Of a stretch of 64,000 nucleotides of DNA, positions 1 to 64,000 are shown in pieces. The stretch's first letter is position 1, and each line of letters begins with the position of its first letter. Both the position numbers and the translations under genes were made by a program. The stretch is from Roseibacillus sp. GTDB lineage: Bacteria; Verrucomicrobiota; Verrucomicrobiia; Verrucomicrobiales; Akkermansiaceae. Under the pieces are notes generated by a model. That model ran no database searches and was not told where the DNA came from. It saw nothing but the letters and a program-made list of their open reading frames with translations. Where the stretch lies: contig JBPOGI010000006.1 in the NCBI GenBank assembly GCA_051251855.1, positions 192,001 to 256,000 of the forward strand. Reading direction: 5' to 3'.

Positions 1-1
1 C

Positions 2-1465
2 TGCGAAGGAAAGTGGCGCTTCACTTTGCAGATGCCGTCGTTGATGCCAGTCTTGCAACACGCCGATGATGATGAGTTGCGCCGCGAGCTCTGGACCGCT
101 TCCTCTCAAGTGGCGTCGAAAGGGGAGCACGACAACACGGATTTGATTTGGGAGATCGTCAAGTTGCGTCAGGAGAAGGCTGCCCTGTTAGGCTTTTCGA
201 GCTTCGCAGACCTCACCCTGCAACGTCGCATGGCGAAGGACGGAACGAGTGCGCTCAGCTTTGTGGAGGATCTGCACGATCGTATTGAGGAAGCCTTTGC
301 GAAGGAGACTGCTGAGCTAGAGGCTTACAAGGCGAAGAAGACAGCGCAACCTGAGGGGCCGATGCAACCTTGGGAAGTGGGTTATTGGTCCGAAAAGCAG
401 CGGCAAGAGCTCTATGACTTCGATGATGAGGTGCTGCGTCCCTACTTTCCGGTGCAAAATGTGATGAGTGGGATGTTCACGATTACCTCCCAGCTCTTTG
501 GAATTGAGATTGAAGAGAAAGAGTCGGCTTACTTTGATTCTCCGAGTGATGCTGCGGGGGAAGTGGCCGAGGTTTGGCATCCCGAGTGTAAATTCTACGA
601 GATTCGTGATTCATCGAACGGAGAGCATCTGGGTTCTTTCTATGCCGATTGGCACCCTCGCGAAACGAAGCGTGGAGGAGCTTGGATGAATTGTTTGGAA
701 GCAGGACTTCCTGCGCAGGATGGTGATCCTCGTCAACCTCACTTGGGGCTGATCATGGGGAATATGACCAAACCGGTCGGAGATAAGCCGGCATTGTTGA
801 CCCATCGCGAGGTAGAGACTGTTTTTCACGAGTTTGGACACCTCTTGCATCAATTGCTCTCCGATGTGCCCGTGAAGTCCCTCTCGGGAACGAACGTGCC
901 TTGGGACTTCGTAGAGTTACCTTCACAAATTATGGAGAATTTCTGTTGGGACCGTGAGTCTCTTGATTTGTTCGCTCGTCACTACGAAACGAACGAGCCT
1001 ATTCCGGAAGCGCTTTTCCAGAAGCTGATTGCGGCTCGCAACTACATGTCGGCGACGACGTGCATGAGGCAATTAGCCTTTGGAAAGCTGGACCTCGAAC
1101 TGCATGTGAATACGCCGCAGTATTTGGGACGTGATTTGGATGAAGTAGATCGCGAAATCCTTGGCGGTTACCGTCCCGTTTTGGCAACGACACCACCGAG
1201 TCGTGCTCGTAGCTTTTCTCACTTGTTCTCTTCTCCGACGGGCTACGCGGCAGGCTACTATTCCTACAAGTGGGCCGAGGTATTGGATGCTGATGCCTTC
1301 ACGCGCTTTCAAAAAGAAGGGGTCATGAACGAGGCAACTGGCCGTGCTTTCCGAGAAAGTGTTCTTTCGAAAGGAAATTCTCGTCCTGTGGATGAGTCCT
1401 TCCGTGAGTTCATGGGCCGCGACCCCGACCTCACGGCACTGATGGTGCGCAGTGGCTTGGCGTAG
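2..1465 (+). CDS. prlC: M3 family oligopeptidase A (5' truncated by the window edge)
   Basis: HEFGH zinc motif, [28 protein letters not shown] and FMGRDP at the C-terminus; the frame is open back to the window start. Confidence 0.92.
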
Positions 1466-1509
1466 TCATCGTCTTGCCAAGGCCTCGTAAAAGACTTATC
1501 AACTGAGGA

Positions 1510-3072
1510 GTGAGGAATTTCTTTCTTCTCGTTTCGCATCTCTTGCTATTCGGCTTGGCGTATTTTTGCGCGCTCGGTTCTGGTAGTGAGCATTCGGCTC
1601 CGGCGAGCAATCGGGTCGCGAGTAAGAGCCGGTCAAGCGTCGATGAAGCGAGAGCAAAGACTCAAATCCTTCTCGCGCAAGATCCCAAAAAGAAGGAGTC
1701 AGAGCGATTGAGTTCCAAGTGGGACTGGAAGCCAGTCGTGAAGACTCTTCCCCCCGTGCAGAATTATCAGCAGGATGTAAGGGCGTTTCTTCGCGGTCTC
1801 CCCGACGGAATTGGCGGGATGAATTCGGGTGAATTCACGAAGTATCTCCAAAAGGTGGGCTGGTTCGAGGTGCCTGATAGAACGTTGGATGCCATTGCTG
1901 TTTTTCGTGCTCATCTCTATCGCTTCATGTTGGCAGAGCCGAGAGCATGCCTCGCCTTTCTAAAAGGGGAGTTTCCTGAGGATGAACAGGATAGTCACTA
2001 TCTGACCAATACAGTGCTTCATGCTGCGGCATTCGAGTTGTTTCAATCGGGTGGGGATCTTTCTTGGATGTCTGGGCTCAGTGCAGGTTTCGAGAATGGT
2101 CTGGCCGCAAATCGAATTCACTCGGGCGAACCCTTCGAGGAAGTGATTGCTAGTAGTCGTCTTTCTGGGGAATTGAAGGCTTCGGATTACGCAGGCTCTC
2201 TCTCTTTCGGAGATCGCGATATTCTCCTTGATGAGATGCTCGATGGGTTTGCCCTTCTGCAGGGAAACGGGGTGGCTTCGTACAACAATCCGGCATCTGA
2301 CCTCGCTGATTTTCTCGAGAATGAGAAGCATGAACCCAAGGCTGTTTCAGCGTGGATTCGAGAAGTCTTTGCAGGCGAGCAATTGGATTCTAAAAACAAG
2401 AAAGAGGGCGTCACGATGGTCGTTGACAAGTGGGTGCGCTCCAATACCGAGCTTTCTCTCGAAGACAGGGCGAAGATTCTCGAGACAATCGGCAAAGGGG
2501 GCGATGACCCCTACGCTCGCATCGCCGCCGAGGATGTTGTTTCTGTTTTAGAGGAGGGTCGGGATTGGAGGTATGAAGTTCGACAAGGCTACGCGACTCC
2601 TTTGCAAGTTTGGAACGATCTGCAAGCGCAGCTTCCCGAATTGATGGCGAGCGAGAAAGGTAAGCGCGGCGCTCGTCTCAAACTCTTTCGCGAGCTGGTC
2701 ACGCAGGACCCAGTTGCTTCACAGGAGCTCTTGGCTTCGCTGTCTGAGGCCGATGCTCGGGAGGCTCTCTTCAAATATGGAGTGGGAGTCTTTTACGACG
2801 AAGAGCCAGAAAAATTTCTCACTTATACCGAGACACTGCCTGTTCCTAAAACTGAGGATGAGAAGAACCAACTTGCGCGGGCATGGAGGAACTATTCTTG
2901 GAACGCCTTTCGTTATCGAGGAGAAGATTATGTGCAGTGGGTTAAGGAGATGCCTTTGGGGTCGGCGCGGGATGCCGCCGTGAAGACTATGCTGAAGGTG
3001 GCGATCGAAAGAGATCCAGCTGAAGGTCAGAGTTTGAGACTGGAATTCGAAAGGGAGGAAAGCCAGCCATGA
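1510..3072 (+). CDS. Hypothetical membrane-anchored or secreted helical protein
   Basis: 520-aa ORF, GTG start after GAGGAG, hydrophobic N-terminus; its stop overlaps the next start (ATGA). Confidence 0.75.
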   Translation: MRNFFLLVSHLLLFGLAYFCALGSGSEHSAPASNRVASKSRSSVDEARAKTQILLAQDPKKKESERLSSKWDWKPVVKTLPPVQNYQQDVRAFLRGLPDGIGGMNSGEFTKYLQKVGWFEVPDRTLDAIAVFRAHLYRFMLAEPRACLAFLKGEFPEDEQDSHYLTNTVLHAAAFELFQSGGDLSWMSGLSAGFENGLAANRIHSGEPFEEVIASSRLSGELKASDYAGSLSFGDRDILLDEMLDGFALLQGNGVASYNNPASDLADFLENEKHEPKAVSAWIREVFAGEQLDSKNKKEGVTMVVDKWVRSNTELSLEDRAKILETIGKGGDDPYARIAAEDVVSVLEEGRDWRYEVRQGYATPLQVWNDLQAQLPELMASEKGKRGARLKLFRELVTQDPVASQELLASLSEADAREALFKYGVGVFYDEEPEKFLTYTETLPVPKTEDEKNQLARAWRNYSWNAFRYRGEDYVQWVKEMPLGSARDAAVKTMLKVAIERDPAEGQSLRLEFEREESQP

Positions 3073-4361
3073 AAATTCGGTTTCCTCTCGTAGTCAGTCA
3101 CTGCGCTGCGATTGCGTTGGGGGTCGCGCTCGCGATGAGCAAAAATGCGAAGGCTCCAAGTTCATCGAAAACGACTTTTGCTGAGGCTACCCCTGAATCT
3201 CTTCGTCAAAACGAGACTCCCAGTCCGTCGCCTGTCGAAACAGGGGGAGTTGAAAGAAGAGAGGGAGGCAATTTTTCATCACAGAATTTTCAGTGGGCAT
3301 ACTCTCGCTTGGCCGAAGGAAAATTGACGGGTGCCGAACGCCATGCAATTCGGGTGCGGCTTTTTACTGAGTGGGCAAAGGTAGATTTGAAAGCGGCTTT
3401 GGCTGCAGCCCTTGCAGAACCATGGGATCAAATCAGCGACTATAATGGCTTCAATGAAAATTTCGTTCGCGATGTCTTTGGAAAGGTGTTCGTGAATGAC
3501 CCAAAGGGGAGCTGGGAAGTCCTCCAGTCAGGAGACTTGGGAGTGGGAGCCTCTCGGATTCGAGGGGATTGGTATGAGCTTGTGGGGCGAAAGAATCCCG
3601 TGTTTGTCGCCGAAAGGTTGCGTGAGCTGACCCCGAGGGACCGAGAGATTCTTCTGAGAACTCTCACCGGGAGTTCTGGGGCTCCCGAGGTTTTGAAGGC
3701 ACTGTTAGCCATGCCACCAGAGCTCGTCCCTATTGAGCGAATTTTTCAGAACTCGAAACTCCCATCGATGGTCGAGAGCGAGAAGAGCTTGGAGGGGATT
3801 ACCGATTTTGAGAGTCGTGAGAGTCGTCTCGCTCTCATGAATTACGGAGCGAATCTTAAAGAGGAAATCAGCAAGCTTCCCGCCGATTCGCCGCAGCTTG
3901 TTAGTTTTTCGGAAAAAGTGGCTCAGTTCCCGAGCGAGATTCAAGGGGAGCTTCTCCATGGCATGCTCAACGACTTCAATGTCGATACGCGGAGGGTGAG
4001 AAAGTTGGGCTTGGATAAGACCACCTTTCTAATCGACCAACTCGTTGCGGGGGAGCATTGGGAATACCTTCAGAAATCCTCAACCATGATGCAGTTTCGT
4101 GGAGGCACAGAGAGGATGGTTGACGAAGATCGGGCTGCTTGGGCGACCGAGCTTCCCGTTCGTGCTGAGACAAAGCCTCTTTTCGAGGCGGGAGTGGCGG
4201 ACTATATTAAAAACAACCCCGACCTTGCCTGGGAATGGATTCAAGAATTCCCCGAGGACCATTGGCGAGATGAGGCGCTCTCGATCTACGCACGTGAGGC
4301 GCAGCGGGCGGGACGGGATGAAGATGCTCAACGAGCGCACGAACTCATTCAGAGTCCCTAG
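3069..4361 (+). CDS. Hypothetical membrane-anchored helical-repeat protein
   Basis: 430-aa ORF with an N-terminal hydrophobic segment and W-rich helical motifs (EWAKVD, AWEWIQEFP); translationally coupled to the upstream gene. Confidence 0.75.
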   Translation: MKIRFPLVVSHCAAIALGVALAMSKNAKAPSSSKTTFAEATPESLRQNETPSPSPVETGGVERREGGNFSSQNFQWAYSRLAEGKLTGAERHAIRVRLFTEWAKVDLKAALAAALAEPWDQISDYNGFNENFVRDVFGKVFVNDPKGSWEVLQSGDLGVGASRIRGDWYELVGRKNPVFVAERLRELTPRDREILLRTLTGSSGAPEVLKALLAMPPELVPIERIFQNSKLPSMVESEKSLEGITDFESRESRLALMNYGANLKEEISKLPADSPQLVSFSEKVAQFPSEIQGELLHGMLNDFNVDTRRVRKLGLDKTTFLIDQLVAGEHWEYLQKSSTMMQFRGGTERMVDEDRAAWATELPVRAETKPLFEAGVADYIKNNPDLAWEWIQEFPEDHWRDEALSIYAREAQRAGRDEDAQRAHELIQSP

Positions 4362-4366
4362 GCGGG

Positions 4367-4388
4367 GCCGGTCAAAGACCGGCACTCC
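4367..4388. repeat. REP-like palindrome between convergent genes
   Basis: GCCGGTC-AAA-GACCGGC followed by ACTCC (GGAGT foot on the minus strand); a similar foot occurs at 45889-45908. Confidence 0.55.
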
Positions 4389-4395
4389 CAGTGGG

Positions 4396-4956
4396 CTACG
4401 CGCGGCCGACGTAAGAACCGTCAGTAGTGCAAATCTTGAGAAGGTCGCCTTCTTTCACGAAGAGGGGGACTTGCACCGTGACGCCGGTCTCGAGAGTGGC
4501 GGGCTTGGTAGGGTTGTTGGCGGTGTCGCCTTTGATGCCCTCAGAAGATTCGGTGACAGTGAGTTCGACGTTCACAGGAAGGTCGATAGAGACCGCTGCG
4601 CCTTCGAGGAAGAGCACTTCGACTTCTTGGCCTTCCTTGAGGTAGTCCTTGGCGTCGCCGACGAGGGATTCGTCGAAGGTGATGGTCTCGTAGGTGCCGA
4701 GGTCCATGAAATGGAAGCCTGTAGGGTCGGCGTAGGAGAACTCGAGCTTTTGGCGGTCGGTCTCGACGATTTCCACTTTGTCAGAGGAGGCGAAACGGAT
4801 GGTTTTCTTGTTGCCGTTGTTGAAGGAGCGAATGGTGGCGGCGATGAGGGCATTGCCTTTGCCGGGGGTGCGGTGCTCGAGACCGAGGACGATTCCGCGA
4901 TCACCTTCATATTTAATACACTGCCCTTTTTTGAGATTGGTTGCGACGACTGCCAT
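4396..4956 (-). CDS. efp: Elongation factor P
   Basis: HRTPGKGNA loop, KGDTA, KPATLETG and VQVPLFV motifs; 186 aa. Confidence 0.97.
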   Translation of the reverse strand: MAVVATNLKKGQCIKYEGDRGIVLGLEHRTPGKGNALIAATIRSFNNGNKKTIRFASSDKVEIVETDRQKLEFSYADPTGFHFMDLGTYETITFDESLVGDAKDYLKEGQEVEVLFLEGAAVSIDLPVNVELTVTESSEGIKGDTANNPTKPATLETGVTVQVPLFVKEGDLLKICTTDGSYVGRA

Positions 4957-5165
4957 GGTGCTGAGGGTTGAAGGCGGAAATGTGCGACGTGAAAAGCCTA
5001 AAGTGTTGAAAGGAGGTGGATTTGTTGGAGAGAGAAGAAGGGAGAAAGGTGTTTTGGGTGCTCAAAAGGTGTTTCATTTCAGGTTCTCGGGCAGCGAATG
5101 CCTCTGCCCTGTAATCGCGATGACCATACGACCCTTGTCTTTCTTTAAGAATCGGATGCGGCGGA

Positions 5166-5195
5166 TTGACAAGGGGGGGGCGTTTGGAGCAATTT
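5166..5195 (+). promoter_or_regulatory. Possible sigma70 promoter of the pilus operon with a G8 tract in the spacer
   Basis: Perfect TTGACA at 5166-5171 and G8 at 5173-5180; only a weak -10 match about 17-18 nt downstream. Confidence 0.35.
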
Positions 5196-5260
5196 GGTAT
5201 TTCTAGCGGCGTGGAGTTTTTCTCGGCGTTGTCATTTGCCAAGCACACCTTATCTAACCC

Positions 5261-6931
5261 GTGTATTCGAATCAGGATTATCTCAGTCAATTGTTGGTAG
5301 AAGCCGGAGTGGCTTCTGCGGAAGCCGTGGAAGAAGTCAAAAAGTCGGGAGCGAGCGAGATCGTGGACCGTCTTTTGATGGATGGTGCCGTGGAAGAAGC
5401 GCAGATCACGGCTGTGATTGCTCAAAACGCCTCCATGGAGGTGGTGGACTTGTCAGAGTATGAGATTCCGGCTGATGTCGCCTCTCAGATGACCTCGGAT
5501 GTTGCCAAGCGCTTTCAGGCTGTTCCGGTTCACGATGATGGCACCCAGCTGATGGTGGCGATTGCGGACGGACTCAACTTTGAGGTTCTCGACAGTTTGC
5601 CGCATGCGGTGGGCCGCGAAATCAACCCTGTGGTGGCAAATCTTTCAGATATTCAGCGCCTCTTAGTCGATGTTTATCGCGTTGGTGGCTCAGATGAGGA
5701 CGATATTCCGGAGTTCGAGGTCCTGACCATGGAGGGTATCGAGGAGGTGAGCGAGGAAGATGCACCCATTGTGCGGATCGTGACCTCGACCTTGATGAAT
5801 GCCTTCAAGCAGAAGGCTTCTGATATTCACATCGAGCCTTTGGAGACCAGCTTGCGCGTTCGTTTCCGGATTGATGGCAAGTTGATTGAGGTCGAAAATC
5901 ATCCCAAGAAGCTTTTGCCTGCAGTGGTGGCTCGTTTGAAGGTGATGTCGGGCGCGATGAGTATCGCGGAGAAGCGGCTACCGCAGGATGGTCGAATTCA
6001 GATGCGGATTGCTGGTAAATCGGTTGACCTCCGGGTCTCGACGGTGCCTTCCAACCATGGAGAGAGCGTCGTCATGCGTATTTTGGACAAGTCGGCGCTG
6101 ACCTTGGGTCTGCCGACTTTGGGGTTCTTGTCTGATGACGAAGCGACCTTTAAGGAGATGCTGGCGTTGCCGGATGGTATTCTCTTGGTAACCGGTCCGA
6201 CCGGTTCCGGAAAGACGACCACGCTCTATGCTTGTTTGAATGAAATCAACAAGCCAGATAAGAAGATCATTACGGTGGAAGACCCGGTCGAGTATCAGCT
6301 TGCGGGAATTAATCAGGTGATGGTGAAGACTGATATCGGTATGACTTTTGCGGCGGCACTGCGTTCCATGCTGCGTCAGGCTCCCAACATCATCATGGTA
6401 GGAGAGATTCGAGATAAGGAAACGGCGACGATCGCGATGAACGCGTCTCTCACGGGTCACCTTGTTTTCTCTACCCTCCACACCAATGACTCGACCGCAA
6501 CAGTCGCTCGATTGGCAGATATGGGGATTAAGCGCTTCTTGATTGCTTCAGCGGTACGGGCGGTATTGGCCCAGCGACTTGTTCGTCACCTTTGTCCTTC
6601 TTGTAAGGCTCCAGTGCCTCTGACTGAGCGTGAGATGCGTATTTTGGGAATGGACCCAGACCGCGCTTCGACGGCCGATATTCTTGGTCCCCAAGGTTGC
6701 GAGAAATGCCGCGGTGGTGGATACAAGGGCCGAAAAGGTATCTTCGAAATTTTCAAAGTGGATGATGAGGTTCGCAATATGATTAACGATGACCTCAGTA
6801 GTCCTGAACTGCGGAAGCGTGCTCGCGAGCTCGGAATGCGGACGATGCGGGAGGACGGTATCCGGAAGGTGCTGGGAGGAATGACCTCTGCGGAGGAAGT
6901 CATTCGGGTCACGATGGCAGATGAGAACTAA
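5261..6931 (+). CDS. pilB: GspE/PilB type IV pilus or T2SS assembly ATPase (copy 1)
   Basis: ASDIHIEP, GPTGSGKTTT Walker A, EDPVEY, LRQAPN, STLHTND and two CxxC motifs. Confidence 0.92.
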   Translation: MYSNQDYLSQLLVEAGVASAEAVEEVKKSGASEIVDRLLMDGAVEEAQITAVIAQNASMEVVDLSEYEIPADVASQMTSDVAKRFQAVPVHDDGTQLMVAIADGLNFEVLDSLPHAVGREINPVVANLSDIQRLLVDVYRVGGSDEDDIPEFEVLTMEGIEEVSEEDAPIVRIVTSTLMNAFKQKASDIHIEPLETSLRVRFRIDGKLIEVENHPKKLLPAVVARLKVMSGAMSIAEKRLPQDGRIQMRIAGKSVDLRVSTVPSNHGESVVMRILDKSALTLGLPTLGFLSDDEATFKEMLALPDGILLVTGPTGSGKTTTLYACLNEINKPDKKIITVEDPVEYQLAGINQVMVKTDIGMTFAAALRSMLRQAPNIIMVGEIRDKETATIAMNASLTGHLVFSTLHTNDSTATVARLADMGIKRFLIASAVRAVLAQRLVRHLCPSCKAPVPLTEREMRILGMDPDRASTADILGPQGCEKCRGGGYKGRKGIFEIFKVDDEVRNMINDDLSSPELRKRARELGMRTMREDGIRKVLGGMTSAEEVIRVTMADEN

Positions 6932-6957
6932 GAACGAATTTTTACGAACACCAAGAC

Positions 6958-8631
6958 ATGGATAACAATCAAGTCATCGAACTTTTTCAAAACCGCGGCA
7001 TGTTGGAGCCGGGTTTGCAGGCCGAACTCAAAAGCCAATTGGAGACGAGTGGTAAGGAAATCTCGGAGCTCCTCACGGACTATGACGTTCTGGGTAACAA
7101 GGAGGATATCTGGCCTATTATTGCGCAGGAATTGGGCGCGGAGCTCTTTGACCTGAGCACTTACATTCCCCCTCGCCAGGTGCTGTCAATGGTGCCAGCT
7201 GGTTTAGCGCGACTTCATGGCGCGTTGCCACTCAAGGTGGATGAAAATGGCCTCACTGTTGCGCTTTCCGATCCTTTCAACCCTCAGACGCTAGAGGATT
7301 TACGTTTTGCGCTGGGTCAGAGTGTTAATCAGGTGATTGCACCAACGGAGCTGATTGAAGCGAAAATTACCACTCTCTACGCAGGCGACCAATCGGATGC
7401 CATGTCTGAGGTTTTGGGTCAATTGGATGCCGAGTTCAGTGGCAAATCCGCGAGCGAGCTCGAGGATGAGTCCAATGCGGCACCCATCATTCGTTATGTC
7501 GACTTGGTTCTTTATCAGGCGATTCGTGAGAAGGCATCAGACATTCACTTTGAGCCTTTCGAAGCCGATTTCCAGATTCGTTATCGGGTGGATGGTGCTC
7601 TTTATGCAATGGATCCGCCACCAGCGCACTTGGCTCTTTCGATCATTTCACGTGTGAAGGTGATGGCTAACCTAAACATTGCTGAGAAGCGAGTACCTCA
7701 GGATGGACGCATTGTGAAGAAAGTGGGGGACCACCACGTTGATATGCGTGTTTCTTCTCTCCCGACCACTCACGGTGAGAGTGTGGTATTGCGGGTTTTG
7801 GATAGTTCTTCGGTCAATCTTGATTTGGAGGCTCTGAGTCTACCGGAAGAGATCGACACCTATATTCGTGAAACGATTGAGAAACCAAACGGCATTTTCG
7901 TGGTCACCGGACCGACGGGAGCGGGAAAGACAACCACCCTTTACGCGGCTCTGCGTCAGATTAACCGTATTGATACGAAGCTTTTGACGGCAGAGGACCC
8001 AGTCGAGTACGACGTGGATGGAATTATCCAAATTCCGGTCAATGAGGCGATTGACCTCACCTTTGCCCGTGTTTTGCGTGCCTTTTTGCGACAAGACCCC
8101 GACAAGATTTTGGTGGGTGAGATTCGAGATCTCGAAACAGCTCAGATTGCAATTCAAGCCTCCCTGACGGGTCACTTGGTTCTTTCAACCCTGCACACGA
8201 ATGATGCTGCAGGCGCGGTCACGCGTTTGATTGATATGGGCACAGAGCCATTCCTAGTGGCGGCCTCCCTTGAAGGGGTTCTAGCGCAACGACTGGTGCG
8301 TCGGATTTGCCCAGATTGTAAGGCGGACTATGAGCCCAATGAGGCGACAATTGCTCAATTAGGGCTTTCGGCTAACGAGCTGGGCGATAAGCGTTTTTAC
8401 ACCGGAACGGGCTGCGAAACCTGCAATGGCGGTGGCTATCGTGGTCGTCGAGGACTCTTCGAGCTTCTGAATATGTCGGATCCGATTAAGGAGCTAGTCA
8501 CGGAAAGAGCTCCTTCTGTGGTCATTAAGCACAAGGCCATCGAGCTGGGAATGAACACCCTGCGCGAAGATGGACTTCGCAATATCTATGACGGCACAAC
8601 AACGATCGAAGAGGTCCTTAAGTATACCTAA
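6958..8631 (+). CDS. pilB: GspE/PilB assembly ATPase (copy 2)
   Basis: ASDIHFEP, GPTGAGKTTT, LRQDPD, STLHTND and CxxC pairs. Confidence 0.92.
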   Translation: MDNNQVIELFQNRGMLEPGLQAELKSQLETSGKEISELLTDYDVLGNKEDIWPIIAQELGAELFDLSTYIPPRQVLSMVPAGLARLHGALPLKVDENGLTVALSDPFNPQTLEDLRFALGQSVNQVIAPTELIEAKITTLYAGDQSDAMSEVLGQLDAEFSGKSASELEDESNAAPIIRYVDLVLYQAIREKASDIHFEPFEADFQIRYRVDGALYAMDPPPAHLALSIISRVKVMANLNIAEKRVPQDGRIVKKVGDHHVDMRVSSLPTTHGESVVLRVLDSSSVNLDLEALSLPEEIDTYIRETIEKPNGIFVVTGPTGAGKTTTLYAALRQINRIDTKLLTAEDPVEYDVDGIIQIPVNEAIDLTFARVLRAFLRQDPDKILVGEIRDLETAQIAIQASLTGHLVLSTLHTNDAAGAVTRLIDMGTEPFLVAASLEGVLAQRLVRRICPDCKADYEPNEATIAQLGLSANELGDKRFYTGTGCETCNGGGYRGRRGLFELLNMSDPIKELVTERAPSVVIKHKAIELGMNTLREDGLRNIYDGTTTIEEVLKYT

Positions 8632-8709
8632 GCGAATTTATTCACACATTCCCGTAATGGCGGCTTGCACCGTCCCCGACTCTCAAGCTACAAATTAATT
8701 AGAAACGAC

Positions 8710-9984
8710 ATGGCAAATTTTCAGTATATCGCGCTCGATGCCTCGGGCCAGCAACATGAAGGAGCAATTGAAGCTGGAACGCGCGAAGAAGCGATTCAGC
8801 AACTGCAAGGCCAAGGCCTCTATCCTACTAAGGTGGGTGAAAGTGGTAAGAAATCGAAAGGCAAGAAAGGGGCGAAGCCTGCTGCTGCCGCAAAGAAGAC
8901 CAAGAAGGGTGAGGGAGTTGGCGGTAAGTTGAAGCCAAAAGTGCTGATGATTTTTACGCGTCAGCTGGCGACTTTGATCGATTCGGGACTTCCTCTTTTG
9001 CGTGGTCTTAATGTCCTTGCTAAGCAGGAGCCCAATCCAGTGCTTAAGGGAACCATTACTTCGCTTGCCGATTCCGTGCAGGGTGGTTCTACTTTCTCTG
9101 AGAGTCTTGCTCAGCATCCTCGTATTTTCAACAAGCTCTATGTGAACATGGTGAAAGCCGGTGAGCTGGGTGGTGTTCTGGAAGTCGTTCTCAATCGTCT
9201 TGCTGAGTATCAGGAGAAAGCTCAGAAGCTGAAAAATAAGATTGTTTCAGCTATGGTCTATCCAGTGATCGTGATGTGTATCGCGGTCTTCATTTTGACC
9301 TTCTTGATGATTTTCATCGTCCCGAAGTTTAAAGAGATGTTCCGCGACATGAACGTGGAGTTGCCACTGATTTCGAAAATCGTTTTCAATGCTTCGGGCT
9401 TCTTGATGTCGCCCACAGTTCCTTTCGTGCCCAATATCGTCTGGGTTCTGGTCATCGCAGTTCTTGCTTACATTGGTTTCAACTCTTGGGGAAATACCAA
9501 GGGTGGGCGCAAGGCCATTGATACCTTCAAGTTGAACGCGCCTCTTTTCGGAGATATCCAGCGAAAGAGCGCGATTGCTCGTTTTGCACGGACGCTGGGA
9601 ACGCTGGTGACTTCAGGTGTTCCAATTCTGCAAGCACTTAACATTACCAAGGAAACTTCCGGGAACGTGGTGGTTTCCGATGCCATTGAGAAAGTTTACG
9701 ACTCTGTTAAAGAGGGTGAGTCCATCGTGAGCCCTATGCAGGCAAGCAGTGTTTTCCCATCCATGGTTATCAGTATGGTGGACGTTGGTGAGGAGACGGG
9801 TCAACTCCCTGAAATGCTTCTCAAGATTGCCGATGTTTACGATGACGAGGTGGACAACGCGGTGACTGCATTGACCTCGATTCTCGAGCCTATCATGATT
9901 GTTTTCTTGGCAGTGGTTGTCGGTGGAATCGTTTTCGCCCTCTTCCTGCCTCTCATGAAGGTCATCCAGACCATGCAGCAGTAG
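8710..9984 (+). CDS. pilC: GspF/PilC inner-membrane platform protein
   Basis: FQYIALDASG N-terminus, FTRQLATLIDSGLPL, AGELGGVL, VGEETGQL, LEP motif and transmembrane segments. Confidence 0.93.
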   Translation: MANFQYIALDASGQQHEGAIEAGTREEAIQQLQGQGLYPTKVGESGKKSKGKKGAKPAAAAKKTKKGEGVGGKLKPKVLMIFTRQLATLIDSGLPLLRGLNVLAKQEPNPVLKGTITSLADSVQGGSTFSESLAQHPRIFNKLYVNMVKAGELGGVLEVVLNRLAEYQEKAQKLKNKIVSAMVYPVIVMCIAVFILTFLMIFIVPKFKEMFRDMNVELPLISKIVFNASGFLMSPTVPFVPNIVWVLVIAVLAYIGFNSWGNTKGGRKAIDTFKLNAPLFGDIQRKSAIARFARTLGTLVTSGVPILQALNITKETSGNVVVSDAIEKVYDSVKEGESIVSPMQASSVFPSMVISMVDVGEETGQLPEMLLKIADVYDDEVDNAVTALTSILEPIMIVFLAVVVGGIVFALFLPLMKVIQTMQQ

Positions 9985-10005
9985 TTGGAACTTGAACCCA
10001 GAACT

Positions 10006-10557
10006 ATGAAACTCACGCAACATTCTCTTGGCGCTCGACAGCGAGGTTTTACCCTCGTGGAAATTCTGACGGTAGTCACCATCATGGTTGTCCTCATGGG
10101 GATGGTCATGGGGATTGGACGCTGGGCGATGTTGAATTCTCAAATTGAGAAGTGTCGCGTGCAGGTCAAATTGTTCGAGAACAAGCTGCAGGAGTATGAG
10201 GCAGACAATGGTGAATTCCCTCCTGGTGATGGAACTAACCGAAGCTCTATGGAACTTTACACCGCTCTCTACGAGATCGGTATCCAGAACGATAGCAAGG
10301 TTTACATGCCGGAGCTGGATCCTGATCATAGCGACCAGTTCAGCCGCAAGATTAAGAACGGCCTCATCCTTGATCCCTTCAAGCATAAGAAGCCATATTT
10401 CTACATGCGCGGAGTCGATGAGAACGGCGAGGAAAGTTCCGAGTCTTACAATCCCGATTTCGATATTTGGTCGCTAGGTCCTAACGGAGTTGGTCGCGGT
10501 GATGGCGGCTCGAGTGACGAAGATCTGGACGACGATATCAATAATTGGAGCTCTTAA
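10006..10557 (+). CDS. Type IV pilin / GspG-like pseudopilin
   Basis: Class III signal RQRG|FTLVE with a hydrophobic helix; DPF..Y and DIWSLGPNG GspG-type motifs. Confidence 0.9.
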   Translation: MKLTQHSLGARQRGFTLVEILTVVTIMVVLMGMVMGIGRWAMLNSQIEKCRVQVKLFENKLQEYEADNGEFPPGDGTNRSSMELYTALYEIGIQNDSKVYMPELDPDHSDQFSRKIKNGLILDPFKHKKPYFYMRGVDENGEESSESYNPDFDIWSLGPNGVGRGDGGSSDEDLDDDINNWSS

Positions 10558-10630
10558 GTTTTCGACGGGATTCGCTTCAAAGCCTCGGTTTCATCCGAAA
10601 ATTGGGTGAACTCGAGTTGTAGTTTTGACT

Positions 10631-11191
10631 ATGAGCGAACTCCTAACAGAAGAGCCTCCCATCAAGAAACGTTCTGGGCGTTCCAAGGTGGTCACTATTG
10701 CGGTAGCATTCTTTGTTCTTTTTATCCTCGTTGTTGTCCCGATTATTGTGGGAATCAGCCACTGGGCTCGGGGGAATGCTCGGCTGCAGAAGTGCCGTGT
10801 TCAGATCATGCTTTTCGAAAATAAGCTTCAAGATTACGAGGCTGATTACGGTAATTTTCCACCCGGAGATGGCTCAGACAAGAGTTCTCGAGAGTTATTC
10901 AAAGCATTCTACCAACATGGGATTTTGCACGACTCCAAAGTGTATATGCCGGAGCTGGACCCAAAATTGAGCGACCAGTTTGAGAATCAGATCGAGGGCC
11001 TGAAGATTTTGGATCCTTTTGAGAATGGGAGACCTTTTTTCTATCTCCGCTCTGTGGATGAGGATGGAAATATGATTAAGGATGCTCACAACCCCGATTT
11101 CGATCTCTGGTCAGTGGGGCCAGATGGAAAGGGAAGGGGAGATTCGGGAGCGACTACGGAAGACTTCGCCGATGATGTTACCAACTTTTAG
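10631..11191 (+). CDS. Pilin paralogue lacking the prepilin cleavage motif
   Basis: Body closely similar to the upstream pilin (KCRVQ..LFENKLQ.YEAD.G.FPPGDG, KVYMPELDP, NPDFD.WS.GP.G); the N-terminus has no GFTLxE. Confidence 0.85.
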   Translation: MSELLTEEPPIKKRSGRSKVVTIAVAFFVLFILVVVPIIVGISHWARGNARLQKCRVQIMLFENKLQDYEADYGNFPPGDGSDKSSRELFKAFYQHGILHDSKVYMPELDPKLSDQFENQIEGLKILDPFENGRPFFYLRSVDEDGNMIKDAHNPDFDLWSVGPDGKGRGDSGATTEDFADDVTNF

Positions 11192-11349
11192 CTCAAGAGT
11201 ATTCTTCGGGTTTAGGGCTGTTTTTACGTAAAGCTGGTCTCCTTAGCACATACTCTTGAGGGAGGATGAGGCCTCATGCCCAATCTTCGACGAAAGAATC
11301 GGGGCCTACCTCTCGAATTAATAGCGTTCGATCTCGATTCCTTGTTCTC

Positions 11350-14300
11350 ATGCGAAGCCTTCTTTTACTCACATTTGTTGTCTCTTCCTCAATTTGTCCA
11401 GGGGAGGAAAAAGGAGAGATCGATTTCAATGATCATGTGCAGCCGATTTTGTCGGAGTATTGTTATCATTGTCACGGCCCTGATGGTTCAACGAGAGCCC
11501 CGAATGCCGATAAGGGCGGGCAGCCACTGCGACTGGATCGGGAGGGAGATGCATTTGAGGTGAGGGAAGATTTAGGGGTTCCCGTGATTCTAAAAGGTGA
11601 TCCGGAGAATTCGGAGCTGATGATTCGGATTCTTTCGGACGACAAAACGGATATTATGCCGCCGCCAAAGGCGCATAAGGTGATGAAGGAAGAGGAGATT
11701 GAAGTCCTCAGACAATGGATAGCCGAGGGCGCGCCGTATGAGGAGCACTGGTCTTTCACAAAACCGGAGAGACCTACAAAACCAGAGCTTTCGGATTCAT
11801 CACAGAAGTGGGTGGGCAATGGCGTTGATGCTTTTGTGGCGTATCGACACGAGAAAGAGAGCTCTACCCCAAATCCTGCTGAAGAGCCGGGGCGTTTGTT
11901 GAGAAGATTAAGCTTGGATTTGACGGGCCTTCTGCCAACTGCCGAGCAATTGGCCGCCTGGGAGGGGAACGTGGAGAAGGCGACGGAGGAGCTGTTAGCA
12001 ACGGATGCTTATGCGGAGCACTTTACCAGGCATTGGTTGGATGCCGCTCGTTATGCCGACACCCATGGTATTCATATCGATAATTATCGTGCGATTTGGC
12101 CCTACCGCGACTGGGTAATTGAAGCTTTTCGGCAGAATATGCCTTTTGACCAATTCACGCGTGAACAGATTGCGGGAGACTTAATGCCTGAACCAACTCT
12201 GGAGCAGGTGATTGCCACTGGGTTTGGACGATGTTTGCCGACGACAGGCGAGGGCGGCGCAATTGCAGAGGAATGGGAGGCGATCTATGCCCAAGAGCGA
12301 GTGGATACCGTTTCTGCGGTTTGGTTAGGTTTGAGCACGGGTTGCGCGGCTTGCCACGATCACAAATTTGACCCCATCACCCAGAAAGATAATTTCGCCT
12401 TCTCAGCCTTCTTTCGTAATACTTCGATGGCGGCGTTGGATAGGAACAAGGCGGAGCATCCCCCCAATATTTTTGCGCCGCTGATCGAAGACCGGGGGCG
12501 ATGGAAGGAGTTAGAAAGTGAATTGGCAGTGGCTCAGGACGGAGTCACTCAGCGCTCCAAGGCAGCGGATCCAGGCTTCGTCGCTTGGGCTGAGAAGTTG
12601 AGAAAGGATGGGCTGAGCGAAGGCGAACAGCAGCCTTCAACATTGGAGGAGGGGTTGGTGTTGAGTCTTGGCCTAAATCAAGATGGAGACGAAATCGAGG
12701 GGTCAATCAAGGGCGAGCGAAAGAGTTGGAAGGCATCGAAGCGAAAGTTTCGCGATGGCCCTTTGGGGCCGGCTACGATTGTCAATGATTCGGGAATCGC
12801 ATTGGGTGATGTAGGCAATCTCAATGCCCAAGGGCAGGCAAGCTTTGGAATGTTGATTTATTACGAGGGTAAGCCCAATGGCCCTATCATCGCAAAAATG
12901 GACCAGCAGGCCAAGTATCGGGGGTGGGATTTTTGGATGGAGAAGGGGCGCTTGGCCTCCCATCTTCTTGATGAGTGGACGGACAAAGGCTACAAGGTAG
13001 TCTCGAACAAAGTTTTGGAGGCAGGGAAATGGCATCATGTGATGGTGACCTATGATAGTGCCAAGCCAGCTGATAAGCGGGTGACGATGCATCTGAATGG
13101 GAAGGTGTTGGCGACCAAAGCGAATCCCAATACGGCAGGAGACAGTTTTGAGACGACGCAGGTATTACGATTGGGTGCGCGTTCTCATGGCCAGAAGGTG
13201 ACTGGGGGCACGGTGGCGATTCAGGATTTTCGGATCTATGACCGCGTTCTCAGCGCAGGTGAACTGATGACATTAGCTGACTCAAACAACTTTGTGCCAT
13301 TGAATGTCGCGGCGACCACGCCATTGAATGAGATGAGTAAAATTCAGCAAGATGCTTTGCGTCGTCACTACTTGAACAAGCATGACGGGGCTTATATCGA
13401 TCTGAAAAAGAAAGTTGCGAAGTTGGAGAAAGAGCAGAATGAGCTCCGCAAGAGAGGGAGTGTGACTTTGGTGATGGATGATCGAAAGAACCGTGAACCG
13501 TTTGCCCATGTGTTGACGAGGGGAGACTATCGCCAGAAGGAAGAAAAGGTGTCGCCAGCAGTTCCTGGAGTTCTGCCGGCTCTACCGTCTGATGTGAAAG
13601 CCGACCGCTTGGCGCTTGCGAATTGGTTGGTGAATCCTGAGAATCCGCTGCCAGCTCGAGTGACGGTGAATCGGATTTGGTATTACTTTTTCGGGACAGG
13701 TTTGGTCGAAACAACAGAGGATTTCGGGATTATGGGAGCTCGTCCGACTCATCCTCAGCTTTTGGATTGGTTAGCGGTCGAATTTGTGGAGTCAGGTTGG
13801 GACCTCCAGCATCTTGTTCGGTTAATTGTGAACTCCAAGACCTACCAGCAATCGGGGAAGGGGACGCCGGAAGCGAGGGAGAAAGACCCAGACAATCGTT
13901 TTCTCGCTCGGGGGCCGCGGTATCGATTGGATGCGGAGCAGATTCGCGATTTGGCCTTGGCGTCTTCGGGATTGTTAGTGGAAAAGGTGGGAGGTCCTTC
14001 GGTGAAGCCCTATCAGCCGAAAGGAGTTTGGTCAGCAGTGGCGATGAATAATTCAAACACTCGTTATTATAAGGAGGATAGCGGGGATTCGCTGTTTCGA
14101 CGTTCGGTTTATACGTTTTGGAAACGGACCGCTCCCCCGTCGTCGATGGATCTCTTTGATGCTCCCTCGCGAGAAGCTTTTTGCGTGAGGCGAAGTCGAA
14201 CGAATACTCCGCTGCAGGCTTTCGTGTTGATGAATGATCCGCAGTTTGTTGAGGCTTCTCGTCACTTGGCCCAACGAGCACTGCTGGCTGATGAAGAGTT

Positions 14301-14547
14301 TGAGAAGAGGGTGAATCATATTTATCAAGCTTTGCTCTCGCGGAAGGCACGGGCGAGTGAGGTGGAGATTTTGGCAGAGAGTCTAGCGGCGATTGAAGTG
14401 AGCTTTCAGGAGGACGAGAACAAGGCTAAGGAGTTGTTGGAGGTGGGGGCTACTCATTACGACTCGAGTCTTGAGCTTGCTGAGTTTGCGGCTTGGACGG
14501 TGCTCGCTTCGCAAATTTTGAACCTCGACGAAACCATTACCAAGTAG
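11350..14547 (+). CDS. Planctomycete cytochrome c / DUF1549 / DUF1553 protein with a LamG-like insert (start may be 11266)
   Basis: CYHCHG, HWSF, WLDAARYADTHG, CAACHDHKFDPI, NPLPARVTVNRIW and TNTPLQA; WHHVMVTYD LamG motif. Confidence 0.88.
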   Translation: MRSLLLLTFVVSSSICPGEEKGEIDFNDHVQPILSEYCYHCHGPDGSTRAPNADKGGQPLRLDREGDAFEVREDLGVPVILKGDPENSELMIRILSDDKTDIMPPPKAHKVMKEEEIEVLRQWIAEGAPYEEHWSFTKPERPTKPELSDSSQKWVGNGVDAFVAYRHEKESSTPNPAEEPGRLLRRLSLDLTGLLPTAEQLAAWEGNVEKATEELLATDAYAEHFTRHWLDAARYADTHGIHIDNYRAIWPYRDWVIEAFRQNMPFDQFTREQIAGDLMPEPTLEQVIATGFGRCLPTTGEGGAIAEEWEAIYAQERVDTVSAVWLGLSTGCAACHDHKFDPITQKDNFAFSAFFRNTSMAALDRNKAEHPPNIFAPLIEDRGRWKELESELAVAQDGVTQRSKAADPGFVAWAEKLRKDGLSEGEQQPSTLEEGLVLSLGLNQDGDEIEGSIKGERKSWKASKRKFRDGPLGPATIVNDSGIALGDVGNLNAQGQASFGMLIYYEGKPNGPIIAKMDQQAKYRGWDFWMEKGRLASHLLDEWTDKGYKVVSNKVLEAGKWHHVMVTYDSAKPADKRVTMHLNGKVLATKANPNTAGDSFETTQVLRLGARSHGQKVTGGTVAIQDFRIYDRVLSAGELMTLADSNNFVPLNVAATTPLNEMSKIQQDALRRHYLNKHDGAYIDLKKKVAKLEKEQNELRKRGSVTLVMDDRKNREPFAHVLTRGDYRQKEEKVSPAVPGVLPALPSDVKADRLALANWLVNPENPLPARVTVNRIWYYFFGTGLVETTEDFGIMGARPTHPQLLDWLAVEFVESGWDLQHLVRLIVNSKTYQQSGKGTPEAREKDPDNRFLARGPRYRLDAEQIRDLALASSGLLVEKVGGPSVKPYQPKGVWSAVAMNNSNTRYYKEDSGDSLFRRSVYTFWKRTAPPSSMDLFDAPSREAFCVRRSRTNTPLQAFVLMNDPQFVEASRHLAQRALLADEEFEKRVNHIYQALLSRKARASEVEILAESLAAIEVSFQEDENKAKELLEVGATHYDSSLELAEFAAWTVLASQILNLDETITK

Positions 14548-14551
14548 CGCT

Positions 14552-16006
14552 ATGAACAATCTACAAGACTACAATGCTCAGGTGTCCCGCCGCCAATTTT
14601 TTCGAAAGGGAGGAACTGGGTTGGGAGCCGCGGCTCTCTCTTCGCTTTTGCCACGGGAAGCTTTGGCGATTGGTGATAGCAAGGACTTCGACTTTCGAGC
14701 GATTGCTCCGAAGGCGAAGCGGGCGATTTATCTTTCGATGGTAGGAGCGCCCTCACAGATGGAGACTTGGGACCCAAAGCCGCACCTCCGTTCCGAGTTT
14801 AAGAAGGATTTGACGGGCTATTTGAAGTCTCAAGGGGAGCGCTTGACTGGGATGACGGCGGGGCAGTCTTCGTTTCCTTTGGCGCCTTCGGCTTTTGATT
14901 TTGAGAAGAAGGGGCAAAGTGGCATCGATGTCAGTGAGCTCTTTCCCTATACTGGAAAGGTGGTCGACGACCTCTGTGTGATTCGTTCGATGTATACTGA
15001 GGCCATTAATCATGAGCCGGCGAATCAGCTTTGTTTTACGGGTAATCAGGTCGCGGGTAAGGCGTCGCTGGGCTCTTGGTTGAGCTATGGCTTGGGAAGT
15101 ATGAATGAGAACTTACCCTCCTTCGTGGTTTTACACGCGCGGCATAGCAACCCGGCGGCAAATGTGCAGGCGATTTCTAATCGGCTTTGGGGTTCGGGTT
15201 ATCTGCCGGGCAAGTATGCGGGGGTAGAGTTGCGCTCCGTGGGCGATCCGGTGCTCTATTTGAAGGATGCGCCTGGGATTGACCGAGAGACTCGGCGACA
15301 CATGTTAGATGGTTTGGCGAAGTTGAATCAAGAGTCGTTGGAGCTGGTGGGGGACCCGAATATTCAGACGCGGATTTTACAATATGAGATGGCGTTCCGA
15401 ATGCAGGCTTCGGTTCCGGAGTTGACGGACCTGTCGAGTGAGCCGGAGTCTTCTTTCGAGCTCTATGGGGAGGATAGTCGTAAGCCGGGAACGTTCGCCG
15501 CTTCTGCTTTGATGGGAAGGCGACTGCTGGAGCGCGGAGTTCGTTTTGTGCAGGTCTTTCACCGCGGGTGGGATCAGCATGGGAGTCTCCCTCAGCATCT
15601 ACCGGATCAGTGCCGGGATGTGGATCAGGGGTGCTACGCTTTGATTTCTGATCTGAAGCAGAGAGGAATGTTAGACGATACCCTCGTGATTTGGGGAGGT
15701 GAGTTTGGACGCACGATTTACTCGCAAGGAACTTTAAACGAGAAAACTTATGGGCGTGATCATCATCCCCGCGCATTTTCTCTCTGGATGGCGGGCGGTG
15801 GAATCAAAGGTGGAATGGTGCACGGGGCGACGGATGAATATGGTTACAACATCATTGAAAAGCCGGTTCATATCCGTGACTTGCATGCCACTATTCTCCA
15901 TCAGCTAGGGGTCGAGCATGAGCGCATGACTTACAAGTATCAGGGGCTGGACCAACGCCTGACAGGAGTGGAGCATGCGAAGGTGATTCAGGATATTTTA
16001 GCTTGA
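14552..16006 (+). CDS. DUF1501 family protein
   Basis: Tat-like SRRQFF, GAPSQMETWDPKP, RRLLERGVRFVQ, WDQH, GEFGRT and GRDHHP. Confidence 0.92.
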   Translation: MNNLQDYNAQVSRRQFFRKGGTGLGAAALSSLLPREALAIGDSKDFDFRAIAPKAKRAIYLSMVGAPSQMETWDPKPHLRSEFKKDLTGYLKSQGERLTGMTAGQSSFPLAPSAFDFEKKGQSGIDVSELFPYTGKVVDDLCVIRSMYTEAINHEPANQLCFTGNQVAGKASLGSWLSYGLGSMNENLPSFVVLHARHSNPAANVQAISNRLWGSGYLPGKYAGVELRSVGDPVLYLKDAPGIDRETRRHMLDGLAKLNQESLELVGDPNIQTRILQYEMAFRMQASVPELTDLSSEPESSFELYGEDSRKPGTFAASALMGRRLLERGVRFVQVFHRGWDQHGSLPQHLPDQCRDVDQGCYALISDLKQRGMLDDTLVIWGGEFGRTIYSQGTLNEKTYGRDHHPRAFSLWMAGGGIKGGMVHGATDEYGYNIIEKPVHIRDLHATILHQLGVEHERMTYKYQGLDQRLTGVEHAKVIQDILA

Positions 16007-16009
16007 GTG

Positions 16010-16474
16010 CTAAACATCGATCACTTTCCCCGAGACGGACTTTGCTTGGCTGGCTTCGTCATCTGGGATGGGCTCGAAGTCGGGGTCGAGAGGGTTTCCG
16101 CCAACGGAGACGTTGACCTTCTTGGCTAACTTTTCGGTGAGGATTCCGCGAATGACGGCCCGAATGGGGGGAAGGAGGAGCGAGAAGCCCACGGCGTCGG
16201 TGAGGAAGCCGGGGGTGAGGAGGACGGCGCCAGCAATAAGAATGAGAAGTCCGTCGACCATTTCCTTATGGGGCATTTTACCCATGGCGAGTGCGTTTTG
16301 AAAGTTGGCGAGGGCTCGGCCTCCTTGGGATTTGGTGAGGGCGGCTCCAATGAATGCGGTGATCACGATAATTACCAAGGTCGCGGGGAGCCCGAGGTGT
16401 TTCCCTAAGAGCATGAAGAGCGAGAGCTCGATGATGGGAACGATGATGAAAAGGAGGAGAAGGCGGGTAAACAT
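16010..16474 (-). CDS. fxsA: FxsA family membrane protein
   Basis: FIIVPIIEL and AGAVLLTPGFLTDAVG motifs. Confidence 0.9.
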   Translation of the reverse strand: MFTRLLLLFIIVPIIELSLFMLLGKHLGLPATLVIIVITAFIGAALTKSQGGRALANFQNALAMGKMPHKEMVDGLLILIAGAVLLTPGFLTDAVGFSLLLPPIRAVIRGILTEKLAKKVNVSVGGNPLDPDFEPIPDDEASQAKSVSGKVIDV

Positions 16475-16563
16475 GACTTTGTGACGAGGTTGTCTGCGAA
16501 CTGTTCTCTCCTTTGAGGCTTTTGGAAAATGGAAAGATGAGCTGATTTTGGAATGAGCGGATA

Positions 16564-17508
16564 TCAGAGGGGAACGGGAGTGTCGGTGAGGATTTGTTCG
16601 ATGATGCCGGCGTTGGTGAGACCTGAGAATTTGGCATCGGGTTCGAGGACGAGACGGTGGGCGATGACGGGGATGGCGAGGGACTGAATGACCTCGGGGG
16701 TGACGAAGTCGCGGCTGTTGAGCAGGGCCATGGCTTGAGCGGTATGCATGAGAGCGAGAGAGGCACGGGGCGAAGCGGGAAGTTTGACCTTTTCGGCACT
16801 GCGGGTGGCATTGACGAGGCTTACGATATAGTGCCGGACTTCGTCAGTGATGGTGACCGCGCGGGCGAGCTGACGGATGGCGAGGAGGTCTTCGCGGCTA
16901 CAGACGGAGGTGAGGTCTTCGAGAGGGTGACGAGTTTGCTGCTCGGAGAGGAGGGCGACTTCTTGTTCGACAGTTAGGTAACCGAGGTCGCATTGCATGG
17001 CGAAGCGATCCATTTGTGCTTCTGGAAGAGGGTAGGTGCCTCGGAATTCGACGGGGTTCTGGGTGGCGACAACGAAGAAAAGTTCGCCGAGGTCGTAGTG
17101 GCGGCCTTCGATGGTGGTTTGGCCCTCAGCCATAGCTTCGAGAAGGGCCGATTGGGTGCGGGGGGAGGCACGGTTGATTTCGTCGGCAAGAAGGAGGTCG
17201 GTGAAGATGGGACCTTGGTGAAAGTTGAATTCGGATTTGGAGGGGTCGAAAACAGAGACCCCGAGGACGTCGGAGGGGAGAAGATCGGGCGTGAATTGCA
17301 GTCGCTTAAAGTTCATGCCGCCAACTGCTTGAGCGAGGGCCTTGGCGAGAGTGGTTTTGCCGGTGCCGGGATAGTCCTCGAGAAGAAGGTGGCCGCCGCT
17401 GATGAGGCAGGCGAGCACTTGACGCACAGCTTCGTCTTGGCCCCGGATTACGGTGGAGATTGCGGCTTCGATTTGATGGAGGGTCTTGGTGGCCTCGGCG
17501 GTCGTCAT
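16564..17508 (-). CDS. MoxR family AAA+ ATPase
   Basis: GHLLLEDYPGTGKT, QFTPDLLPSD, LADEINRA, ATQNP, GTYPLPEAQMDRF and SPRA. Confidence 0.93.
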   Translation of the reverse strand: MTTAEATKTLHQIEAAISTVIRGQDEAVRQVLACLISGGHLLLEDYPGTGKTTLAKALAQAVGGMNFKRLQFTPDLLPSDVLGVSVFDPSKSEFNFHQGPIFTDLLLADEINRASPRTQSALLEAMAEGQTTIEGRHYDLGELFFVVATQNPVEFRGTYPLPEAQMDRFAMQCDLGYLTVEQEVALLSEQQTRHPLEDLTSVCSREDLLAIRQLARAVTITDEVRHYIVSLVNATRSAEKVKLPASPRASLALMHTAQAMALLNSRDFVTPEVIQSLAIPVIAHRLVLEPDAKFSGLTNAGIIEQILTDTPVPL

Positions 17509-17612
17509 GTGAAGGGAGCTTGGAGTCCGAAAAGGAGGGAGGCAATGTCTTTTGAAAAGAGGAATATGGCTCGAAGCTTGCGATGTGACGGGGGTGGGCT
17601 ACCCTAGGGGCT

Positions 17613-18278
17613 GTGAAACGATTACTTTTCTTTCTATCAGCGCTCCTGATTGGCTGGTTGGGTGCCTATGAGGTGCCTCAGGGCGTGTTGAGTGTAAGCG
17701 AACTGGAGAAAGTTCAACAAAAGGCTAAGGAGAGCGGCAAGCCAGTGGTGTTGGTACTAGCCATCAAGACGCAGCCGGAAACGTGAGAAGATTGTCCAGG
17801 CACCATCAGTTCGTTGGTGAGTAAAGAGGTTTTAGGTTGGTCTCAACCGGTGGCGATTGACCCTTCGGAAGTTTTAGCTTTGCCGTCGGAGGTCCGCACG
17901 GTGATCAAGAGCAAGGTGGGAGTGACGCCCAAGATATTCGTGATGAATCCGAGTCTGACGGAGAGCTATGGGGAGTTCAATTATGAGGAATTGAAGGGGA
18001 GGAACTGGAGCAACATTTTTAAGGAGGCCAAGGGAGCAGTGCGCGTGGCGGTGAGCGGCGGCACTTTCGTGAAGGCAGGAAAGGTGGTGAAGATTGCAGA
18101 CTCGAAAGTGGAGAAGTGGCAAAGCGCGGCCGGTTCGGCAATTGAAGCGAAGTTGGTATCGATTGAGGATGATGAAGTGTTTGTGTTCGAGACGGCAGCG
18201 GGGAAGACGATTCGCGCGACGGCCGATAAGCTGAGCAAAGAGTCGGTCAAAAGAGCGCAAGCTCTCGCCACAGAATAA
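17613..18278 (+). CDS. Candidate selenoprotein: signal peptide, thioredoxin-like UxxC domain and C-terminal SHD1-like domain
   Basis: GTG start at 17613; reads ...KESGKPVVLVLAIKTQPET-[TGA 17784-17786]-EDCP and continues in frame into the 17814..18278 ORF. Confidence 0.72.
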
Positions 18279-18279
18279 G

Positions 18280-19089
18280 GTGAAAAAGAGTGGTTGGCGC
18301 TACTGGGTCTATCGAGCTGTTCGAATGCTCGCTTTCGCTTATGGAACGGTGGTGCTCTATGCGTGTACGATGGCGGACCGCATGATTTTTATGCCCCCAG
18401 AGGCGAGTTACGCTCCTGAGGAAGAGGGAGCGGTGATTTTCGGCGACCAAGGGGAGTTTGCGGGCTTCTATTTTCCCGCTCCGGATGCAGAGGCTCCTAC
18501 TTTGTTGTGGGCCCATGGCAATGCTGAGGATGCTGGCCATGCACGGGGTCTTGCTCGCGGGTTTCAGGCGGAAGGGGTGGGGGTGATGATTTATGACTAT
18601 CCCGGCTACGGACATTCGAAAGGGAAGCCAAGTGAGAAGGGGGCCTATCGCTCGGCGGAGGCGGCTTTTGATTTCGTGACGCGTGAACAAGGTCGAGAGC
18701 CTAAGAGCGTTGTTTTACTTGGGCAGTCGGTCGGAGGGGGGCCTAGTGTTTATCTCGCGGAAAAGGGGGAGGCTGCGGGGTTGGTTTTGATTTCGCCGTT
18801 CAAGTCTGCCTTTCGAGTGGTGACTCGGGTGAAGATTCTTCCTTGGGATCGTTTTGATAATTTAAAGCGAATGAAGTCAGTGGAGCTTCCGCTGCTGGTG
18901 ATTCATGGAAGCGAGGATGAGGTGGTGCCTGCTTCTCATGGGGAGGCGTTGCACAAAGTGCACGAGGGAGAGAAAAAACTGCTGCTCTTGCCAGGGGTGG
19001 GTCACAATGACCTCTGGCCGCTCGCGAGTGAGAAGGTGTTGAGTGAGGTTATCAAGTTTTCTCGAAAAGTGGTGCGGCCGCTCCAGTGA
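18280..19089 (+). CDS. Alpha/beta hydrolase (ABHD17/BEM46-like)
   Basis: HGNAED, YDYPGYGHS, GQSVG nucleophile, HGSEDEVVP and GHND. Confidence 0.9.
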   Translation: MKKSGWRYWVYRAVRMLAFAYGTVVLYACTMADRMIFMPPEASYAPEEEGAVIFGDQGEFAGFYFPAPDAEAPTLLWAHGNAEDAGHARGLARGFQAEGVGVMIYDYPGYGHSKGKPSEKGAYRSAEAAFDFVTREQGREPKSVVLLGQSVGGGPSVYLAEKGEAAGLVLISPFKSAFRVVTRVKILPWDRFDNLKRMKSVELPLLVIHGSEDEVVPASHGEALHKVHEGEKKLLLLPGVGHNDLWPLASEKVLSEVIKFSRKVVRPLQ

Positions 19090-19091
19090 AG

Positions 19092-21137
19092 TTAAAAGGT
19101 GTAGCGGGTAGTTAGGGTGGCGCCGAAGCCGGGTTCGTTGAGGCCGGAACCGTGGATGCGGTAGTCTTCGTCAGTGAGGTTTTGGAGCGAGAAAGTAAAG
19201 TCGAGGTTTTCGGTGGCTTGCCATCCGGCGGCGAGGCTAGCGGTAACGTAGGAAGGAGTGCCTCCGGGTGGGATGCGCTGGGTGTCGCCTCGATCACCCT
19301 CGGAGAGTCGGTTGGCACGAGCGGCGGCGATAAGGCGCGCTTCGGCCCACCAGAGGTTGTTTGGTTCGTAGCGGAGAGCAAGGGAGCCGCGCAAGGGAGA
19401 GAGGCGAGAGACGGGTTCGGTGATGGAGTCGCTGCTGCCAATGAAGGCGGGGCGTTCGGCGTCGCCGTATTGATAGGTGAGGAATCCGGAGAGGGTGAGG
19501 CAGTCGGTGAAGTGGTAGGAGGCTTCTGCTTCGAGGCCTGCAATCCAAGCGTCAGAGCCGTTGGTGGTAATGACGGTAGAGCTACCAGAGGTCTCGGGGA
19601 TGCCGATGATGAGGTCGTCCACGAGGGTGTAGAAGGCGGTGGCTTCGAGCGAAAAGCGGTCGCTGCGGGCGCGGGTGCCGAGCTCGAAGGTGATCGTTTT
19701 CTCGGGGTCGAGGTCGAGACTGCCGAGGGAGGTGAGTCCGCTGCGGGAGGTGACGTTGCCAGAGAGGTCGTTGACGTTGGGGGCGCGAAAGCCTTGGGAG
19801 ACTCCACCGAAGAGAGTCCACGTTTCGTCGAGGTGGAAGAGGGCGCGAGCGTTGAAGACGAGGGCATTCCAGTCGTCGCTGGCGGAGAGGTCGTCGGTGC
19901 CGTTCCAGACTTTGCCGAGGTCGGCCTCGGCGTAGGTGTAGCGCAGCCCGGCGGTGGTCTCGAAGCGGTCGCTCCAAGGGCGACGGGCTTGAGCAAAGAG
20001 GCCGAGGGAGCGGTATTCGGAGTTGTCGGCGAGGGGGCGGCGGGAGCGCGGGTCGCGCCCGGTGCGGGTGCCTTCGGAGTCGATTTGGTCTTGGTAGTAG
20101 TCGAGCCCGTAGACGAGCTGGGAGCCGATGAGTTCGGATTCGGCGACGAGGCTGAGGCCGTAGGTGCGGGTGTCGATATTTTGGCTACGGATGTCAGTGG
20201 CGCTGCGGTCTTGGAACTCGGAGTCTTGTGAAGTTTGGTAAGAGAGGGTGGCGGTGTAGCGGTCGATGGGTCCAGTGAGTAGTTCGTGTTCCAGTTTGAG
20301 GTAAGTGAGGCTGCGTTCTTGGTCGTAGGTGCGGGCGTTGAAGGTGCCGGGAGCGAGGCCCTCCCAGCCGCCGGGGTTGGCGAGGGTGGAGTGCCAGCGG
20401 TTGACGTTATCTTGATTGAGTTGCTGGTGAGCGAGGGTGAGGTGAAGGTTGTCGGCGAGGGCGTATTCCAGTTTGGCATCGAAGTTCTGCTCGGGGTAAC
20501 CGGTGCCGTTCATGCGTCCGTATGCATTGGAGCGCACGTCGCCGAATTCCTTCCAGGTGCCGCCGAGGGTGAGGCCCCACTTTTCCCCTTCGCCGAGGCT
20601 GTACTCGATGCGGCCGAGTTGGGAGTGGGAATTGGTGTCGTAGCGGTAGATGGCTTTTCCTTTTTGGAAGAATCCAGTTTCGTTTTGGTAGCCAGATCCG
20701 ACTGAGAGGGCGTTGACGGTGCCGCCGAGGGCGTCGCTGCCGTAGAGGACAGAGCCTTGGCTTTTGACGAGTTCCAATTGGTCGAGTCCGAAGCCATCAA
20801 TGGTGTTGGCGTATTGGACGGGGCCGGAGCGGAAGGTGGAGTTGTTGAGGCGGATGCCATCGACGAGGTAAAGATTTTGGCGACCAGTGAAGCCGCGAAT
20901 AAAGGGAGAACCGTGGCCGTGAGTGGTTTTTTGCACAGAAACGCCCGGGGTAAGCGCGAGAGCTTCGGGGACGGTGCGGAAGCCTTGTTCGAGAAAGTTC
21001 TCGGCGGTAATGACTTCGGTAAGTTGAGGGGAGTCGTCGCTCTGCTCTTCTAGGCGGGAGGCGGTGACCACGGTTTCTTCGAGGATGGTTTGGGCGGAAA
21101 GAGAGAACGGGAGAATGAGAAGGGCAGTTGCTCGCAT
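19092..21137 (-). CDS. TonB-dependent receptor
   Basis: ETVVTASR TonB box, IRGF, GSVLYGSDALGGTVN plug, NLTDEDY and a terminal Phe. Confidence 0.93.
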   Translation of the reverse strand: MRATALLILPFSLSAQTILEETVVTASRLEEQSDDSPQLTEVITAENFLEQGFRTVPEALALTPGVSVQKTTHGHGSPFIRGFTGRQNLYLVDGIRLNNSTFRSGPVQYANTIDGFGLDQLELVKSQGSVLYGSDALGGTVNALSVGSGYQNETGFFQKGKAIYRYDTNSHSQLGRIEYSLGEGEKWGLTLGGTWKEFGDVRSNAYGRMNGTGYPEQNFDAKLEYALADNLHLTLAHQQLNQDNVNRWHSTLANPGGWEGLAPGTFNARTYDQERSLTYLKLEHELLTGPIDRYTATLSYQTSQDSEFQDRSATDIRSQNIDTRTYGLSLVAESELIGSQLVYGLDYYQDQIDSEGTRTGRDPRSRRPLADNSEYRSLGLFAQARRPWSDRFETTAGLRYTYAEADLGKVWNGTDDLSASDDWNALVFNARALFHLDETWTLFGGVSQGFRAPNVNDLSGNVTSRSGLTSLGSLDLDPEKTITFELGTRARSDRFSLEATAFYTLVDDLIIGIPETSGSSTVITTNGSDAWIAGLEAEASYHFTDCLTLSGFLTYQYGDAERPAFIGSSDSITEPVSRLSPLRGSLALRYEPNNLWWAEARLIAAARANRLSEGDRGDTQRIPPGGTPSYVTASLAAGWQATENLDFTFSLQNLTDEDYRIHGSGLNEPGFGATLTTRYTF

Positions 21138-21323
21138 CGGGCAGGTATACGGTTAGAGGGAGGAGCTTCTTTGAAGAAAATAGCCGAGGCTAGGCTTTTC
21201 TTTAGCGGTGAATTGAGACCGAGGGGAGTGTCGGCGCGCTACTGCGAGAGGGGAATTCTCGCGGAATGGTTGCTTTGAGTCAGCACTCGCCTAAGAGGTT
21301 GTTCAGTGGTAAGGCCGTGTCAG

Positions 21324-22130
21324 ATGCAGGGATTTGAATATGCGGTGCTGGGGGCAAGTTTGTTGCTTTCGGTTGGCTTGCTGCTTGTGTGTTTGTTGCT
21401 TTTTTCGTTTCGAAAGTCTTGGGCGACACAGCCGGGGCGGCATGTGGGGGTGGTAGAGACGCGCCATTTGGGTTGGATTGACATGGCGGGCGTGGGTTTG
21501 ATTTTCGCGATTTATCTCGGGAATTGGATTGATCAGGGGCGGATTCGAAATCCCGAAGTACTGACATATGGGCTGTTAGCTTCGCAGCTGGTCTTGCAAT
21601 TGGGCTTTGTAGGCGTAGTGCTGGGTGTGCTTTATCGGAGGGTGAATTTGGTGTCTTTCTGGGGGCTGAAGCCCGGACGTTACTGGTGGGTAATAGGGGT
21701 GACCCTTACGGGGCTCGTGGGCTACTTTGTTTTCCTAGAGGGTTTGTGGGCCTTTGGATTCGAGGATTGGGCTGCGAGTGCGTTTTTTCGCATCGTGACC
21801 ATGCCTGCGGCAGGAGGCTTGGAGACAGGAGTGGGCTTTTGGGTATTGTGGGGTTTGATTACGGTGGTGGCTGCTCCGGTGATGGAGGAGGTGGTATTTC
21901 GAGGTTATCTCTATCCTGTGCTTAAGCGGATGGGAGGCGCTTGGTTGGCGGCGCTAACGGTGTCAGTATTCTTTGCGGCTGCTCACTTGGAGGGAAGTTA
22001 TTTGCTGGGAAGGTTCGTGCTGAGTCTGATTTTGATTGCGGCCTATGAGTTGACGGGATCGCTGTGGGCTCCGCTCGGGATTCATTTTTTGAACAATGCC
22101 TACGTGTTTTCGGGTAACTTTGTGGAGTGA
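21324..22130 (+). CDS. CPBP family intramembrane glutamic endopeptidase (CAAX-protease-like)
   Basis: APVMEEVVFRG, FAAAH and HFLNN motifs with multiple transmembrane segments. Confidence 0.88.
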   Translation: MQGFEYAVLGASLLLSVGLLLVCLLLFSFRKSWATQPGRHVGVVETRHLGWIDMAGVGLIFAIYLGNWIDQGRIRNPEVLTYGLLASQLVLQLGFVGVVLGVLYRRVNLVSFWGLKPGRYWWVIGVTLTGLVGYFVFLEGLWAFGFEDWAASAFFRIVTMPAAGGLETGVGFWVLWGLITVVAAPVMEEVVFRGYLYPVLKRMGGAWLAALTVSVFFAAAHLEGSYLLGRFVLSLILIAAYELTGSLWAPLGIHFLNNAYVFSGNFVE

Positions 22131-23029
22131 TGGCTGACTGGAGCAAAAGTGAGACCCTGAAAAACCTCGGTGAGGAGGAAGTGGTGCGCCGTTTGGTGGC
22201 GGGTTTGACTCAGGGGAGTCGGGTCTTGGTGGGGCCGGGAGATGATTGCGCAGTGGTCGATAATGGGGGAGAAGAATTGGTCTTGTTGAAGACCGATGCG
22301 GTGGTGGCTGGGGTGCATTTTTTGCAAGAGACCGACTCGAAGCGCGTGGGTTGGAAGGCCGCTGCGCGGGTGGTCAGCGATTTTGGAGCCATGGGAGGTG
22401 AGGCCTGCGAGTTGATGGTGACGCTGGCGGCGGCGGGGGAGACTTCGATAAGTTGGGTGGAGGGATTGTATCAAGGGATAGCTCACTGCGCGGAGGAATA
22501 TGGGGCGAGTATTGTAGGTGGTGAGACGGTGGGGTTGCCGTCGGGGAGTGCGACGATGGTGAGTATCTCAGGGATGGGGAAGGTGGCGCGGGAGAGCTAT
22601 GTGACGCGCGCGGGTGGATGCGCGGGGAATGGGCTGTGGGTGACGGGACGATTGGGAGGAAGCTTTGAAAGTGAGCGTCACTTGGACTTTGTGCCTCGGG
22701 TCCGAGAGGGAAAGTGGTTGGCGAAGCATGCGCGAGCGATGATGGATTTGTCGGATGGGTTGCGAAGGGACTTGCCGCGTCTGGCACGAGCGAGTGGGTG
22801 TGGATTTGCGTTAGAGGCAGATCGCTTGCCTTGTCACGAAGGGTGTTCGGTGGCGCAGGCATTGGGTGACGGAGAGGACATGGAACTCCTCTTTGCTGCT
22901 GAGGAGGGAGAGTGGGTGGCGGAGTTTCGGCGCGCTTTTCCAGAGGTGGAGTTGACGCGGATTGGTTTTTTGGCAAAAGAGGGAGAAGGAGATTTGGGCA
23001 CGGAAGGGTGGCAACACTTTTCGAAGTAG
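22130..23029 (+). CDS. thiL: Thiamine-monophosphate kinase
   Basis: GPGDDCA, GVHF, SDFGAMGG, AMMDLSDGL and GEDMELLF. Confidence 0.92.
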   Translation: MADWSKSETLKNLGEEEVVRRLVAGLTQGSRVLVGPGDDCAVVDNGGEELVLLKTDAVVAGVHFLQETDSKRVGWKAAARVVSDFGAMGGEACELMVTLAAAGETSISWVEGLYQGIAHCAEEYGASIVGGETVGLPSGSATMVSISGMGKVARESYVTRAGGCAGNGLWVTGRLGGSFESERHLDFVPRVREGKWLAKHARAMMDLSDGLRRDLPRLARASGCGFALEADRLPCHEGCSVAQALGDGEDMELLFAAEEGEWVAEFRRAFPEVELTRIGFLAKEGEGDLGTEGWQHFSK

Positions 23030-23035
23030 ATTGAA

Positions 23036-24289
23036 ATGATGGAAGGTCGTGAAAAATTAAACCGCATGCGTCTCTTGGCGACAGGGCTTCTGGTGTTGAT
23101 GGTGATTACCTACGGGGTTTCTCGTAGCTTGGAGGAGACGATGTCGGCGTGGGCGTGGGTAAGAGCGTTTTCGGAAGCAGCGATGGTGGGGGCGTTGGCG
23201 GACTGGTTCGCGGTGACGGCGCTCTTTCGGCACCCTTTGGGTCTTCCTATTCCGCATACCGCGATTGTGAAAAAGGAGAAGAAGCGGATTGGAAATTTAG
23301 TGGGTCAGTTTGTTCGTGGGAGCTTTTTTACAAGGGAAGAAGTGAGTCGGCAGTGGAAGGATTGGAAGCCGGTGGAACGATTGGCGGGTTGGCTGCGGGA
23401 GGAGGAGAATGCCGAGAAGTCGGTGCAACGGGTGGCGGGTGCACTGCCGAGCCTGATGGCAAAGACGGACGGGATGGAGTTGTCGCGTCTAGGTGGGGAG
23501 AAAGTGCGGGAGGGGTTGCAACAGTTGCCGGTAGGTCGTCTCGTGTCGGTCTTGTTGAAAGGTTTTTTGCGGAGTCCCTCTCGTCGGGAGGTTTTGGCTC
23601 CGGTATTGGGCCGTTTGAGTCTGACTGTGTCCGAGAACCGAGATTGGGTGATGGATGAGGCGCGCAAAGGGGCCCCGATGCGAGGGGCGAAGATTTTGGG
23701 AGCGGTGACCGAGGTGGCGGCGATGATGATGTCGGGCAAGGCGGTCGAAAAGCTGTCCACGGAGTTGGAAGCGGCTAGTAAAGACGAGGAGCATCCTCTC
23801 TTTACAAAGATCGAAGAGGCTCTTGGGCAGACTTTGCAGGAATTGGAAGATGGAGAAGGTGGCGAGTGGGAGGCCTTTAAGGAGCGAGTGTTGTCAGACC
23901 CAGAGACGCAGGCGGTGTTGGAGGAAGTGATTCGAGGGGTGGGTCGCTATGTTTTAGCCGAGGCGGAGTCCTTGGAGTCGGGGGGAGACGGGGGGCGCTG
24001 GAGCGAAATGATTTCGGGGGTGGCTCAGCGCTTGGTTGAAGACCCTGAGAAGTTGGCGAATTTGGAGGCTACGGTTGAAAATGGAGTGTCCGGATTCTTT
24101 GAGCGTTACGGCGAGGGGATTGAGCAGATTATCAGCCGCACAGTGGATAGCTGGGAAGCGGATGATTTAATTGAGCGTCTGGAGACGCAGGTGGGACCCG
24201 ATTTACAGTTTATTCGTATCAATGGAACTTTGATAGGTGGATGCGTGGGGTTGTTATTACACGGGGTAGGGATTTTGATTTGGGGGTGA
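23036..24289 (+). CDS. DUF445 family membrane protein
   Basis: EAAMVGALADWFAVTALFRHPLGLPIPHTAI and VGPDLQFIRINGTLIGG. Confidence 0.93.
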   Translation: MMEGREKLNRMRLLATGLLVLMVITYGVSRSLEETMSAWAWVRAFSEAAMVGALADWFAVTALFRHPLGLPIPHTAIVKKEKKRIGNLVGQFVRGSFFTREEVSRQWKDWKPVERLAGWLREEENAEKSVQRVAGALPSLMAKTDGMELSRLGGEKVREGLQQLPVGRLVSVLLKGFLRSPSRREVLAPVLGRLSLTVSENRDWVMDEARKGAPMRGAKILGAVTEVAAMMMSGKAVEKLSTELEAASKDEEHPLFTKIEEALGQTLQELEDGEGGEWEAFKERVLSDPETQAVLEEVIRGVGRYVLAEAESLESGGDGGRWSEMISGVAQRLVEDPEKLANLEATVENGVSGFFERYGEGIEQIISRTVDSWEADDLIERLETQVGPDLQFIRINGTLIGGCVGLLLHGVGILIWG

Positions 24290-24302
24290 AGTTTTCGTTC
24301 CG

Positions 24303-26756
24303 CTAGTTTTTTGGTAATTCAAGCGACCAGACTTGGTTGGGGGAGTGGGCGTGTTCCCAGGTGTGAATGCCGGCGCTGTCTGAGTAGCTGATTTCTGCGA
24401 CGTCGAGGAGTTTGCCGGTGGCGGTGTTTTCGAGGTGGAACCAGGTGCCGACGATGTGTTTAGGGGCCCACTGTTGGCGGGGGTTGGTGGGGTCGAGGTC
24501 TTGTAGGTTGACGGCGGGGTTTTCGGCGCTGATGACGGTGAGGGCTTGCTCTCCGTTTTTGATGAGGTAGTGGCCGTTTTCGAGTTTTTGGAAGGTCCAG
24601 TGTTGGTTGCGGTTGGAGTGTTCGGCGTATTGCATGACGTCGTTGCCGCGGGCGGTGAGGAGGCGGCCAGAGTGTTTGGCGCGTAGGGTGTATTCCTTTT
24701 GTTCGTGGATTTTTCCGGGTTCGCCTGAGGGGGGAGTGAATTCAGTCCCTTCGGGATAGAACTCGATGGCGATGCCGCCTCCATTGGCGAAGGTGATGGG
24801 GAGAGAGTCGGTGGAGATGACGAGGGATTGTTTGATGGAGAGAGAGTAGGGGTTTTCGCGGAAATCGGATTGGTCGGTATCGTGATAGATGACGGCGTGG
24901 TATTTTTTGTCGTCGGCGAGGAAGTCGAGGGGGAGGTTGAGGTCGCGCGCTTCTTCGTTGTTGATGCCGCCGAGGAACCAGTTGTCGCCATGACGTCGGG
25001 CGGTGATGACGTAGTCGCCAATCTCGGAGGCGAGGACTTGGGTTTCGTCCCATTTGCCGACGGGGATGTTGCGGATGAATTGGGTGGCGGGTTCAGTGTC
25101 GTAGGCTTGATAGAAATCGGCAGCCATGACGAGAGGGCTGTAGAGAACAACCATGAGACCTAATTGCTGGGAGCGGGTGCCGAAGCGTTTGTCTGTGGTG
25201 TAGGCTCCGTCAAACAGGGCGGGGGTGTAGTCCATGGGGCCGCCTAACATACGGGTGAAGGGGAGGGTGCAGGTCTGGCTGGGTGGGTTGCCGATGAAGT
25301 GATTGAACTCGCCGCCGCGTGCGCCTTCGCGAGCGACGAAATTGGGCCAAGTGCGAGAGATGCCGGTGGCTTTAATGGGCTCGTGGGCGCTGATCATGAT
25401 TTTGTGTTCGGCGGCCATCTCGATCACTTTCTGGTGATGGCGAATGGAAAATTGTCCGTGGTGGTGTTCGCGGCCTTTCTCGGTAAGCTCGGGGGTGTAG
25501 AGGGGGATGTCGCCGCTGACGTAGCCGGTCTTGATGCGGTTGATGCCGTATTTTTGATAATACTCGAAGGCGGCGGGGAGTTGCTTTTCGTAGTTGGTGA
25601 GGTTGCCTCCGGTTTCGTGATGGCCGACAAGGGTGACTCCTTTCTCGCGGCCATAGTCAGTGACCTTTTTGATGTCAAAGTCAGGGTAGGTGTCGGTCAT
25701 GCTCATGTCGCCCCAGCCTGGGATGTCGCCTTCCCAACCTTCGTTCCATCCTTCGATGAGGAGGCAAGGGATGTTGTTGCGGACACAGGCGTCGATGTAG
25801 CGAAAGGCACGCTCGGTGGTAGCACCGTGCTTGTCGGCGTCTTTCTCGAGCTCCCAATTCCAGGTGCCAGAGATGCAGCCCCACCAGATGCCCATGAATT
25901 TGGCGGGTTCGATCCAGCTGGTATCCTCAATTTCGCAGGGGTCGTTGAGATTGAGGATGAGGGAAGACTCGATGAGGTCACCGGGGGTTTCTCCGATTTG
26001 AATGGTGCGCCAAGGAGAGAAGTGAGGAGTCTGGGCTTTGACTTTGATATCGGATTCGAACCAGGGAACGAGGTCGGCTTGGAGTGAGAATTCGGCGGCA
26101 CCTTCGGCACGCTTGAGCTTCATGCCTGCCCAGTCAGTGAGGTCGGCTTCGTGGAAAGAAAGGTAAGTTCCTTCTTCGGTGCGCATGGTGACAGGAGTGG
26201 AGGCTCCACGTTCCGCGCAGTCAGTGAGCGGGCTCTCGCTATAGTCACGTTCGTAAGTGTCGGGCAGGGCTTCGACCCACCAGGTTTTGTGGTTCCCCGC
26301 GAGATTGAAAGTGGTGAGTTCGTCGGTGATTTGGAATTCGTTGAGCTTGGGCTGCTTGGGAAATTGGTAGCGAAAGGCGATGCCATCGTCGTAGGCACGG
26401 AAAGTGAGATTGAGTCGGCGAAAGGGCTCTTCGGTTTCGCGAAGGAGGAGTTGGAGTTGGTTGGCGTGGTTGCGGATGTTGGCGTGCTGGCCCCAGACGG
26501 GTTGCCAAGTTTCGTCGATGGTGGTGGAACTGGATTCGAGGATTTCGAAGGGGCCGTCGAGCGCGGGGGCATCCTTGAGGATGAAGCCGAGACGAGAGGG
26601 AGTGATGAGAGTTTGGTCTCCTTTTTTGACTTGGTATTGGAGTTTCTTGGTGCCCGAGTCGAGTTCGATCACAATGGAATTATCAGGGGACTGCAGGGTT
26701 TCTTTTTGGCCAAAAAGTGAGAAGGAAAGAGAGAGAAGGAGAGTTATGACTTTCAT
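24303..26756 (-). CDS. GH97 glycoside hydrolase with a C-terminal ricin-B lectin domain
   Basis: RAYDDGIAFRY, DTSWIEP, GIWW, LIEGWNEGW, HHET, KTGYV and GPMDYTP; QxW repeats at the C-terminus. Confidence 0.9.
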   Translation of the reverse strand: MKVITLLLSLSFSLFGQKETLQSPDNSIVIELDSGTKKLQYQVKKGDQTLITPSRLGFILKDAPALDGPFEILESSSTTIDETWQPVWGQHANIRNHANQLQLLLRETEEPFRRLNLTFRAYDDGIAFRYQFPKQPKLNEFQITDELTTFNLAGNHKTWWVEALPDTYERDYSESPLTDCAERGASTPVTMRTEEGTYLSFHEADLTDWAGMKLKRAEGAAEFSLQADLVPWFESDIKVKAQTPHFSPWRTIQIGETPGDLIESSLILNLNDPCEIEDTSWIEPAKFMGIWWGCISGTWNWELEKDADKHGATTERAFRYIDACVRNNIPCLLIEGWNEGWEGDIPGWGDMSMTDTYPDFDIKKVTDYGREKGVTLVGHHETGGNLTNYEKQLPAAFEYYQKYGINRIKTGYVSGDIPLYTPELTEKGREHHHGQFSIRHHQKVIEMAAEHKIMISAHEPIKATGISRTWPNFVAREGARGGEFNHFIGNPPSQTCTLPFTRMLGGPMDYTPALFDGAYTTDKRFGTRSQQLGLMVVLYSPLVMAADFYQAYDTEPATQFIRNIPVGKWDETQVLASEIGDYVITARRHGDNWFLGGINNEEARDLNLPLDFLADDKKYHAVIYHDTDQSDFRENPYSLSIKQSLVISTDSLPITFANGGGIAIEFYPEGTEFTPPSGEPGKIHEQKEYTLRAKHSGRLLTARGNDVMQYAEHSNRNQHWTFQKLENGHYLIKNGEQALTVISAENPAVNLQDLDPTNPRQQWAPKHIVGTWFHLENTATGKLLDVAEISYSDSAGIHTWEHAHSPNQVWSLELPKN

Positions 26757-26827
26757 CGCAAAGAGGTTCGTGAACTTGAGCTACAACTAAAGGTAGTTTT
26801 GAGGAATTTGGTTTATGGGAGAAATAG

Positions 26828-26856
26828 AAAAAGCGGACCCTTTCGGATCCGCTTTT
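26828..26856. terminator. Intrinsic terminator (bidirectional form) after the PEP-CTERM gene
   Basis: AAAAGCGGA-N10-TCCGCTTTT. Confidence 0.75.
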
Positions 26857-26903
26857 GAAAGTATTGGAGCTGACTCTTTCTAGAGAAGAAAGAGCCGTTC
26901 TCA

Positions 26904-27503
26904 CTAGGCACGTCGGCGGCGAAGGAGAGATAGGAGCCCTAGGCCGCCAAGAAGAGCGGCAGAGGGTTCGGGAATGACGGTGAAGTCAGCAGTGAAGGGA
27001 CCGAAGGGGTGTATTCCATCCGATGAGCCAGCTTCGTAACGAACAGTCAGGGTGTGGTCACCATTGGCAAGACCGGCGAGTAAGTCAGCAGTGCTGCCTT
27101 CGCTATACCAGCGTTGGTCGCCTGCGCTGCCATTGACGTTGTCTTCATTGAAAAGGAGTCCGACCGAAGTTTCGGTGCCGCCGTTAACGGAGTAAAAAAT
27201 GGTTGTTCCGAAGATGTCGCTCAGCCCATTCTTATAGGTGAGAAGGCCACCCCCGCCGATTGTGAGACTATCACCACTAGCAGGGTCGAAGTCGCCAAGG
27301 TCAAGCCCGCCAAGTCCAACTGAGTTTTGGGCTGGGCTTAGGCCTGCGGGTTCGTGACGTGAATCTCCTAGGAGATTCGTTTGATAGAGTGTTAACGTAC
27401 CGTTGTTGGTGAGCACTGTGCCTGTTCCGAAAATCCCCGAGGCGGAGAATGCGAAGGAACTCGAAAGTAGAAGAGCACTTAAAGTGAGTGGTTGTAGTTT
27501 CAT
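26904..27503 (-). CDS. PEP-CTERM sorting-domain protein
   Basis: Signal peptide and C-terminal VIPEPSAALLGGLGLLSLLRRRRA. Confidence 0.92.
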   Translation of the reverse strand: MKLQPLTLSALLLSSSFAFSASGIFGTGTVLTNNGTLTLYQTNLLGDSRHEPAGLSPAQNSVGLGGLDLGDFDPASGDSLTIGGGGLLTYKNGLSDIFGTTIFYSVNGGTETSVGLLFNEDNVNGSAGDQRWYSEGSTADLLAGLANGDHTLTVRYEAGSSDGIHPFGPFTADFTVIPEPSAALLGGLGLLSLLRRRRA

Positions 27504-27535
27504 AGGTGTTTTGTCGTTTTTTTTGGGGGAGAATG

Positions 27536-30500
27536 TTATTGGGCTACTCCTGCGGCAATGCGATAGAAGCCTTTGCTTCCGGAAACGGTGACCAAAATGT
27601 TTTCTGTTACCCCACCGGCATTGAAGGTTGAGCCTGCAACGTCGGTAAAGGCAGTAGCGAGGTCTGGTGAGAACTCGACATGATAGTCGTTACCCGAAAT
27701 CAAATTTCCTGCGGTCAAAGTAAGATTGGAGCCTGAGAGCGAGCAGTCAATAATGGAAATACCGGAATTTTGTGTGGGAACGTTAATAGTAAAGCACTGG
27801 TCGTCAGAGATTGCTGAGAGATCGATGACATCGGTTTGGGAGAGGTTGGGTGTTCCGACTCCGACTCCGTTGAGGTCCTCGGGCAATGAACCGAGGAATT
27901 GATTAGAGGTGAAGGTGAGGTTGGAATTGGTCACAAAGGCCATAGCCTTGATGTTGCCGCCTGAGGGGGACCCAATATCAGCAAGGTCGATGCAAACTTC
28001 GAAGCCCGCGCGAACGGCTTGCGCGGCGACGGGATCAGCCGCACCCGTGCCTCCGGTGATGCCTGCTTGATTCAGATTGAAGTAGCCCACTCCAATGGGA
28101 TTGGGGGTCAGGGCGCCGCTATTGGGTGTTCCAGTATCGGCGAATCCTTCTTGGCTGCCCCCAAAGATGTCGTTGAAGGAAGCAAACTGGCCCGTTGCGA
28201 GGTTGGAGATATCCATGTCGAGCTGATTGGTAGATCCGAATCCACGACGAACAATGAGGTGGTAGTCGGGTGCAAAGCCGGTATCGAAGGTGAGACCGTT
28301 CATGACGCCCGAGCCATCGTTACCAGCAGCGGTGAGAACGTTGGTGCTCACGGCTGAAGTTGAGTCGATGAAGATGTTCAACTTGTTGAAGTTTCCTTCG
28401 ATATTTCCGGTGAGCATCAAGAAGAGTTTCCCATTTTGAACGCCCGCATAGGCCGCATTGAGCTCGGAGAAATTATCGCCAAACTCAGTTTGGATGCCTT
28501 GCACGGAAATGGCGGGACCGTAGAGGTCTTCGCGGTAGCCGTTGCAAAGAAGAGTGGTAGAGGTGGCGGGGGTCGATGCGATATCGGTTGGATCGCTTCC
28601 GAGGCTGACTTCAAAACCATCGTCCAGTCCGTCGAGGTCGGTATCGACCACCAGGGGATCGGTGCCGGTATTGTTGCCGTCGACGAAGTTGTTGTCGTTG
28701 GTCTCCCAATCATCGTTCAAGCCATCGCCATCTGTATCGAGGAGGCAAGGGTTGGTGCCGTTGGCGACTTCGATATTGTCGTCGAGGGTGTCGCCATCAG
28801 TGTCTTCGGCGAGGGGGTTGGTGCCGAGGGTTTGCTCGGTGCCATTGTCCAAGGTGTCGGTATCGTCGTTAGCGGTCGATGAGGTGAGGGTCGTCAGGTC
28901 GCCAGCGAAGGTTTGTTCGAAGGTGTCGCGGAGGCCGTCCCCATCGCTGTCGGTGGGTGTGGTGGTGTCGAGTGCTCCCCAGGTGGTCGTGATGACGAGG
29001 TTATCCCACTCAATCGCTCCCGAGCCACCTGAGATAAAGCGGATGGCTGAAGGGGTGAGGTTGGCGGGGTTGTTCGGAATGAGGTCGGCGTCGCCGAAGG
29101 CGGGCTCGGCCAAAGTGAGGTCAGGGTCGATGAACAACTTTGCAGTAGCGGATCCACTATCTTCGCCAATAGCGCCGACCAAGGTATAGGTTTGGCCGTC
29201 GATAGGTGCTTGAACAGTATCGTTCACTCCGCCGGGCTCTTCGATGCCGAGCATTTGGTCGAGACCAGAGACACCGAAGAACATTTGCTCGGCTCCATTC
29301 CGGAAGAAGCTGAGGCCCGCGTAGGTGACGCCAGTTTGATAGGTCATGTCGACGCGGAAGTAGATTTTCTTGTTAGAGGCATCGGCGAGGTCGCCGAACT
29401 GGCTAATCGCTTCGCCACCTGCGATGGGGCCTGCGAGGGAGCGGTAGGCAGTGGAATTGTTCTCGGTGATGAGTTTCCCGCAAACGACTTGTGAGTTTCC
29501 GAACCATGCGCTTTGGTCGTTCAAGTGTCCGATAAAGGCGTCGTTGGTGGTAGAGTTATCATAGTCGAAAAACTCTCCTCCAGCGGCGTTGTCGAGGGTC
29601 CCGAGAGGGTAGTCGAAATAATCGATCCCCACGACATCAGCATTGGCTGTGGAGGGACTGCTAGCAGCCGAGCTGGGGTCGGTGCCGGCGGCGACTTCGG
29701 AAAGATCGTTTGCGCCGTCGCTATCGGTGTCGGGCTTATTTGGGTCGCTGCCAGTATTGTCCGCATCGACGAAGACGAGCGTGCCGGTTTCCACTCCGTC
29801 GCTGAGACCGTCACCATCGGAATCTGGGTTGAGAGGATCGGTTCCGGTATTGGTGGCATCGACGAAAGTTCCTACTGAAGTTCCGTTTCCAGTTTCGTTG
29901 CCATCAAAGATACCGTCGTCGTCGGAATCGGCGTCTTGGGGGTTGGTGCCCCGAGCATATTCTTGGGCGTTGCTAGAGCCATCGAAGTCGGGGTCGCCGA
30001 GTGCGCCATAGGGACCGTCCTTCACACCAGGGGAGCTTTCCCCGATGGTGCCGGGATCGATTTCATCGAGCATGTTGGCAATTTCCCAATCATCGGGGAG
30101 ACCATCACCGTCGGTGTCGGTGCCGTCAAGGACAGTGGTGACATCGGACCAAGTGGTTCCAAAGCGGATTTCGTCGAGGATAAAGCCGTTGCCGGTCGTT
30201 CCTCCACCGCCGTCGGGGGTTCCATTGTTGAAGCGAGCGACCGACACGCGGTCGATCTGGAGATCGAATCCGCTCAAAGTGGCGTCAGCGGTGCCGGAAG
30301 CCGACTCACTCCCCAAGCTACTGGGATTGCGCCAAATGGAGATGGCGTCAGCGCCTCCGGTGGTACTGAAGGTGATTTTGCCCACGAAGAGATTGACGTT
30401 GAGGTCGGGGGCTCCGAGGTCGGCTGAGAAATTGGCGGTATCTTCAAGAAGGCGAAGCCCGAAATTGGCGTCGTTGGCAGCGGTGCCCGGCTCACCCGTC

Positions 30501-30988
30501 ACGATTTGGAGCCTTCGATTGCCGGCATCGTCGAAGCCGCCGTTGTGCATCTCCAGGCCGCGATAGTTTTCAGGAGAGTCGATGGAGTCGAGTTGAATGA
30601 GGACCGCGAAGTAGACGGTGCCATCGGTGGCATCGGTGAATGGGTTGGCGAGAATTCTCCCTGCGCGACCGAAACCGTTTTGAAAGTATTCAATGGCTCC
30701 GCCCGCTGTCACCATCGTGTCAACACCGTCGGTATAGGTGAGTCCTGTAGCGGAGACATCGGGTGATTGAGCGCCTCCGTAGGCCTCCATCCAATTGCCG
30801 GTGAAGCCTGTTCGAGCTGGGCCTTGACTGACAAGGTTGTTGAATCCGCTGGTATAGTCCGGTGTTCCCCCTGTTTCGAAAGAGTCTTCGGCAGTCACGG
30901 CGGCGGAAAGACTGCCGAGCGAGCTCATCAGGGAGAGTGGGACGAGTCCTTGGAGGACCCGATTTTTGGAGAGGAGGATTTTTTTCAT
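27536..30988 (-). CDS. Large secreted acidic protein with DxDxDG calcium-binding (TSP3-like) repeats
   Basis: Signal peptide, many DTDGDGL.D..E...GT(N/D)P repeats and a verrucomicrobial-type KGFYRI C-terminus. Confidence 0.85.
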   Translation of the reverse strand: MKKILLSKNRVLQGLVPLSLMSSLGSLSAAVTAEDSFETGGTPDYTSGFNNLVSQGPARTGFTGNWMEAYGGAQSPDVSATGLTYTDGVDTMVTAGGAIEYFQNGFGRAGRILANPFTDATDGTVYFAVLIQLDSIDSPENYRGLEMHNGGFDDAGNRRLQIVTGEPGTAANDANFGLRLLEDTANFSADLGAPDLNVNLFVGKITFSTTGGADAISIWRNPSSLGSESASGTADATLSGFDLQIDRVSVARFNNGTPDGGGGTTGNGFILDEIRFGTTWSDVTTVLDGTDTDGDGLPDDWEIANMLDEIDPGTIGESSPGVKDGPYGALGDPDFDGSSNAQEYARGTNPQDADSDDDGIFDGNETGNGTSVGTFVDATNTGTDPLNPDSDGDGLSDGVETGTLVFVDADNTGSDPNKPDTDSDGANDLSEVAAGTDPSSAASSPSTANADVVGIDYFDYPLGTLDNAAGGEFFDYDNSTTNDAFIGHLNDQSAWFGNSQVVCGKLITENNSTAYRSLAGPIAGGEAISQFGDLADASNKKIYFRVDMTYQTGVTYAGLSFFRNGAEQMFFGVSGLDQMLGIEEPGGVNDTVQAPIDGQTYTLVGAIGEDSGSATAKLFIDPDLTLAEPAFGDADLIPNNPANLTPSAIRFISGGSGAIEWDNLVITTTWGALDTTTPTDSDGDGLRDTFEQTFAGDLTTLTSSTANDDTDTLDNGTEQTLGTNPLAEDTDGDTLDDNIEVANGTNPCLLDTDGDGLNDDWETNDNNFVDGNNTGTDPLVVDTDLDGLDDGFEVSLGSDPTDIASTPATSTTLLCNGYREDLYGPAISVQGIQTEFGDNFSELNAAYAGVQNGKLFLMLTGNIEGNFNKLNIFIDSTSAVSTNVLTAAGNDGSGVMNGLTFDTGFAPDYHLIVRRGFGSTNQLDMDISNLATGQFASFNDIFGGSQEGFADTGTPNSGALTPNPIGVGYFNLNQAGITGGTGAADPVAAQAVRAGFEVCIDLADIGSPSGGNIKAMAFVTNSNLTFTSNQFLGSLPEDLNGVGVGTPNLSQTDVIDLSAISDDQCFTINVPTQNSGISIIDCSLSGSNLTLTAGNLISGNDYHVEFSPDLATAFTDVAGSTFNAGGVTENILVTVSGSKGFYRIAAGVAQ

Positions 30989-31196
30989 GGTTTTGTATCA
31001 GAGTCGAAGGGGCAGCAGACTGCCTTGTAGACGGAAATCAGCTTTCCAACGAGAGAATGATATTTCGATAGCCGAGGTTTACGCTGAGGTTGTTTTTTTT
31101 GCTTCGGATTTTGGAACCATTAGGGTGAGGGTGATTTCTTGGTGTTCTGTGCTGAGGAGGCGTTCTTGGTATTCATCATTTTGATTGAAATGAGGT

Positions 31197-32303
31197 TTGT
31201 TTTTCGGCTCAGATCGGTCCTTGCTTTCTCTCGTGTCACGGTGGTTGGTAGCGTTTGTTTTTTGGCTTTGGAGTCTCGCATGGGTTTCCGGACATGTCGT
31301 GGAGCAGTTGTATTCCGAGTGGCAAAATACGAATAACGGCTGGCAGCTTGAGATTCAGTTTGATGCGGGATATGCGGAGCCAGAAACTCGGGATGATCCG
31401 TTTCAACCCGCGATTCCACGCAAGTGGCTGGTGGCGCAGACGGAGGAGGTATGGGCAGAGCTGCGGGAGGAGGCGGAGAGTTACCTTAAGAGAATGTTGG
31501 TGCTGGAAGCCAATGGTCGTGAGTTAGATTGGGAAATCGGTTTTCCTGATTGGGAAACGAGTCCGCCAGATTTTCCCAAGTTACTCAATGGCATAGCCTA
31601 CTTTCGGGTAGTGGTCGAAGGAACGGAGCCAGGCCGAATTGCGGTGGGGGTGAGGGAAGGGAGTTTCCCCAAGTTGATTGTGGAGAAGGAGGGTGACTTT
31701 CTGGTGTTAGCGGCAGGGGAGACCAAGGAGTTGCGCGAAGGGGGACGTTGGTGGGTGTGGTTGCGGGAAGGCTACCGACATGTAGTGCCGCTGGGTTGGG
31801 ATCATGTGCTCTTTGTGTTTGGCCTCTTCTTCTATCGCCGCAAGTTTTTGGAGCTTCTTCATCAGTCGCTTGCCTTCACGGTGGCGCATTCGTTGACCCT
31901 GGGGTTGGCGGCAGCGGGATGGGTGGTTTTGCCCGAGAGTTGGAGTGGCCCGCTTGAGATTTTGATCGCGCTGAGTTTGGTGATGGTGGGGTTAGAGAAT
32001 CTGAGGTCGGAAAGGAAGCTGAAGACGCGACTGGTATTGGTCTTCCTGTTAGGGCTTCTCCATGGACTGGGATTCGCGGGCGCGCTAGCGAGCTATGTCG
32101 ATCGTGATCAGCTCGTTTCCTCGGTGGCCGCGCTGAATATCGGAGTGGAGTTGGCGCAGATCAGCTTGCTGGCTTTGGCTTGGGTGCTGACGTGGAAATG
32201 GCACGAAAAGCCCGCCTATGAAAGAGTGCGCCTGACAGGGAGTGTCTTGGTGGCTTCGGCGGGAGGCTTTTGGGCGGTGACTCGATTGTTGGAGCAGCTC
32301 TAG
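31197..32303 (+). CDS. HupE/UreJ-like membrane protein (start uncertain)
   Basis: HVVPLGWDHVLF, AFTVAHSLTL, GLLHGLGFAG and NIGVELAQ. Confidence 0.87.
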   Translation: MFFGSDRSLLSLVSRWLVAFVFWLWSLAWVSGHVVEQLYSEWQNTNNGWQLEIQFDAGYAEPETRDDPFQPAIPRKWLVAQTEEVWAELREEAESYLKRMLVLEANGRELDWEIGFPDWETSPPDFPKLLNGIAYFRVVVEGTEPGRIAVGVREGSFPKLIVEKEGDFLVLAAGETKELREGGRWWVWLREGYRHVVPLGWDHVLFVFGLFFYRRKFLELLHQSLAFTVAHSLTLGLAAAGWVVLPESWSGPLEILIALSLVMVGLENLRSERKLKTRLVLVFLLGLLHGLGFAGALASYVDRDQLVSSVAALNIGVELAQISLLALAWVLTWKWHEKPAYERVRLTGSVLVASAGGFWAVTRLLEQL

Positions 32304-32365
32304 AGAAATGGCGAGGCAGCCTTTACTCCCGCCTGCAGTGAAAAGTGCGGCAATGAGGGGGCCGT

Positions 32366-32621
32366 CCCGAATGGCGCTGCATTAAGCTAAAAATCAGAAG
32401 ATAGCGAAGTCGGTGGCCGTAGGCTTCGGAGCGTGGCTTTGTAAGCCGCTGGGGTTGATCTCGCTACTAGGGAGACGACTCAATCGTTGCCAGATGAGTG
32501 AGTTCGGAGGTGAGCAGGCCTACCCTGAATATGCGACACTACTAGGTTGCGGCTTGGAAAGACCACGCTCCTTACTCTTAGCCTGCGGCACGAAAAAACG
32601 CTTAATGCAGTGGCATTCGGG
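32366..32621. mobile_element. Non-autonomous IS4-like MITE, copy 1
   Basis: 22-bp terminal inverted repeat with 2 mismatches (CCCGAATGGCGCTGCATTAAGC ... GCTTAATGCAGTGGCATTCGGG); no transposase; diverged inverted copy at 42705-42963. Confidence 0.75.
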
Positions 32622-32757
32622 TCCGCCCCTCCTTGAAAGAGCCTCGAGGGGGGCGCACCTTAACACAGAAGGATTCAAGGGAATTGAGTCAGTGATAAGT
32701 TGCTCGCTCGTTCGCCGTAGCTTAGAATCAACGCACGCCTCTAGTTCCCCTTTGTTC

Positions 32758-34041
32758 ATGAGTCTCAGCCGCCGACACTTTCTAAAATCCGCCGGGATCA
32801 CCATTGCCTTGCCGTTCATGCCTTCTCTCCCTCTTCTGGGGCAGACGAAGTGGACTCATTCTTCGTTGAAAAAGCGCATGGTCTTTGTTTCCACTGGGCT
32901 CGGGATGTATCCGGGAGCTTTTTTCCCGAAAGGATTCGGGCAGGCATTCGATCCTTCTCCCAGCCTCCGGCCAATGATGAAGCATTTGGGAGATTTTACG
33001 GTCTTCTCTAACATGGACCACCCGAACGTTCGCGGAGGCCACGGCGGTCTCAGTCATTTCTTAAATGGAGGCGACTTCGGGCGAGTGAAATCCAATCGCA
33101 TTGCCACCGTTGATCAGGTCGCCGCGACTGCGATGGGTTACGAAACGCGATTTCCTTCCCTTCATCTCTCTTTGGGAGGAAAAGGGTCGCCCTCGATCAC
33201 GACGTCGGGAACACAAAAGCGGGTGGAAGGCACCCCGCAACAATTGTTTGGCAAACTCTTTGTCGAAGATAGTGACGCCGCAAAACGAGCGTTGGCCAAA
33301 GATATTGAAGAGCAGGGGAGTATTCTTGATTTGATTCGGGAACAGGCGCGCTCGATCGGCAACCAAGTGAATCACAAAGACCGTGAAAAGCTGGATGAAT
33401 ACCTCACCGCCATTCGTGATGCCGAGCGCAAACTCCAAGGGATGAAAAAGTGGCAGCATGTTGATAAGCCCAAAGTGGACTCTGCGGTGGTGGAAGTGGA
33501 TCGAAAGAAGGCTAAGAGTGATGATAATAGCTTCGATACCGAAGCCTCCATGATGTTCGACTTGGTTCATTTGGCGATTGAGTCCGACTCGAGCCGAATC
33601 TTCACGATCAGCTTCGGAATGCATAATCGCCGTATTGACCTTGATGGCGTCAATAGCGGTTACCACAGCTTGTCTCACCATGGTCGGAGGCCAGATAAGC
33701 TGAAGCAGTTAGAAGTTCTCGAGTCTAACTATGTGACCCAAGTGTCTCGCCTCATGGATAGACTGAAAGAGAGTGGGAGCGAGGGAGGGAATCTGCTGGA
33801 TGAGACGATGATTCTCTTTGGAAGTGCCTTGAGTGATGCCGCGCGCCACTCCAATCGTGATTTGCCCATCATGCTGGCGGGTGGAGGATTTCAGCATAAA
33901 GGCCATGTCGATATGCAACAAACGGTCAACAAGAACGCCACTCCGCTCAATAACCTCTACACCTCGATGTTGCAAAATTTTGGGCTAGAGGTGGAAAAAT
34001 ACAATAGCGCGACCGGCGACTTGAATCACATTCTTACCTAA
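32758..34041 (+). CDS. DUF1552 family protein
   Basis: Tat-like SRRHFLK, TVDQVAA, TRFPSL, SILD, YHSLSHHG and HSNRDLPIMLAGG. Confidence 0.9.
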   Translation: MSLSRRHFLKSAGITIALPFMPSLPLLGQTKWTHSSLKKRMVFVSTGLGMYPGAFFPKGFGQAFDPSPSLRPMMKHLGDFTVFSNMDHPNVRGGHGGLSHFLNGGDFGRVKSNRIATVDQVAATAMGYETRFPSLHLSLGGKGSPSITTSGTQKRVEGTPQQLFGKLFVEDSDAAKRALAKDIEEQGSILDLIREQARSIGNQVNHKDREKLDEYLTAIRDAERKLQGMKKWQHVDKPKVDSAVVEVDRKKAKSDDNSFDTEASMMFDLVHLAIESDSSRIFTISFGMHNRRIDLDGVNSGYHSLSHHGRRPDKLKQLEVLESNYVTQVSRLMDRLKESGSEGGNLLDETMILFGSALSDAARHSNRDLPIMLAGGGFQHKGHVDMQQTVNKNATPLNNLYTSMLQNFGLEVEKYNSATGDLNHILT

Positions 34042-34051
34042 TCTGATTTCC

Positions 34052-36376
34052 ATGAAGTTCTTTCGTTCGCTGGCATTCTTAAGTGCCCTGATGACTCCGA
34101 TCTCGGCATCGGAGTTTGCACCCGTGATCCCATTTCTAGAGAAATACTGCATCGAATGCCACGGCGAGGAGAAGCAGGAAGGAAAAATCCGTTTGGACGA
34201 TGCCTTGAGTATCGGAGCGGACCTTTGGATTGACATTTATGATCAGTTGGAGGCTGACGAGATGCCTCCCTTTGAGGCTGATGTTCATCCTCCAGTCGTC
34301 GAGTTGGAAGAGATGATCCGGCTCATCGACAAAATTTCCCGAGATGAGCGTTTCACGGTTGCCACCGGCTATCGGCGTCTCAACAAGCGGGAGTATCGTA
34401 ATACTGTGCGGGACCTTCTCGGTTTGAATGAGAACAAGCTATTCGACCCAGCTAGCTTCATCTATGAAGACGTTGTTGAAGAAGGGTTCGACACCAATAG
34501 CGAGAACCTCATCATTACGAATGAACTTTTGATTGAGTATTTACGGTCTGCTCAAACAAGCCTGAGAACAGCGCTGAACATTGATACGCAGGAGCCGCCA
34601 GCTCAAAAGGTGACCGCCTATGTCCCTAAAGAACTCAGAGTTTCTGGCATCCTAACGACTAAGGGAAAGGATAGGGTGGTTCTCAGAACGGGCAATGGCT
34701 TTGTTACTGTAAAAGACGCAGAGAAAGCGGTTACTGTATCCGGTAATTACCGAATCCAAGTGACGGCGGCAGGGGTGGATCGCATCGAAGACAACAAATT
34801 CACTCGGCCCAACAATGTGCCCCCCAAAGGAGTTCCGTTTCAGATGGCAATTGCGGGGAGCTTCAAAGGTCAGTCGAAACTCTATCAAGAGTTCGATCTC
34901 AAAGACGAAGTGTTCACGACCCATGAAGCGGTGATCTGGCTGGACAAGGGTTCAATTCCACAAGTAATTGCCGTCAATGGCCATGGCAAACCTCGTAACA
35001 TTCAAAGGCATACTCCTGAGGAACATCGGCAGCCCTATCCCGGGGTGGCGGTCTCGGAGATCGTGATCGAAGGCCCTCTTGCCTTGGAGTGGCCTCCGCA
35101 AACTTATCGGGTCACTTATAATAGCGATGAGATGCCTGACTTTGAGGTCGCAGGTGAGCGGCGTAAGATTCTCAACAACTTCATCTCGCGTGCCTTCCGG
35201 CGCAATGTCCCTTCGGCGGAGCAGGAGAAGTTCTATCGCTATCTCGAAGAGGAATACAAGAAGGACCAGAATTGGCAGGAAGCGATGATTCGGACTTTTG
35301 CGGTCATTATGGCCTCGACTGATTTTCTTTATATCAAAGAAGACTTGGGAGAGCTCAATGGCTTTCAATTGGCGAACCGCCTCTCCTACTTTCTTTGGAG
35401 TACCATGCCCGACATGGAATTATTCGAGTTGGCTTATTCGGGCGATCTCCTGAATCCCAAAATTTACCGTGCGCAGGTGAGGCGTATGATGAGGGACCCT
35501 CGCACGGAGAATTTCACGGAAAGTTTCGCTTCACAATGGCTCTCGATTGACGAGCTGGGTCAAATGCGGCCCAGCGAAGATGAGAGACAGTATAAGGTTT
35601 ACTTTAACGAGCGTCTTGAGGAGTCAATGAGGCAAGAGACTCTCCTCTACTTTCAGCACGTGCTTTTTGAGAATTTGCCCATTACCGATTTCTTGGATAG
35701 CGACTATACTTTCTTAAATGAGCCTCTTGCTGAACTCTATGATATCCCTTTCGAAGCGGGCGAGGACCGCCGAGTGATGAAACTCGTCAGGCTTCCTCCG
35801 AAATCGGTGCGAGGTGGTTTGCTGGGTCACGCAAGTATCCATGCGGTCACTTCTAACGGGGTGGAGACTCTTCCGGTGACTCGTGGTCATTGGGTTCTTG
35901 ATGAGCTCATGGGCACGCCGCCACCACCGGCTCCGGAAGAGGTTCCCGCTCTCGTGCCGGACTTGACAGGGGTGGACACTCCTCGTGAACAGCTGAAGCG
36001 CCACCGAGAGGATCCCAAGTGCTTCTCCTGTCACCAGGTGATGGACCCAGCGGGGCTTGCGCTCGAGAGCTTCGACATTATCGGGCGCTATCGCACTGAC
36101 TATGGAAAGGGTTCTTCGCGTATCGACCCTTCGGGAAAATACCTTCATACCTCCTTCAAAGATATCCGCGGATTGCGCAAAGCTCTCCTTAAACAGGATT
36201 CCACCTTTGCCATTAACTTCATCGCTCGTATTGCGGAATATGGCAAAGGGCGAGAACTCAATCGTGACGATATGGATATCGTGTATCAGATAGCGCGGAA
36301 AGCTCAGCGTGAGGGTTTTCGGTTCATGACCATCATGGTGGATATTCTCAACAGTGACTTGATTCTGCGGCGGTAG
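34052..36376 (+). CDS. DUF1592/DUF1588/DUF1587 cytochrome c protein
   Basis: CIECHG, EMPP, RRLNKREYRNTVRDLLG, RLSYFLWSTMPD and CFSCH. Confidence 0.9.
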   Translation: MKFFRSLAFLSALMTPISASEFAPVIPFLEKYCIECHGEEKQEGKIRLDDALSIGADLWIDIYDQLEADEMPPFEADVHPPVVELEEMIRLIDKISRDERFTVATGYRRLNKREYRNTVRDLLGLNENKLFDPASFIYEDVVEEGFDTNSENLIITNELLIEYLRSAQTSLRTALNIDTQEPPAQKVTAYVPKELRVSGILTTKGKDRVVLRTGNGFVTVKDAEKAVTVSGNYRIQVTAAGVDRIEDNKFTRPNNVPPKGVPFQMAIAGSFKGQSKLYQEFDLKDEVFTTHEAVIWLDKGSIPQVIAVNGHGKPRNIQRHTPEEHRQPYPGVAVSEIVIEGPLALEWPPQTYRVTYNSDEMPDFEVAGERRKILNNFISRAFRRNVPSAEQEKFYRYLEEEYKKDQNWQEAMIRTFAVIMASTDFLYIKEDLGELNGFQLANRLSYFLWSTMPDMELFELAYSGDLLNPKIYRAQVRRMMRDPRTENFTESFASQWLSIDELGQMRPSEDERQYKVYFNERLEESMRQETLLYFQHVLFENLPITDFLDSDYTFLNEPLAELYDIPFEAGEDRRVMKLVRLPPKSVRGGLLGHASIHAVTSNGVETLPVTRGHWVLDELMGTPPPPAPEEVPALVPDLTGVDTPREQLKRHREDPKCFSCHQVMDPAGLALESFDIIGRYRTDYGKGSSRIDPSGKYLHTSFKDIRGLRKALLKQDSTFAINFIARIAEYGKGRELNRDDMDIVYQIARKAQREGFRFMTIMVDILNSDLILRR

Positions 36377-36478
36377 TGGGGCTGGTTTGGCGGAGTGGGT
36401 TGTGAAAAGCGTCCTAGACTCGGAGTGCTGTTCTGGCAGGATGTCGGGCGCACTCAGTGACTACTGAGATTTCAATTC

Positions 36479-37348
36479 ATGAAGACTCTTCTTTCTATCG
36501 CGACTATCTTTTTTTCCGGAGGCCTCTCTTGCGCTGAACCTCTCGCTGAGGAGGGATTCGAAACGATTTTCAATGGGAAGGATTGGGAGGGGTGGTATTT
36601 GAAGATTCGAAGTGGCGATGAGGAATTGGCCAAGAAGGTGTTCGCGATCGAGGAGGGTGTGATTCACGTCTTTAACGACCAATTCCCAGATGACTACGAG
36701 GTCGATAAGAAGGACAACAAGACTCATGGCATGCTCTACTATGAGAAGAAGTGCTCACACTACGTGTTGCGATTCGATTACAAGTGGGGTGATAAGAAGG
36801 CTAACAATTTTGAGGAGTGGCAGTACGATGCTGGCGTCTACTATCATGTGATCGACGATTCGATTTGGCCCACGGGCATCGAATATCAAATCCGCTACGA
36901 CCACACCAAAGACCGCAATCACACCGGGGATCTCATTCGACCTGGTAAAGTGAGATACGACTGGTTTTGTGCCGATGACTTCACTTACTTGCATCCTGAC
37001 GAGGGAGGGAAGCCGGAACAGGAAGTGAATGAGAAGAAGCAGTGGCTTCACTACGCCTCACATACCGATAATCATCACGCGCTCGATGGGCAGTGGAATG
37101 CGTGTGAGATTATTGTGATGGGGGACCAGTTTGCGATTCATAAGCTGAATGGCGAGGTCGTGAACATGGCTTTCAACCTAGAACCCTCGACAGGGATTTT
37201 CGGTTTTCAATCGGAAACGGCCGAGATTTTTTACCGCAATATTCGCCTGAAGGAGTTCGAGGAGCCGGTTCCCGCGAAGGAGTTTCTTGGTGAGGACTCA
37301 ACCCCTGTCGAAAAAGAAGAGCCTAGCGACGAGGCGGGCGAAGACTAA
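36479..37348 (+). CDS. DUF1080 (3-keto-disaccharide hydrolase-like) protein
   Basis: IFNGKDWEGW, IEYQI, GQWN and FQSE..EIFYRNIRLKE. Confidence 0.87.
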   Translation: MKTLLSIATIFFSGGLSCAEPLAEEGFETIFNGKDWEGWYLKIRSGDEELAKKVFAIEEGVIHVFNDQFPDDYEVDKKDNKTHGMLYYEKKCSHYVLRFDYKWGDKKANNFEEWQYDAGVYYHVIDDSIWPTGIEYQIRYDHTKDRNHTGDLIRPGKVRYDWFCADDFTYLHPDEGGKPEQEVNEKKQWLHYASHTDNHHALDGQWNACEIIVMGDQFAIHKLNGEVVNMAFNLEPSTGIFGFQSETAEIFYRNIRLKEFEEPVPAKEFLGEDSTPVEKEEPSDEAGED

Positions 37349-37352
37349 AACT

Positions 37353-38873
37353 TTACGGAGTGTGTTTCTTGATGAATTCAAGCACCGGAGTGGGGTCCTT
37401 CATGCCATGGGAGTGACCTTTGTTCTCGATGATGACTTTGATTGAACCGCCTAACGCTTTGTAACGCTGCTCCATGATGGCATCATTTTCTTCATAGGGC
37501 ACCGCGTGGTCCTTGTTGCCGCAGACCATCAAAATGGGGACTCCAGCTTTAGCGAGCGGCTCCAAGAGGTCGATGGGACTTTCTTTGGTCTTCAGCGCTT
37601 CTTCATCGGTCGCGTAGCCAAACTTTTTCTTAAAGCCTCCCCATGATTTCGGGGCGCCGTTGCCCTTCGATGAGTTGCCGGGGACTTTGCTTCCGGCGGG
37701 CCAACTCAAGACATTGCAAACGCCATTGTCCACGTAGATGCTTGCGACCTTTTCGGGGTTGTTGGTTGCCCAACGAAAGAGGGACAAGGTTCCGCGGCTC
37801 ATGGAGGCCATCGAGCATTTTTCCGAAAAACCATAAACGGTTGTGAGCAGCTTGTAGGCGGCATCAATGTTGGCGTTGCCGCTCGGATGTCCGGCGACAT
37901 CGCCGTGCACGAGAACAACATGATATCCCTGTTCGACGAGCTTGAGATCGGCTTGATAAAAGAGAGGGATGGCATCCCAGAAGAGGCTGCGCCAAAGCCA
38001 GGGTTTTCCGGGAGCGGCTTCTTTGGGGCAAATTACGGTGACGGGAACTCCTTCCGTTTTGAATTGATAGCGGTCAAAGCCATGGAAGTCCTTCTTCTCT
38101 CCGGGGAATACGTTGGGGGAGGTGTCGGCTTGAATGAGCTCGATGGCTTTGTCGGCAAGACGTTGGCCAAAAATTCGATAACCTTCGCGGGTGTAGTGGA
38201 CATCGTTTCTGGGTTTCCCTGTTTTGGCGTCGGTCATGTCATTGAGGTCATCGGTGTTGACCCAGATGCGGGTAGGCTTGGCATTGGCAAAGGCGACTTG
38301 GAGGTCTCGCATCGCTGGCCATTCCGGGTGCTTTCCGGTCTCGAGGGTGTAGTCGCTCAGTCTCCCCAGAACGAGTAGGAGGTCATCTCGCCCAAGGTCT
38401 TTCTTCAATCGGGCGAGTAGCCTTTCTAAGCTCTTTTTGTAAACGCCTGTTTGGAATCTCGCGGCGTCATTTTCGCCCTGCATCCAGAGAAAGGTGACGG
38501 TGAGGATTTCACGCTCAGCAATCGCCTTTTTGATATTCTTGAGCAAGCGGTCATACAAGTGACCGCTTTCTTGTGCGGGCTGGCCTTTGGTTGATTTCCA
38601 ATCCCGATCCCAAGCGCTGATGGAGCGACCTCCCTTGGCGTCCTTGACCACGATCACGGAGTCGTCTCCAAGGGCTTCTACTATTGCGGGAGTGAATGAG
38701 ATCCCGGGATCGAGGCGCGCCATATTCGATTGGCCCGACAGAATGAAGAGATGGGCCGCTTCCTTTGAAGAGGATTCGCCTTCTTTTGGATAGAAGTAGA
38801 ATTCTGCCGCTTGAGCTGAGAGCGCGGCTCCCATGAGGAGGACGAGGAGGGCATTCTTAATTTGATTGTTCAT
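37353..38873 (-). CDS. Fusion of a sialate O-acetylesterase-like (SGNH/SASA) domain and an alpha/beta hydrolase
   Basis: FILSGQSNM, WMQGEND and NDVHY in the N-terminal half; GKPWLWR, SMSRG and KGHSHG in the C-terminal half. Confidence 0.82.
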   Translation of the reverse strand: MNNQIKNALLVLLMGAALSAQAAEFYFYPKEGESSSKEAAHLFILSGQSNMARLDPGISFTPAIVEALGDDSVIVVKDAKGGRSISAWDRDWKSTKGQPAQESGHLYDRLLKNIKKAIAEREILTVTFLWMQGENDAARFQTGVYKKSLERLLARLKKDLGRDDLLLVLGRLSDYTLETGKHPEWPAMRDLQVAFANAKPTRIWVNTDDLNDMTDAKTGKPRNDVHYTREGYRIFGQRLADKAIELIQADTSPNVFPGEKKDFHGFDRYQFKTEGVPVTVICPKEAAPGKPWLWRSLFWDAIPLFYQADLKLVEQGYHVVLVHGDVAGHPSGNANIDAAYKLLTTVYGFSEKCSMASMSRGTLSLFRWATNNPEKVASIYVDNGVCNVLSWPAGSKVPGNSSKGNGAPKSWGGFKKKFGYATDEEALKTKESPIDLLEPLAKAGVPILMVCGNKDHAVPYEENDAIMEQRYKALGGSIKVIIENKGHSHGMKDPTPVLEFIKKHTP

Positions 38874-39062
38874 CGATTAGACGGGTAGGAATGAGCTGTT
38901 CTACTACGTTTAAGGCAGGGCCTGAATATCATCGGATTTTCTTGCTGCTTCTTTGTGCGAAAAGGTTCCAGAATGAAGACACTACGGAAAACATTTCCTA
39001 AATCATTCTTGATACGATTCAATCCGAACCAAGAGAATCTCAATAGCCTCCACAAACTCTTC

Positions 39063-40559
39063 ATGAAAAATCGACTTCTTTTATTCGCTCTGTCTTCGCT
39101 GACAGCCTTCTCCTGGGCCGAGCCAACATCTCAGCCCAACGTGGTGATTCTCTATGCCGATGATATGGGCGTAGCAGATGTCTCTTACGGCGATAGCGAG
39201 GCTAAGATTCAAACCCCGAATATCGACCGGTTGGCGGAGCAAGGGATGACTTTTACTGATGGGCATAGTTCTTCCGGTATTTGCACACCGAGTCGTTATG
39301 CTCTTCTAACCGGCCAGCATCATTGGCGACGCTTCCATGGCATTGTGAACGCCTTTGGGGAATCTGTCTTTGAGCCTGAGGAGTTTACCATTGCTCGTAT
39401 GTTCAAGGAGCAGGGCTATCACACGGGTTGCTTTGGGAAGTGGCATCTAGGCTGGGACTGGGATGCCATTCGTAAGCCGGGTGAAAAGGCGAAAGCCACG
39501 AGTGCAGAAGCTTATGATTGGACCAAGCCCTTTCCCGGGGGACCTCTCGACCAAGGTTTTGACCGTTACTTTGGTGACGGTACCATCAACTTCCCGCCCT
39601 ACTGCTGGATCGAGGATGATCGCTTTGCCACCATTCCCGTTAAGCCGGTCATGAAGTCGCGTCCTCTCGCGGGGGGCGGGGGATTCCGTGGCGGACCAAT
39701 GGCAGAGGACTGGAACCCCTATGACATTCTTCCTACCATTACCAAGAAGACTGTTGAATGGATTGAAGAGCAGGAAGCTGGAAAACCTTTCTTCGCTTAC
39801 CTTGCTTTCAACTCACCGCACTATCCCATTGTTCCGAACAAGCAGTTTCATGGGAAGTCGCAGGCGGGTTACTATGGAGACTTCATGATTGAGACCGATG
39901 CTATGGTGGGTCAGGTGGTAGCGGCTTTGAAAGAGAAGGGTTTGTTAGAAAATACAATCGTGATTTTCACGGCTGATAATGGAGCGGAAAATTTAGGTTT
40001 CGACCGCCTTGAAAAATTCGGCCATTGGAGCTCCGGAGACTTTCGTGGCTTGAAGCGTGATATCTACGAGGGCGGTCATCGGGTGCCCTTCATCGTGAGT
40101 TGGCCGGGAAAAGTTGAGGCTGGTTCTCGCTCGGATGAGGTGGTGAGTCAGGTTGATTTGGCTGCCACCTTTGCTGAAATTACAGGTTATTCGCTGAACA
40201 ACGAAGAGGCCATCGATAGCTACAATCTCTTGCCGGTTTGGAAAGGGGAGGAATACGAGAGTCCCTTGCGGGCGGCCACGGTGCAGAATACCAATCCTGG
40301 TGCCTATGCTCTGCGCGAAGGGGACTGGGTCTTTATCAATAAGTCTTCAGGAGCGGCTCAGAAGGAGAAGAAGAGCTATCTCGAGCACTTCGAGTTGAAG
40401 ACCTTTTCTAAAGAAACCGAGGGGCTGCTCTTCAACCTGAAGGAGGATTCTCGGCAGTCTCAAAATGTTGCCGAGGAACATCCTGAGAAAGTCGCTGCAA
40501 TGCGAGCGCTCTTGGACCGGTATGTGGGTGGAGAGCGTTGTGCCCCTGAGAGAAAATGA
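39063..40559 (+). CDS. Arylsulfatase (Cys-type, family S1)
   Basis: [29 protein letters not shown] and DNG. Confidence 0.93.
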
Positions 40560-42061
40560 ACCTATTGAAAATCACTTCGGCTGCTCTTGTCTTCTGGAGC
40601 GGGTTCGCTTTTGGAGCCGACACGAGCCTTTCAGGTAGTCGGCCAAACATCATCGTCATCATGGCAGATGATTTGGGCTATGCCGATGTGGGTTTCAATG
40701 GTTGCCAAGATATTCCGACACCCAACATTGATCGACTGGCCAAAGACGGAGCGCAGTTTACCTCGGGATATGTCACCGGTTCCATGTGTGGGCCTTCACG
40801 AGCAGGTTTCCTCACGGGAAAAATCCAATCGACCTTTGGTTGGTATAATAATCCCAAACAACCTTTGAATCCGACTCATGGTTTGCCAAAGGGCATCAAG
40901 ACCGTGGCCTCGGAGCTCAAGAGCCTGGGTTACAAGACGGGCGGAGTGGGGAAGTGGCACATGGGCACGACCCCTGACCAGCATCCGAATGCCCTGGGTT
41001 ATGATGATTGGTATGGCTTCCTCAGTGGTGGCCGCTATTACTATCCGAATGACCATCCCAACTATGAAGGGAAATATCTCACAAAGGAGGAGCCGTGGGA
41101 TATGCGTCGGATTCATCACACCCTTCCCATCATGCATAATGATGAGGTGTTAGAGTGGGACCAATACCTGACCCGTGAACTCACCGATTACTCGCTCAAG
41201 TTCATTGACGATAATCAAGAGAAGCCTTTCTTCCTGTTCGTTTCCTACAATGCGCCGCACCTTGAGCTGGAAGCGCCCGAAGAAACGATTGCGCTCTTTC
41301 CTCCTGAGAAGATGACTCAGGTGCCGGGTGTGACCCAGGAAAGCCGTTCCATCTATGCCGCGATGACCTTTGAGATGGATCAAGGGATCGGCCAAATCAT
41401 TCGAGACTTGGAAGAAAAGGACTTGTTAGAAAACACTCTCATTTGGTTTCTGAGCGATAATGGGGGCATGAGGAAGACGAGCGATAACCGGCCGCTGAAG
41501 GGGTCGAAAGGCTCGCTATACGAAGGGGGATTGCGGGTTCCTTTCGTGGCCCATTGGCCGAAGGGGATTCCGTCGGGAACGAGCGTCGAGCATGCGGTGA
41601 CTTCACTTGATATTGGGGCCACCTCGGTGGTGATCGCGGGAGGAGATTTGGCGAAGACGGACTTTGACGGGGTGGACTTGCGCGATGCCTTGGCTGGTGG
41701 GGAGGCCCCTCACAAAGAGCTTTATTGGAGTTGGAGCCACCATGAGGGCCATCAAAAATCTGTGCGCGGAGTGTTCCTCAAGGACGGTTACAAGTTGATT
41801 CTCCAAGGAAGTAGAAGGCAGTTGTTTCATCTCTCGGAAGACCTTTCGGAAAGCCAAGACCTTTCGAAGGGTGAACCTGGCCTGGTGCAAGAGCTTTCCG
41901 CACGCTGGCAGGAGCTGAACAAGGCGAGTCGCCCGGGGTATTTCAAACAGCCCCAGAAAGGTCCCAACGCCCACCAATATGCCAACTATGATTGGCTCAA
42001 AGGGACTCCGCACTACAAAGAGGATGAGGATCCGGCTTCTTGGGTTAAGGAACTTCCTTGA
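40556..42061 (+). CDS. Sulfatase (Cys-type, family S1)
   Basis: [30 protein letters not shown] and YEGGLRVP. Confidence 0.93.
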
Positions 42062-42560
42062 GAAGTTCTTTCACTAGCTTTTGATACTTGTCGCCATCGC
42101 CTCCGTGGTAGGGGCCGGCCATGTGATTGTAGCGGAGCTTTCCGGTGTGGTCGAAGATGAGGTAGTAGGGGACGTATTCGACAGGAGCTTTTTCGAAATC
42201 GGTGAACCTCATCACCGAAAGGTTTTTTATCTCTTTGCTCCAACCGTTTTTCTTGAGGAGAGCGAGGGCGCTGTCTTTGCTACCGCTTTGGCAGTAGGAA
42301 GCGATGAGGTGAAAGGGTTGCTCCTTAAGCGACTTGGCCAGACCGACCATGCCCGGAGTGAGCTGTTTGCAGCCGCCTCATCCGCCCCAAATCACGAGGA
42401 GGGTGACTTTACCTTTGAGGTCGGCGGGCGCTTTCAGCTTCGGGCCTGCCCAGTTCGTGCCCCACTCGATGTCTTGGATGGAGCCTTCCACTTTACGGTT
42501 GTCTTGGTCGGCTGAGAGAGGGAGGCAGAGAAGGGCGGTGGCGAGGAATAATCTGAGCAT
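42045..42560 (-). CDS. Candidate selenoprotein: TlpA/redoxin-like with a UxxC motif
   Basis: The 42378..42560 and 42045..42350 ORFs share one frame and read DLKGKVTLLVIWGG-[TGA 42380-42378]-GGCKQLTP ... VPYYLIFDHTGKL. Confidence 0.8.
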
Positions 42561-42656
42561 GATGGGAATAAGACGATTTATCCTACTCTTGTATTCCCCG
42601 AGTGGCGAGATTTAGTGAGGGAAGAAGATGTCTACTCCGAATTCTGGTGGTGGTAG

Positions 42657-42704
42657 TGGGGCCCCGACTTTTTTCGGGGTAACCGAGCTGAAGACTCGCG
42701 GTCC
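42657..42704. repeat. Two-hairpin REP-like element (target of MITE copy 2)
   Basis: TGGGGCCCCGA..TCGGGG..CGAG-CTGAAGA-CTCG; related copies at 45863-45908 and 53421-53467. Confidence 0.55.
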
Positions 42705-42963
42705 AATGGCACTGCATTGAGCAGTTTTTCGTGCCGCAGGCAAAGAGAGAGGAGCGTGGTCTTTACAAGCCACCATCCAGTAATGTCTCTCGTTGAAGGT
42801 AGGCCTGCTCACTCCCGAATTCGCTGATCTTGCGTTGATTGATTCATCTGTCCAGTAACGAGATCAACCCCAGCGGCTTAAAAAGCCACTCTCCTATGCC
42901 TACGGCCTCAACTAGGATAAACACACTGTTTTCGAACGAAATGTGGCTTAATGCAGTGCCAAT
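42705..42963. mobile_element. Non-autonomous IS4-like MITE, copy 2, with a 13-bp target-site duplication
   Basis: Terminal repeats AATGGCACTGCATTGAGC / GCTTAATGCAGTGCCAAT; AGACTCGCGGTCC at 42692-42704 and 42964-42976. Confidence 0.82.
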
Positions 42964-43033
42964 AGACTCGCGGTCCTCGCTGTAGGTGAAAGAATACGGG
43001 CCCAGTTTGCTTATCAGAGATACTACTTTTGAA

Positions 43034-43801
43034 ATGAATCACTTTCCTTTTCTCGCTGCTCTTTTGTTTTTTGGATTGAGCGCTTTTCCTGCTCTGGCTG
43101 AGGAAGGTCAAGAGGCTAAGAAAGAACTGGCCAGCGAGGAGGAACTCTACACCAATCGTAAGAGTGCCTTTACGAACCCCAAAGTGGACCATCCGGACCG
43201 CCCTAACGTGTTACTGATAGGTGATTCCATTTCGATTGGTTACACTCCCTTTGTTCGGAAAACTCTCGAAGAGAAAGCAGATGTCTATCGCATTGCTGGC
43301 AATGGAAAGCATTCTTCCTTCGGTTTGGAAAATCTTGACAAGTGGTTGACGAAAAAGCCTGCGAAATGGGATTTGATTCACTTTAACTGGGGGCTCTGGG
43401 ACCTGTGTTACCGGCATCCTGAATCCAAGGTGCAAGGTCATAGGGACAAGGAGCGAGGAGAGCTGACGACCTCATTGGCAGATTACGAAAGCAACCTTGA
43501 AAAAATTGGGCTGCGATTAAAGGAGACGGGAGCAACTCTCATCTGGTGCGCGACCACGCCTGTGCCCGAGGGGGAGGCGGGGCGCAAGCTAGGTGATGAT
43601 TTGAAATATAATGAAGTGGCGGCGAAGGTGATGAAGAAGCACGGCGTGCTCATCAACGACCTTCACTCTCACGCCCTCGAAAAGTTGCCTGAGACTATGG
43701 TCCGCAAGGGCGACGTTCACTTCACAAATGAAGGCTACCAGCATTTGGCGGAGAAGGTGATGCAGGAAATTTCCGCTGCTCTTGAGAAGGCTGATCAATA
43801 A
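43034..43801 (+). CDS. SGNH/GDSL hydrolase
   Basis: LIGDSISIGY, FNWGLWD and GDVHF. Confidence 0.9.
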   Translation: MNHFPFLAALLFFGLSAFPALAEEGQEAKKELASEEELYTNRKSAFTNPKVDHPDRPNVLLIGDSISIGYTPFVRKTLEEKADVYRIAGNGKHSSFGLENLDKWLTKKPAKWDLIHFNWGLWDLCYRHPESKVQGHRDKERGELTTSLADYESNLEKIGLRLKETGATLIWCATTPVPEGEAGRKLGDDLKYNEVAAKVMKKHGVLINDLHSHALEKLPETMVRKGDVHFTNEGYQHLAEKVMQEISAALEKADQ

Positions 43802-45207
43802 TCTGCGCCTTCGTCGCTTTCTGCGCAGGATTTTTGCCAGGCTTCGAATTTCTGAGAGAGGTCGGCCACGATTTCAGGATGGTCCTCGGCGAGGTTGTTC
43901 TTTTCGGACGGGTCTTTGATGAGGTCGTAGAGGGACCATGAACCTTTCTGGTTTCCTCGGTAAATTTTGTATTGCTGAGTGGACCAAGCCGCAGTCTTGC
44001 GACATTGGAAACCGATTCCTTTTTTGCGTTCGGTTTCTTCACCAGTCATCACGGGAAGAAGTGAGATGCCATCGAGTGGGCGCTCTCCCTTGTAGTCGAC
44101 CTGCACCGCATCGAGAATGGTGGGGAGGTAATCACTGGTGACGGCGGGGAACTCAGTGACGGTGCCCGCTTTGACTTTGGCCGGCCAAGCGAGGATGCCT
44201 GGAACTCGCACGCCTCCTTCGTTGAGGCTTCGCTTGCGTCCCTTGAAGTGAGCCGCGGACCCTGGGCTCTTGTTGTTTCCTTCCGGGCCATTGTCGGAGC
44301 AGAACCAAACCATGGTGTTGTCGGCGACCCCTGCTTCTTTGAGAGTTGCGCGCAAGCGACCGACTTGGTCATCCATCGCGGTGACGCAGCCATTGTAGTT
44401 CTTTTCAAAGTCGCTCACTCCGGGATACATCGCCGCGTATTTCGGTCCCGCCACAACGGGGAGGTGGGGGGTGTGAAACCAGACGACGGCGAAGAACGGC
44501 TTCTTTTGTTCAGCGGATTGTTCGACGAAAGGAACGACGCGGTCCATGATGACGCGGGAGTCGTCTCCTGCGAGATTTTCGCGCACGACCTCGCCCTTTT
44601 CATTCCAGTAGTGAGTGCCATAGGGTTTCGCAGTGGAGGGGGCTTTGATGACATCCCAGCCCTTGCCTCCTCCGTTCCAGCCTTCTTTATCACCGGGCTT
44701 GAGCATGGGGTCCCAAGTGGGGACTTTGGATTCGGTAGAGAAGCAGACCTCGAAGCCGTTTTTCCAGGGCGGGCTAAAGTGCTCGGTGTCTCCGGGCTTT
44801 GCGCGGTTGGCATCCTTGATCTCGGTGGTGAGGGTACCAAGGTGCCATTTTCCAAAGTGTCCGGTTGCATAGCCTTTTTCTTTGAGAAGTTCGGCCAGGG
44901 TGAGTTCTTCGGTCTTCATCTTGCCCGTGTTGGCGTAGTAGATGCCATAGCGGAAAGGATGACGGCCCGTGATGCTGGAACCGCGAGTGGGGCTACAGAC
45001 TGGCGAAGAAGAATAGAAGCGGTTGAACTGCATCCCTTCCTGAGCCATGGCATCAAGGTGGGGAGTCTTGATGGGGGTCTTCGGGTTGAAGCATTGCACG
45101 TCTCCCCATCCGAGGTCGTCTGCCATCATCAGGATGATGTTCGGTTGTTCGGCGGCTTGAGTGGCCGCGAGTCCGGCGAAGAGGCTGAGAATCAGATTTT
45201 TGAGCAT
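43795..45207 (-). CDS. Sulfatase (Cys-type, family S1)
   Basis: Signal peptide from ATG 45207, PNIILMMADDLGWGD, CSPTR and GKWHLG. Confidence 0.92.
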   Translation of the reverse strand: MLKNLILSLFAGLAATQAAEQPNIILMMADDLGWGDVQCFNPKTPIKTPHLDAMAQEGMQFNRFYSSSPVCSPTRGSSITGRHPFRYGIYYANTGKMKTEELTLAELLKEKGYATGHFGKWHLGTLTTEIKDANRAKPGDTEHFSPPWKNGFEVCFSTESKVPTWDPMLKPGDKEGWNGGGKGWDVIKAPSTAKPYGTHYWNEKGEVVRENLAGDDSRVIMDRVVPFVEQSAEQKKPFFAVVWFHTPHLPVVAGPKYAAMYPGVSDFEKNYNGCVTAMDDQVGRLRATLKEAGVADNTMVWFCSDNGPEGNNKSPGSAAHFKGRKRSLNEGGVRVPGILAWPAKVKAGTVTEFPAVTSDYLPTILDAVQVDYKGERPLDGISLLPVMTGEETERKKGIGFQCRKTAAWSTQQYKIYRGNQKGSWSLYDLIKDPSEKNNLAEDHPEIVADLSQKFEAWQKSCAESDEGADY

Positions 45208-45617
45208 GGTTCTAATTTTTGGAAAGCGTGGGTGAGATTTTGACGCGAGTCGATCATTGGTTTTACTGGGGGAGGCGTTGTTCTCTTCCAACGATGAATG
45301 AATTTCTGAGGACTCAAGTGTCCTTGTCGTTTTTGACAAAGAGAACGATGCCCAGCTCGAGGTCATTTGTCGCAAGCTCGGAGGAACCATCGAAGTCATC
45401 ATCGAAGACAAAGGCCACAGCCACGGCCAAAAGGAGCTGGCTACGAAGAAGCGTTTTTACGAGTTCGTGAGGGAGAACACCTTTCGAGTGCCGAAGTGAG
45501 TGTTGCTGGGGAATGAGGGAGCATCCCAGCCACCGCCGCTTTTCGATGGGGGGAGCTTGAGAGGGGGGAATCAACGGAGCGAACGGTTTCTGAATTATTT
45601 GTCTGTCCAACTACGAC
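45207..45617. repeat. 411-bp direct repeat, copy 1
   Basis: Gap-free match to 49592-50002, about 93 percent identical by manual count. Confidence 0.92.
45326..45499 (+). pseudogene. 3' remnant of an alpha/beta hydrolase gene
   Basis: ENDAQLEVICRKLGGTIEVIIEDKGHSHG resembles ENDAIMEQRYKALGGSIKVIIENKGHSHG of the 37353-38873 protein; an upstream in-frame stop and no credible start. Confidence 0.8.
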
Positions 45618-45618
45618 G

Positions 45619-45695
45619 GTAAATCTTGGGGTTTTCGATTTTAGCGTTTTGACCTTCAGTTCTTTATGCTGATGGTGGTTTTGCGGTGACGTGAT
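45619..45695. repeat. 77-bp block identical to 53584-53660
   Basis: GTAAATCTTGGGG...GGTGACGTGAT exact duplicate. Confidence 0.92.
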
Positions 45696-45713
45696 GATGT
45701 TGGGGCGGAGGGG

Positions 45714-45800
45714 ATGAATTGTGAATGTGGAATGTGGAATGTGGAATGTGGAATGTGGAATGTGGAATGTGGAATGGTGAAGGTGGAATGGTGAAGGTGG
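45714..45800. repeat. Heptamer tandem repeat (GGAATGT)n
   Basis: Six perfect units with degenerate flanking units. Confidence 0.92.
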
Positions 45801-45862
45801 GAGAGAGCGTTTTGTTTGTCTGACTTTTCTCATCGTGCCCCAACGGTCCGTCAACAAGGCAC

Positions 45863-45908
45863 TGGGGCCCCGACCCTGTCGGGGGATCCGGACTGAAGTC
45901 CGCACTCC
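45863..45908. repeat. Two-hairpin REP-like element
   Basis: CCCCGAC-CCT-GTCGGGG and CGGACT-GA-AGTCCG followed by CACTCC. Confidence 0.6.
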
Positions 45909-45993
45909 GTCTGGATGGGCAGCTTTGGCTTTGGGGGGGCTTGAGATGGGGGAATCAACGGAGCTGCGGATTCTGAATCATTTGCCTGTCCAA

Positions 45994-46857
45994 CTACGAC
46001 GCGAGGAAAAGGAGGAGTTCTCGTAGCAGCTTGGCGGCGACGACGGAGGAGACGTCGCTGGCGTCGAGGGTGGGGGCGAGTTCCATGAGGTCGAGGGCGA
46101 CAATGTTTTCTGGGGCAAGGGCAGCGAGGAGGGATTCGCAGGTGGCCCAATCGATGCCACCGGGTTCGGGAGTGCCGGTTCCAGGAACGAGTGAGGGATC
46201 GAAGACGTCGATGTCGAAGGTGAGGTAGAGGGGGCGTCCTTTGAGGCGGGAAAGCGCAGTGGTGAGGGCTTCCGCAGTGGGCGCGACGAGTCGGTTCGTG
46301 GCGCGCATTTCTTGAAACTCCTCGCGGGTGCCGGAGCGGATTCCTACTTGGAGGAGGCGTTCTGCAGGCAGGAAATCGAGGATGCGCCGCATGGCACAGG
46401 CATGGGAGTGGGGGGAGCCATTCCACTCCTCCCGCAGGTCGGCGTGGGCATCGAATTGGACCACGGCGAGGTCGGGGTATTTCTCGAAAGCAGCACGCGC
46501 CGGTCCGGGGGTGATGGAATGTTCGCCACCGAGAATGACCGGAATGGCATTGGCTGTTAGAATCTCGATGGTGGCGGAGTAGGCGGCCTCGATGACTGGT
46601 TCGGGTGCACCGTGAGGAAGAGCGAGATTACCGAGGTCGGTGAAAAGAAGGTCTTCCAAGTCCCGATCTTGGGCGGGGGAGTAGGTCTCGATTCCGTCCT
46701 CGCTCACCCTGCGCACTCCGTCCGGCCCCCAGCGAGTTCCGGGCCGGAAGGACGTGGTGCCGTCATAGCCGATTCCGAGGAGGGCGGGTTGTCCGGACTT
46801 GAGTTCAGCACCAGTCGAGGCGATGAAGGGGGCGGAGTTGGGAGGAATAAGGTCCAT
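45994..46857 (-). CDS. speB: Agmatinase
   Basis: YDGTTSFRPGTRWGP, GGEHSIT, FDAHADLR and DIDVFDP..PGTGTPEPGG. Confidence 0.92.
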   Translation of the reverse strand: MDLIPPNSAPFIASTGAELKSGQPALLGIGYDGTTSFRPGTRWGPDGVRRVSEDGIETYSPAQDRDLEDLLFTDLGNLALPHGAPEPVIEAAYSATIEILTANAIPVILGGEHSITPGPARAAFEKYPDLAVVQFDAHADLREEWNGSPHSHACAMRRILDFLPAERLLQVGIRSGTREEFQEMRATNRLVAPTAEALTTALSRLKGRPLYLTFDIDVFDPSLVPGTGTPEPGGIDWATCESLLAALAPENIVALDLMELAPTLDASDVSSVVAAKLLRELLLFLAS

Positions 46858-46864
46858 GGTTTTG

Positions 46865-48091
46865 TTAGGCCAGGCGGTGTTTGAAGGTCTTGTAGCCAAA
46901 TTTTCGAGCCACCTTGAGGGAGCCGTCTTCGCGCAGACAAGTGATGGTTGGGAGGGGGACTCCGTTGAAGGTGTTGTTCTTGACCGTGGTGTAATGGGCC
47001 ATGTCTTGAAAAAGGATTTGGTCACCAATTTGGAGGGGCTCGTCAAAGCTGTAGTCGCCAATGACGTCGCCTGAGAGACAGGTCGGTCCTCCGAAGCGGT
47101 AGGTGTGAGCCTTTTCCCCCGGTTGCCCACTTCCGAGCACGTCGGGGCGGTAGGGCATCTCCAAGACGTCGGGCATGTGGGTGGTGGCCGAGACATCGAG
47201 CACCGCGACCTGCATTCCGTTTTCGACAATGTCGATCACGGAGCCAATGAGCACGCCTGCTCCCGAAGAGATGGCTTCGCCAGGTTCAAGAAAGATGTCC
47301 AGCTGGGGGTAGCGTTCCTGCACTTCACGGATGAGGCGGGTGAGAAGAGGGACATCGTAGTTGGGGTTGGTGATGAGGTGTCCGCCTCCCATGTTGAGCC
47401 ACTTCATTTGCTGTAGATAGGGGTCGAATTTGGCGATGACATGTTCGAGGGTGCGCTCCAAGGCGTCGGCTCCTTGCTCGCAGAGAGTGTGGAAGTGTAG
47501 GCCTTCAATCCCAGTCAAGTCTGCTCCTTCTAACAAGGATGCCAGCACTCCAAAGCGTGAGCCTGGTGCGCAGGGGTTGTAAATCTCCGCCACCGCTTCG
47601 GCATACTCGGGATTGATGCGTAGACCGGGTGAAATTTTGCGGGAGGAATTGAGAAGCTCACCGCGATAGCGCCGCCACTGGCTGAGGGAGTTGAAGACGA
47701 TGTGGTCCGAGATTTCCAGTAGTTTCGTGATTTCAGCGGGCTTGTAGGCGGGCGAAAAGACGTGCACTTCGCCTCCGAATTCCTCGGCTGCAAGACGGGC
47801 TTCGTAGTAGCCACTCGCGGTGGTGCCGGCGAGGTAGTTGCGCAGAATGGGGTAGATGCTGGTGCTGGAGAAGGCCTTCTGGGCGAGGAGGATTTTGGCG
47901 CCGGTGGCGTCCTGAACGGACTTCAGAATTTGTCCGTTGGAGTGAAAGGCCGCTTGGTCGAGGATATAGGCGGGGGTGGCGAGACCGCTTTTCTGGAAAG
48001 AGGAAGCGATTTCAGCAAGAGGAGTGCGCTCCCGGTGTTGGGGTGGGAGGGTTTGGTGGGATTGGGTTGGTTGAAAGTCTGAAGAATTCAT
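46865..48091 (-). CDS. nspC: Carboxynorspermidine/carboxyspermidine decarboxylase
   Basis: LLAQKAF, LRINPE, YNPCAPGSRFG, GLHFHTLCEQ, HMPDVLEMPY, CLSGD and HYTTVKNNTFNG. Confidence 0.93.
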   Translation of the reverse strand: MNSSDFQPTQSHQTLPPQHRERTPLAEIASSFQKSGLATPAYILDQAAFHSNGQILKSVQDATGAKILLAQKAFSSTSIYPILRNYLAGTTASGYYEARLAAEEFGGEVHVFSPAYKPAEITKLLEISDHIVFNSLSQWRRYRGELLNSSRKISPGLRINPEYAEAVAEIYNPCAPGSRFGVLASLLEGADLTGIEGLHFHTLCEQGADALERTLEHVIAKFDPYLQQMKWLNMGGGHLITNPNYDVPLLTRLIREVQERYPQLDIFLEPGEAISSGAGVLIGSVIDIVENGMQVAVLDVSATTHMPDVLEMPYRPDVLGSGQPGEKAHTYRFGGPTCLSGDVIGDYSFDEPLQIGDQILFQDMAHYTTVKNNTFNGVPLPTITCLREDGSLKVARKFGYKTFKHRLA

Positions 48092-48116
48092 GGAGAAAAA
48101 ATGGGAAAGGATTTGA

Positions 48117-48148
48117 AAAGAAGAGAGGTCCCGCAGAAGAGCGGGGCC
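48117..48148 (-). terminator. Terminator-like hairpin inside the polyamine operon
   Basis: Minus strand GGCCCCGC-TCTTCT-GCGGGACC followed by a pyrimidine/U-rich run. Confidence 0.4.
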
Positions 48149-48232
48149 GAGGGTAGCAACAGAAGCACGTAGGGTGCTTTTGTTTGTTCGTTTCAAAGGG
48201 CGCAGCGCGGTTTCTTCAACCAGCGACTGCGC

Positions 48233-49450
48233 CTACAGACTCAATTCTTGATCAACTTCAAGGACATGCCAGGGGAGGCCCCAGGCATTCAAGTCGTCCA
48301 TGAAGGGATCAGGATCGAGCTGCTCCAAGTTCCACACCCCGGGACGCAGCCAAGCTCCGGAAATGAGTTGTCTTCCTCCGATCATCGCCGGGACCCCAGC
48401 GGTGTAGCTGATGGCCTGGCTCTTCACTTCCGCGAAGCATTCCTGATGATCACAAATGTTGTAGATGAATTTCGTCTTCCACTCCCCAGTCTCTTGGCAC
48501 TTGCCAGTGATGAGGCAGCCGATACAGGTTTTGCCCTTGGTGAGGGGGCCCAGCGAGGCGGGGTCGGGGAGCACTTTTTGCAGAAACTGGAGGGGAGAGA
48601 TTTCGGTGTCGCCAATGGTGAGGGGCTCGATATCAGTCATGCCCACGTTCTCGAGAACGGTGAGGTGATTGATATAGTTGTCCGAGAAGGTCATCCAAAA
48701 GCGAATGCGCTCGAGGCCCGGGAGGTTGAGGGCCAGGCTTTCCATCTCCTCGTGATGCAGGAGATAGATTTTGCGGGTGCCGATGTCTTCGTGTGGGAAG
48801 TCGAACTCAGTCGAGACCGCGAGTGGCTCGGTTTCCTTCCATTCTCCTTTTTCCCAATAGCGGCCGGGAGCGGTGATTTCCCGGATGTTGATTTCGGGGC
48901 TGAAGTTGGTGGCGAAGGGCAAGCCGTGATCGCCAGCATTGGCATCGATGATGTCCACCGTTTTGATTTCGCTGAAAAAGTGCTTCAGGGCATAGGCGCA
49001 AAAGACATTGGTTACCCCGGGGTCGAAGCCCGAGCCGAGAATGGCAGTGAGACCGGCTTTCTCGAAGCGCTCCTGGTATTCCCACTGATACTTGTATTCG
49101 AAGTGGGGGTTCTCCGGGGATTCGTAGTTCGCGGTGTCGAGGTAATGGACCCCCGCTTCCAAGCAAGCCTCCATCAGGGTGAGGTCTTGATAGGGCAGGG
49201 CAATGTTGAGGAGGTAGTCGGCCCCGACCTCTTTGAGAAAAGCAGCGGTCGCGGTGACATCGTCGGCATCCACTTGAGCGGTCTTGAGCTCCACGCCGGT
49301 CGCGGCCCGGATGTCAGCGGCAATGGCGTCGCACTTTTCTAGGGTGCGGCTCGCGAGCCAAATGGTGCCAAAGGTCTCGGCATCCTGGGCGCACTTGTGT
49401 GCGACCACGTTCCCGACCCCTCCCGCTCCGATAATGACCGTCGTTATCAT
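48233..49450 (-). CDS. Carboxy(nor)spermidine dehydrogenase (saccharopine dehydrogenase family)
   Basis: IIGAGGVG, ALPYQDL, YLDTANYE, GSGFDPGVT and FATNFSPEINIREIT; directly upstream of nspC. Confidence 0.9.
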   Translation of the reverse strand: MITTVIIGAGGVGNVVAHKCAQDAETFGTIWLASRTLEKCDAIAADIRAATGVELKTAQVDADDVTATAAFLKEVGADYLLNIALPYQDLTLMEACLEAGVHYLDTANYESPENPHFEYKYQWEYQERFEKAGLTAILGSGFDPGVTNVFCAYALKHFFSEIKTVDIIDANAGDHGLPFATNFSPEINIREITAPGRYWEKGEWKETEPLAVSTEFDFPHEDIGTRKIYLLHHEEMESLALNLPGLERIRFWMTFSDNYINHLTVLENVGMTDIEPLTIGDTEISPLQFLQKVLPDPASLGPLTKGKTCIGCLITGKCQETGEWKTKFIYNICDHQECFAEVKSQAISYTAGVPAMIGGRQLISGAWLRPGVWNLEQLDPDPFMDDLNAWGLPWHVLEVDQELSL

Positions 49451-49591
49451 CAACAATTAATCAGAGCGGGGATTTCCTTTTTCTTGAAGATTTAGTCAAT
49501 CTCATTTTCTTTTTGGACACGCTTTTGTGATGAGGCTAGGGAGGGATTTTAGAAGGAGAATGGTCAATCATTTGTCTGTCCCACTAAGACG

Positions 49592-50002
49592 TGGTTCTAA
49601 TTTTTGGAAAGCGTGGGTGAGATTTTGACGCGAGTCGACAATTGGTTTTACTGGGGGAGGGGTTGTTCTCTTCCAACGATGAATGAATTTCTGATGGCTC
49701 AAGTGTCCTTGTCGTATTTGACAAAGAGAACGATACCCAGCTGGAGGCCATCTATCGCAAGCTCGGAGGAACCATCGAAGTCATCATCGAAGACAAAGGC
49801 CACAGCCACGGCCAAAAAGAGCCGGCTACCAAGAAGCGTTTTTACGAGTTCGTGAGGGAGAACACCTTTCGGGTGCCCAAGTGAGTGGTGCTGGGGAATG
49901 AGGGAGCATCCCAGCCACCGCCGCTTTTCGATAGGAGGAGCTTGAGAGGGGGGAATCAAAGGAGTGAGTGGTTTCTCGATTATTTGTCTGTCCAACTATT
50001 GC
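49592..50002. repeat. 411-bp direct repeat, copy 2 (contains the hydrolase remnant at 49711-49884)
   Basis: Matches 45207-45617. Confidence 0.92.
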
Positions 50003-50135
50003 GCAACGGCGCAAGGCGTTTCTCAATAATTTGTCTGTCCAACTACGACGGCTCCAATTACGGAGGTCCAATTACGACGATTAAGAAGCTTCATCGAGGA
50101 TGAGTGGATGGTTTCGCAGCGATGATTTGCTAGGT

Positions 50136-53100
50136 CTAGTACAGAAGTTCTTGTTCTTGAAAGGCGTTGGATTCTGTTAGGTCGATTGCTCTTAGCCCGT
50201 GCATGCTAACTCCGACCCTATACTTTACTGCGGAAGATGAAACGATCTTGCTGAATAAGTCCTCGGATCCTTTCGTTCTATATGACCTAATAAGCATGTC
50301 CGATTCTTTGTCTCGAATTACTGCAAAACGAGCATGGACTTCAACAACCTGACCTAGATTCCAAGTGTTTAAAGGGTATAGAACCTCAGTTCCTAGACGA
50401 GGCGGAAACTTGGTTATTCTGACTGTAGAAAAATGTTCTTCACAATCAGCATACCTCCTTGCTCTAAAGCATTCCCTTCCGTATCTCATCTGAGCGTCGA
50501 AGTTTGAATCTCCGGGTACGAACGCACGCTTGAGATGCGCTAGAGCTTTTTCAGGGTTACCTGCTGAGTCCATGAGAAATTTTCCGTATACACCATTTAC
50601 ATGACGATCGTTTCTCTTTTCTTCTAGGCAGCGTAAGAGAACATCTTCGGCCTTCTCTTTTTCGTTTTTGGCCAAATAGCAAGAATGAAGCTGCAAAGCG
50701 ATGTAGGGGATACTAGGGTTGCTTTCAAATGCAGCTTCCAAACTGGAAAGTACTGAACCGCTGTCTCCAATCAATTTAGCAAGTTTAGCTTTCGCGTCTA
50801 AGAGGTAGCTGTCGTCTGGGTGCGTCTGCAGAAAAGTTTCGACGTCAATTTGAGCTGGCTTGATTAGTTCACGAACGACAACGGGCGAGATGGAGTCTGG
50901 GTTCTGCTCTAGCACAGCTTGAGCCCTTGCAATGCCGATTTTCGCCAGAGTATGTTTAACATGGGAGGTTTTGCTTGTCTTAGCTAGTTGCTTACATGCA
51001 CGTTCTGCTCGACGTAAAAGCCGTTCCTTTACGCTGGGAGAATCGGAGACCTCTGCCCTTCTCAATAAGAGTTCGGCCGCAGTATGCTTAAAGAACGAAT
51101 TTCCGGGGCTAGCTTTTAAAGCAATGTCTATGTGGTGTTGTGAAAGCTCAAGGTCACCGCCCTTTCTTCGCATTTCAAATACCGCTCGTTGATGAAAAAT
51201 GTTGGGATTGCGTTGGCTCTTATCTTCTGCCAATGCAAAAATCTTCTCGACGTAGGTTGTGTCTGAAAACAATTCATTTAGAACCCGTCCGCGGGTGAGT
51301 TCTTTTAAGGCAGTTTCGTCGCTTTGGTAAGCCATGTTTAGTTTCTGGATGACTTTGAAATACTCCTCAAATCTATCGTTCTGGTCTGTCAGAATTCTTA
51401 AAAAGACAATTTCTGCAATGTATGGATGTCGCGCAAAGTAGACGTAGTCACGTGCTAAGTTGTTGTACTCGTTCCCTACGACGCCTTCAAGTGGAGAGAA
51501 GAGCCTCTTTTTGAAGTCTGAGTAAGGAATAGAGTGAATCCTAGATATGAGCATTGCTCTTACTGGGACGGCAAGCCTGTTTAGCAAGCAAATCGTCAAG
51601 TAAACGGCTCGTGCTTCATTAGTGGACAAGCTATCGTACTCATCCTGAATTATCTCTTCAAACGGTTTTCCTTTTGTTACCTCGTATAGGGCGACGAGGA
51701 GATTTCTTTTTGCGGAAACTCGAAATTTTTCAGCGCATTCTGCTTGGGTAAGACCTTCGAGTTCTCCAAGGCAGCCAGTTTCTGTTAGGCGTTGAACAAG
51801 AGAAAGTATTTCTTTTTGGGATAAGTCTCCCATCTCAAACTCTCTCACTGCGATAAAATTAAATCGAGATTTAAACCGGCTCCAATCGTTTGTCCTTACG
51901 CCGCCAACAAAAGTCACCATTTTGGCAGAAGCTCCTAGACTTGAAACACACTTTTTTAGGTTCGATGATTCGCTTCCAACATCGTCAATAAAGACATAAA
52001 TACGTTGCTTGGTAAGCTCGGCTAACTCGGCAATTGCCGCTGAGTTAAGGTCGCTTGGACGCTCGATGTAAAGAGCAAACCCCTCGTGTTCATGGGTAAG
52101 TTCCCAGCTGAGTCGTTTAAGAGCAATAGTCTTTCCTGCGCCAGCGTAACCTCTTAAGAGAATTAGTTCGCATTCTTTTGGGGTATTCTGTTTTTCCTCT
52201 AGAAATACTTCGATTATTATATCTTCGGAAATTTCTCGAACTACATCCCACTTCTGGAGAATAAAGCTCCATCCGTTACTGTTACCGTTAAAAAATTGTT
52301 CCGAGGTGATGTCTCCATCCTTAGGTTCTATTGAATCTACAAAGACAGCGTCGTTTTGTAAGAATAGTGAAGCGTTCTTCGAAAGTGACATCTTTGGTGA
52401 TGTGAAGTGGCTTCTGAGAGTTGGAGGCATTTTTACGTCGGCTCTGAAACCTCTGAAGTCATCGCTAATGAGCGAGTCAAGAGCTTCCATGAAACCGTCA
52501 AAATCCGCGTCGATAGTCGAGACTTTTCGGTTTTCCCACATTTTGTTTTCGACCTCAGTCCAACCTGGACGGACAAAGTAGAATCTCATCCTGTCTTCGA
52601 TGTCATCTCCGACTCGAGTAATAAAGCGACGAATATCTAAGTCAGAACCGCCATATCCGACGAAAATGAAAGTGTATCTCTTCGCCCACTCTTCAAACGT
52701 ATCGAAGAGACTTTTTCTGCCCTCTTCGACATCAAGATATTGGTCCAAAGATAAAACGAGTTTTACTGATTTAGGACCCATATTATCGAAGCAGCCGTGA
52801 AGCTTTAAATATGGAAGATCGTTTTCGTCTTCGACGATACGTTCGAGGTGATCGTCATATACAATCGGTCTTAGATTTTGTGGGCTCGTATCGTCTGCGC
52901 TGTAACTTTTTTCGACGATTAGATCGTAATTTGTAGTAGCTAATCCTGCCCAGCTAAACTTTGGTAGTAGCTTGTGAGCCCTGCCGGGTTTGAAATCTTT
53001 GAAGGAATCTTTCACGAAATTCTGCACGGTTGCTGTGCTAGTATCGGAAATAGCGCATTCTGCGATCTCGGCTAAAGAACCTCCAGACATCTGATTGTTT

Positions 53101-53255
53101 AGGAATTTTTCAGATAGAAGCTTCCCCAGTTGGTTGGCCAAAGGGGGAGGGGTTCCTTCCGAGTCTTTGGCAGCAAGAGAAGCACCTGCGCCTAGAAACA
53201 AAACCACATTACCCTGTTTTACGAATTCGACTAGATTTGGGTGGTTTTCAAGCAT
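50136..53255 (-). CDS. SIR2-like domain, P-loop (STAND-like) NTPase, TPR region and possible C-terminal OB/cold-shock-like domain; candidate anti-phage protein
   Basis: LFLGAGAS, TTNYD, KLHG and FVGYG..D (SIR2_2 type); GYAGAGKT and IYVFIDD; long helical-repeat region; AT-rich relative to the flanks. Confidence 0.85.
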   Translation of the reverse strand: MLENHPNLVEFVKQGNVVLFLGAGASLAAKDSEGTPPPLANQLGKLLSEKFLNNQMSGGSLAEIAECAISDTSTATVQNFVKDSFKDFKPGRAHKLLPKFSWAGLATTNYDLIVEKSYSADDTSPQNLRPIVYDDHLERIVEDENDLPYLKLHGCFDNMGPKSVKLVLSLDQYLDVEEGRKSLFDTFEEWAKRYTFIFVGYGGSDLDIRRFITRVGDDIEDRMRFYFVRPGWTEVENKMWENRKVSTIDADFDGFMEALDSLISDDFRGFRADVKMPPTLRSHFTSPKMSLSKNASLFLQNDAVFVDSIEPKDGDITSEQFFNGNSNGWSFILQKWDVVREISEDIIIEVFLEEKQNTPKECELILLRGYAGAGKTIALKRLSWELTHEHEGFALYIERPSDLNSAAIAELAELTKQRIYVFIDDVGSESSNLKKCVSSLGASAKMVTFVGGVRTNDWSRFKSRFNFIAVREFEMGDLSQKEILSLVQRLTETGCLGELEGLTQAECAEKFRVSAKRNLLVALYEVTKGKPFEEIIQDEYDSLSTNEARAVYLTICLLNRLAVPVRAMLISRIHSIPYSDFKKRLFSPLEGVVGNEYNNLARDYVYFARHPYIAEIVFLRILTDQNDRFEEYFKVIQKLNMAYQSDETALKELTRGRVLNELFSDTTYVEKIFALAEDKSQRNPNIFHQRAVFEMRRKGGDLELSQHHIDIALKASPGNSFFKHTAAELLLRRAEVSDSPSVKERLLRRAERACKQLAKTSKTSHVKHTLAKIGIARAQAVLEQNPDSISPVVVRELIKPAQIDVETFLQTHPDDSYLLDAKAKLAKLIGDSGSVLSSLEAAFESNPSIPYIALQLHSCYLAKNEKEKAEDVLLRCLEEKRNDRHVNGVYGKFLMDSAGNPEKALAHLKRAFVPGDSNFDAQMRYGRECFRARRYADCEEHFSTVRITKFPPRLGTEVLYPLNTWNLGQVVEVHARFAVIRDKESDMLIRSYRTKGSEDLFSKIVSSSAVKYRVGVSMHGLRAIDLTESNAFQEQELLY

Positions 53256-53550
53256 TGTACTGGAATTTTTTGGCGGCGAAATTGAGAAAGGCTCTATTTC
53301 TATAGGTAGTTCGTTGAATATTTATAGATCGCGATTTTGTGTAGTCGGGGGTTCAGAGTCAATTGTAGAAACAAGCTGAAATTGAAACGGTTTTATTTGT
53401 CTGTCTTTTGTCTTTTCTCGTGGGGCCCTGACGATTTCGGGGTACCTGGGCTGAAGATCGACGGTTCGTTTGGGGGGACGGTGCGTGGCTCGCTTTGGGG
53501 TGTGTGAGACCTCTGGCCGGGCTACGTAAATCCCATCTAAATAGAAATAA

Positions 53551-53660
53551 AATAAGATGCCAGGTATCCAGTAGAAAACTGCTGTAAATCTTGGGGTTTT
53601 CGATTTTAGCGTTTTGACCTTCAGTTCTTTATGCTGATGGTGGTTTTGCGGTGACGTGAT
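53551..53660. repeat. About 110-bp element end, with a diverged direct copy at 57925-58030
   Basis: AATAAGATGCCAGG(T/C)ATCCAGTAGAA 25/26 identical, then shared TTCAGT, TTATGCTGATG and TTGCG. Confidence 0.7.
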
Positions 53661-53713
53661 TCAATAATTTGTCTGTCCAACTACAACGATAATTCGTCTA
53701 ACCAACTACGACG
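53656..53713. repeat. Tandem pair of the recurring TTTGTCTGTCCAACTACGAC motif
   Basis: Two 25-bp units; other copies at 45586, 45969, 49559, 49971 and 50018, partial at 53391. Confidence 0.85.
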
Positions 53714-53769
53714 ACGAAATACGACTACGTCCAACTTTCAGCACTCTTGAACGTAGTCAGTAGCAGGGA

Positions 53770-54156
53770 TTAAGCGATACAAAGATAGCCGCCTCCTTTG
53801 GCTGCGATCATCGACGAATAATGTGTGGACAAATAGCCGCCTCCTTTGGCCGCGATCAGCGACGAATGTGTGGACATATAGCCGCCCCCTTTGGCCGCGA
53901 TCAACGACGAATGTATGGACAGAAAGCAGTCTTCCTTGAGCGCGTTCAGCGTCATATGGGCGATTGAGAAACCACCTCCCTTGGCCGCGACTAGCGACGG
54001 TTGGGCGAACAAATAGCCGCGGCTATCGTGGGCCGATTCCCCCCTTTGCTCGCAAGCTTTGGAGCGAAACGTCGCTTCGGCTATAGGGCTTGAGTCTGAC
54101 GTGTTGAATGCCAGAAGCTCAATGGATAGAAAGAAGGCAATGATGATGTTTTTCAT
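53770..54156 (-). CDS. Secreted repeat peptide with four SL(I/V)AAKGGG(Y/F)-type units; candidate precursor peptide
   Basis: MKN plus hydrophobic signal-like N-terminus; 48-51-bp coding repeats with synonymous third-position changes. Confidence 0.78.
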   Translation of the reverse strand: MKNIIIAFFLSIELLAFNTSDSSPIAEATFRSKACEQRGESAHDSRGYLFAQPSLVAAKGGGFSIAHMTLNALKEDCFLSIHSSLIAAKGGGYMSTHSSLIAAKGGGYLSTHYSSMIAAKGGGYLCIA

Positions 54157-54177
54157 TTTAGATAGCTGGTAAGTTGA

Positions 54178-55230
54178 TTATTTAGAGGAGGTGAGATTGG
54201 CGTAGGTCAGTGCCAACATGAAGGGCTGAGCATTAGGATTGTCAGGCTGATCGTAGGCTTTTGCTTTTTTTGCGAACTCGCGTTGGAGGCGGGGAAGATC
54301 CTTTTTGAAATCCATGATTGCGTCATCGTCGAGCTGTCCAACGAGATACTGAAAGCGGGAGCCTTCGAGGCTCAAATCATAAACGACTTCATACATGCTC
54401 GATGCAGCCTCTCCCAGTGCAAGTCGAAGCAATGGGCAAGCGGTCATCAATAATCCAGCGTTCCAACCAGACTTCCCGGAAGTTGTCCGAGTGGGAGAAA
54501 TTGCTTGTTGCTCTCGTTTAGCGAGCTCTTTGAAGGCGGGGTTTCCGCCCGAACTAGGATGAAAATCCTTAAACAGCTGCTCGGCGTCTTCCTTAGTAAG
54601 ATGAAGCGTCCAAGATTCTCGAAGCTTTGGATCCTGGTGCTTGAGGATTTCCATACAGTAAGGCTGAGCTTCGAGCTTAAGATCGAGTTCGCCAACGGTT
54701 AGCGGCGGGGAGTAAATGTGACTGACGAGCTTGTAAATGCGCCGTCCAAGATCTAGACCATCCCGTTTGAGCATCCCGCCCTGCTCAAGCTGGTCGAGAA
54801 GACCGCGCATATTTATCTGGTTGACGGCGGGTCTCATCCCCTCCGGTAGTTCATGCTCCTTGATAGTTGAATTGAGAGGAAGAGCGGCAAGCTTTTGAAT
54901 CATTCTGTCGAGAGTAAACCACTGTGTTACCATTTCATCCTGGTCAAACTCGACCTCAAGCCGATCAAAGTCAATTTGGTTAAGGTTCTTGAAGGTTACG
55001 CCTTGCAGAGACGCCGCATAGCCGGTAGTACGACCCGTATTCTCGCTATTTTTGCTGCGCAAGGCTCGGAGGAGTTGTTGCAGTATGTCATTGGGGACAC
55101 CGAGATCGTTTGCGCTAGCCGCCAAACGATAGGCGTCTCGCACAAAATTCCCAAACTTGTTGTTTTTTAGTAATAAGCGGTGAATTATACCGTTACGTCT
55201 GGCGATCTTTTCTCCTTTGGTGGCAGGCAT
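54178..55230 (-). CDS. Hypothetical protein, probable winged-helix regulator with a duplicated C-terminal alpha/beta domain
   Basis: MRGLLDQLEQGGMLKRD...IYKL wing-like segment; two units resembling DUF4423/DUF6502-type C-termini (by eye only). Confidence 0.55.
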   Translation of the reverse strand: MPATKGEKIARRNGIIHRLLLKNNKFGNFVRDAYRLAASANDLGVPNDILQQLLRALRSKNSENTGRTTGYAASLQGVTFKNLNQIDFDRLEVEFDQDEMVTQWFTLDRMIQKLAALPLNSTIKEHELPEGMRPAVNQINMRGLLDQLEQGGMLKRDGLDLGRRIYKLVSHIYSPPLTVGELDLKLEAQPYCMEILKHQDPKLRESWTLHLTKEDAEQLFKDFHPSSGGNPAFKELAKREQQAISPTRTTSGKSGWNAGLLMTACPLLRLALGEAASSMYEVVYDLSLEGSRFQYLVGQLDDDAIMDFKKDLPRLQREFAKKAKAYDQPDNPNAQPFMLALTYANLTSSK

Positions 55231-55300
55231 ATGATTTCAGAAGTGTTAAGGTTCTTCATTTGCGAAGAAGGCTACAATCTAGCTCGAGAGAGAATTTTGA

Positions 55301-55320
55301 CAGGGAAAATTTTTTTCCTG
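55301..55320. promoter_or_regulatory. Palindromic operator-like site upstream of the regulator-peptide unit
   Basis: CAGGGAAAATTTTTTTCCTG; overlaps a possible minus-strand promoter CTGTCA-16nt-TAGATT. Confidence 0.6.
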
Positions 55321-55348
55321 CCGCAATCTTCATTAGGAGAAGGCTCTT

Positions 55349-56248
55349 TTAGCGAGGACCTCGATTCAATGAAGACCTAGGCTTCCATTGGAATGTAATG
55401 CCTAGACCCGCAAAGATGACCAAGGCGATGCCTCCGATTTGGGACGGAGCCAACCTTTCTCCGTAAATTAGCCAATCGAAGCCGAGAGCGGCAATCGGAT
55501 AGACATAGGCCAACACCGCAAACAAGGGCATTGGGGTTCGCTGAACCGCGAAATAGAGCAATGAATAGAGTAATCCGGTGTGGACGACGCCCAGGATGAT
55601 AAGGCTTGCCCACTGCTCCGCACTTGAAGGCAAAGCGCTAAAATCTAAGAAAGGAAGGAGAAGCCCCGCGCCCAGAGCGGTCTGAATTAGGGCAAGAAGG
55701 GGCGCTGGAATTGTTTTGATGACCCGTGTAGCGAGCGTAGTGACGGCGTAGAGAATAGCTGCGGCGATCGCCAAAATAATTCCAAAAGAGGTATTCGGTT
55801 GGGAGGAACCCAAATTTTCCAGATCTAACGTTAGGGTGAGTCCAGCGAACGCTCCAAGAATCCAGAACAGATGGTGTGCCGCGAGGCTTTCACGCAGAAC
55901 CAGTGCGCCTAGCAAGAGTAAGATCAAGGGTTGCGTGTGATAGGCAATGGTGGCCATACCGATAGGAATGTAGCGAAAGGCTTGGAAGAGCAAAACCCAG
56001 TTGATGACGAGCGCAAGACTGGACAACGAGGCCAGCGTGAGTTGCCTACGGTTGATCAGGGTTTTATCGGGCAGAGCCACTCGCGTGTATACGCCAGCCA
56101 AGGCGATAGCTCCGAAGAAGCAACGAAAGAAGGCTACGTTCAGAGAGCTTTGGCCGGATGTTTTGACGAAAAATCCAATGGAGCCAGCCAAGGTCATCGC
56201 GACGAGCATAGCCGCCGGTCCTCTCCAACTAGAAGGGTTAGAATTCAT
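55349..56248 (-). CDS. EamA/DMT family transporter
   Basis: About 10 transmembrane segments; NVAFFRC, NWVLLFQAF, YHTQP, LGVVHTG and YVYP. Confidence 0.92.
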   Translation of the reverse strand: MNSNPSSWRGPAAMLVAMTLAGSIGFFVKTSGQSSLNVAFFRCFFGAIALAGVYTRVALPDKTLINRRQLTLASLSSLALVINWVLLFQAFRYIPIGMATIAYHTQPLILLLLGALVLRESLAAHHLFWILGAFAGLTLTLDLENLGSSQPNTSFGIILAIAAAILYAVTTLATRVIKTIPAPLLALIQTALGAGLLLPFLDFSALPSSAEQWASLIILGVVHTGLLYSLLYFAVQRTPMPLFAVLAYVYPIAALGFDWLIYGERLAPSQIGGIALVIFAGLGITFQWKPRSSLNRGPR

Positions 56249-56267
56249 GTTCGAAAGATGATTAGAA

Positions 56268-57461
56268 TTACATTGAGAGGACGACTTCTTCCTGTTCGCT
56301 GTAGGTTAAGGGTGAACCAAGATTGGCTGTTCTAGGTAGTTCGCTTAGGCGCCGGAAGGTTTCCTGAATGGGAGCCTTAATCCCCCAGTATTCTGTGTAT
56401 TCAGGCAATCGCCCAGCATCGCTAAGGACGGCATCACGACGGGCATAGGCAGCAGTAGCCCACTGAGGAGTCTTTGGGTGCCAATGATGGAAATCATGAC
56501 TGGGAAGGTCACCGGGGATAATGGCGATGCGGTAGGGGAGATCGACCAACAAAATTCGGGCCAGCCAGCAGTTCCAGGCGATGACTGCTTTAAAGCCATT
56601 AAGGCCGGAATCCGGTGCGCAAACCCCTACGAAACGACCGCTGGTGACACTGGCCATCACCTCTTTTGAGGAGCTTTCACCCTCGCCCAAGCGCACCCAT
56701 TGATGCAGCCCAAGCAAACCAACCCAAGCAGACATTTGACTGAGGATTCCGACGGGCAGAACGTAAGCAAGCACTAGAGCAGTCCATTGATTTGTCACAG
56801 CCGTAAGGATGAGAAGAGTGCTGACCCAGGCGATGGCAGCTAAACGTCGGGGTCTGCTCGACCGAACGAAGTTTGCGCGCAAGCGAGCTCGCAAGAAAAG
56901 TGCGTGAAACCTCGGTGAGAGCAGTGAAAGCCAGAACCGTCGCCAATATTCTGGGATGCTCAAGCCGGGTTCGAGGCCACAAACCTGGACCATAAACGCA
57001 AGGTCGGGATCATCTGTTGTAGCCACCTTTGCGTGGTGGTGCATGTGACCCTTGCGATACTCAGCCAGCGGATGAGTCAAGGTAAGGACGCTGACAAGTT
57101 CGCCGAAAAAATCATTGATTCGGGAATTCTGGAAGAGCATCCCATGCGAAGCGTGGTGAACCACGCCGGTTTGGAACACTCGGACGCTGCGAATAGTGAA
57201 AAGCCAAGCTAATAACAATAGCGTCCAGAAACCTTTGGGGAGCTGAAGGAGCAATAGGGCTGCTGCGAGAGAAATAACGAATGCTGCGATCTCCACGACT
57301 ACCCGCATAGGGGGCGTCCATTTGATCAGAGGAAGCTCACCGGGCAAGGCTTTGCCCGTGAGCGCGGTCAACATCGGCTGTGTCCATTGAGGGAGCTGTG
57401 CCATAGATGCACGGCGGTCAATGGTCGAAGGGGCGTTTTTGGGAAGATGTGGTTCTTTCAC
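56268..57461 (-). CDS. Fatty-acid-desaturase-superfamily membrane di-iron enzyme
   Basis: Three His boxes (HHASH, HMHHH, HDFHH) with intervening transmembrane segments. Confidence 0.85.
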   Translation of the reverse strand: MKEPHLPKNAPSTIDRRASMAQLPQWTQPMLTALTGKALPGELPLIKWTPPMRVVVEIAAFVISLAAALLLLQLPKGFWTLLLLAWLFTIRSVRVFQTGVVHHASHGMLFQNSRINDFFGELVSVLTLTHPLAEYRKGHMHHHAKVATTDDPDLAFMVQVCGLEPGLSIPEYWRRFWLSLLSPRFHALFLRARLRANFVRSSRPRRLAAIAWVSTLLILTAVTNQWTALVLAYVLPVGILSQMSAWVGLLGLHQWVRLGEGESSSKEVMASVTSGRFVGVCAPDSGLNGFKAVIAWNCWLARILLVDLPYRIAIIPGDLPSHDFHHWHPKTPQWATAAYARRDAVLSDAGRLPEYTEYWGIKAPIQETFRRLSELPRTANLGSPLTYSEQEEVVLSM

Positions 57462-57522
57462 ACGGCGAGATTCGCCGCGCTCGAATTTAGTTTCTGGATA
57501 GTGTCTTTGGTGGAAAAAACGA

Positions 57523-57541
57523 GGGAGAAAATTTTTTTCCC
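57523..57541. promoter_or_regulatory. Palindromic operator-like site upstream of the desaturase-EamA unit
   Basis: GGGAGAAAATTTTTTTCCC; shares GAAAATTTTTTTCC (14 bp) with 55305-55318. Confidence 0.6.
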
Positions 57542-57754
57542 AAGCTAACTAGAACGGAAATTGTTCGCAGCCGAAAATCTTCTGCTCTTCATAGTTTCAA
57601 CCTTTGATTACCCGATCGATAACTTATCTGACCAATTTCTAGTAGATCCCTTTTCTTCACTTCAGCTTCTTATCCTAAATGAGCAAGAGGAGCCAAATTG
57701 AGTGCTTTTTTCGTGTTCACGCGAATTCCCTTTAAGCCAAGTTGAACGGCTGAG

Positions 57755-57890
57755 CGGGCTTTGCGGCGGAGGAGCCATTCTAGGGTGAGGAGGGTGAGCC
57801 AGACATACCAGCGGTCCCAAAGGGGTTAGGTGAAGCGGGTTTCGGATTGGGTGGTGGTGGCGATGATTTTTCGAGGGCGAGGAGGGATTA
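57755..57890 (-). pseudogene. C-terminal remnant of a membrane-anchored protein gene
   Basis: ETRFT*PLWDRWYVWLTLLTLEWLLRRKAR, the typical LW..W..LL..EW..RR tail, with an internal stop. Confidence 0.55.
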
Positions 57891-58114
57891 TTTGGGTGTG
57901 TTGACTTGTTGGACTCCGCTTGAGAATAAGATGCCAGGCATCCAGTAGAATACCGGCGCAGATTTTGAATCCCTTGGATGAGTTTCCACTCATTTTCAGT
58001 CGGTTATGCTGATGTTGATGTTGCGATGGCCCTGGTGCGATTGGAGCGGATTGAGCTTTTGGAATGCCTCACTTCGGAATGAGGAGGATGGGCGAGGCTC
58101 TGCCCGAGGTATTT

Positions 58115-61100
58115 TTACTTCAAGGTTCTCAGGTAGGCGAAGAGGTCGGCGACTTGTTGGTCGTTCATGCCGAGGAGGAGGCCTTCGGGCATGAGGGAGC
58201 GTTTGGAGATGGAGTGGGTCTCGATGTCGGACTTGGCGATGATGCGGTCGTCGGCTCCGATTTGGCGGATGGTGATTTTCTGGTCGTCTTCTTCGGCCAT
58301 GAAGCCGCTCACAAAGCTACCGTCGCGGAGCTTCAGGTCATGACGATAGTAACTGGTTTCGAGGGAGGCGTTCGGATCGAGAATGTTGCGAAGGAGGGAG
58401 GTGTCGCCCATCACTCCAGCACCACTGAGGTCGGGTCCGATTTTGCCACCGATGTTGTTGACCATGTGGCAGGCGGCGCAAGCTCCTTGATACATTGTCT
58501 TGCCGTTGGCGACGTCGCCAGAGGCTTGGATGATGGCTTGGTATTTCTGGAAGGTTTGTGCGATTTGGGCAGCTTCGGCGATGGTGATGAGAGTGGGAGC
58601 GGAGCTCGAGGGAGTGAGGCGTGCTTTGCCGGCGAGGGCGAGGTCGGGGAGGTCTCCGGCGAGGCGAGCGAGAAGACCTTTGGGTGGGTGAGTGTCGGCG
58701 TGGCTGACTTTCATGCCGCCGTGAATCGCGGCTTCGTCGAGGGCCTCGTTCCAGAGGCGGACTTCCATCACTTCGAGAGCGGAGGGGCCGATGAGGAGTT
58801 TGGTGAGGTCGCCGTTGAGGGGCTTTTTGGCCGTGGAGCCGAGGACGCCGTCGAGATAGAGACGGGCGATGCCTTTTTGGTCGCGGGTGAGGGCGTAGTG
58901 GGTCCATTGGCCGGGGGTGGTGGCGGTTTTGGCGACAACGAGATTCTGGGCGCGGCGGCCTTTTCCAGAAAGAGCAAGGCGACCTTTGTTGAAAGCGAGT
59001 TGGGCGTTGGGTCCGGTGAGGAATTTGATGCTGGAGTTCATTTTGCCGTTGAGGCGAATCCAGCCTTCGATGGTGAAGGGGCCTTTGAGGGTGAGGTTTG
59101 GTAAACTGACGTGACCTCCGTTGAGGCGGATAACCATGGGGACGCTATCACCGAGTTTGGCGAGAAGCTCTTTGGCGGTGGGGTGTTCGCCGAGAGCGAT
59201 GATGAGCTTTTCAATGGAGCCGCTGTCGATGCCTGCGAAGTTTCCTGAGAGAACGGATTTGCCAAAGGCGACTGCTTTCTCAGTAGAATTGATGAGGCCG
59301 TCGATAGCGGATTGTTTGCCGGTGGCGCTGAGTTGGGTCCAGCGACTTGCTAGAGAGGGGATGGTTTCGGTTCCGGCAGCGGTGGACCAAGCGATGAGGG
59401 CTTCTTGCTGCACGGATTGGTCGGGATGTTTGCTGAGTTTTTCGCAGAGTGAAGCGTCCACGGGGCCGAGTTCACGTAGGCAACGGAGTCCGGCGGTGAT
59501 GGTTTCGACTTTGTCGCTGGCGAGGAGCCAACTGGCGATGTCGGCTTGGAGAGGTTGCAGGCGGTGACGTTGCGCGGCCTGCATCACGATGTTCTCGGTG
59601 GTGGCGTTATGGTCTCGCGCGATGAGTTGTCGTGAGGCTGCGACGAGGAGTTCTGAGAGAACTGGGTTGTTGGAGTCGGGCTCCGCTTGGGAGAGCGCGG
59701 CGAGCATGCTCTGCTGGCGGGTGGGATCGTTGAGGAGTTTTTCGAAGCCGGCGCGAACTTTGGGTTGCTTGAGTTGGCTGGTGATGAGGGAAAGCTCGAT
59801 GGCGGTGAGAGGGCGTTCCAGTTGGGGAATCATGGGGAGGAAGGCGAGGGCTGCTTGAGCAGGGTTAAGGGCCTGCATGGCGAGGAGACGGTTCTCGGTG
59901 GGGAGATCGGGGGCGTCGGCCAGCATTTGGGAAGTGGCCTCGGGATTGTTTTCCATGGCCCAGCGGGCGAGGAAGCGTTCGAACTCGCGCTCGTACTGGG
60001 TGAGGCGGTCGGCTTTGGGAAGGGCGGCTTTGCCGAGAAGGGCGGCGGCTTGCATCGCACCGGCATCGGTTTGGGGGCGGCTCACGAGGGCTTCGCCGAG
60101 AGCGCTGCGAACGCGGACCTCGGAGTCGTTGGCGGCGGTTTGAGCGAGCTTGGCAAAGGTGGCGGAGTCCGCGTTTCGTCCCGCGAGGCGGATGACTTCG
60201 GCGCGAAGGTTGGGTTCGCGGTCGGTGGCCAAGGTGGTGAGTAGTTCGGCGTCGATTCCATGCAATCCTTCGATGGCCCAAAGGGCGGCGAGGCGGAGGT
60301 CGAGGGTTTCGGAGGATGCCTGAGAAAGGGTCTTAAGAGAGGGCAAAAGGTCGGTGGCTTGACGGTCGATGATTTCGAGCCAGCTCAGGCGTTGAACCAG
60401 GGCGCTGTTGTGACGGAGGAAATCTAACAGTTCATTATTGCTGGCCTTGGCAAGATTGGGTGGATTGGTGTGGGGTTGGCTCTTGTGACGGATGCGCCAG
60501 ATGCGGCCGCGGGTTTTGTCGCGCTCGGGGTGATTCTGGGGCACTTCGCCGTGGGAGATGATTTTGTTATACCAGTCGACGATATAGAGCGCGCCATCGG
60601 GACCGAATTTGATAGCGACGGGGCGGAACCATTTGTCGCCGGAGACGAGCAAGTCGCCGTCTTTTCTCCACTCATAGCGATTATTGCCGAGGGGTTTGCC
60701 GGTGACGATCTGGATGCTGCTGGTGAGGGGGTTGGCGAGGTAGAAGGTTTTGACTCCGTTTTTGGCGAAGGGACTGCCGCGATCCTCGGCCAAGACCATA
60801 CCGCTGAGGCCGGTGCCGCCCATGATGGCTTTGTCAAAGATGGGGGGAAGGATGGGTTGGTAGGGTTTCAGTTTGGCGGTGCCACCAGTGTCGAGATAGA
60901 CGCCGAAGTCGTATTTGGCCACGGGATAGCCTTTGTCGTTCGCTTCCTGGATGAACCATTCGCCATCGCGACCGGCGACCATGCCCCAGACGTTGTTAGG
61001 GCCGGTGGTGGTGACTTGAAAGTCACTGCCGTCGAGCTGCATGCGCGCGACGCGACAGCGGTCCATCTTGATTGTTTTTTGACCGTTGATGAAAGTGCTG

Positions 61101-62359
61101 CCATCGGGACGGCGGACTTGGGAGAAGTTACCGAGGCCTTGATTGAGATACATCCAGCCGCCGGGGCCACGCATGAATTGGTGGGGGAAGAGGTGGGAGT
61201 CTTCGATGCCGAATCCTTCTAACAAAGTGACGTGTTTGTCGGCCTTGCCATCGTTATTGGTATCTTGGTAGTGACGAATTTCGCTGCCATATTGCGCGAT
61301 GACTCCGTTCTTGTAAGGAAGGATACCAAGGGGAATGGCGAGGCCTTTGGCGAAGACGCGTGGGGTCTGTAGGCCCGGGGCGGTGGGGGTGTCGAAGACG
61401 AGGAGCTTGTCGGTGCCTCCGGTCTTGAAGAGGTTCTCGGCTTTCGCTTTCTCTTTCTTGGCATCGACGGGGTAGTCGAGCGCGGTCATGGTCCACATGC
61501 GGCCCTGAGGGTCGAAATCGACGGCGACGAATTTACCGATTTCGTCCGTCTCTTGAGCGACGAGTTCGGCCACGAAACCATCGGCGAGTTCGAAGGTGGC
61601 GAGCTGGTCCTGAGGGGTCTGGGGGATTTTTGAGACATTGAGCTGCTGGTAGGCGATGCGTGCTTTGTCGGCCCACCACGCTTTGGTGTCCTTTGGGTCG
61701 ATACCACCATCGAGCTTCTTGAGAGTGATGTTCTTGAACTCAACTCTGTTGCTCCCAGCTTGCAGTTCGAGAGCGAAGTAACCGCGGTAGGGGACGGAGG
61801 GTTCGGTTTCCACGAAGTTTGCGGTTTCAAGTCCGTTGATGAAAAGCTGAATACGAGGGCCGTTGGCGCGAATGAGGTATTCGTTCCAATCGTTCTCTTT
61901 GAGTATGGGGAGAACTTTCTTGGGATTCGCCTTGGCGAGTGAGCCCCGTCCTTTTGTGTCGAAAAGGCTTCCCCAGCCATCGGGGCCATCGATGCGAGCT
62001 TGATAGCCTGTGGCTTGGCCGTCCATTTTCTGGGAACGGAACTGGATGCCGCTCTTGATGACGTTGGTGTTGAGATCTCCCGTGACTTTGAAGAGACAGC
62101 GAAACTCGAAGTGATCGTAGGGCTTTTCGGTGAAAAGGTAGCTGTTGCGGGACATTTTTTTGCCCTGACTGTCACCAATGAGGGTGCCGTTTTCGACGCT
62201 CCAGAAGCCTTGGTCTGCTTCCTGGGTTTGCCATCCGGTCAAGGTATTGCCGTCAAATAGGGGCGTAGCAGCAGGCTCTTGGGCCAATAAGGTGGTGACC
62301 TGCAGGTAAGCGCAGAGGGATGTGAAGAGAAAAAGAGAGGTTCGTTTGAAGGGGTTCAT
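58115..62359 (-). CDS. DUF1080 plus PVC-type membrane-bound dehydrogenase-like protein with HEAT repeats, LamG and heme c domains
   Basis: LFDGNTLTGW, FRPVAIKFGPDGALYIVDWYN, GRIWRI, WTHYALT, CAACH, GPDLSG and SLMPEGL. Confidence 0.87.
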   Translation of the reverse strand: MNPFKRTSLFLFTSLCAYLQVTTLLAQEPAATPLFDGNTLTGWQTQEADQGFWSVENGTLIGDSQGKKMSRNSYLFTEKPYDHFEFRCLFKVTGDLNTNVIKSGIQFRSQKMDGQATGYQARIDGPDGWGSLFDTKGRGSLAKANPKKVLPILKENDWNEYLIRANGPRIQLFINGLETANFVETEPSVPYRGYFALELQAGSNRVEFKNITLKKLDGGIDPKDTKAWWADKARIAYQQLNVSKIPQTPQDQLATFELADGFVAELVAQETDEIGKFVAVDFDPQGRMWTMTALDYPVDAKKEKAKAENLFKTGGTDKLLVFDTPTAPGLQTPRVFAKGLAIPLGILPYKNGVIAQYGSEIRHYQDTNNDGKADKHVTLLEGFGIEDSHLFPHQFMRGPGGWMYLNQGLGNFSQVRRPDGSTFINGQKTIKMDRCRVARMQLDGSDFQVTTTGPNNVWGMVAGRDGEWFIQEANDKGYPVAKYDFGVYLDTGGTAKLKPYQPILPPIFDKAIMGGTGLSGMVLAEDRGSPFAKNGVKTFYLANPLTSSIQIVTGKPLGNNRYEWRKDGDLLVSGDKWFRPVAIKFGPDGALYIVDWYNKIISHGEVPQNHPERDKTRGRIWRIRHKSQPHTNPPNLAKASNNELLDFLRHNSALVQRLSWLEIIDRQATDLLPSLKTLSQASSETLDLRLAALWAIEGLHGIDAELLTTLATDREPNLRAEVIRLAGRNADSATFAKLAQTAANDSEVRVRSALGEALVSRPQTDAGAMQAAALLGKAALPKADRLTQYEREFERFLARWAMENNPEATSQMLADAPDLPTENRLLAMQALNPAQAALAFLPMIPQLERPLTAIELSLITSQLKQPKVRAGFEKLLNDPTRQQSMLAALSQAEPDSNNPVLSELLVAASRQLIARDHNATTENIVMQAAQRHRLQPLQADIASWLLASDKVETITAGLRCLRELGPVDASLCEKLSKHPDQSVQQEALIAWSTAAGTETIPSLASRWTQLSATGKQSAIDGLINSTEKAVAFGKSVLSGNFAGIDSGSIEKLIIALGEHPTAKELLAKLGDSVPMVIRLNGGHVSLPNLTLKGPFTIEGWIRLNGKMNSSIKFLTGPNAQLAFNKGRLALSGKGRRAQNLVVAKTATTPGQWTHYALTRDQKGIARLYLDGVLGSTAKKPLNGDLTKLLIGPSALEVMEVRLWNEALDEAAIHGGMKVSHADTHPPKGLLARLAGDLPDLALAGKARLTPSSSAPTLITIAEAAQIAQTFQKYQAIIQASGDVANGKTMYQGACAACHMVNNIGGKIGPDLSGAGVMGDTSLLRNILDPNASLETSYYRHDLKLRDGSFVSGFMAEEDDQKITIRQIGADDRIIAKSDIETHSISKRSLMPEGLLLGMNDQQVADLFAYLRTLK

Positions 62360-62513
62360 AGGTGATGACTTTGAGCTAACTTGAGGTAGAAGCTGTCGTG
62401 GTTCTGCGAAGGCTAGTTTCTACGGATCACCACGAGAAGTCGTTTCATCGAAATTTAAGAAGGCTCGAGAGATGATAGGGGAGTCTTCTAACAGGAACAT
62501 TGCCGAAGACCTC

Positions 62514-64000
62514 TTAGGGCAAGGTGGTTGACCAATCTCCATTCATAATCTGGCGGACGTCCGATTGAGTCAGGATGCCTAAGAACACGTAAAGTTCGTC
62601 CAAGGAGCCGGTCAGGCAGTTGTGGTTGGCCATTCCGGGGAGACGGTAACGACCAATAGTCATCCAGGATTTCTCATCTGTCCCGGGAGTCGTCTCTGGG
62701 TTATTGGCGAGGAATCCGGTGAGCTCTTCTCTTTCTCCATCGACAAAGAGTTGAATTTGCATTCCTGAGCCGGGTTCAATTTCCCCAGCCATGACCACGG
62801 CGACATGATGCCATTCTCCGTCTGTGAGCTCGGTTTCTCCGGTGGCATAGCCTCGACCACAGTCGAACCGGATGGCGCCTTTTTGCCCAGCATCGGAGTC
62901 GCGGTTGGTGATAATCACGAATTTATGAACCAAGGTTCGAAGGTCACCCCAAGCTACCAATCCATGAGGTATGCGAGCACCACGATTTACGGGAAGCTTG
63001 CACCAGAAGGCGACCGAGCGAGGTGCTGATCCCGAGATGCCCTCCCAGTTGGTTTGCACGAATCCGCCGTGGCCATTCAATTCTATTGCGTTACCAAATG
63101 GTCCGGGGGCAAGGTTTGGAGTACCGTTCCGTTTCTTAAGGGTGGCTGAAACTTGCTCAAGTCCGGGCAGGTTGCCGTTCACTTCCAGTTGTTCCTCTTC
63201 TAAATGGTCAAAGCTCAAGTGAAGATAGGGTAGCTTTTCTCTCAGCGACGTCTTGAACAACTGGGGAGAAGAATCAATGGCATTGAAGTGTCCTATTGAG
63301 CCGATGATTCTGGATTCGATGCCGGTGAGAATTTCTTTCGTTTTGAGACGTCTACGACTTTCAATTTCCAGTTTCCCCTTGAAGAGATGAACGTGGTCGA
63401 GTTCGTGGGGACTGGAGACGACCCCAAATTCAGTTCCAAGATCGGTGACTAAGATGTCGGGAGTCAGAACTTGAAATCCAACAGCAGAAGGGGGAACGAC
63501 ATAATGAATCACTCCTTCTTTTTGAATGATCTGATCTTTTTCTTGAATCGTCAGATCCGCGGGTGCTCGTACGATGGCTTGTACGCCGCTTTTTAAGGTG
63601 AGCTCCACCGTGCCTTGGCTGAGTAGAAGTCTGGAGCCAATCGCAAGCTCGTCAGGGTCATGGCCTCGGCTCTTTTTTGCATGGGAAACATGGAACATCG
63701 AGTCCTCGGTATGCTGAAAAGTGACAAGAGGGGCCGAATGTTTCAGCCAAATGACACTCATCACAAGGCCTGCCAGCAAGAGAAGGGCCGCCGCGGCGAG
63801 AGCCGATCGTTTTAAGATTCGGCGTTGTTGTCGTTGGATGACTTCATCCATGGATACGACACTAGGATCGGAAGCGTTCTGGCCCAGCTTTTGATAGAGA
63901 AGCCCGTGAAGGTCCGCAATTTCGAGGAAACGTTCGCGCCCCTCTTCACTTTGCATGAGAGCGGACTCGAGTTCCTTGAATTCTTCCTCGCTGAGATGGC
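62514..64000 (-). CDS. FecR-like anti-sigma protein with a C-terminal LamG domain (5' truncated by the window edge)
   Basis: Single transmembrane segment, GFQVLTP..VTDLGTEFGV, WHHVAVV and GSLDEL; the frame is open to the window end. Confidence 0.87.
   Translation of the reverse strand, partial: HLSEEEFKELESALMQSEEGRERFLEIADLHGLLYQKLGQNASDPSVVSMDEVIQRQQRRILKRSALAAAALLLLAGLVMSVIWLKHSAPLVTFQHTEDSMFHVSHAKKSRGHDPDELAIGSRLLLSQGTVELTLKSGVQAIVRAPADLTIQEKDQIIQKEGVIHYVVPPSAVGFQVLTPDILVTDLGTEFGVVSSPHELDHVHLFKGKLEIESRRRLKTKEILTGIESRIIGSIGHFNAIDSSPQLFKTSLREKLPYLHLSFDHLEEEQLEVNGNLPGLEQVSATLKKRNGTPNLAPGPFGNAIELNGHGGFVQTNWEGISGSAPRSVAFWCKLPVNRGARIPHGLVAWGDLRTLVHKFVIITNRDSDAGQKGAIRFDCGRGYATGETELTDGEWHHVAVVMAGEIEPGSGMQIQLFVDGEREELTGFLANNPETTPGTDEKSWMTIGRYRLPGMANHNCLTGSLDELYVFLGILTQSDVRQIMNGDWSTTLP

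Follow-up and report, generated by a model that had tools for sequence, protein, structure and literature searches.

Peptide pheromone systems in which a secreted pro-peptide is encoded beside its regulator are textbook knowledge in Gram-positive bacteria. In the RRNPP(A) systems (PlcR-PapR, NprR-NprX, Rap-Phr and AimR-AimP), a regulator gene is followed by a small gene for a pro-peptide bearing a signal peptide. The pro-peptide is processed by housekeeping proteases and re-imported by an oligopeptide transporter, a model that we borrowed for the mechanism proposed below. In E. coli, the acid-shock protein Asr is a periplasmic repeat protein that undergoes a second cut within its chain, at Ala-Ala, where the sequence is similar to a site for signal peptidase; no open-access paper confirming this processing detail was found. 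Asr differs from the product of the peptide gene described here in being a highly basic protein of the chaperone type, and Pfam gave no match between the two. Gram-negative precursors with a Sec signal and short Lys-x-Gly repeats are those of the oxazolins (HvfA, Buf_EGKCG) and bufferins (PMC11252979, PMC12452194), and for HvfA no cleavage to single units was observed in the available part of PMC11252979. The available text of PMC5686067 describes Prc as a degrading protease of low specificity, acting on substrates whose C termini are nonpolar; its P1 pocket is small and hydrophobic, its P2 site is polar, and its PDZ domain may bind the new C terminus arising after each cut. No published account of the peptide described here was found in open-access text. 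Among the literature matches listed there was no natural peptide of the AAKGGG kind, judged by title, and no pheromone system with a secreted pro-peptide beside a regulator in Verrucomicrobia.

The window analyzed is a stretch of 64,000 nucleotides from a Roseibacillus sp. genome, and positions refer to it. The gene content points to a marine member of the Verrucomicrobia as host. The peptide gene is the last of four genes on the minus strand. The other three encode a membrane diiron fatty-acid-desaturase-like oxidase of 397 aa with conserved His boxes (56268–57461; PF00487, E=7e-14), an EamA/DMT exporter of 299 aa (55349–56248; PF00892, E=4e-33) and a 350-aa orphan (54178–55230), a probable helix-turn-helix regulator on the lead given by its Atlas neighbors and on the operator-like sites described below. 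A gap of 21 bases separates the stop of the 350-aa ORF from the ATG of the peptide gene. As in RRNPP(A) systems, a small gene with a signal peptide, here judged by hydropathy, directly follows a predicted regulator gene, and the host has a predicted oligopeptide import route, with two family-5 ABC binding-protein loci (PF00496, above cut-off). Unlike in those systems, the precursor has six units and the host is Gram-negative, so that processing would be periplasmic.

The region from ~49.4 to 58.1 kb had no match in eight congeners, whereas the flanking genes matched in several of them. Intergenic repeats downstream of the peptide gene (53551–53720), parts of which recur at 57925–58028, bracket the four-gene cassette. 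Together, these results indicate that the cassette is a genome-specific insertion. At the corresponding site of one congener (L099, G004:C1:457000-467600) there was a different gene set, including, by eye, a regulator-like ORF adjoining a DMT-like transporter.

A 14-bp near-palindrome, GGAAAAAAATTTTC, is a candidate operator upstream of the 350-aa ORF (55305–55318, minus strand), and a second copy lies upstream of the desaturase gene (57527–57540, minus strand). A genome-wide count gave only these two copies in 4.96 Mb, and allowing one mismatch gave no more. As a control, any shared 14-mer was found in 7 of 1256 neighboring upstream pairs versus 8 of 20000 random pairs; most of the seven shared it via longer duplicated elements. 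Because the element is unique to the two predicted operons of the cassette, these are probably co-regulated. A promoter scan gave nothing above chance, and Rfam gave no matches at 44–59 kb. Ahead of the gene for a 52%-identical desaturase, at a distance of ~117 bases, there is an A-tract/T-tract motif resembling the 14-mer (L009:4683, plus strand); that desaturase gene adjoins a divergent ECF sigma gene, and such tracts occur elsewhere too in the loci of desaturase relatives.

The sequence-only reading had described a 128-aa ORF with a signal-like N-terminus, four AAKGGG(Y/F) motifs and one in-frame Tyr insertion, all of which are present. The ORF starts with ATG and runs from 54156 to 53770 on the minus strand, AAKGGG begins at residues 57, 87, 102 and 118, and the inserted Tyr codon is there too. 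A hydrophobic stretch follows Lys2 at the N-terminus (hydropathy over nine residues at best 3.2), though it is short and has Glu13 near its end. The repeats, given there as 48–51 bp, have a tandem period of 45–48 bp (motif spacing 30, 15 and 16 aa); TRF reported a period of 45 with 3.0 copies at 53785–53921. All four cores are intact, and two decayed units had been overlooked, so that the total is six. The 30-aa gap between motifs corresponds to two periods and contains the decayed unit S-I-A-H-M-T-L-N-A-L-K-E-D-C-F. Residues 43–57 form a further, partly decayed unit, with 11 of 18 nucleotides identical in the first six codons (p=0.002). Contigs from four of four seawater runs of one study covered the ORF with no differing letters and no gaps; these are possibly the source of the DNA, and thus weigh against an assembly slip rather than give independent support.

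The predicted Sec signal peptide would comprise residues 1–16 (54109–54156), with Lys2, nine hydrophobic residues, Glu13 and the end ELLA. Judged by hydropathy it is plausible but marginal, with its short h-region and Glu13, and its end has the top score in the boundary profile described below. In the pro-region (residues 17–42, 54031–54108), Ala26 (SSPIA) and Ala42 lie on a 15–16 period, and the DNA likeness to the repeat unit was not significant (p=0.07 to 0.5). Read from the AKGGG register, residues 43–128 are HDSRGYLFAQPSLVA, AKGGGFSIAHMTLNA, LKEDCFLSIHSSLIA, AKGGGYMSTHSSLIA, AKGGGYLSTHYSSMIA and AKGGGYLCIA; most units have 15 aa, one has 16 and the last has 10. Unit 1 (residues 43–57, 53986–54030) was recognized by DNA identity to the units, and has the decayed core HDSRGY and the end SLVA. 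Unit 2 (residues 58–72, 53941–53985), delimited by boundary profile and unit comparison, has the core AKGGGF and ends in TLNA. Unit 3 (residues 73–87, 53896–53940) was assigned by substitution counts and unit comparison, with the decayed core LKEDCF and the end SLIA. The core AKGGGY is found in the remaining three: unit 4 (residues 88–102, 53851–53895; TRF and unit comparison), ending in SLIA, unit 5 (residues 103–118, 53803–53850; unit comparison), with the extra Tyr and the end SMIA, and the short unit 6 (residues 119–128, 53773–53802; boundary profile and unit comparison), with LCIA as the C-terminus of the protein. The three Cys (35, 77 and 126) occupy no repeated position.

With respect to chance, a 5-mer recurring at least three times was seen in 3 of the genome’s 1038 small ORFs with a signal-like start, and by self-similarity the peptide ORF ranked 6th of 1795. 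In the AAKGGG block, which was chosen for this test after its conservation had been seen, all five variable sites were synonymous third positions (chance 0.002). The selection on the protein suggested earlier was upheld when the four intact copies were compared over their full unit length, with 12 synonymous versus 9 replacement changes where 28% synonymous were expected (p=0.005), and failed to reach significance for the three tandem copies alone (4 versus 3, p=0.10). Across six frames compared, the synonymous share was highest in the ORF’s own frame. In the ten conserved codons, unit 1 differed from the tandem copies with a pS of 0.57–0.82 and a pN of 0.09–0.16. This synonymous pattern signifies that the repeats have been read as protein, at least historically; on this pattern and the 3n periods, we rejected the idea of non-coding DNA hairpins. 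The gene is a real, selected orphan gene for a multi-unit peptide of the secreted type, in a probably co-regulated cassette.

Homologs of the peptide were searched for widely. In 185,579 genomes we obtained 600 pattern matches, none of them confirmed, and in the protein database none of 130 candidates among proteins of 70–224 aa. The sequence-only reading had allowed for homologs occurring only as parts of large surface proteins; none was found among 875 candidates in proteins of 225–2000 aa, which is weak evidence. There was none in the Atlas, none on plasmids beyond a single E=4 match, and in viral contigs the tandem DNA pattern gave two matches, both out of frame within the gene for an unrelated protein. 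Neither the peptide nor the 350-aa protein had a match in five genomes carrying a desaturase relative. The 128-aa sequence and its Met68 form were both absent from the protein collection. A single-motif pattern matched in 10 of 401 phylum genomes; among the 23 listed loci outside the own genome, 16 (G105, G425) were a non-coding interspersed repeat and seven were chance. The repeat in question (27 matches in G105 and seven in G425; L038-L063) has a short hairpin and translates as IAAKGGG by chance.

A candidate processing rule comes from the ends of the units. All five unit boundaries and the C-terminus, LCIA followed by the stop, fit an x-L/M-x-A motif, including the boundary at position 72, which precedes a core that lost its GGG. 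In that decayed unit the GGG is gone and the T-L-N-A-x-K register is kept. A C-terminus profile, built from 14 distinct C-termini of the secreted CxxC-repeat family presented below, placed positions 16, 118, 102, 87, 58, 128, 72 and 57 as the top 8 of 125 in the peptide ORF, with the limit that the repeat units are copies of one another and their matches therefore not independent. Boundary 42 (GESA) was outside the 14 best positions. KGGG and GGG[YF] scored at background, as expected from the construction of the profile and thus not as independent evidence. The score of the LCIA C-terminus was reached by 1.5% of 1999 C-termini of the genome, and a random 15-mer carries such a motif fairly often (~1–2% per position).

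The family from which the profile was drawn is unnamed in NCBIfam and lacks a consistent match in Pfam. Within the same bacterial family, 41 of the 121 genomes carry it (L030-L034, L106-L134), the own genome included, where it is the second signal-plus-repeat gene (G000:C1:1892480-1892790, L030), apparently continuing into contig C12 (L035). The search returned 29 loci, from which 26 proteins were recovered, 25 of them complete. Their layout is a signal followed by CxxC cores, each with a spacer ending in T/A/V/L-L/I/V/M-A, every repeat closing with a spacer such as GTLA, AVIA, TLIA or PALA. A C-terminal [LIVMF]A was present in 24 of the 25 complete members versus 41 of 1999 background ORFs, a count that leans upward, the search profile having been drawn from members already ending in the motif. 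The CxxC loci were not seen to share a regulator or a modifying enzyme. Like the peptide ORF, these proteins have a signal peptide, a pro-segment, a repeated core with spacer and a protein end in hydrophobic-Ala. Unlike it, their cores are rich in Cys, Lys and Asp and mostly start with GK, where those of the peptide ORF start with AK, and their spacers are acidic. In the own genome the C1 gene was the sole match to the family profile, the peptide ORF giving none. The likeness is thus one of layout and a four-residue motif, not of homology.

The earlier proposal of a polyprotein precursor therefore stands in part. An exported multi-unit precursor under selection is best supported, and the cut at the KGGG/aromatic junction is not supported, as a decayed unit without GGG stays in register and LCIA, rather than GGG or an aromatic residue, forms the end of the protein. 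The peptides of about 16 aa it foresaw match one unit, most having 15 and the last 10. Moderate evidence from the unit ends favors a putative cut after xLxA over one at GGG/aromatic.

Since the motif is common to all internal boundaries and the C-terminus, it suits a C-terminal processing protease, and three genes of the Prc family scored above the TIGR00225 cut-off in the genome. In the mechanism we propose, signal peptidase would remove residues 1–16 of the Sec-exported precursor. A periplasmic protease of the Prc/CtpA type would then bind the nonpolar C-terminus LCIA and cut after the next upstream xLxA. Every cut would expose a further C-terminus of this type, and the units would be released one by one: AKGGGYLCIA, AKGGGYLSTHYSSMIA, AKGGGYMSTHSSLIA and AKGGGFSIAHMTLNA, with average masses of 952, 1643, 1480 and 1475 Da, plus the two with decayed cores. 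For these two steps we see the chances as evenly balanced. Afterwards, an oligopeptide ABC transporter would import the peptides, which would bind the 350-aa protein, and this would act at the 14-bp sites, controlling both the operon that encodes it and the desaturase-EamA pair. The pair would likely make or convert, and then export, a small metabolite of the amino-acid type. These later, signaling steps, taken alone, are doubtful. The reading as a whole, that of an exported precursor cut at xLxA into 10-16-mers that start with AKGGG(Y/F) and serve as ligand of the adjacent regulator, is tentative, falling somewhat short of an even chance.

More broadly, Verrucomicrobia may have an undescribed short-peptide route, in which a housekeeping C-terminal protease would unzip Sec-exported precursors that have xLxA at the end of each unit and at the C-terminus. 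The CxxC family would then release CxxC peptides, and the cassette would encode a Gram-negative AKGGGY... pheromone, whose receptor, an orphan regulator of a non-TPR kind, would turn on the oxidase and exporter genes. This generalization is speculative and we consider it improbable in its entirety. If true, the case of a non-TPR receptor would widen the class of peptide pheromones, and the processing rule (unit end equal to protein end, xLxA) would also explain the CxxC family in its 41 of 121 genomes.

The 350-aa protein found itself alone among 1.84 billion representatives, and was found in none of 60 relatives. In the Pfam scan it had no match, with no HTH, TPR or DUF4423 domain detected, and there was nothing meaningful in PDB sequences, PHROGs or PADLOC. 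Its language-model (Atlas) neighbors were DUF4423/HTH clusters at 0.77–0.86, below the 0.9 lead level, with the DUF4423 lead at 0.81. Because of this lead and the operator-like sites, we call the protein a probable regulator. AlphaFold models, including a single-sequence one, had pLDDT values of 36 and 40 and were unusable, making a fold search on them meaningless. Membership in DUF4423/TIGR02147 was not confirmed, PF14394 being unmatched in hmmscan and in the genome search; among the literature matches listed, the open-access texts mention this family only in passing. RRNPP membership was rejected, as no TPR family was found in Pfam and NCBIfam scans. An ECF sigma factor was also dismissed: a profile of the 26 own ECF sigmas gave 2.1 bits versus 5.4 for the reversed sequence, and the hhalign probability was 0.7%.

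The desaturase-like oxidase scored below the cut-offs of the named NCBIfam models. It resembles the FAD-like oxidases of amino-acid metabolite clusters in its desaturase fold with His boxes and in adjoining an EamA-type exporter, and differs from them in being joined to a peptide gene. With NF041365 (GntB) it reached 39.8 bits versus a cut-off of 380, and it was far under every named model. The closest relatives were 31–52% identical, with 48–52% for the nearest desaturases (P0002-P0006), on contigs of up to 12 kb. Distant relatives on plasmids stood with HDO, 2OG dioxygenase, ATP-grasp or NRPS genes and with EamA, MFS or AzlCD exporters; closer relatives, in metagenome-derived genomes, were without such partners. 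The desaturase profile matched none of 400 other phylum genomes and 3 of 301 in the phylum of G546, and the available part of PMC13185094 added nothing on the family. Peptide-like repeat ORFs were found at none of 12 relative loci scanned, several of them on short contigs, nor at two further loci read by ORF list. As the relatives’ loci examined are without such a peptide, there is no support for a modifying role of the desaturase, and modification of the peptide is unlikely. One locus (L094) had an unrelated repeat lipoprotein-like gene 2.5 kb from the desaturase relative, and another (L006) a repeat ORF without signal. Close relatives were often near STAND/NACHT, trypsin-STAND or MoxR-type loci (L006, L009, L010, L104, L105), which may reflect defense islands; Pfam supported these neighbors at L006, L009 and L105, supported only the trypsin at L104, and gave no support at the L010 fragment.

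Other readings of the peptide gene have to be weighed against release at xLxA. KGGG-[YF] is the most conserved stretch of the repeat and Gly-Gly is a known leader cut site, both of which count for cleavage of a polyprotein between KGGG and the aromatic residue, or behind the double glycine, into ~16-aa peptides ending in KGGG. Such a cut would leave a 5-residue tail and has no boundary in the decayed unit, and double-glycine leaders stand in place of a Sec signal, not after one. Membership in the double-glycine-leader class was also rejected, a C39 peptidase/ABC exporter having no matches in the 95%-complete genome (control positive, 7/14), and we regard this cut as extremely doubtful. An uncut product deserves more weight, although we think it unlikely: an exported, disordered periplasmic or secreted repeat protein, serving either as a buffer for metal or stress, rich in His and Ser, or as a subunit of an amyloid-like structure, with a nonpolar C-terminus that sets turnover only. 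His is found in most units, and the cassette is without a dedicated protease. According to the available texts, HvfA/oxazolin was seen in E. coli only whole or signal-cleaved (PMC11252979) and proteins with nonpolar ends are degraded by Prc (PMC5686067), a protease of such low specificity that the C-terminus could be a mere degradation tag. Unit-by-unit release explains better why the repeat end is the protein end, here and in 24 of 25 CxxC members; the decayed units have lost the core yet keep the boundary motif, and there is no His in the last unit or in the upstream half of the first intact core.

Decay has also left its marks on the gene. Two of six cores are decayed, a Glu lies within the signal, the ORF is an orphan absent from the protein collection, and selection among the three youngest copies was not significant, as expected of a relic brought in with the cassette, now little or not expressed, in which the last three units are a recent tandem amplification. 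However, the reading frame runs uninterrupted between the signal and the stop codon, the repeats show just one indel, of a complete codon, and pS far exceeds pN between unit 1 and the tandem copies, which makes a relic rather improbable. Very unlikely is a RiPP precursor in which the desaturase-like enzyme oxidizes Lys or Tyr of the core before export by EamA or Sec. The enzyme is encoded in the same cassette, the upstream element is common to both operons, and repeat precursors with a signal peptide exist, in the bufferins and oxazolins (parts of PMC12452194 and PMC11252979). Against it, the desaturase relatives stand alone or with small-molecule enzymes and exporters of the amino-acid type, no such peptide occurs in the 12 scanned and two read loci or in the five genomes holding a relative, and the genome is without MNIO or C39 peptidase. 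Membership among the MNIO RiPPs was rejected, with no PF05114 matches in the genome (control positive in Caulobacter) and no Cys per repeat; unlike the oxazolin and bufferin precursors, the intact AKGGG(Y/F) cores have no Cys.

Several further features were seen in the window and elsewhere in the genome. A gene at 50136–53255 (minus strand), with a GC3 of 0.42 versus a genome mean of 0.60, encodes a 1039-aa protein with SIR2-like, nSTAND5 NTPase and TPR parts, and is likely an anti-phage defense gene in the same insertion. A dispersed intergenic repeat with the core CGTCGTAGTTGGACAGACAAAT was found at 45.5–46.0, 49.5–50.1 and 53.66–53.72 kb of the window and on contigs C1, C6 and C9, with roughly 10–20 genome copies and no Rfam match. 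Upstream of two different operons there is a 407-bp duplication, 94% identical (45207–45613 and 49592–49998), and positions 45619–45695 are identical to 53584–53660. On contigs C2, C3 and the start of C10 of the same genome (G000), a ~110-bp repeat with GTT-type ends lies upstream of successive genes, resembling integron attC sites by eye. At 45994–49456 (minus strand), saccharopine-dehydrogenase-like and PLP decarboxylase genes, recognized by Pfam, were found with a third gene that we take to be agmatinase-like, and we assume that the cluster probably encodes a carboxynorspermidine polyamine pathway.

Follow-up and report, generated by a model that had tools for sequence, protein, structure and literature searches.

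The window, meaning the whole stretch of 64,000 nucleotides of Roseibacillus sp. DNA that was analyzed, contains a block of four co-oriented ORFs on the minus strand (53770–57461), in which a desaturase-type enzyme and an EamA exporter likely act on a free amino acid and its export. For the block as a whole we tentatively propose, at somewhat less than even probability, that a modified amino acid is made and exported, that a candidate regulator acts on a 14-bp core, and that a repeat peptide is the partner of this regulator. This proposal starts from what is observed directly, namely the ORFs, the His boxes, the shared core, the selection on the peptide repeats and the neighborhoods of enzyme relatives; the steps that join these we infer, and this applies to most of the circuit, since there is one case of the block and two of its genes are orphans.

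Organization and Occurrence of the Block

The features of the block and its flanks are as follows.
53551–53660, plus strand: repeat R1, probably left over from RAYT/Y1-transposase flank DNA
53661–53713, plus strand: dispersed motif, found elsewhere in the genome at the 5′ end of Y1/RAYT-like transposase genes
53770–54156, minus strand: repeat protein, 128 aa, with a hydrophobic N-terminus and five repeats of 15/16 aa
54178–55230, minus strand: orphan protein, 350 aa, possible HTH/winged-helix regulator, no Pfam family at E ≤ 1
55305–55318, minus strand: 14-bp near-palindromic core GGAAAAAAATTTTC, ahead of the regulator-peptide unit, 74 nt before the start
55349–56248, minus strand: EamA/DMT exporter, 299 aa, with two PF00892 domains (114.9 bits)
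56268–57461, minus strand: desaturase-type enzyme, 397 aa, membrane His-box di-iron protein; superfamily of fatty-acid desaturases, subfamily without a name and with ties to amino-acid pathways
57527–57540, minus strand: identical core GGAAAAAAATTTTC, ahead of the desaturase-EamA unit, 65 nt before the start
57925–58030, plus strand: repeat R2, a diverged copy of R1

The intergenic gaps are 19, 118, and 21 bp. ORFs, orientation and gaps reproduce the two units of the preliminary description, desaturase-EamA (19-bp gap) and regulator-peptide (21-bp gap). The complete four-gene set was met in one genome only (strain-specific), and the four genes never occurred together in a sample of 104 desaturase loci, a sample limited by the short contigs of the enzyme's nearest clade; the conserved neighborhood that was earlier suggested as a check was not found in this sample. 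With no homologue detected for the regulator or the peptide, the missing co-occurrence of the four genes weighs little. Literature searches (main texts, few of them from subscription journals) listed no description of the combination, in line with the earlier remark that it was not recognized as a described system.

The Desaturase-Type Enzyme and the EamA Exporter

The enzyme belongs to PF00487 (52.7 bits, gathering cut-off 29.7), and residues H102/H106, H139/H142/H143, H253, and H322/H325/H326 are invariant in 15 of 15 aligned proteins. Its structure model has a pLDDT of 82.8, and the top two fold matches (TM 0.40–0.44) are chains of the Ycf2/Orf2971-FtsHi complex, which we take to be desaturase-like subunits. 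The closest NCBIfam model is GntB (NF041365), also the best match for all five relatives scanned; the score of 39.8 bits lies far under the cut-off of 380, so the enzyme is not assigned to this equivalog. Close relatives were found in none of 190 other genomes of its own phylum and in none of 190 further genomes from the phylum of the planctomycete MAG.

Genes near the relatives point to amino acids. A gene for an amino-acid-activating or -modifying protein was present in 65 of the 104 loci and an EamA or AzlC exporter gene in 14. These loci do not count as independent cases, since a single, mostly actinobacterial clade takes up 57 of the 110 tree rows. Loci of Vibrio, Moritella, and Marinomonas combine a PF10014 dioxygenase (HilB-like, under cut-off) with EamA, ferredoxin, and threonine dehydratase genes; an Aliiroseovarius locus has an AlaX-type editing protein, an HMGL/LeuA-type synthase, PF10014, and EamA; and AzlC/AzlD adjoin the relative in Pseudoalteromonas. 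HilB-like genes flank the desaturase in 5 of the 104 loci, and DUF2000 follows the enzyme in L074 and L078. Genes for tRNA-editing proteins occasionally adjoin relatives among the 104 loci; in L110 a fragment 53% identical across the last 90 residues is followed by one.

EamA proteins transport small metabolites. The two PF00892 stretches place the exporter in the EamA/DMT family, and in 8 of the 104 loci an EamA protein encoded close to the desaturase is 32–38% identical to it. The earlier suggestion that enzyme and exporter make an exported small molecule gains support from these neighborhoods. The proposed reaction is hydroxylation or desaturation of a free amino acid, with a branched-chain one as our best guess, and EamA would pump the modified amino acid out of the cell. 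The product is plausibly an antimetabolite, given that some relatives have tRNA-editing and exporter genes beside them. Against the proposal counts that the block holds no ferredoxin or precursor-supply gene. In the tree, EamA-linked desaturases fall in clades other than that of the window enzyme, and no EamA gene lies beside those of its near relatives that have context; the pair was therefore probably assembled separately. The enzyme marks an unnamed, widespread subfamily that apparently oxidizes amino acids, and its two-gene form in the block offers a simple setting in which to look for the substrate.

The Shared Core and the Candidate Regulator

That each unit is preceded by the same 14-bp core, as described earlier, is real: the 4.96-Mb genome has exactly two copies even at one mismatch, one per unit, where 0.13 exact copies are expected. 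The core is a low-complexity A/T tract, without a sigma-70 consensus at either copy, and could be a promoter UP-like element. It was missing from the desaturase loci of relatives that were examined, contrary to what a conserved operator would predict.

The orphan 350-aa protein would be a DNA-binding regulator working at the core ahead of both units; for the binding itself we see about equal chances for and against. The earlier label "regulator" is not established; the protein has no detected homologue and a weak resemblance to TIGR02147/DUF4423 HTH proteins. Homologues were absent among 4,634 word-sharing candidates, 1.84 billion representatives, 201 genomes of the Sorangium phylum, and the plasmids and viral contigs searched, as well as in 150 relatives, where three weak matches sat in unrelated frames. 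No likeness was seen to the XRE regulator that the genome encodes on contig C7, and a single-sequence fold was uninformative (pLDDT 36). Compared with 12 DUF4423 proteins, residues 95–225 beat every one of 150 shuffles and every one of 150 real ORFs (z 4.2 for this segment, picked after inspection), and the full-length protein reached z 2.8; an Atlas score of 0.81 for the resemblance is taken as a lead only. With a DUF4423 HMM built here the protein scored 0.1 bit, under shuffles and unrelated winged-helix proteins (up to 12.7 bits), and hhalign gave P 0.04–0.06 (probability approximately 1%). Scores stay under the TIGR02147/DUF4423 family cut-offs, and there is no family match at the locus.

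The Repeat Peptide

The five repeats (53773–53997; core SL[IV]AAKGGG[YF]) follow one another in frame at spacings of 48/45/45/45 nt and combine a conserved part with variable tails; the second is strongly diverged. Among the other four, synonymous changes exceed non-synonymous ones (for example 7 versus 2 for the first and third), and the repeats are selected as protein. Of the "secreted multi-repeat peptide" described earlier, the in-frame, selected repeats stand, while "secreted" derives from the N-terminal hydrophobic stretch, from which the protein is probably exported. No homologues were found; one weak match in 300 genomes of the phylum lacks the motif. Six viral matches were rejected as relatives, being single copies within Gly-rich proteins.

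The peptide is more likely the regulator's coupled partner than a substrate of the enzyme. Peptide signaling is a minority possibility, and that the peptide is the regulator's ligand seems doubtful. We also regard as unlikely, to a greater degree, a peptide-pheromone circuit in a Gram-negative PVC bacterium, in which exported repeats would be cut to short Gly-rich peptides that return to the DUF4423-like regulator and switch on the antimetabolite pathway via the shared core, the diverged second repeat representing a new signal specificity.

Flanking Repeats and Mobility

The bracketing direct repeats described earlier are real, but the block shares them with other places: an identical copy of 77 bp lies at 45619–45695 of the window, and the left part recurs ahead of a Y1 transposase in a genome of the same genus. 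The motif at 53661–53713 has 21 genome-wide matches at ≤3 mismatches. A module-specific att site was rejected, as the repeats resemble RAYT flank DNA and recur elsewhere. Also discarded was the idea that the repeats are ncRNA or attC-like hairpins, for Rfam gave no match at them and their fold z-scores were −0.5 to −1.1. No tRNA lies in the window, and no integrase was noticed in the ORF lists for 30000–64000 (partly scanned against Pfam); the block is not built like an integrative element bounded by att repeats. The two genes flanking the block have other neighbors in the genomes G001 and G004, so that an empty site was not seen. The term "mobile" thus holds in part: the block is patchily distributed and probably acquired, while the repeats look like transposase-flank remnants. 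GC3 gives no foreign mark on the four genes (z +0.2 to −1.2).

Alternative Readings

The block could be a chance mosaic: the desaturase-EamA unit and the pair of orphan genes would be unrelated and have come to lie next to each other in a hotspot scarred by transposases, and the core would be a promoter element of a generic A/T kind. We consider this rather unlikely. The surroundings do resemble such a hotspot (RAYT remnants, duplicated fragments, a SIR2-STAND gene next door), the lack of co-occurrence in the 104 loci agrees with it, and near relatives of the enzyme often stand alone beside unrelated NACHT, kinase, or trypsin genes. A mosaic sits less well with a core confined genome-wide to these two promoters (in an empirical null of 40,000 random pairs of AT-rich upstream regions, 11 pairs had a word of ≥14 nt in common), and with repeats that flank the block but leave no scar between the two units. 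More improbable is an acyl-lipid desaturase/hydroxylase or maker of a fatty-acid-type signal, with a regulator sensing the small molecule and the peptide a bystander output; the superfamily itself and one plasmid relative adjoining acyltransferase and PfaD genes fit it, whereas amino-acid pathways fill most neighborhoods, and lipid desaturase and carotenoid models score under the GntB model (NCBIfam).

The option that the desaturase modifies the peptide cores fared worst. In such a RiPP-like system, which we hold to be very improbable, the repeats would be oxidized by the desaturase and afterwards cut and released. The peptide does have the architecture of a multi-core precursor under selection, and the upstream core is common to both units. 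Set against this, the surroundings of the 104 desaturase loci contain no match to the peptide or the regulator, and no repeat precursor among their short ORFs; neighbors of relatives indicate free or carrier-bound amino acids; and small metabolites are what EamA proteins move. The block has no dedicated protease or transporter, and a genome-wide search, which covered C39 only, found no C39 peptidase in the 95%-complete genome. The term "fatty acid desaturase" occurs in none of the 12 RiPP papers listed among 25 matches.

Comparison With Known Systems

RtxC (dihydrorhizobitoxine desaturase) is a member of the desaturase superfamily that, like the proposed enzyme, acts on an amino acid; it is set beside the window enzyme by description only, and no rtxA-like gene is in the block. 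RtxC is described as completing the synthesis of an amino-acid inhibitor that is secreted (PMC6304460). GntB, the guanitoxin L-arginine gamma-hydroxylase, likewise acts on an amino acid; apart from the low score, no other guanitoxin pathway gene is present. It is called a transmembrane enzyme in one source (10.1101/2023.03.21.533663) and, in conflict with this, alpha-KG-dependent in a review (PMC12371840). Operons of an isoleucine dioxygenase (IDO/Hil) and the RhtA exporter, described as making an isoleucine antimetabolite (PMC3684760), resemble the window pair in joining an oxygenase to an amino-acid exporter; the enzyme class is another one, the block has neither dioxygenase nor reductase, and "desaturase" is absent from the main text of that paper.

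Some RRNPP systems have multi-copy peptide precursors. In these systems (Rap-Phr, PlcR-PapR, AimR-AimP) a regulator gene is followed by a gene for a small exported peptide, as here; they are described for Gram-positive bacteria, whereas the host is a verrucomicrobium and the 350-aa protein has no TPR-type match in Pfam, NCBIfam, PHROG, PADLOC, or PDB (a very divergent TPR aside). Should the reading as a regulator-peptide pair prove right, the pair would carry out a form of peptide signaling so far associated mainly with Gram-positive bacteria, and the uncharacterized TIGR02147/DUF4423 family would gain a testable ligand.

Literature searches of the above scope yielded a table entry in one paper for "DUF4423"/"TIGR02147", and the following family features were observed here. 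Each of the 26 canonical TIGR02147 genes that were examined has a coupled partner gene downstream, whose product, in most cases a lipoprotein, has a Gly-rich GN[PA] motif. The window pair is similar in having a gene followed by a coupled, signal-bearing gene with a Gly-rich motif (21-bp gap, hydrophobic N-terminus), and a weak collinear resemblance to the family spans residues 1–157 of the 350-aa protein. It differs in that the 350-aa protein is approximately 70 aa longer, and in that the peptide is a short repeat protein with AAKGGG[YF] and without lipobox or GN[PA]. Were the pheromone circuit true, the block would be a stripped-down case of an apparently undescribed rule, by which TIGR02147/DUF4423 regulators read a short Gly-rich motif in an exported protein encoded directly behind them. 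In the 26 TIGR02147 cases the partner starts at −17 to +20.

Organization of the four-gene block

We interpret the block as a predicted amino-acid-modifying di-iron enzyme with an exporter, to which an unexplained pair of orphan genes is linked by a common element. All four ORFs, both short gaps, the common core and the flanking repeats of the preliminary description were recovered at their positions:

57925–58030, direct repeat R2
57527–57540, first copy of the 14-bp near-palindromic core
56268–57461, minus strand, desaturase-type enzyme (397 aa)
55349–56248, minus strand, EamA protein (299 aa)
55305–55318, second copy of the core
54178–55230, minus strand, putative regulator (350 aa)
53770–54156, minus strand, repeat peptide (128 aa)
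53551–53660, direct repeat R1

The core, GGAAAAAAATTTTC, is an A/T tract that occurs twice in the 4.96-Mb genome at up to one mismatch, both times at the block (0.13 occurrences expected), and a word of this length was common to only 11 of 40,000 random pairs of real AT-rich upstream regions. Sharing of this putative operator is more than chance. The complete four-gene combination was seen once, the role of the regulator in it is putative, and no description of it was found in the mostly open-access literature searched.

The desaturase-type enzyme is probably associated with amino acid metabolism

The enzyme passes PF00487, and the His boxes are kept in 15 of 15 aligned proteins. Its top NCBIfam match, like that of five relatives, is GntB, far under the cut-off. 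Loci of relatives were collected from genomes (60) and metagenomes (44), and neighboring genes were counted over these 104 loci with representative queries. An amino-acid-activating or -modifying gene was present in 65 loci, an EamA or AzlC exporter in 14 and a close relative of the EamA protein of the block in 8; these counts overstate independence, as one clade makes up 57 of the 110 rows of the enzyme tree, from which fragments with fewer than 280 aligned residues were omitted. The neighbors include AzlC/AzlD, a PF10014 dioxygenase with threonine dehydratase, AlaX-type and YbaK-type tRNA-editing proteins, heme-oxygenase-like oxidases, proline-3-hydroxylase-like enzymes and adenylation domains. 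Gene tables covered three of four annotated plasmid regions of relatives: two regions were of the amino-acid type, and the third was a mixture that included acyl genes.

The enzyme of the block belongs to a separate clade of 8 rows, nested in a larger one of 14 rows. Where members of this clade have context, the enzyme gene mostly stands alone, and often it is transcribed divergently from an ECF-kinase, NACHT or trypsin-TPR gene; several contigs stop soon after the enzyme gene. The EamA-linked desaturases fall in other clades.

We infer that the enzyme acts on an amino acid and that the product is exported. A branched-chain amino acid is our best guess for the substrate because of the isoleucine-type neighbors, though these belong to other clades. 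An analogous oxygenase-plus-exporter logic, making an isoleucine antimetabolite, is described in PMC3684760.

Several arrangements were seen among the relatives. Near relatives stand divergent from ECF sigma and Ser/Thr kinase, NACHT-HEAT or trypsin-TPR genes (loci L076, 166–5999; L078, 1548–7531; L077; L016). In five proteobacterial loci (L064, L070, L071, L075, and L097), genes for EamA, the desaturase and a PF10014 dioxygenase stand together with one for threonine dehydratase or for an HMGL/LeuA-type synthase, and these clusters are candidates for a pathway to an isoleucine-derived metabolite. Some 50 mostly actinobacterial loci (L019–L111) share a cluster of an adenylation-carrier-thioesterase protein, PhyH, a proline-3-hydroxylase-like enzyme, a heme-oxygenase-like oxidase, desaturase and PhzF.

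The repeat peptide and the orphan candidate regulator

The peptide contains five units spaced at 48, 45, 45, and 45 nt. Over ten codons, four units differ mainly synonymously (first versus third, 7 synonymous and 2 non-synonymous changes); between the second and fourth, 8 changes are non-synonymous and 1 is synonymous. Because of the unit spacing and the synonymous excess among the four units, the peptide is, judged by its sequence, genuine coding sequence. Its N-terminus is hydrophobic (approximately residues 3–17, with a Glu within the stretch), and export is likely. None of the searches made returned a homologue.

One reading proposed earlier is a RiPP pathway with the peptide as substrate of the desaturase. 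Across the 104 desaturase loci, there was no peptide or regulator match at E < 0.5, and their short ORFs held no comparable repeat precursor. The core was absent at up to one mismatch from the 1.02 Mb scanned, and none of seven two-mismatch matches lay in intergenic DNA preceding the enzyme. A C39 peptidase was not found in the window's genome either, and we give the RiPP reading a low probability, preferring an amino acid as substrate. That the peptide acts as a signal is rather unlikely; it would be of high interest if true.

The regulator was an orphan in every homologue search. Its Atlas matches, to HTH and DUF4423, were sub-threshold. The DUF4423 HMM gave 0.1 bit, under shuffles and below unrelated winged-helix proteins, and hhalign of residues 94–158 gave P 0.04. 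The mean pairwise score against 12 DUF4423 members reached z 2.8 over the full length of the protein and z 4.2 for a segment selected post hoc. The protein is possibly a winged-helix regulator; membership of the DUF4423 family is not supported.

Independent of these scores is an argument from gene layout. DUF4423 loci were taken from the Sorangium phylum, the three members scanned being TIGR02147 proteins. Of 30 such loci, two were skipped and another two belong to a double-HTH variant that lacks a partner of this kind; all 26 remaining canonical genes (L170–L193, L195, L197) have a translationally coupled downstream gene, mostly encoding a lipoprotein. By eye, GN[PA] was present in the N-terminal region of all these partners, which otherwise differ. 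As a control from a different phylum, the window's genome has 53 lipoprotein-like ORFs, and in none of them does the motif lie within 50 residues of the lipobox. This suggests an apparently undescribed regulator-ligand rule for TIGR02147/DUF4423 proteins, of which the literature search found no description. The regulator-peptide pair is alike in layout, but its partner's motif is different. Elsewhere in the window's genome (L147, contig C7, 446554–448462), an XRE-type HTH gene precedes one for a lipoprotein whose lipobox is followed by a GGN motif, an arrangement reminiscent of the DUF4423 loci; no homologue was found in 200 genomes of the phylum.

Flanking repeats and genomic context

R1 and R2 go back to the same element and have diverged from each other; a 77-bp part of it is identical at 45619–45695. 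R1 adjoins a motif present 21 times in the genome, of which several copies sit where a Y1 transposase gene has its 5′ end; the match of these transposases to the RAYT model is under the cut-off. In another genome of the genus (G003), a Y1 transposase is directly preceded by the left part of the repeat. Repeats that flank RAYT genes, PVC bacteria included, are described in PMC3733652. R1 and R2 thus mark a transposase-scarred hotspot. The block was likely acquired, since a DNA search of 100 relatives did not find it; no empty site was seen. Transposition of the block as a single unit, as in the mobile module proposed earlier, is putative.

Beside the block (50136–53255) lies a likely anti-phage defense gene of low GC3, encoding a SIR2-like, nSTAND5 NTPase and TPR protein. 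Duplicated mosaic fragments at 45314–45610 and 49699–49995 start like a transposase upstream region, and 7-bp tandem repeats are found near 45720–45780.
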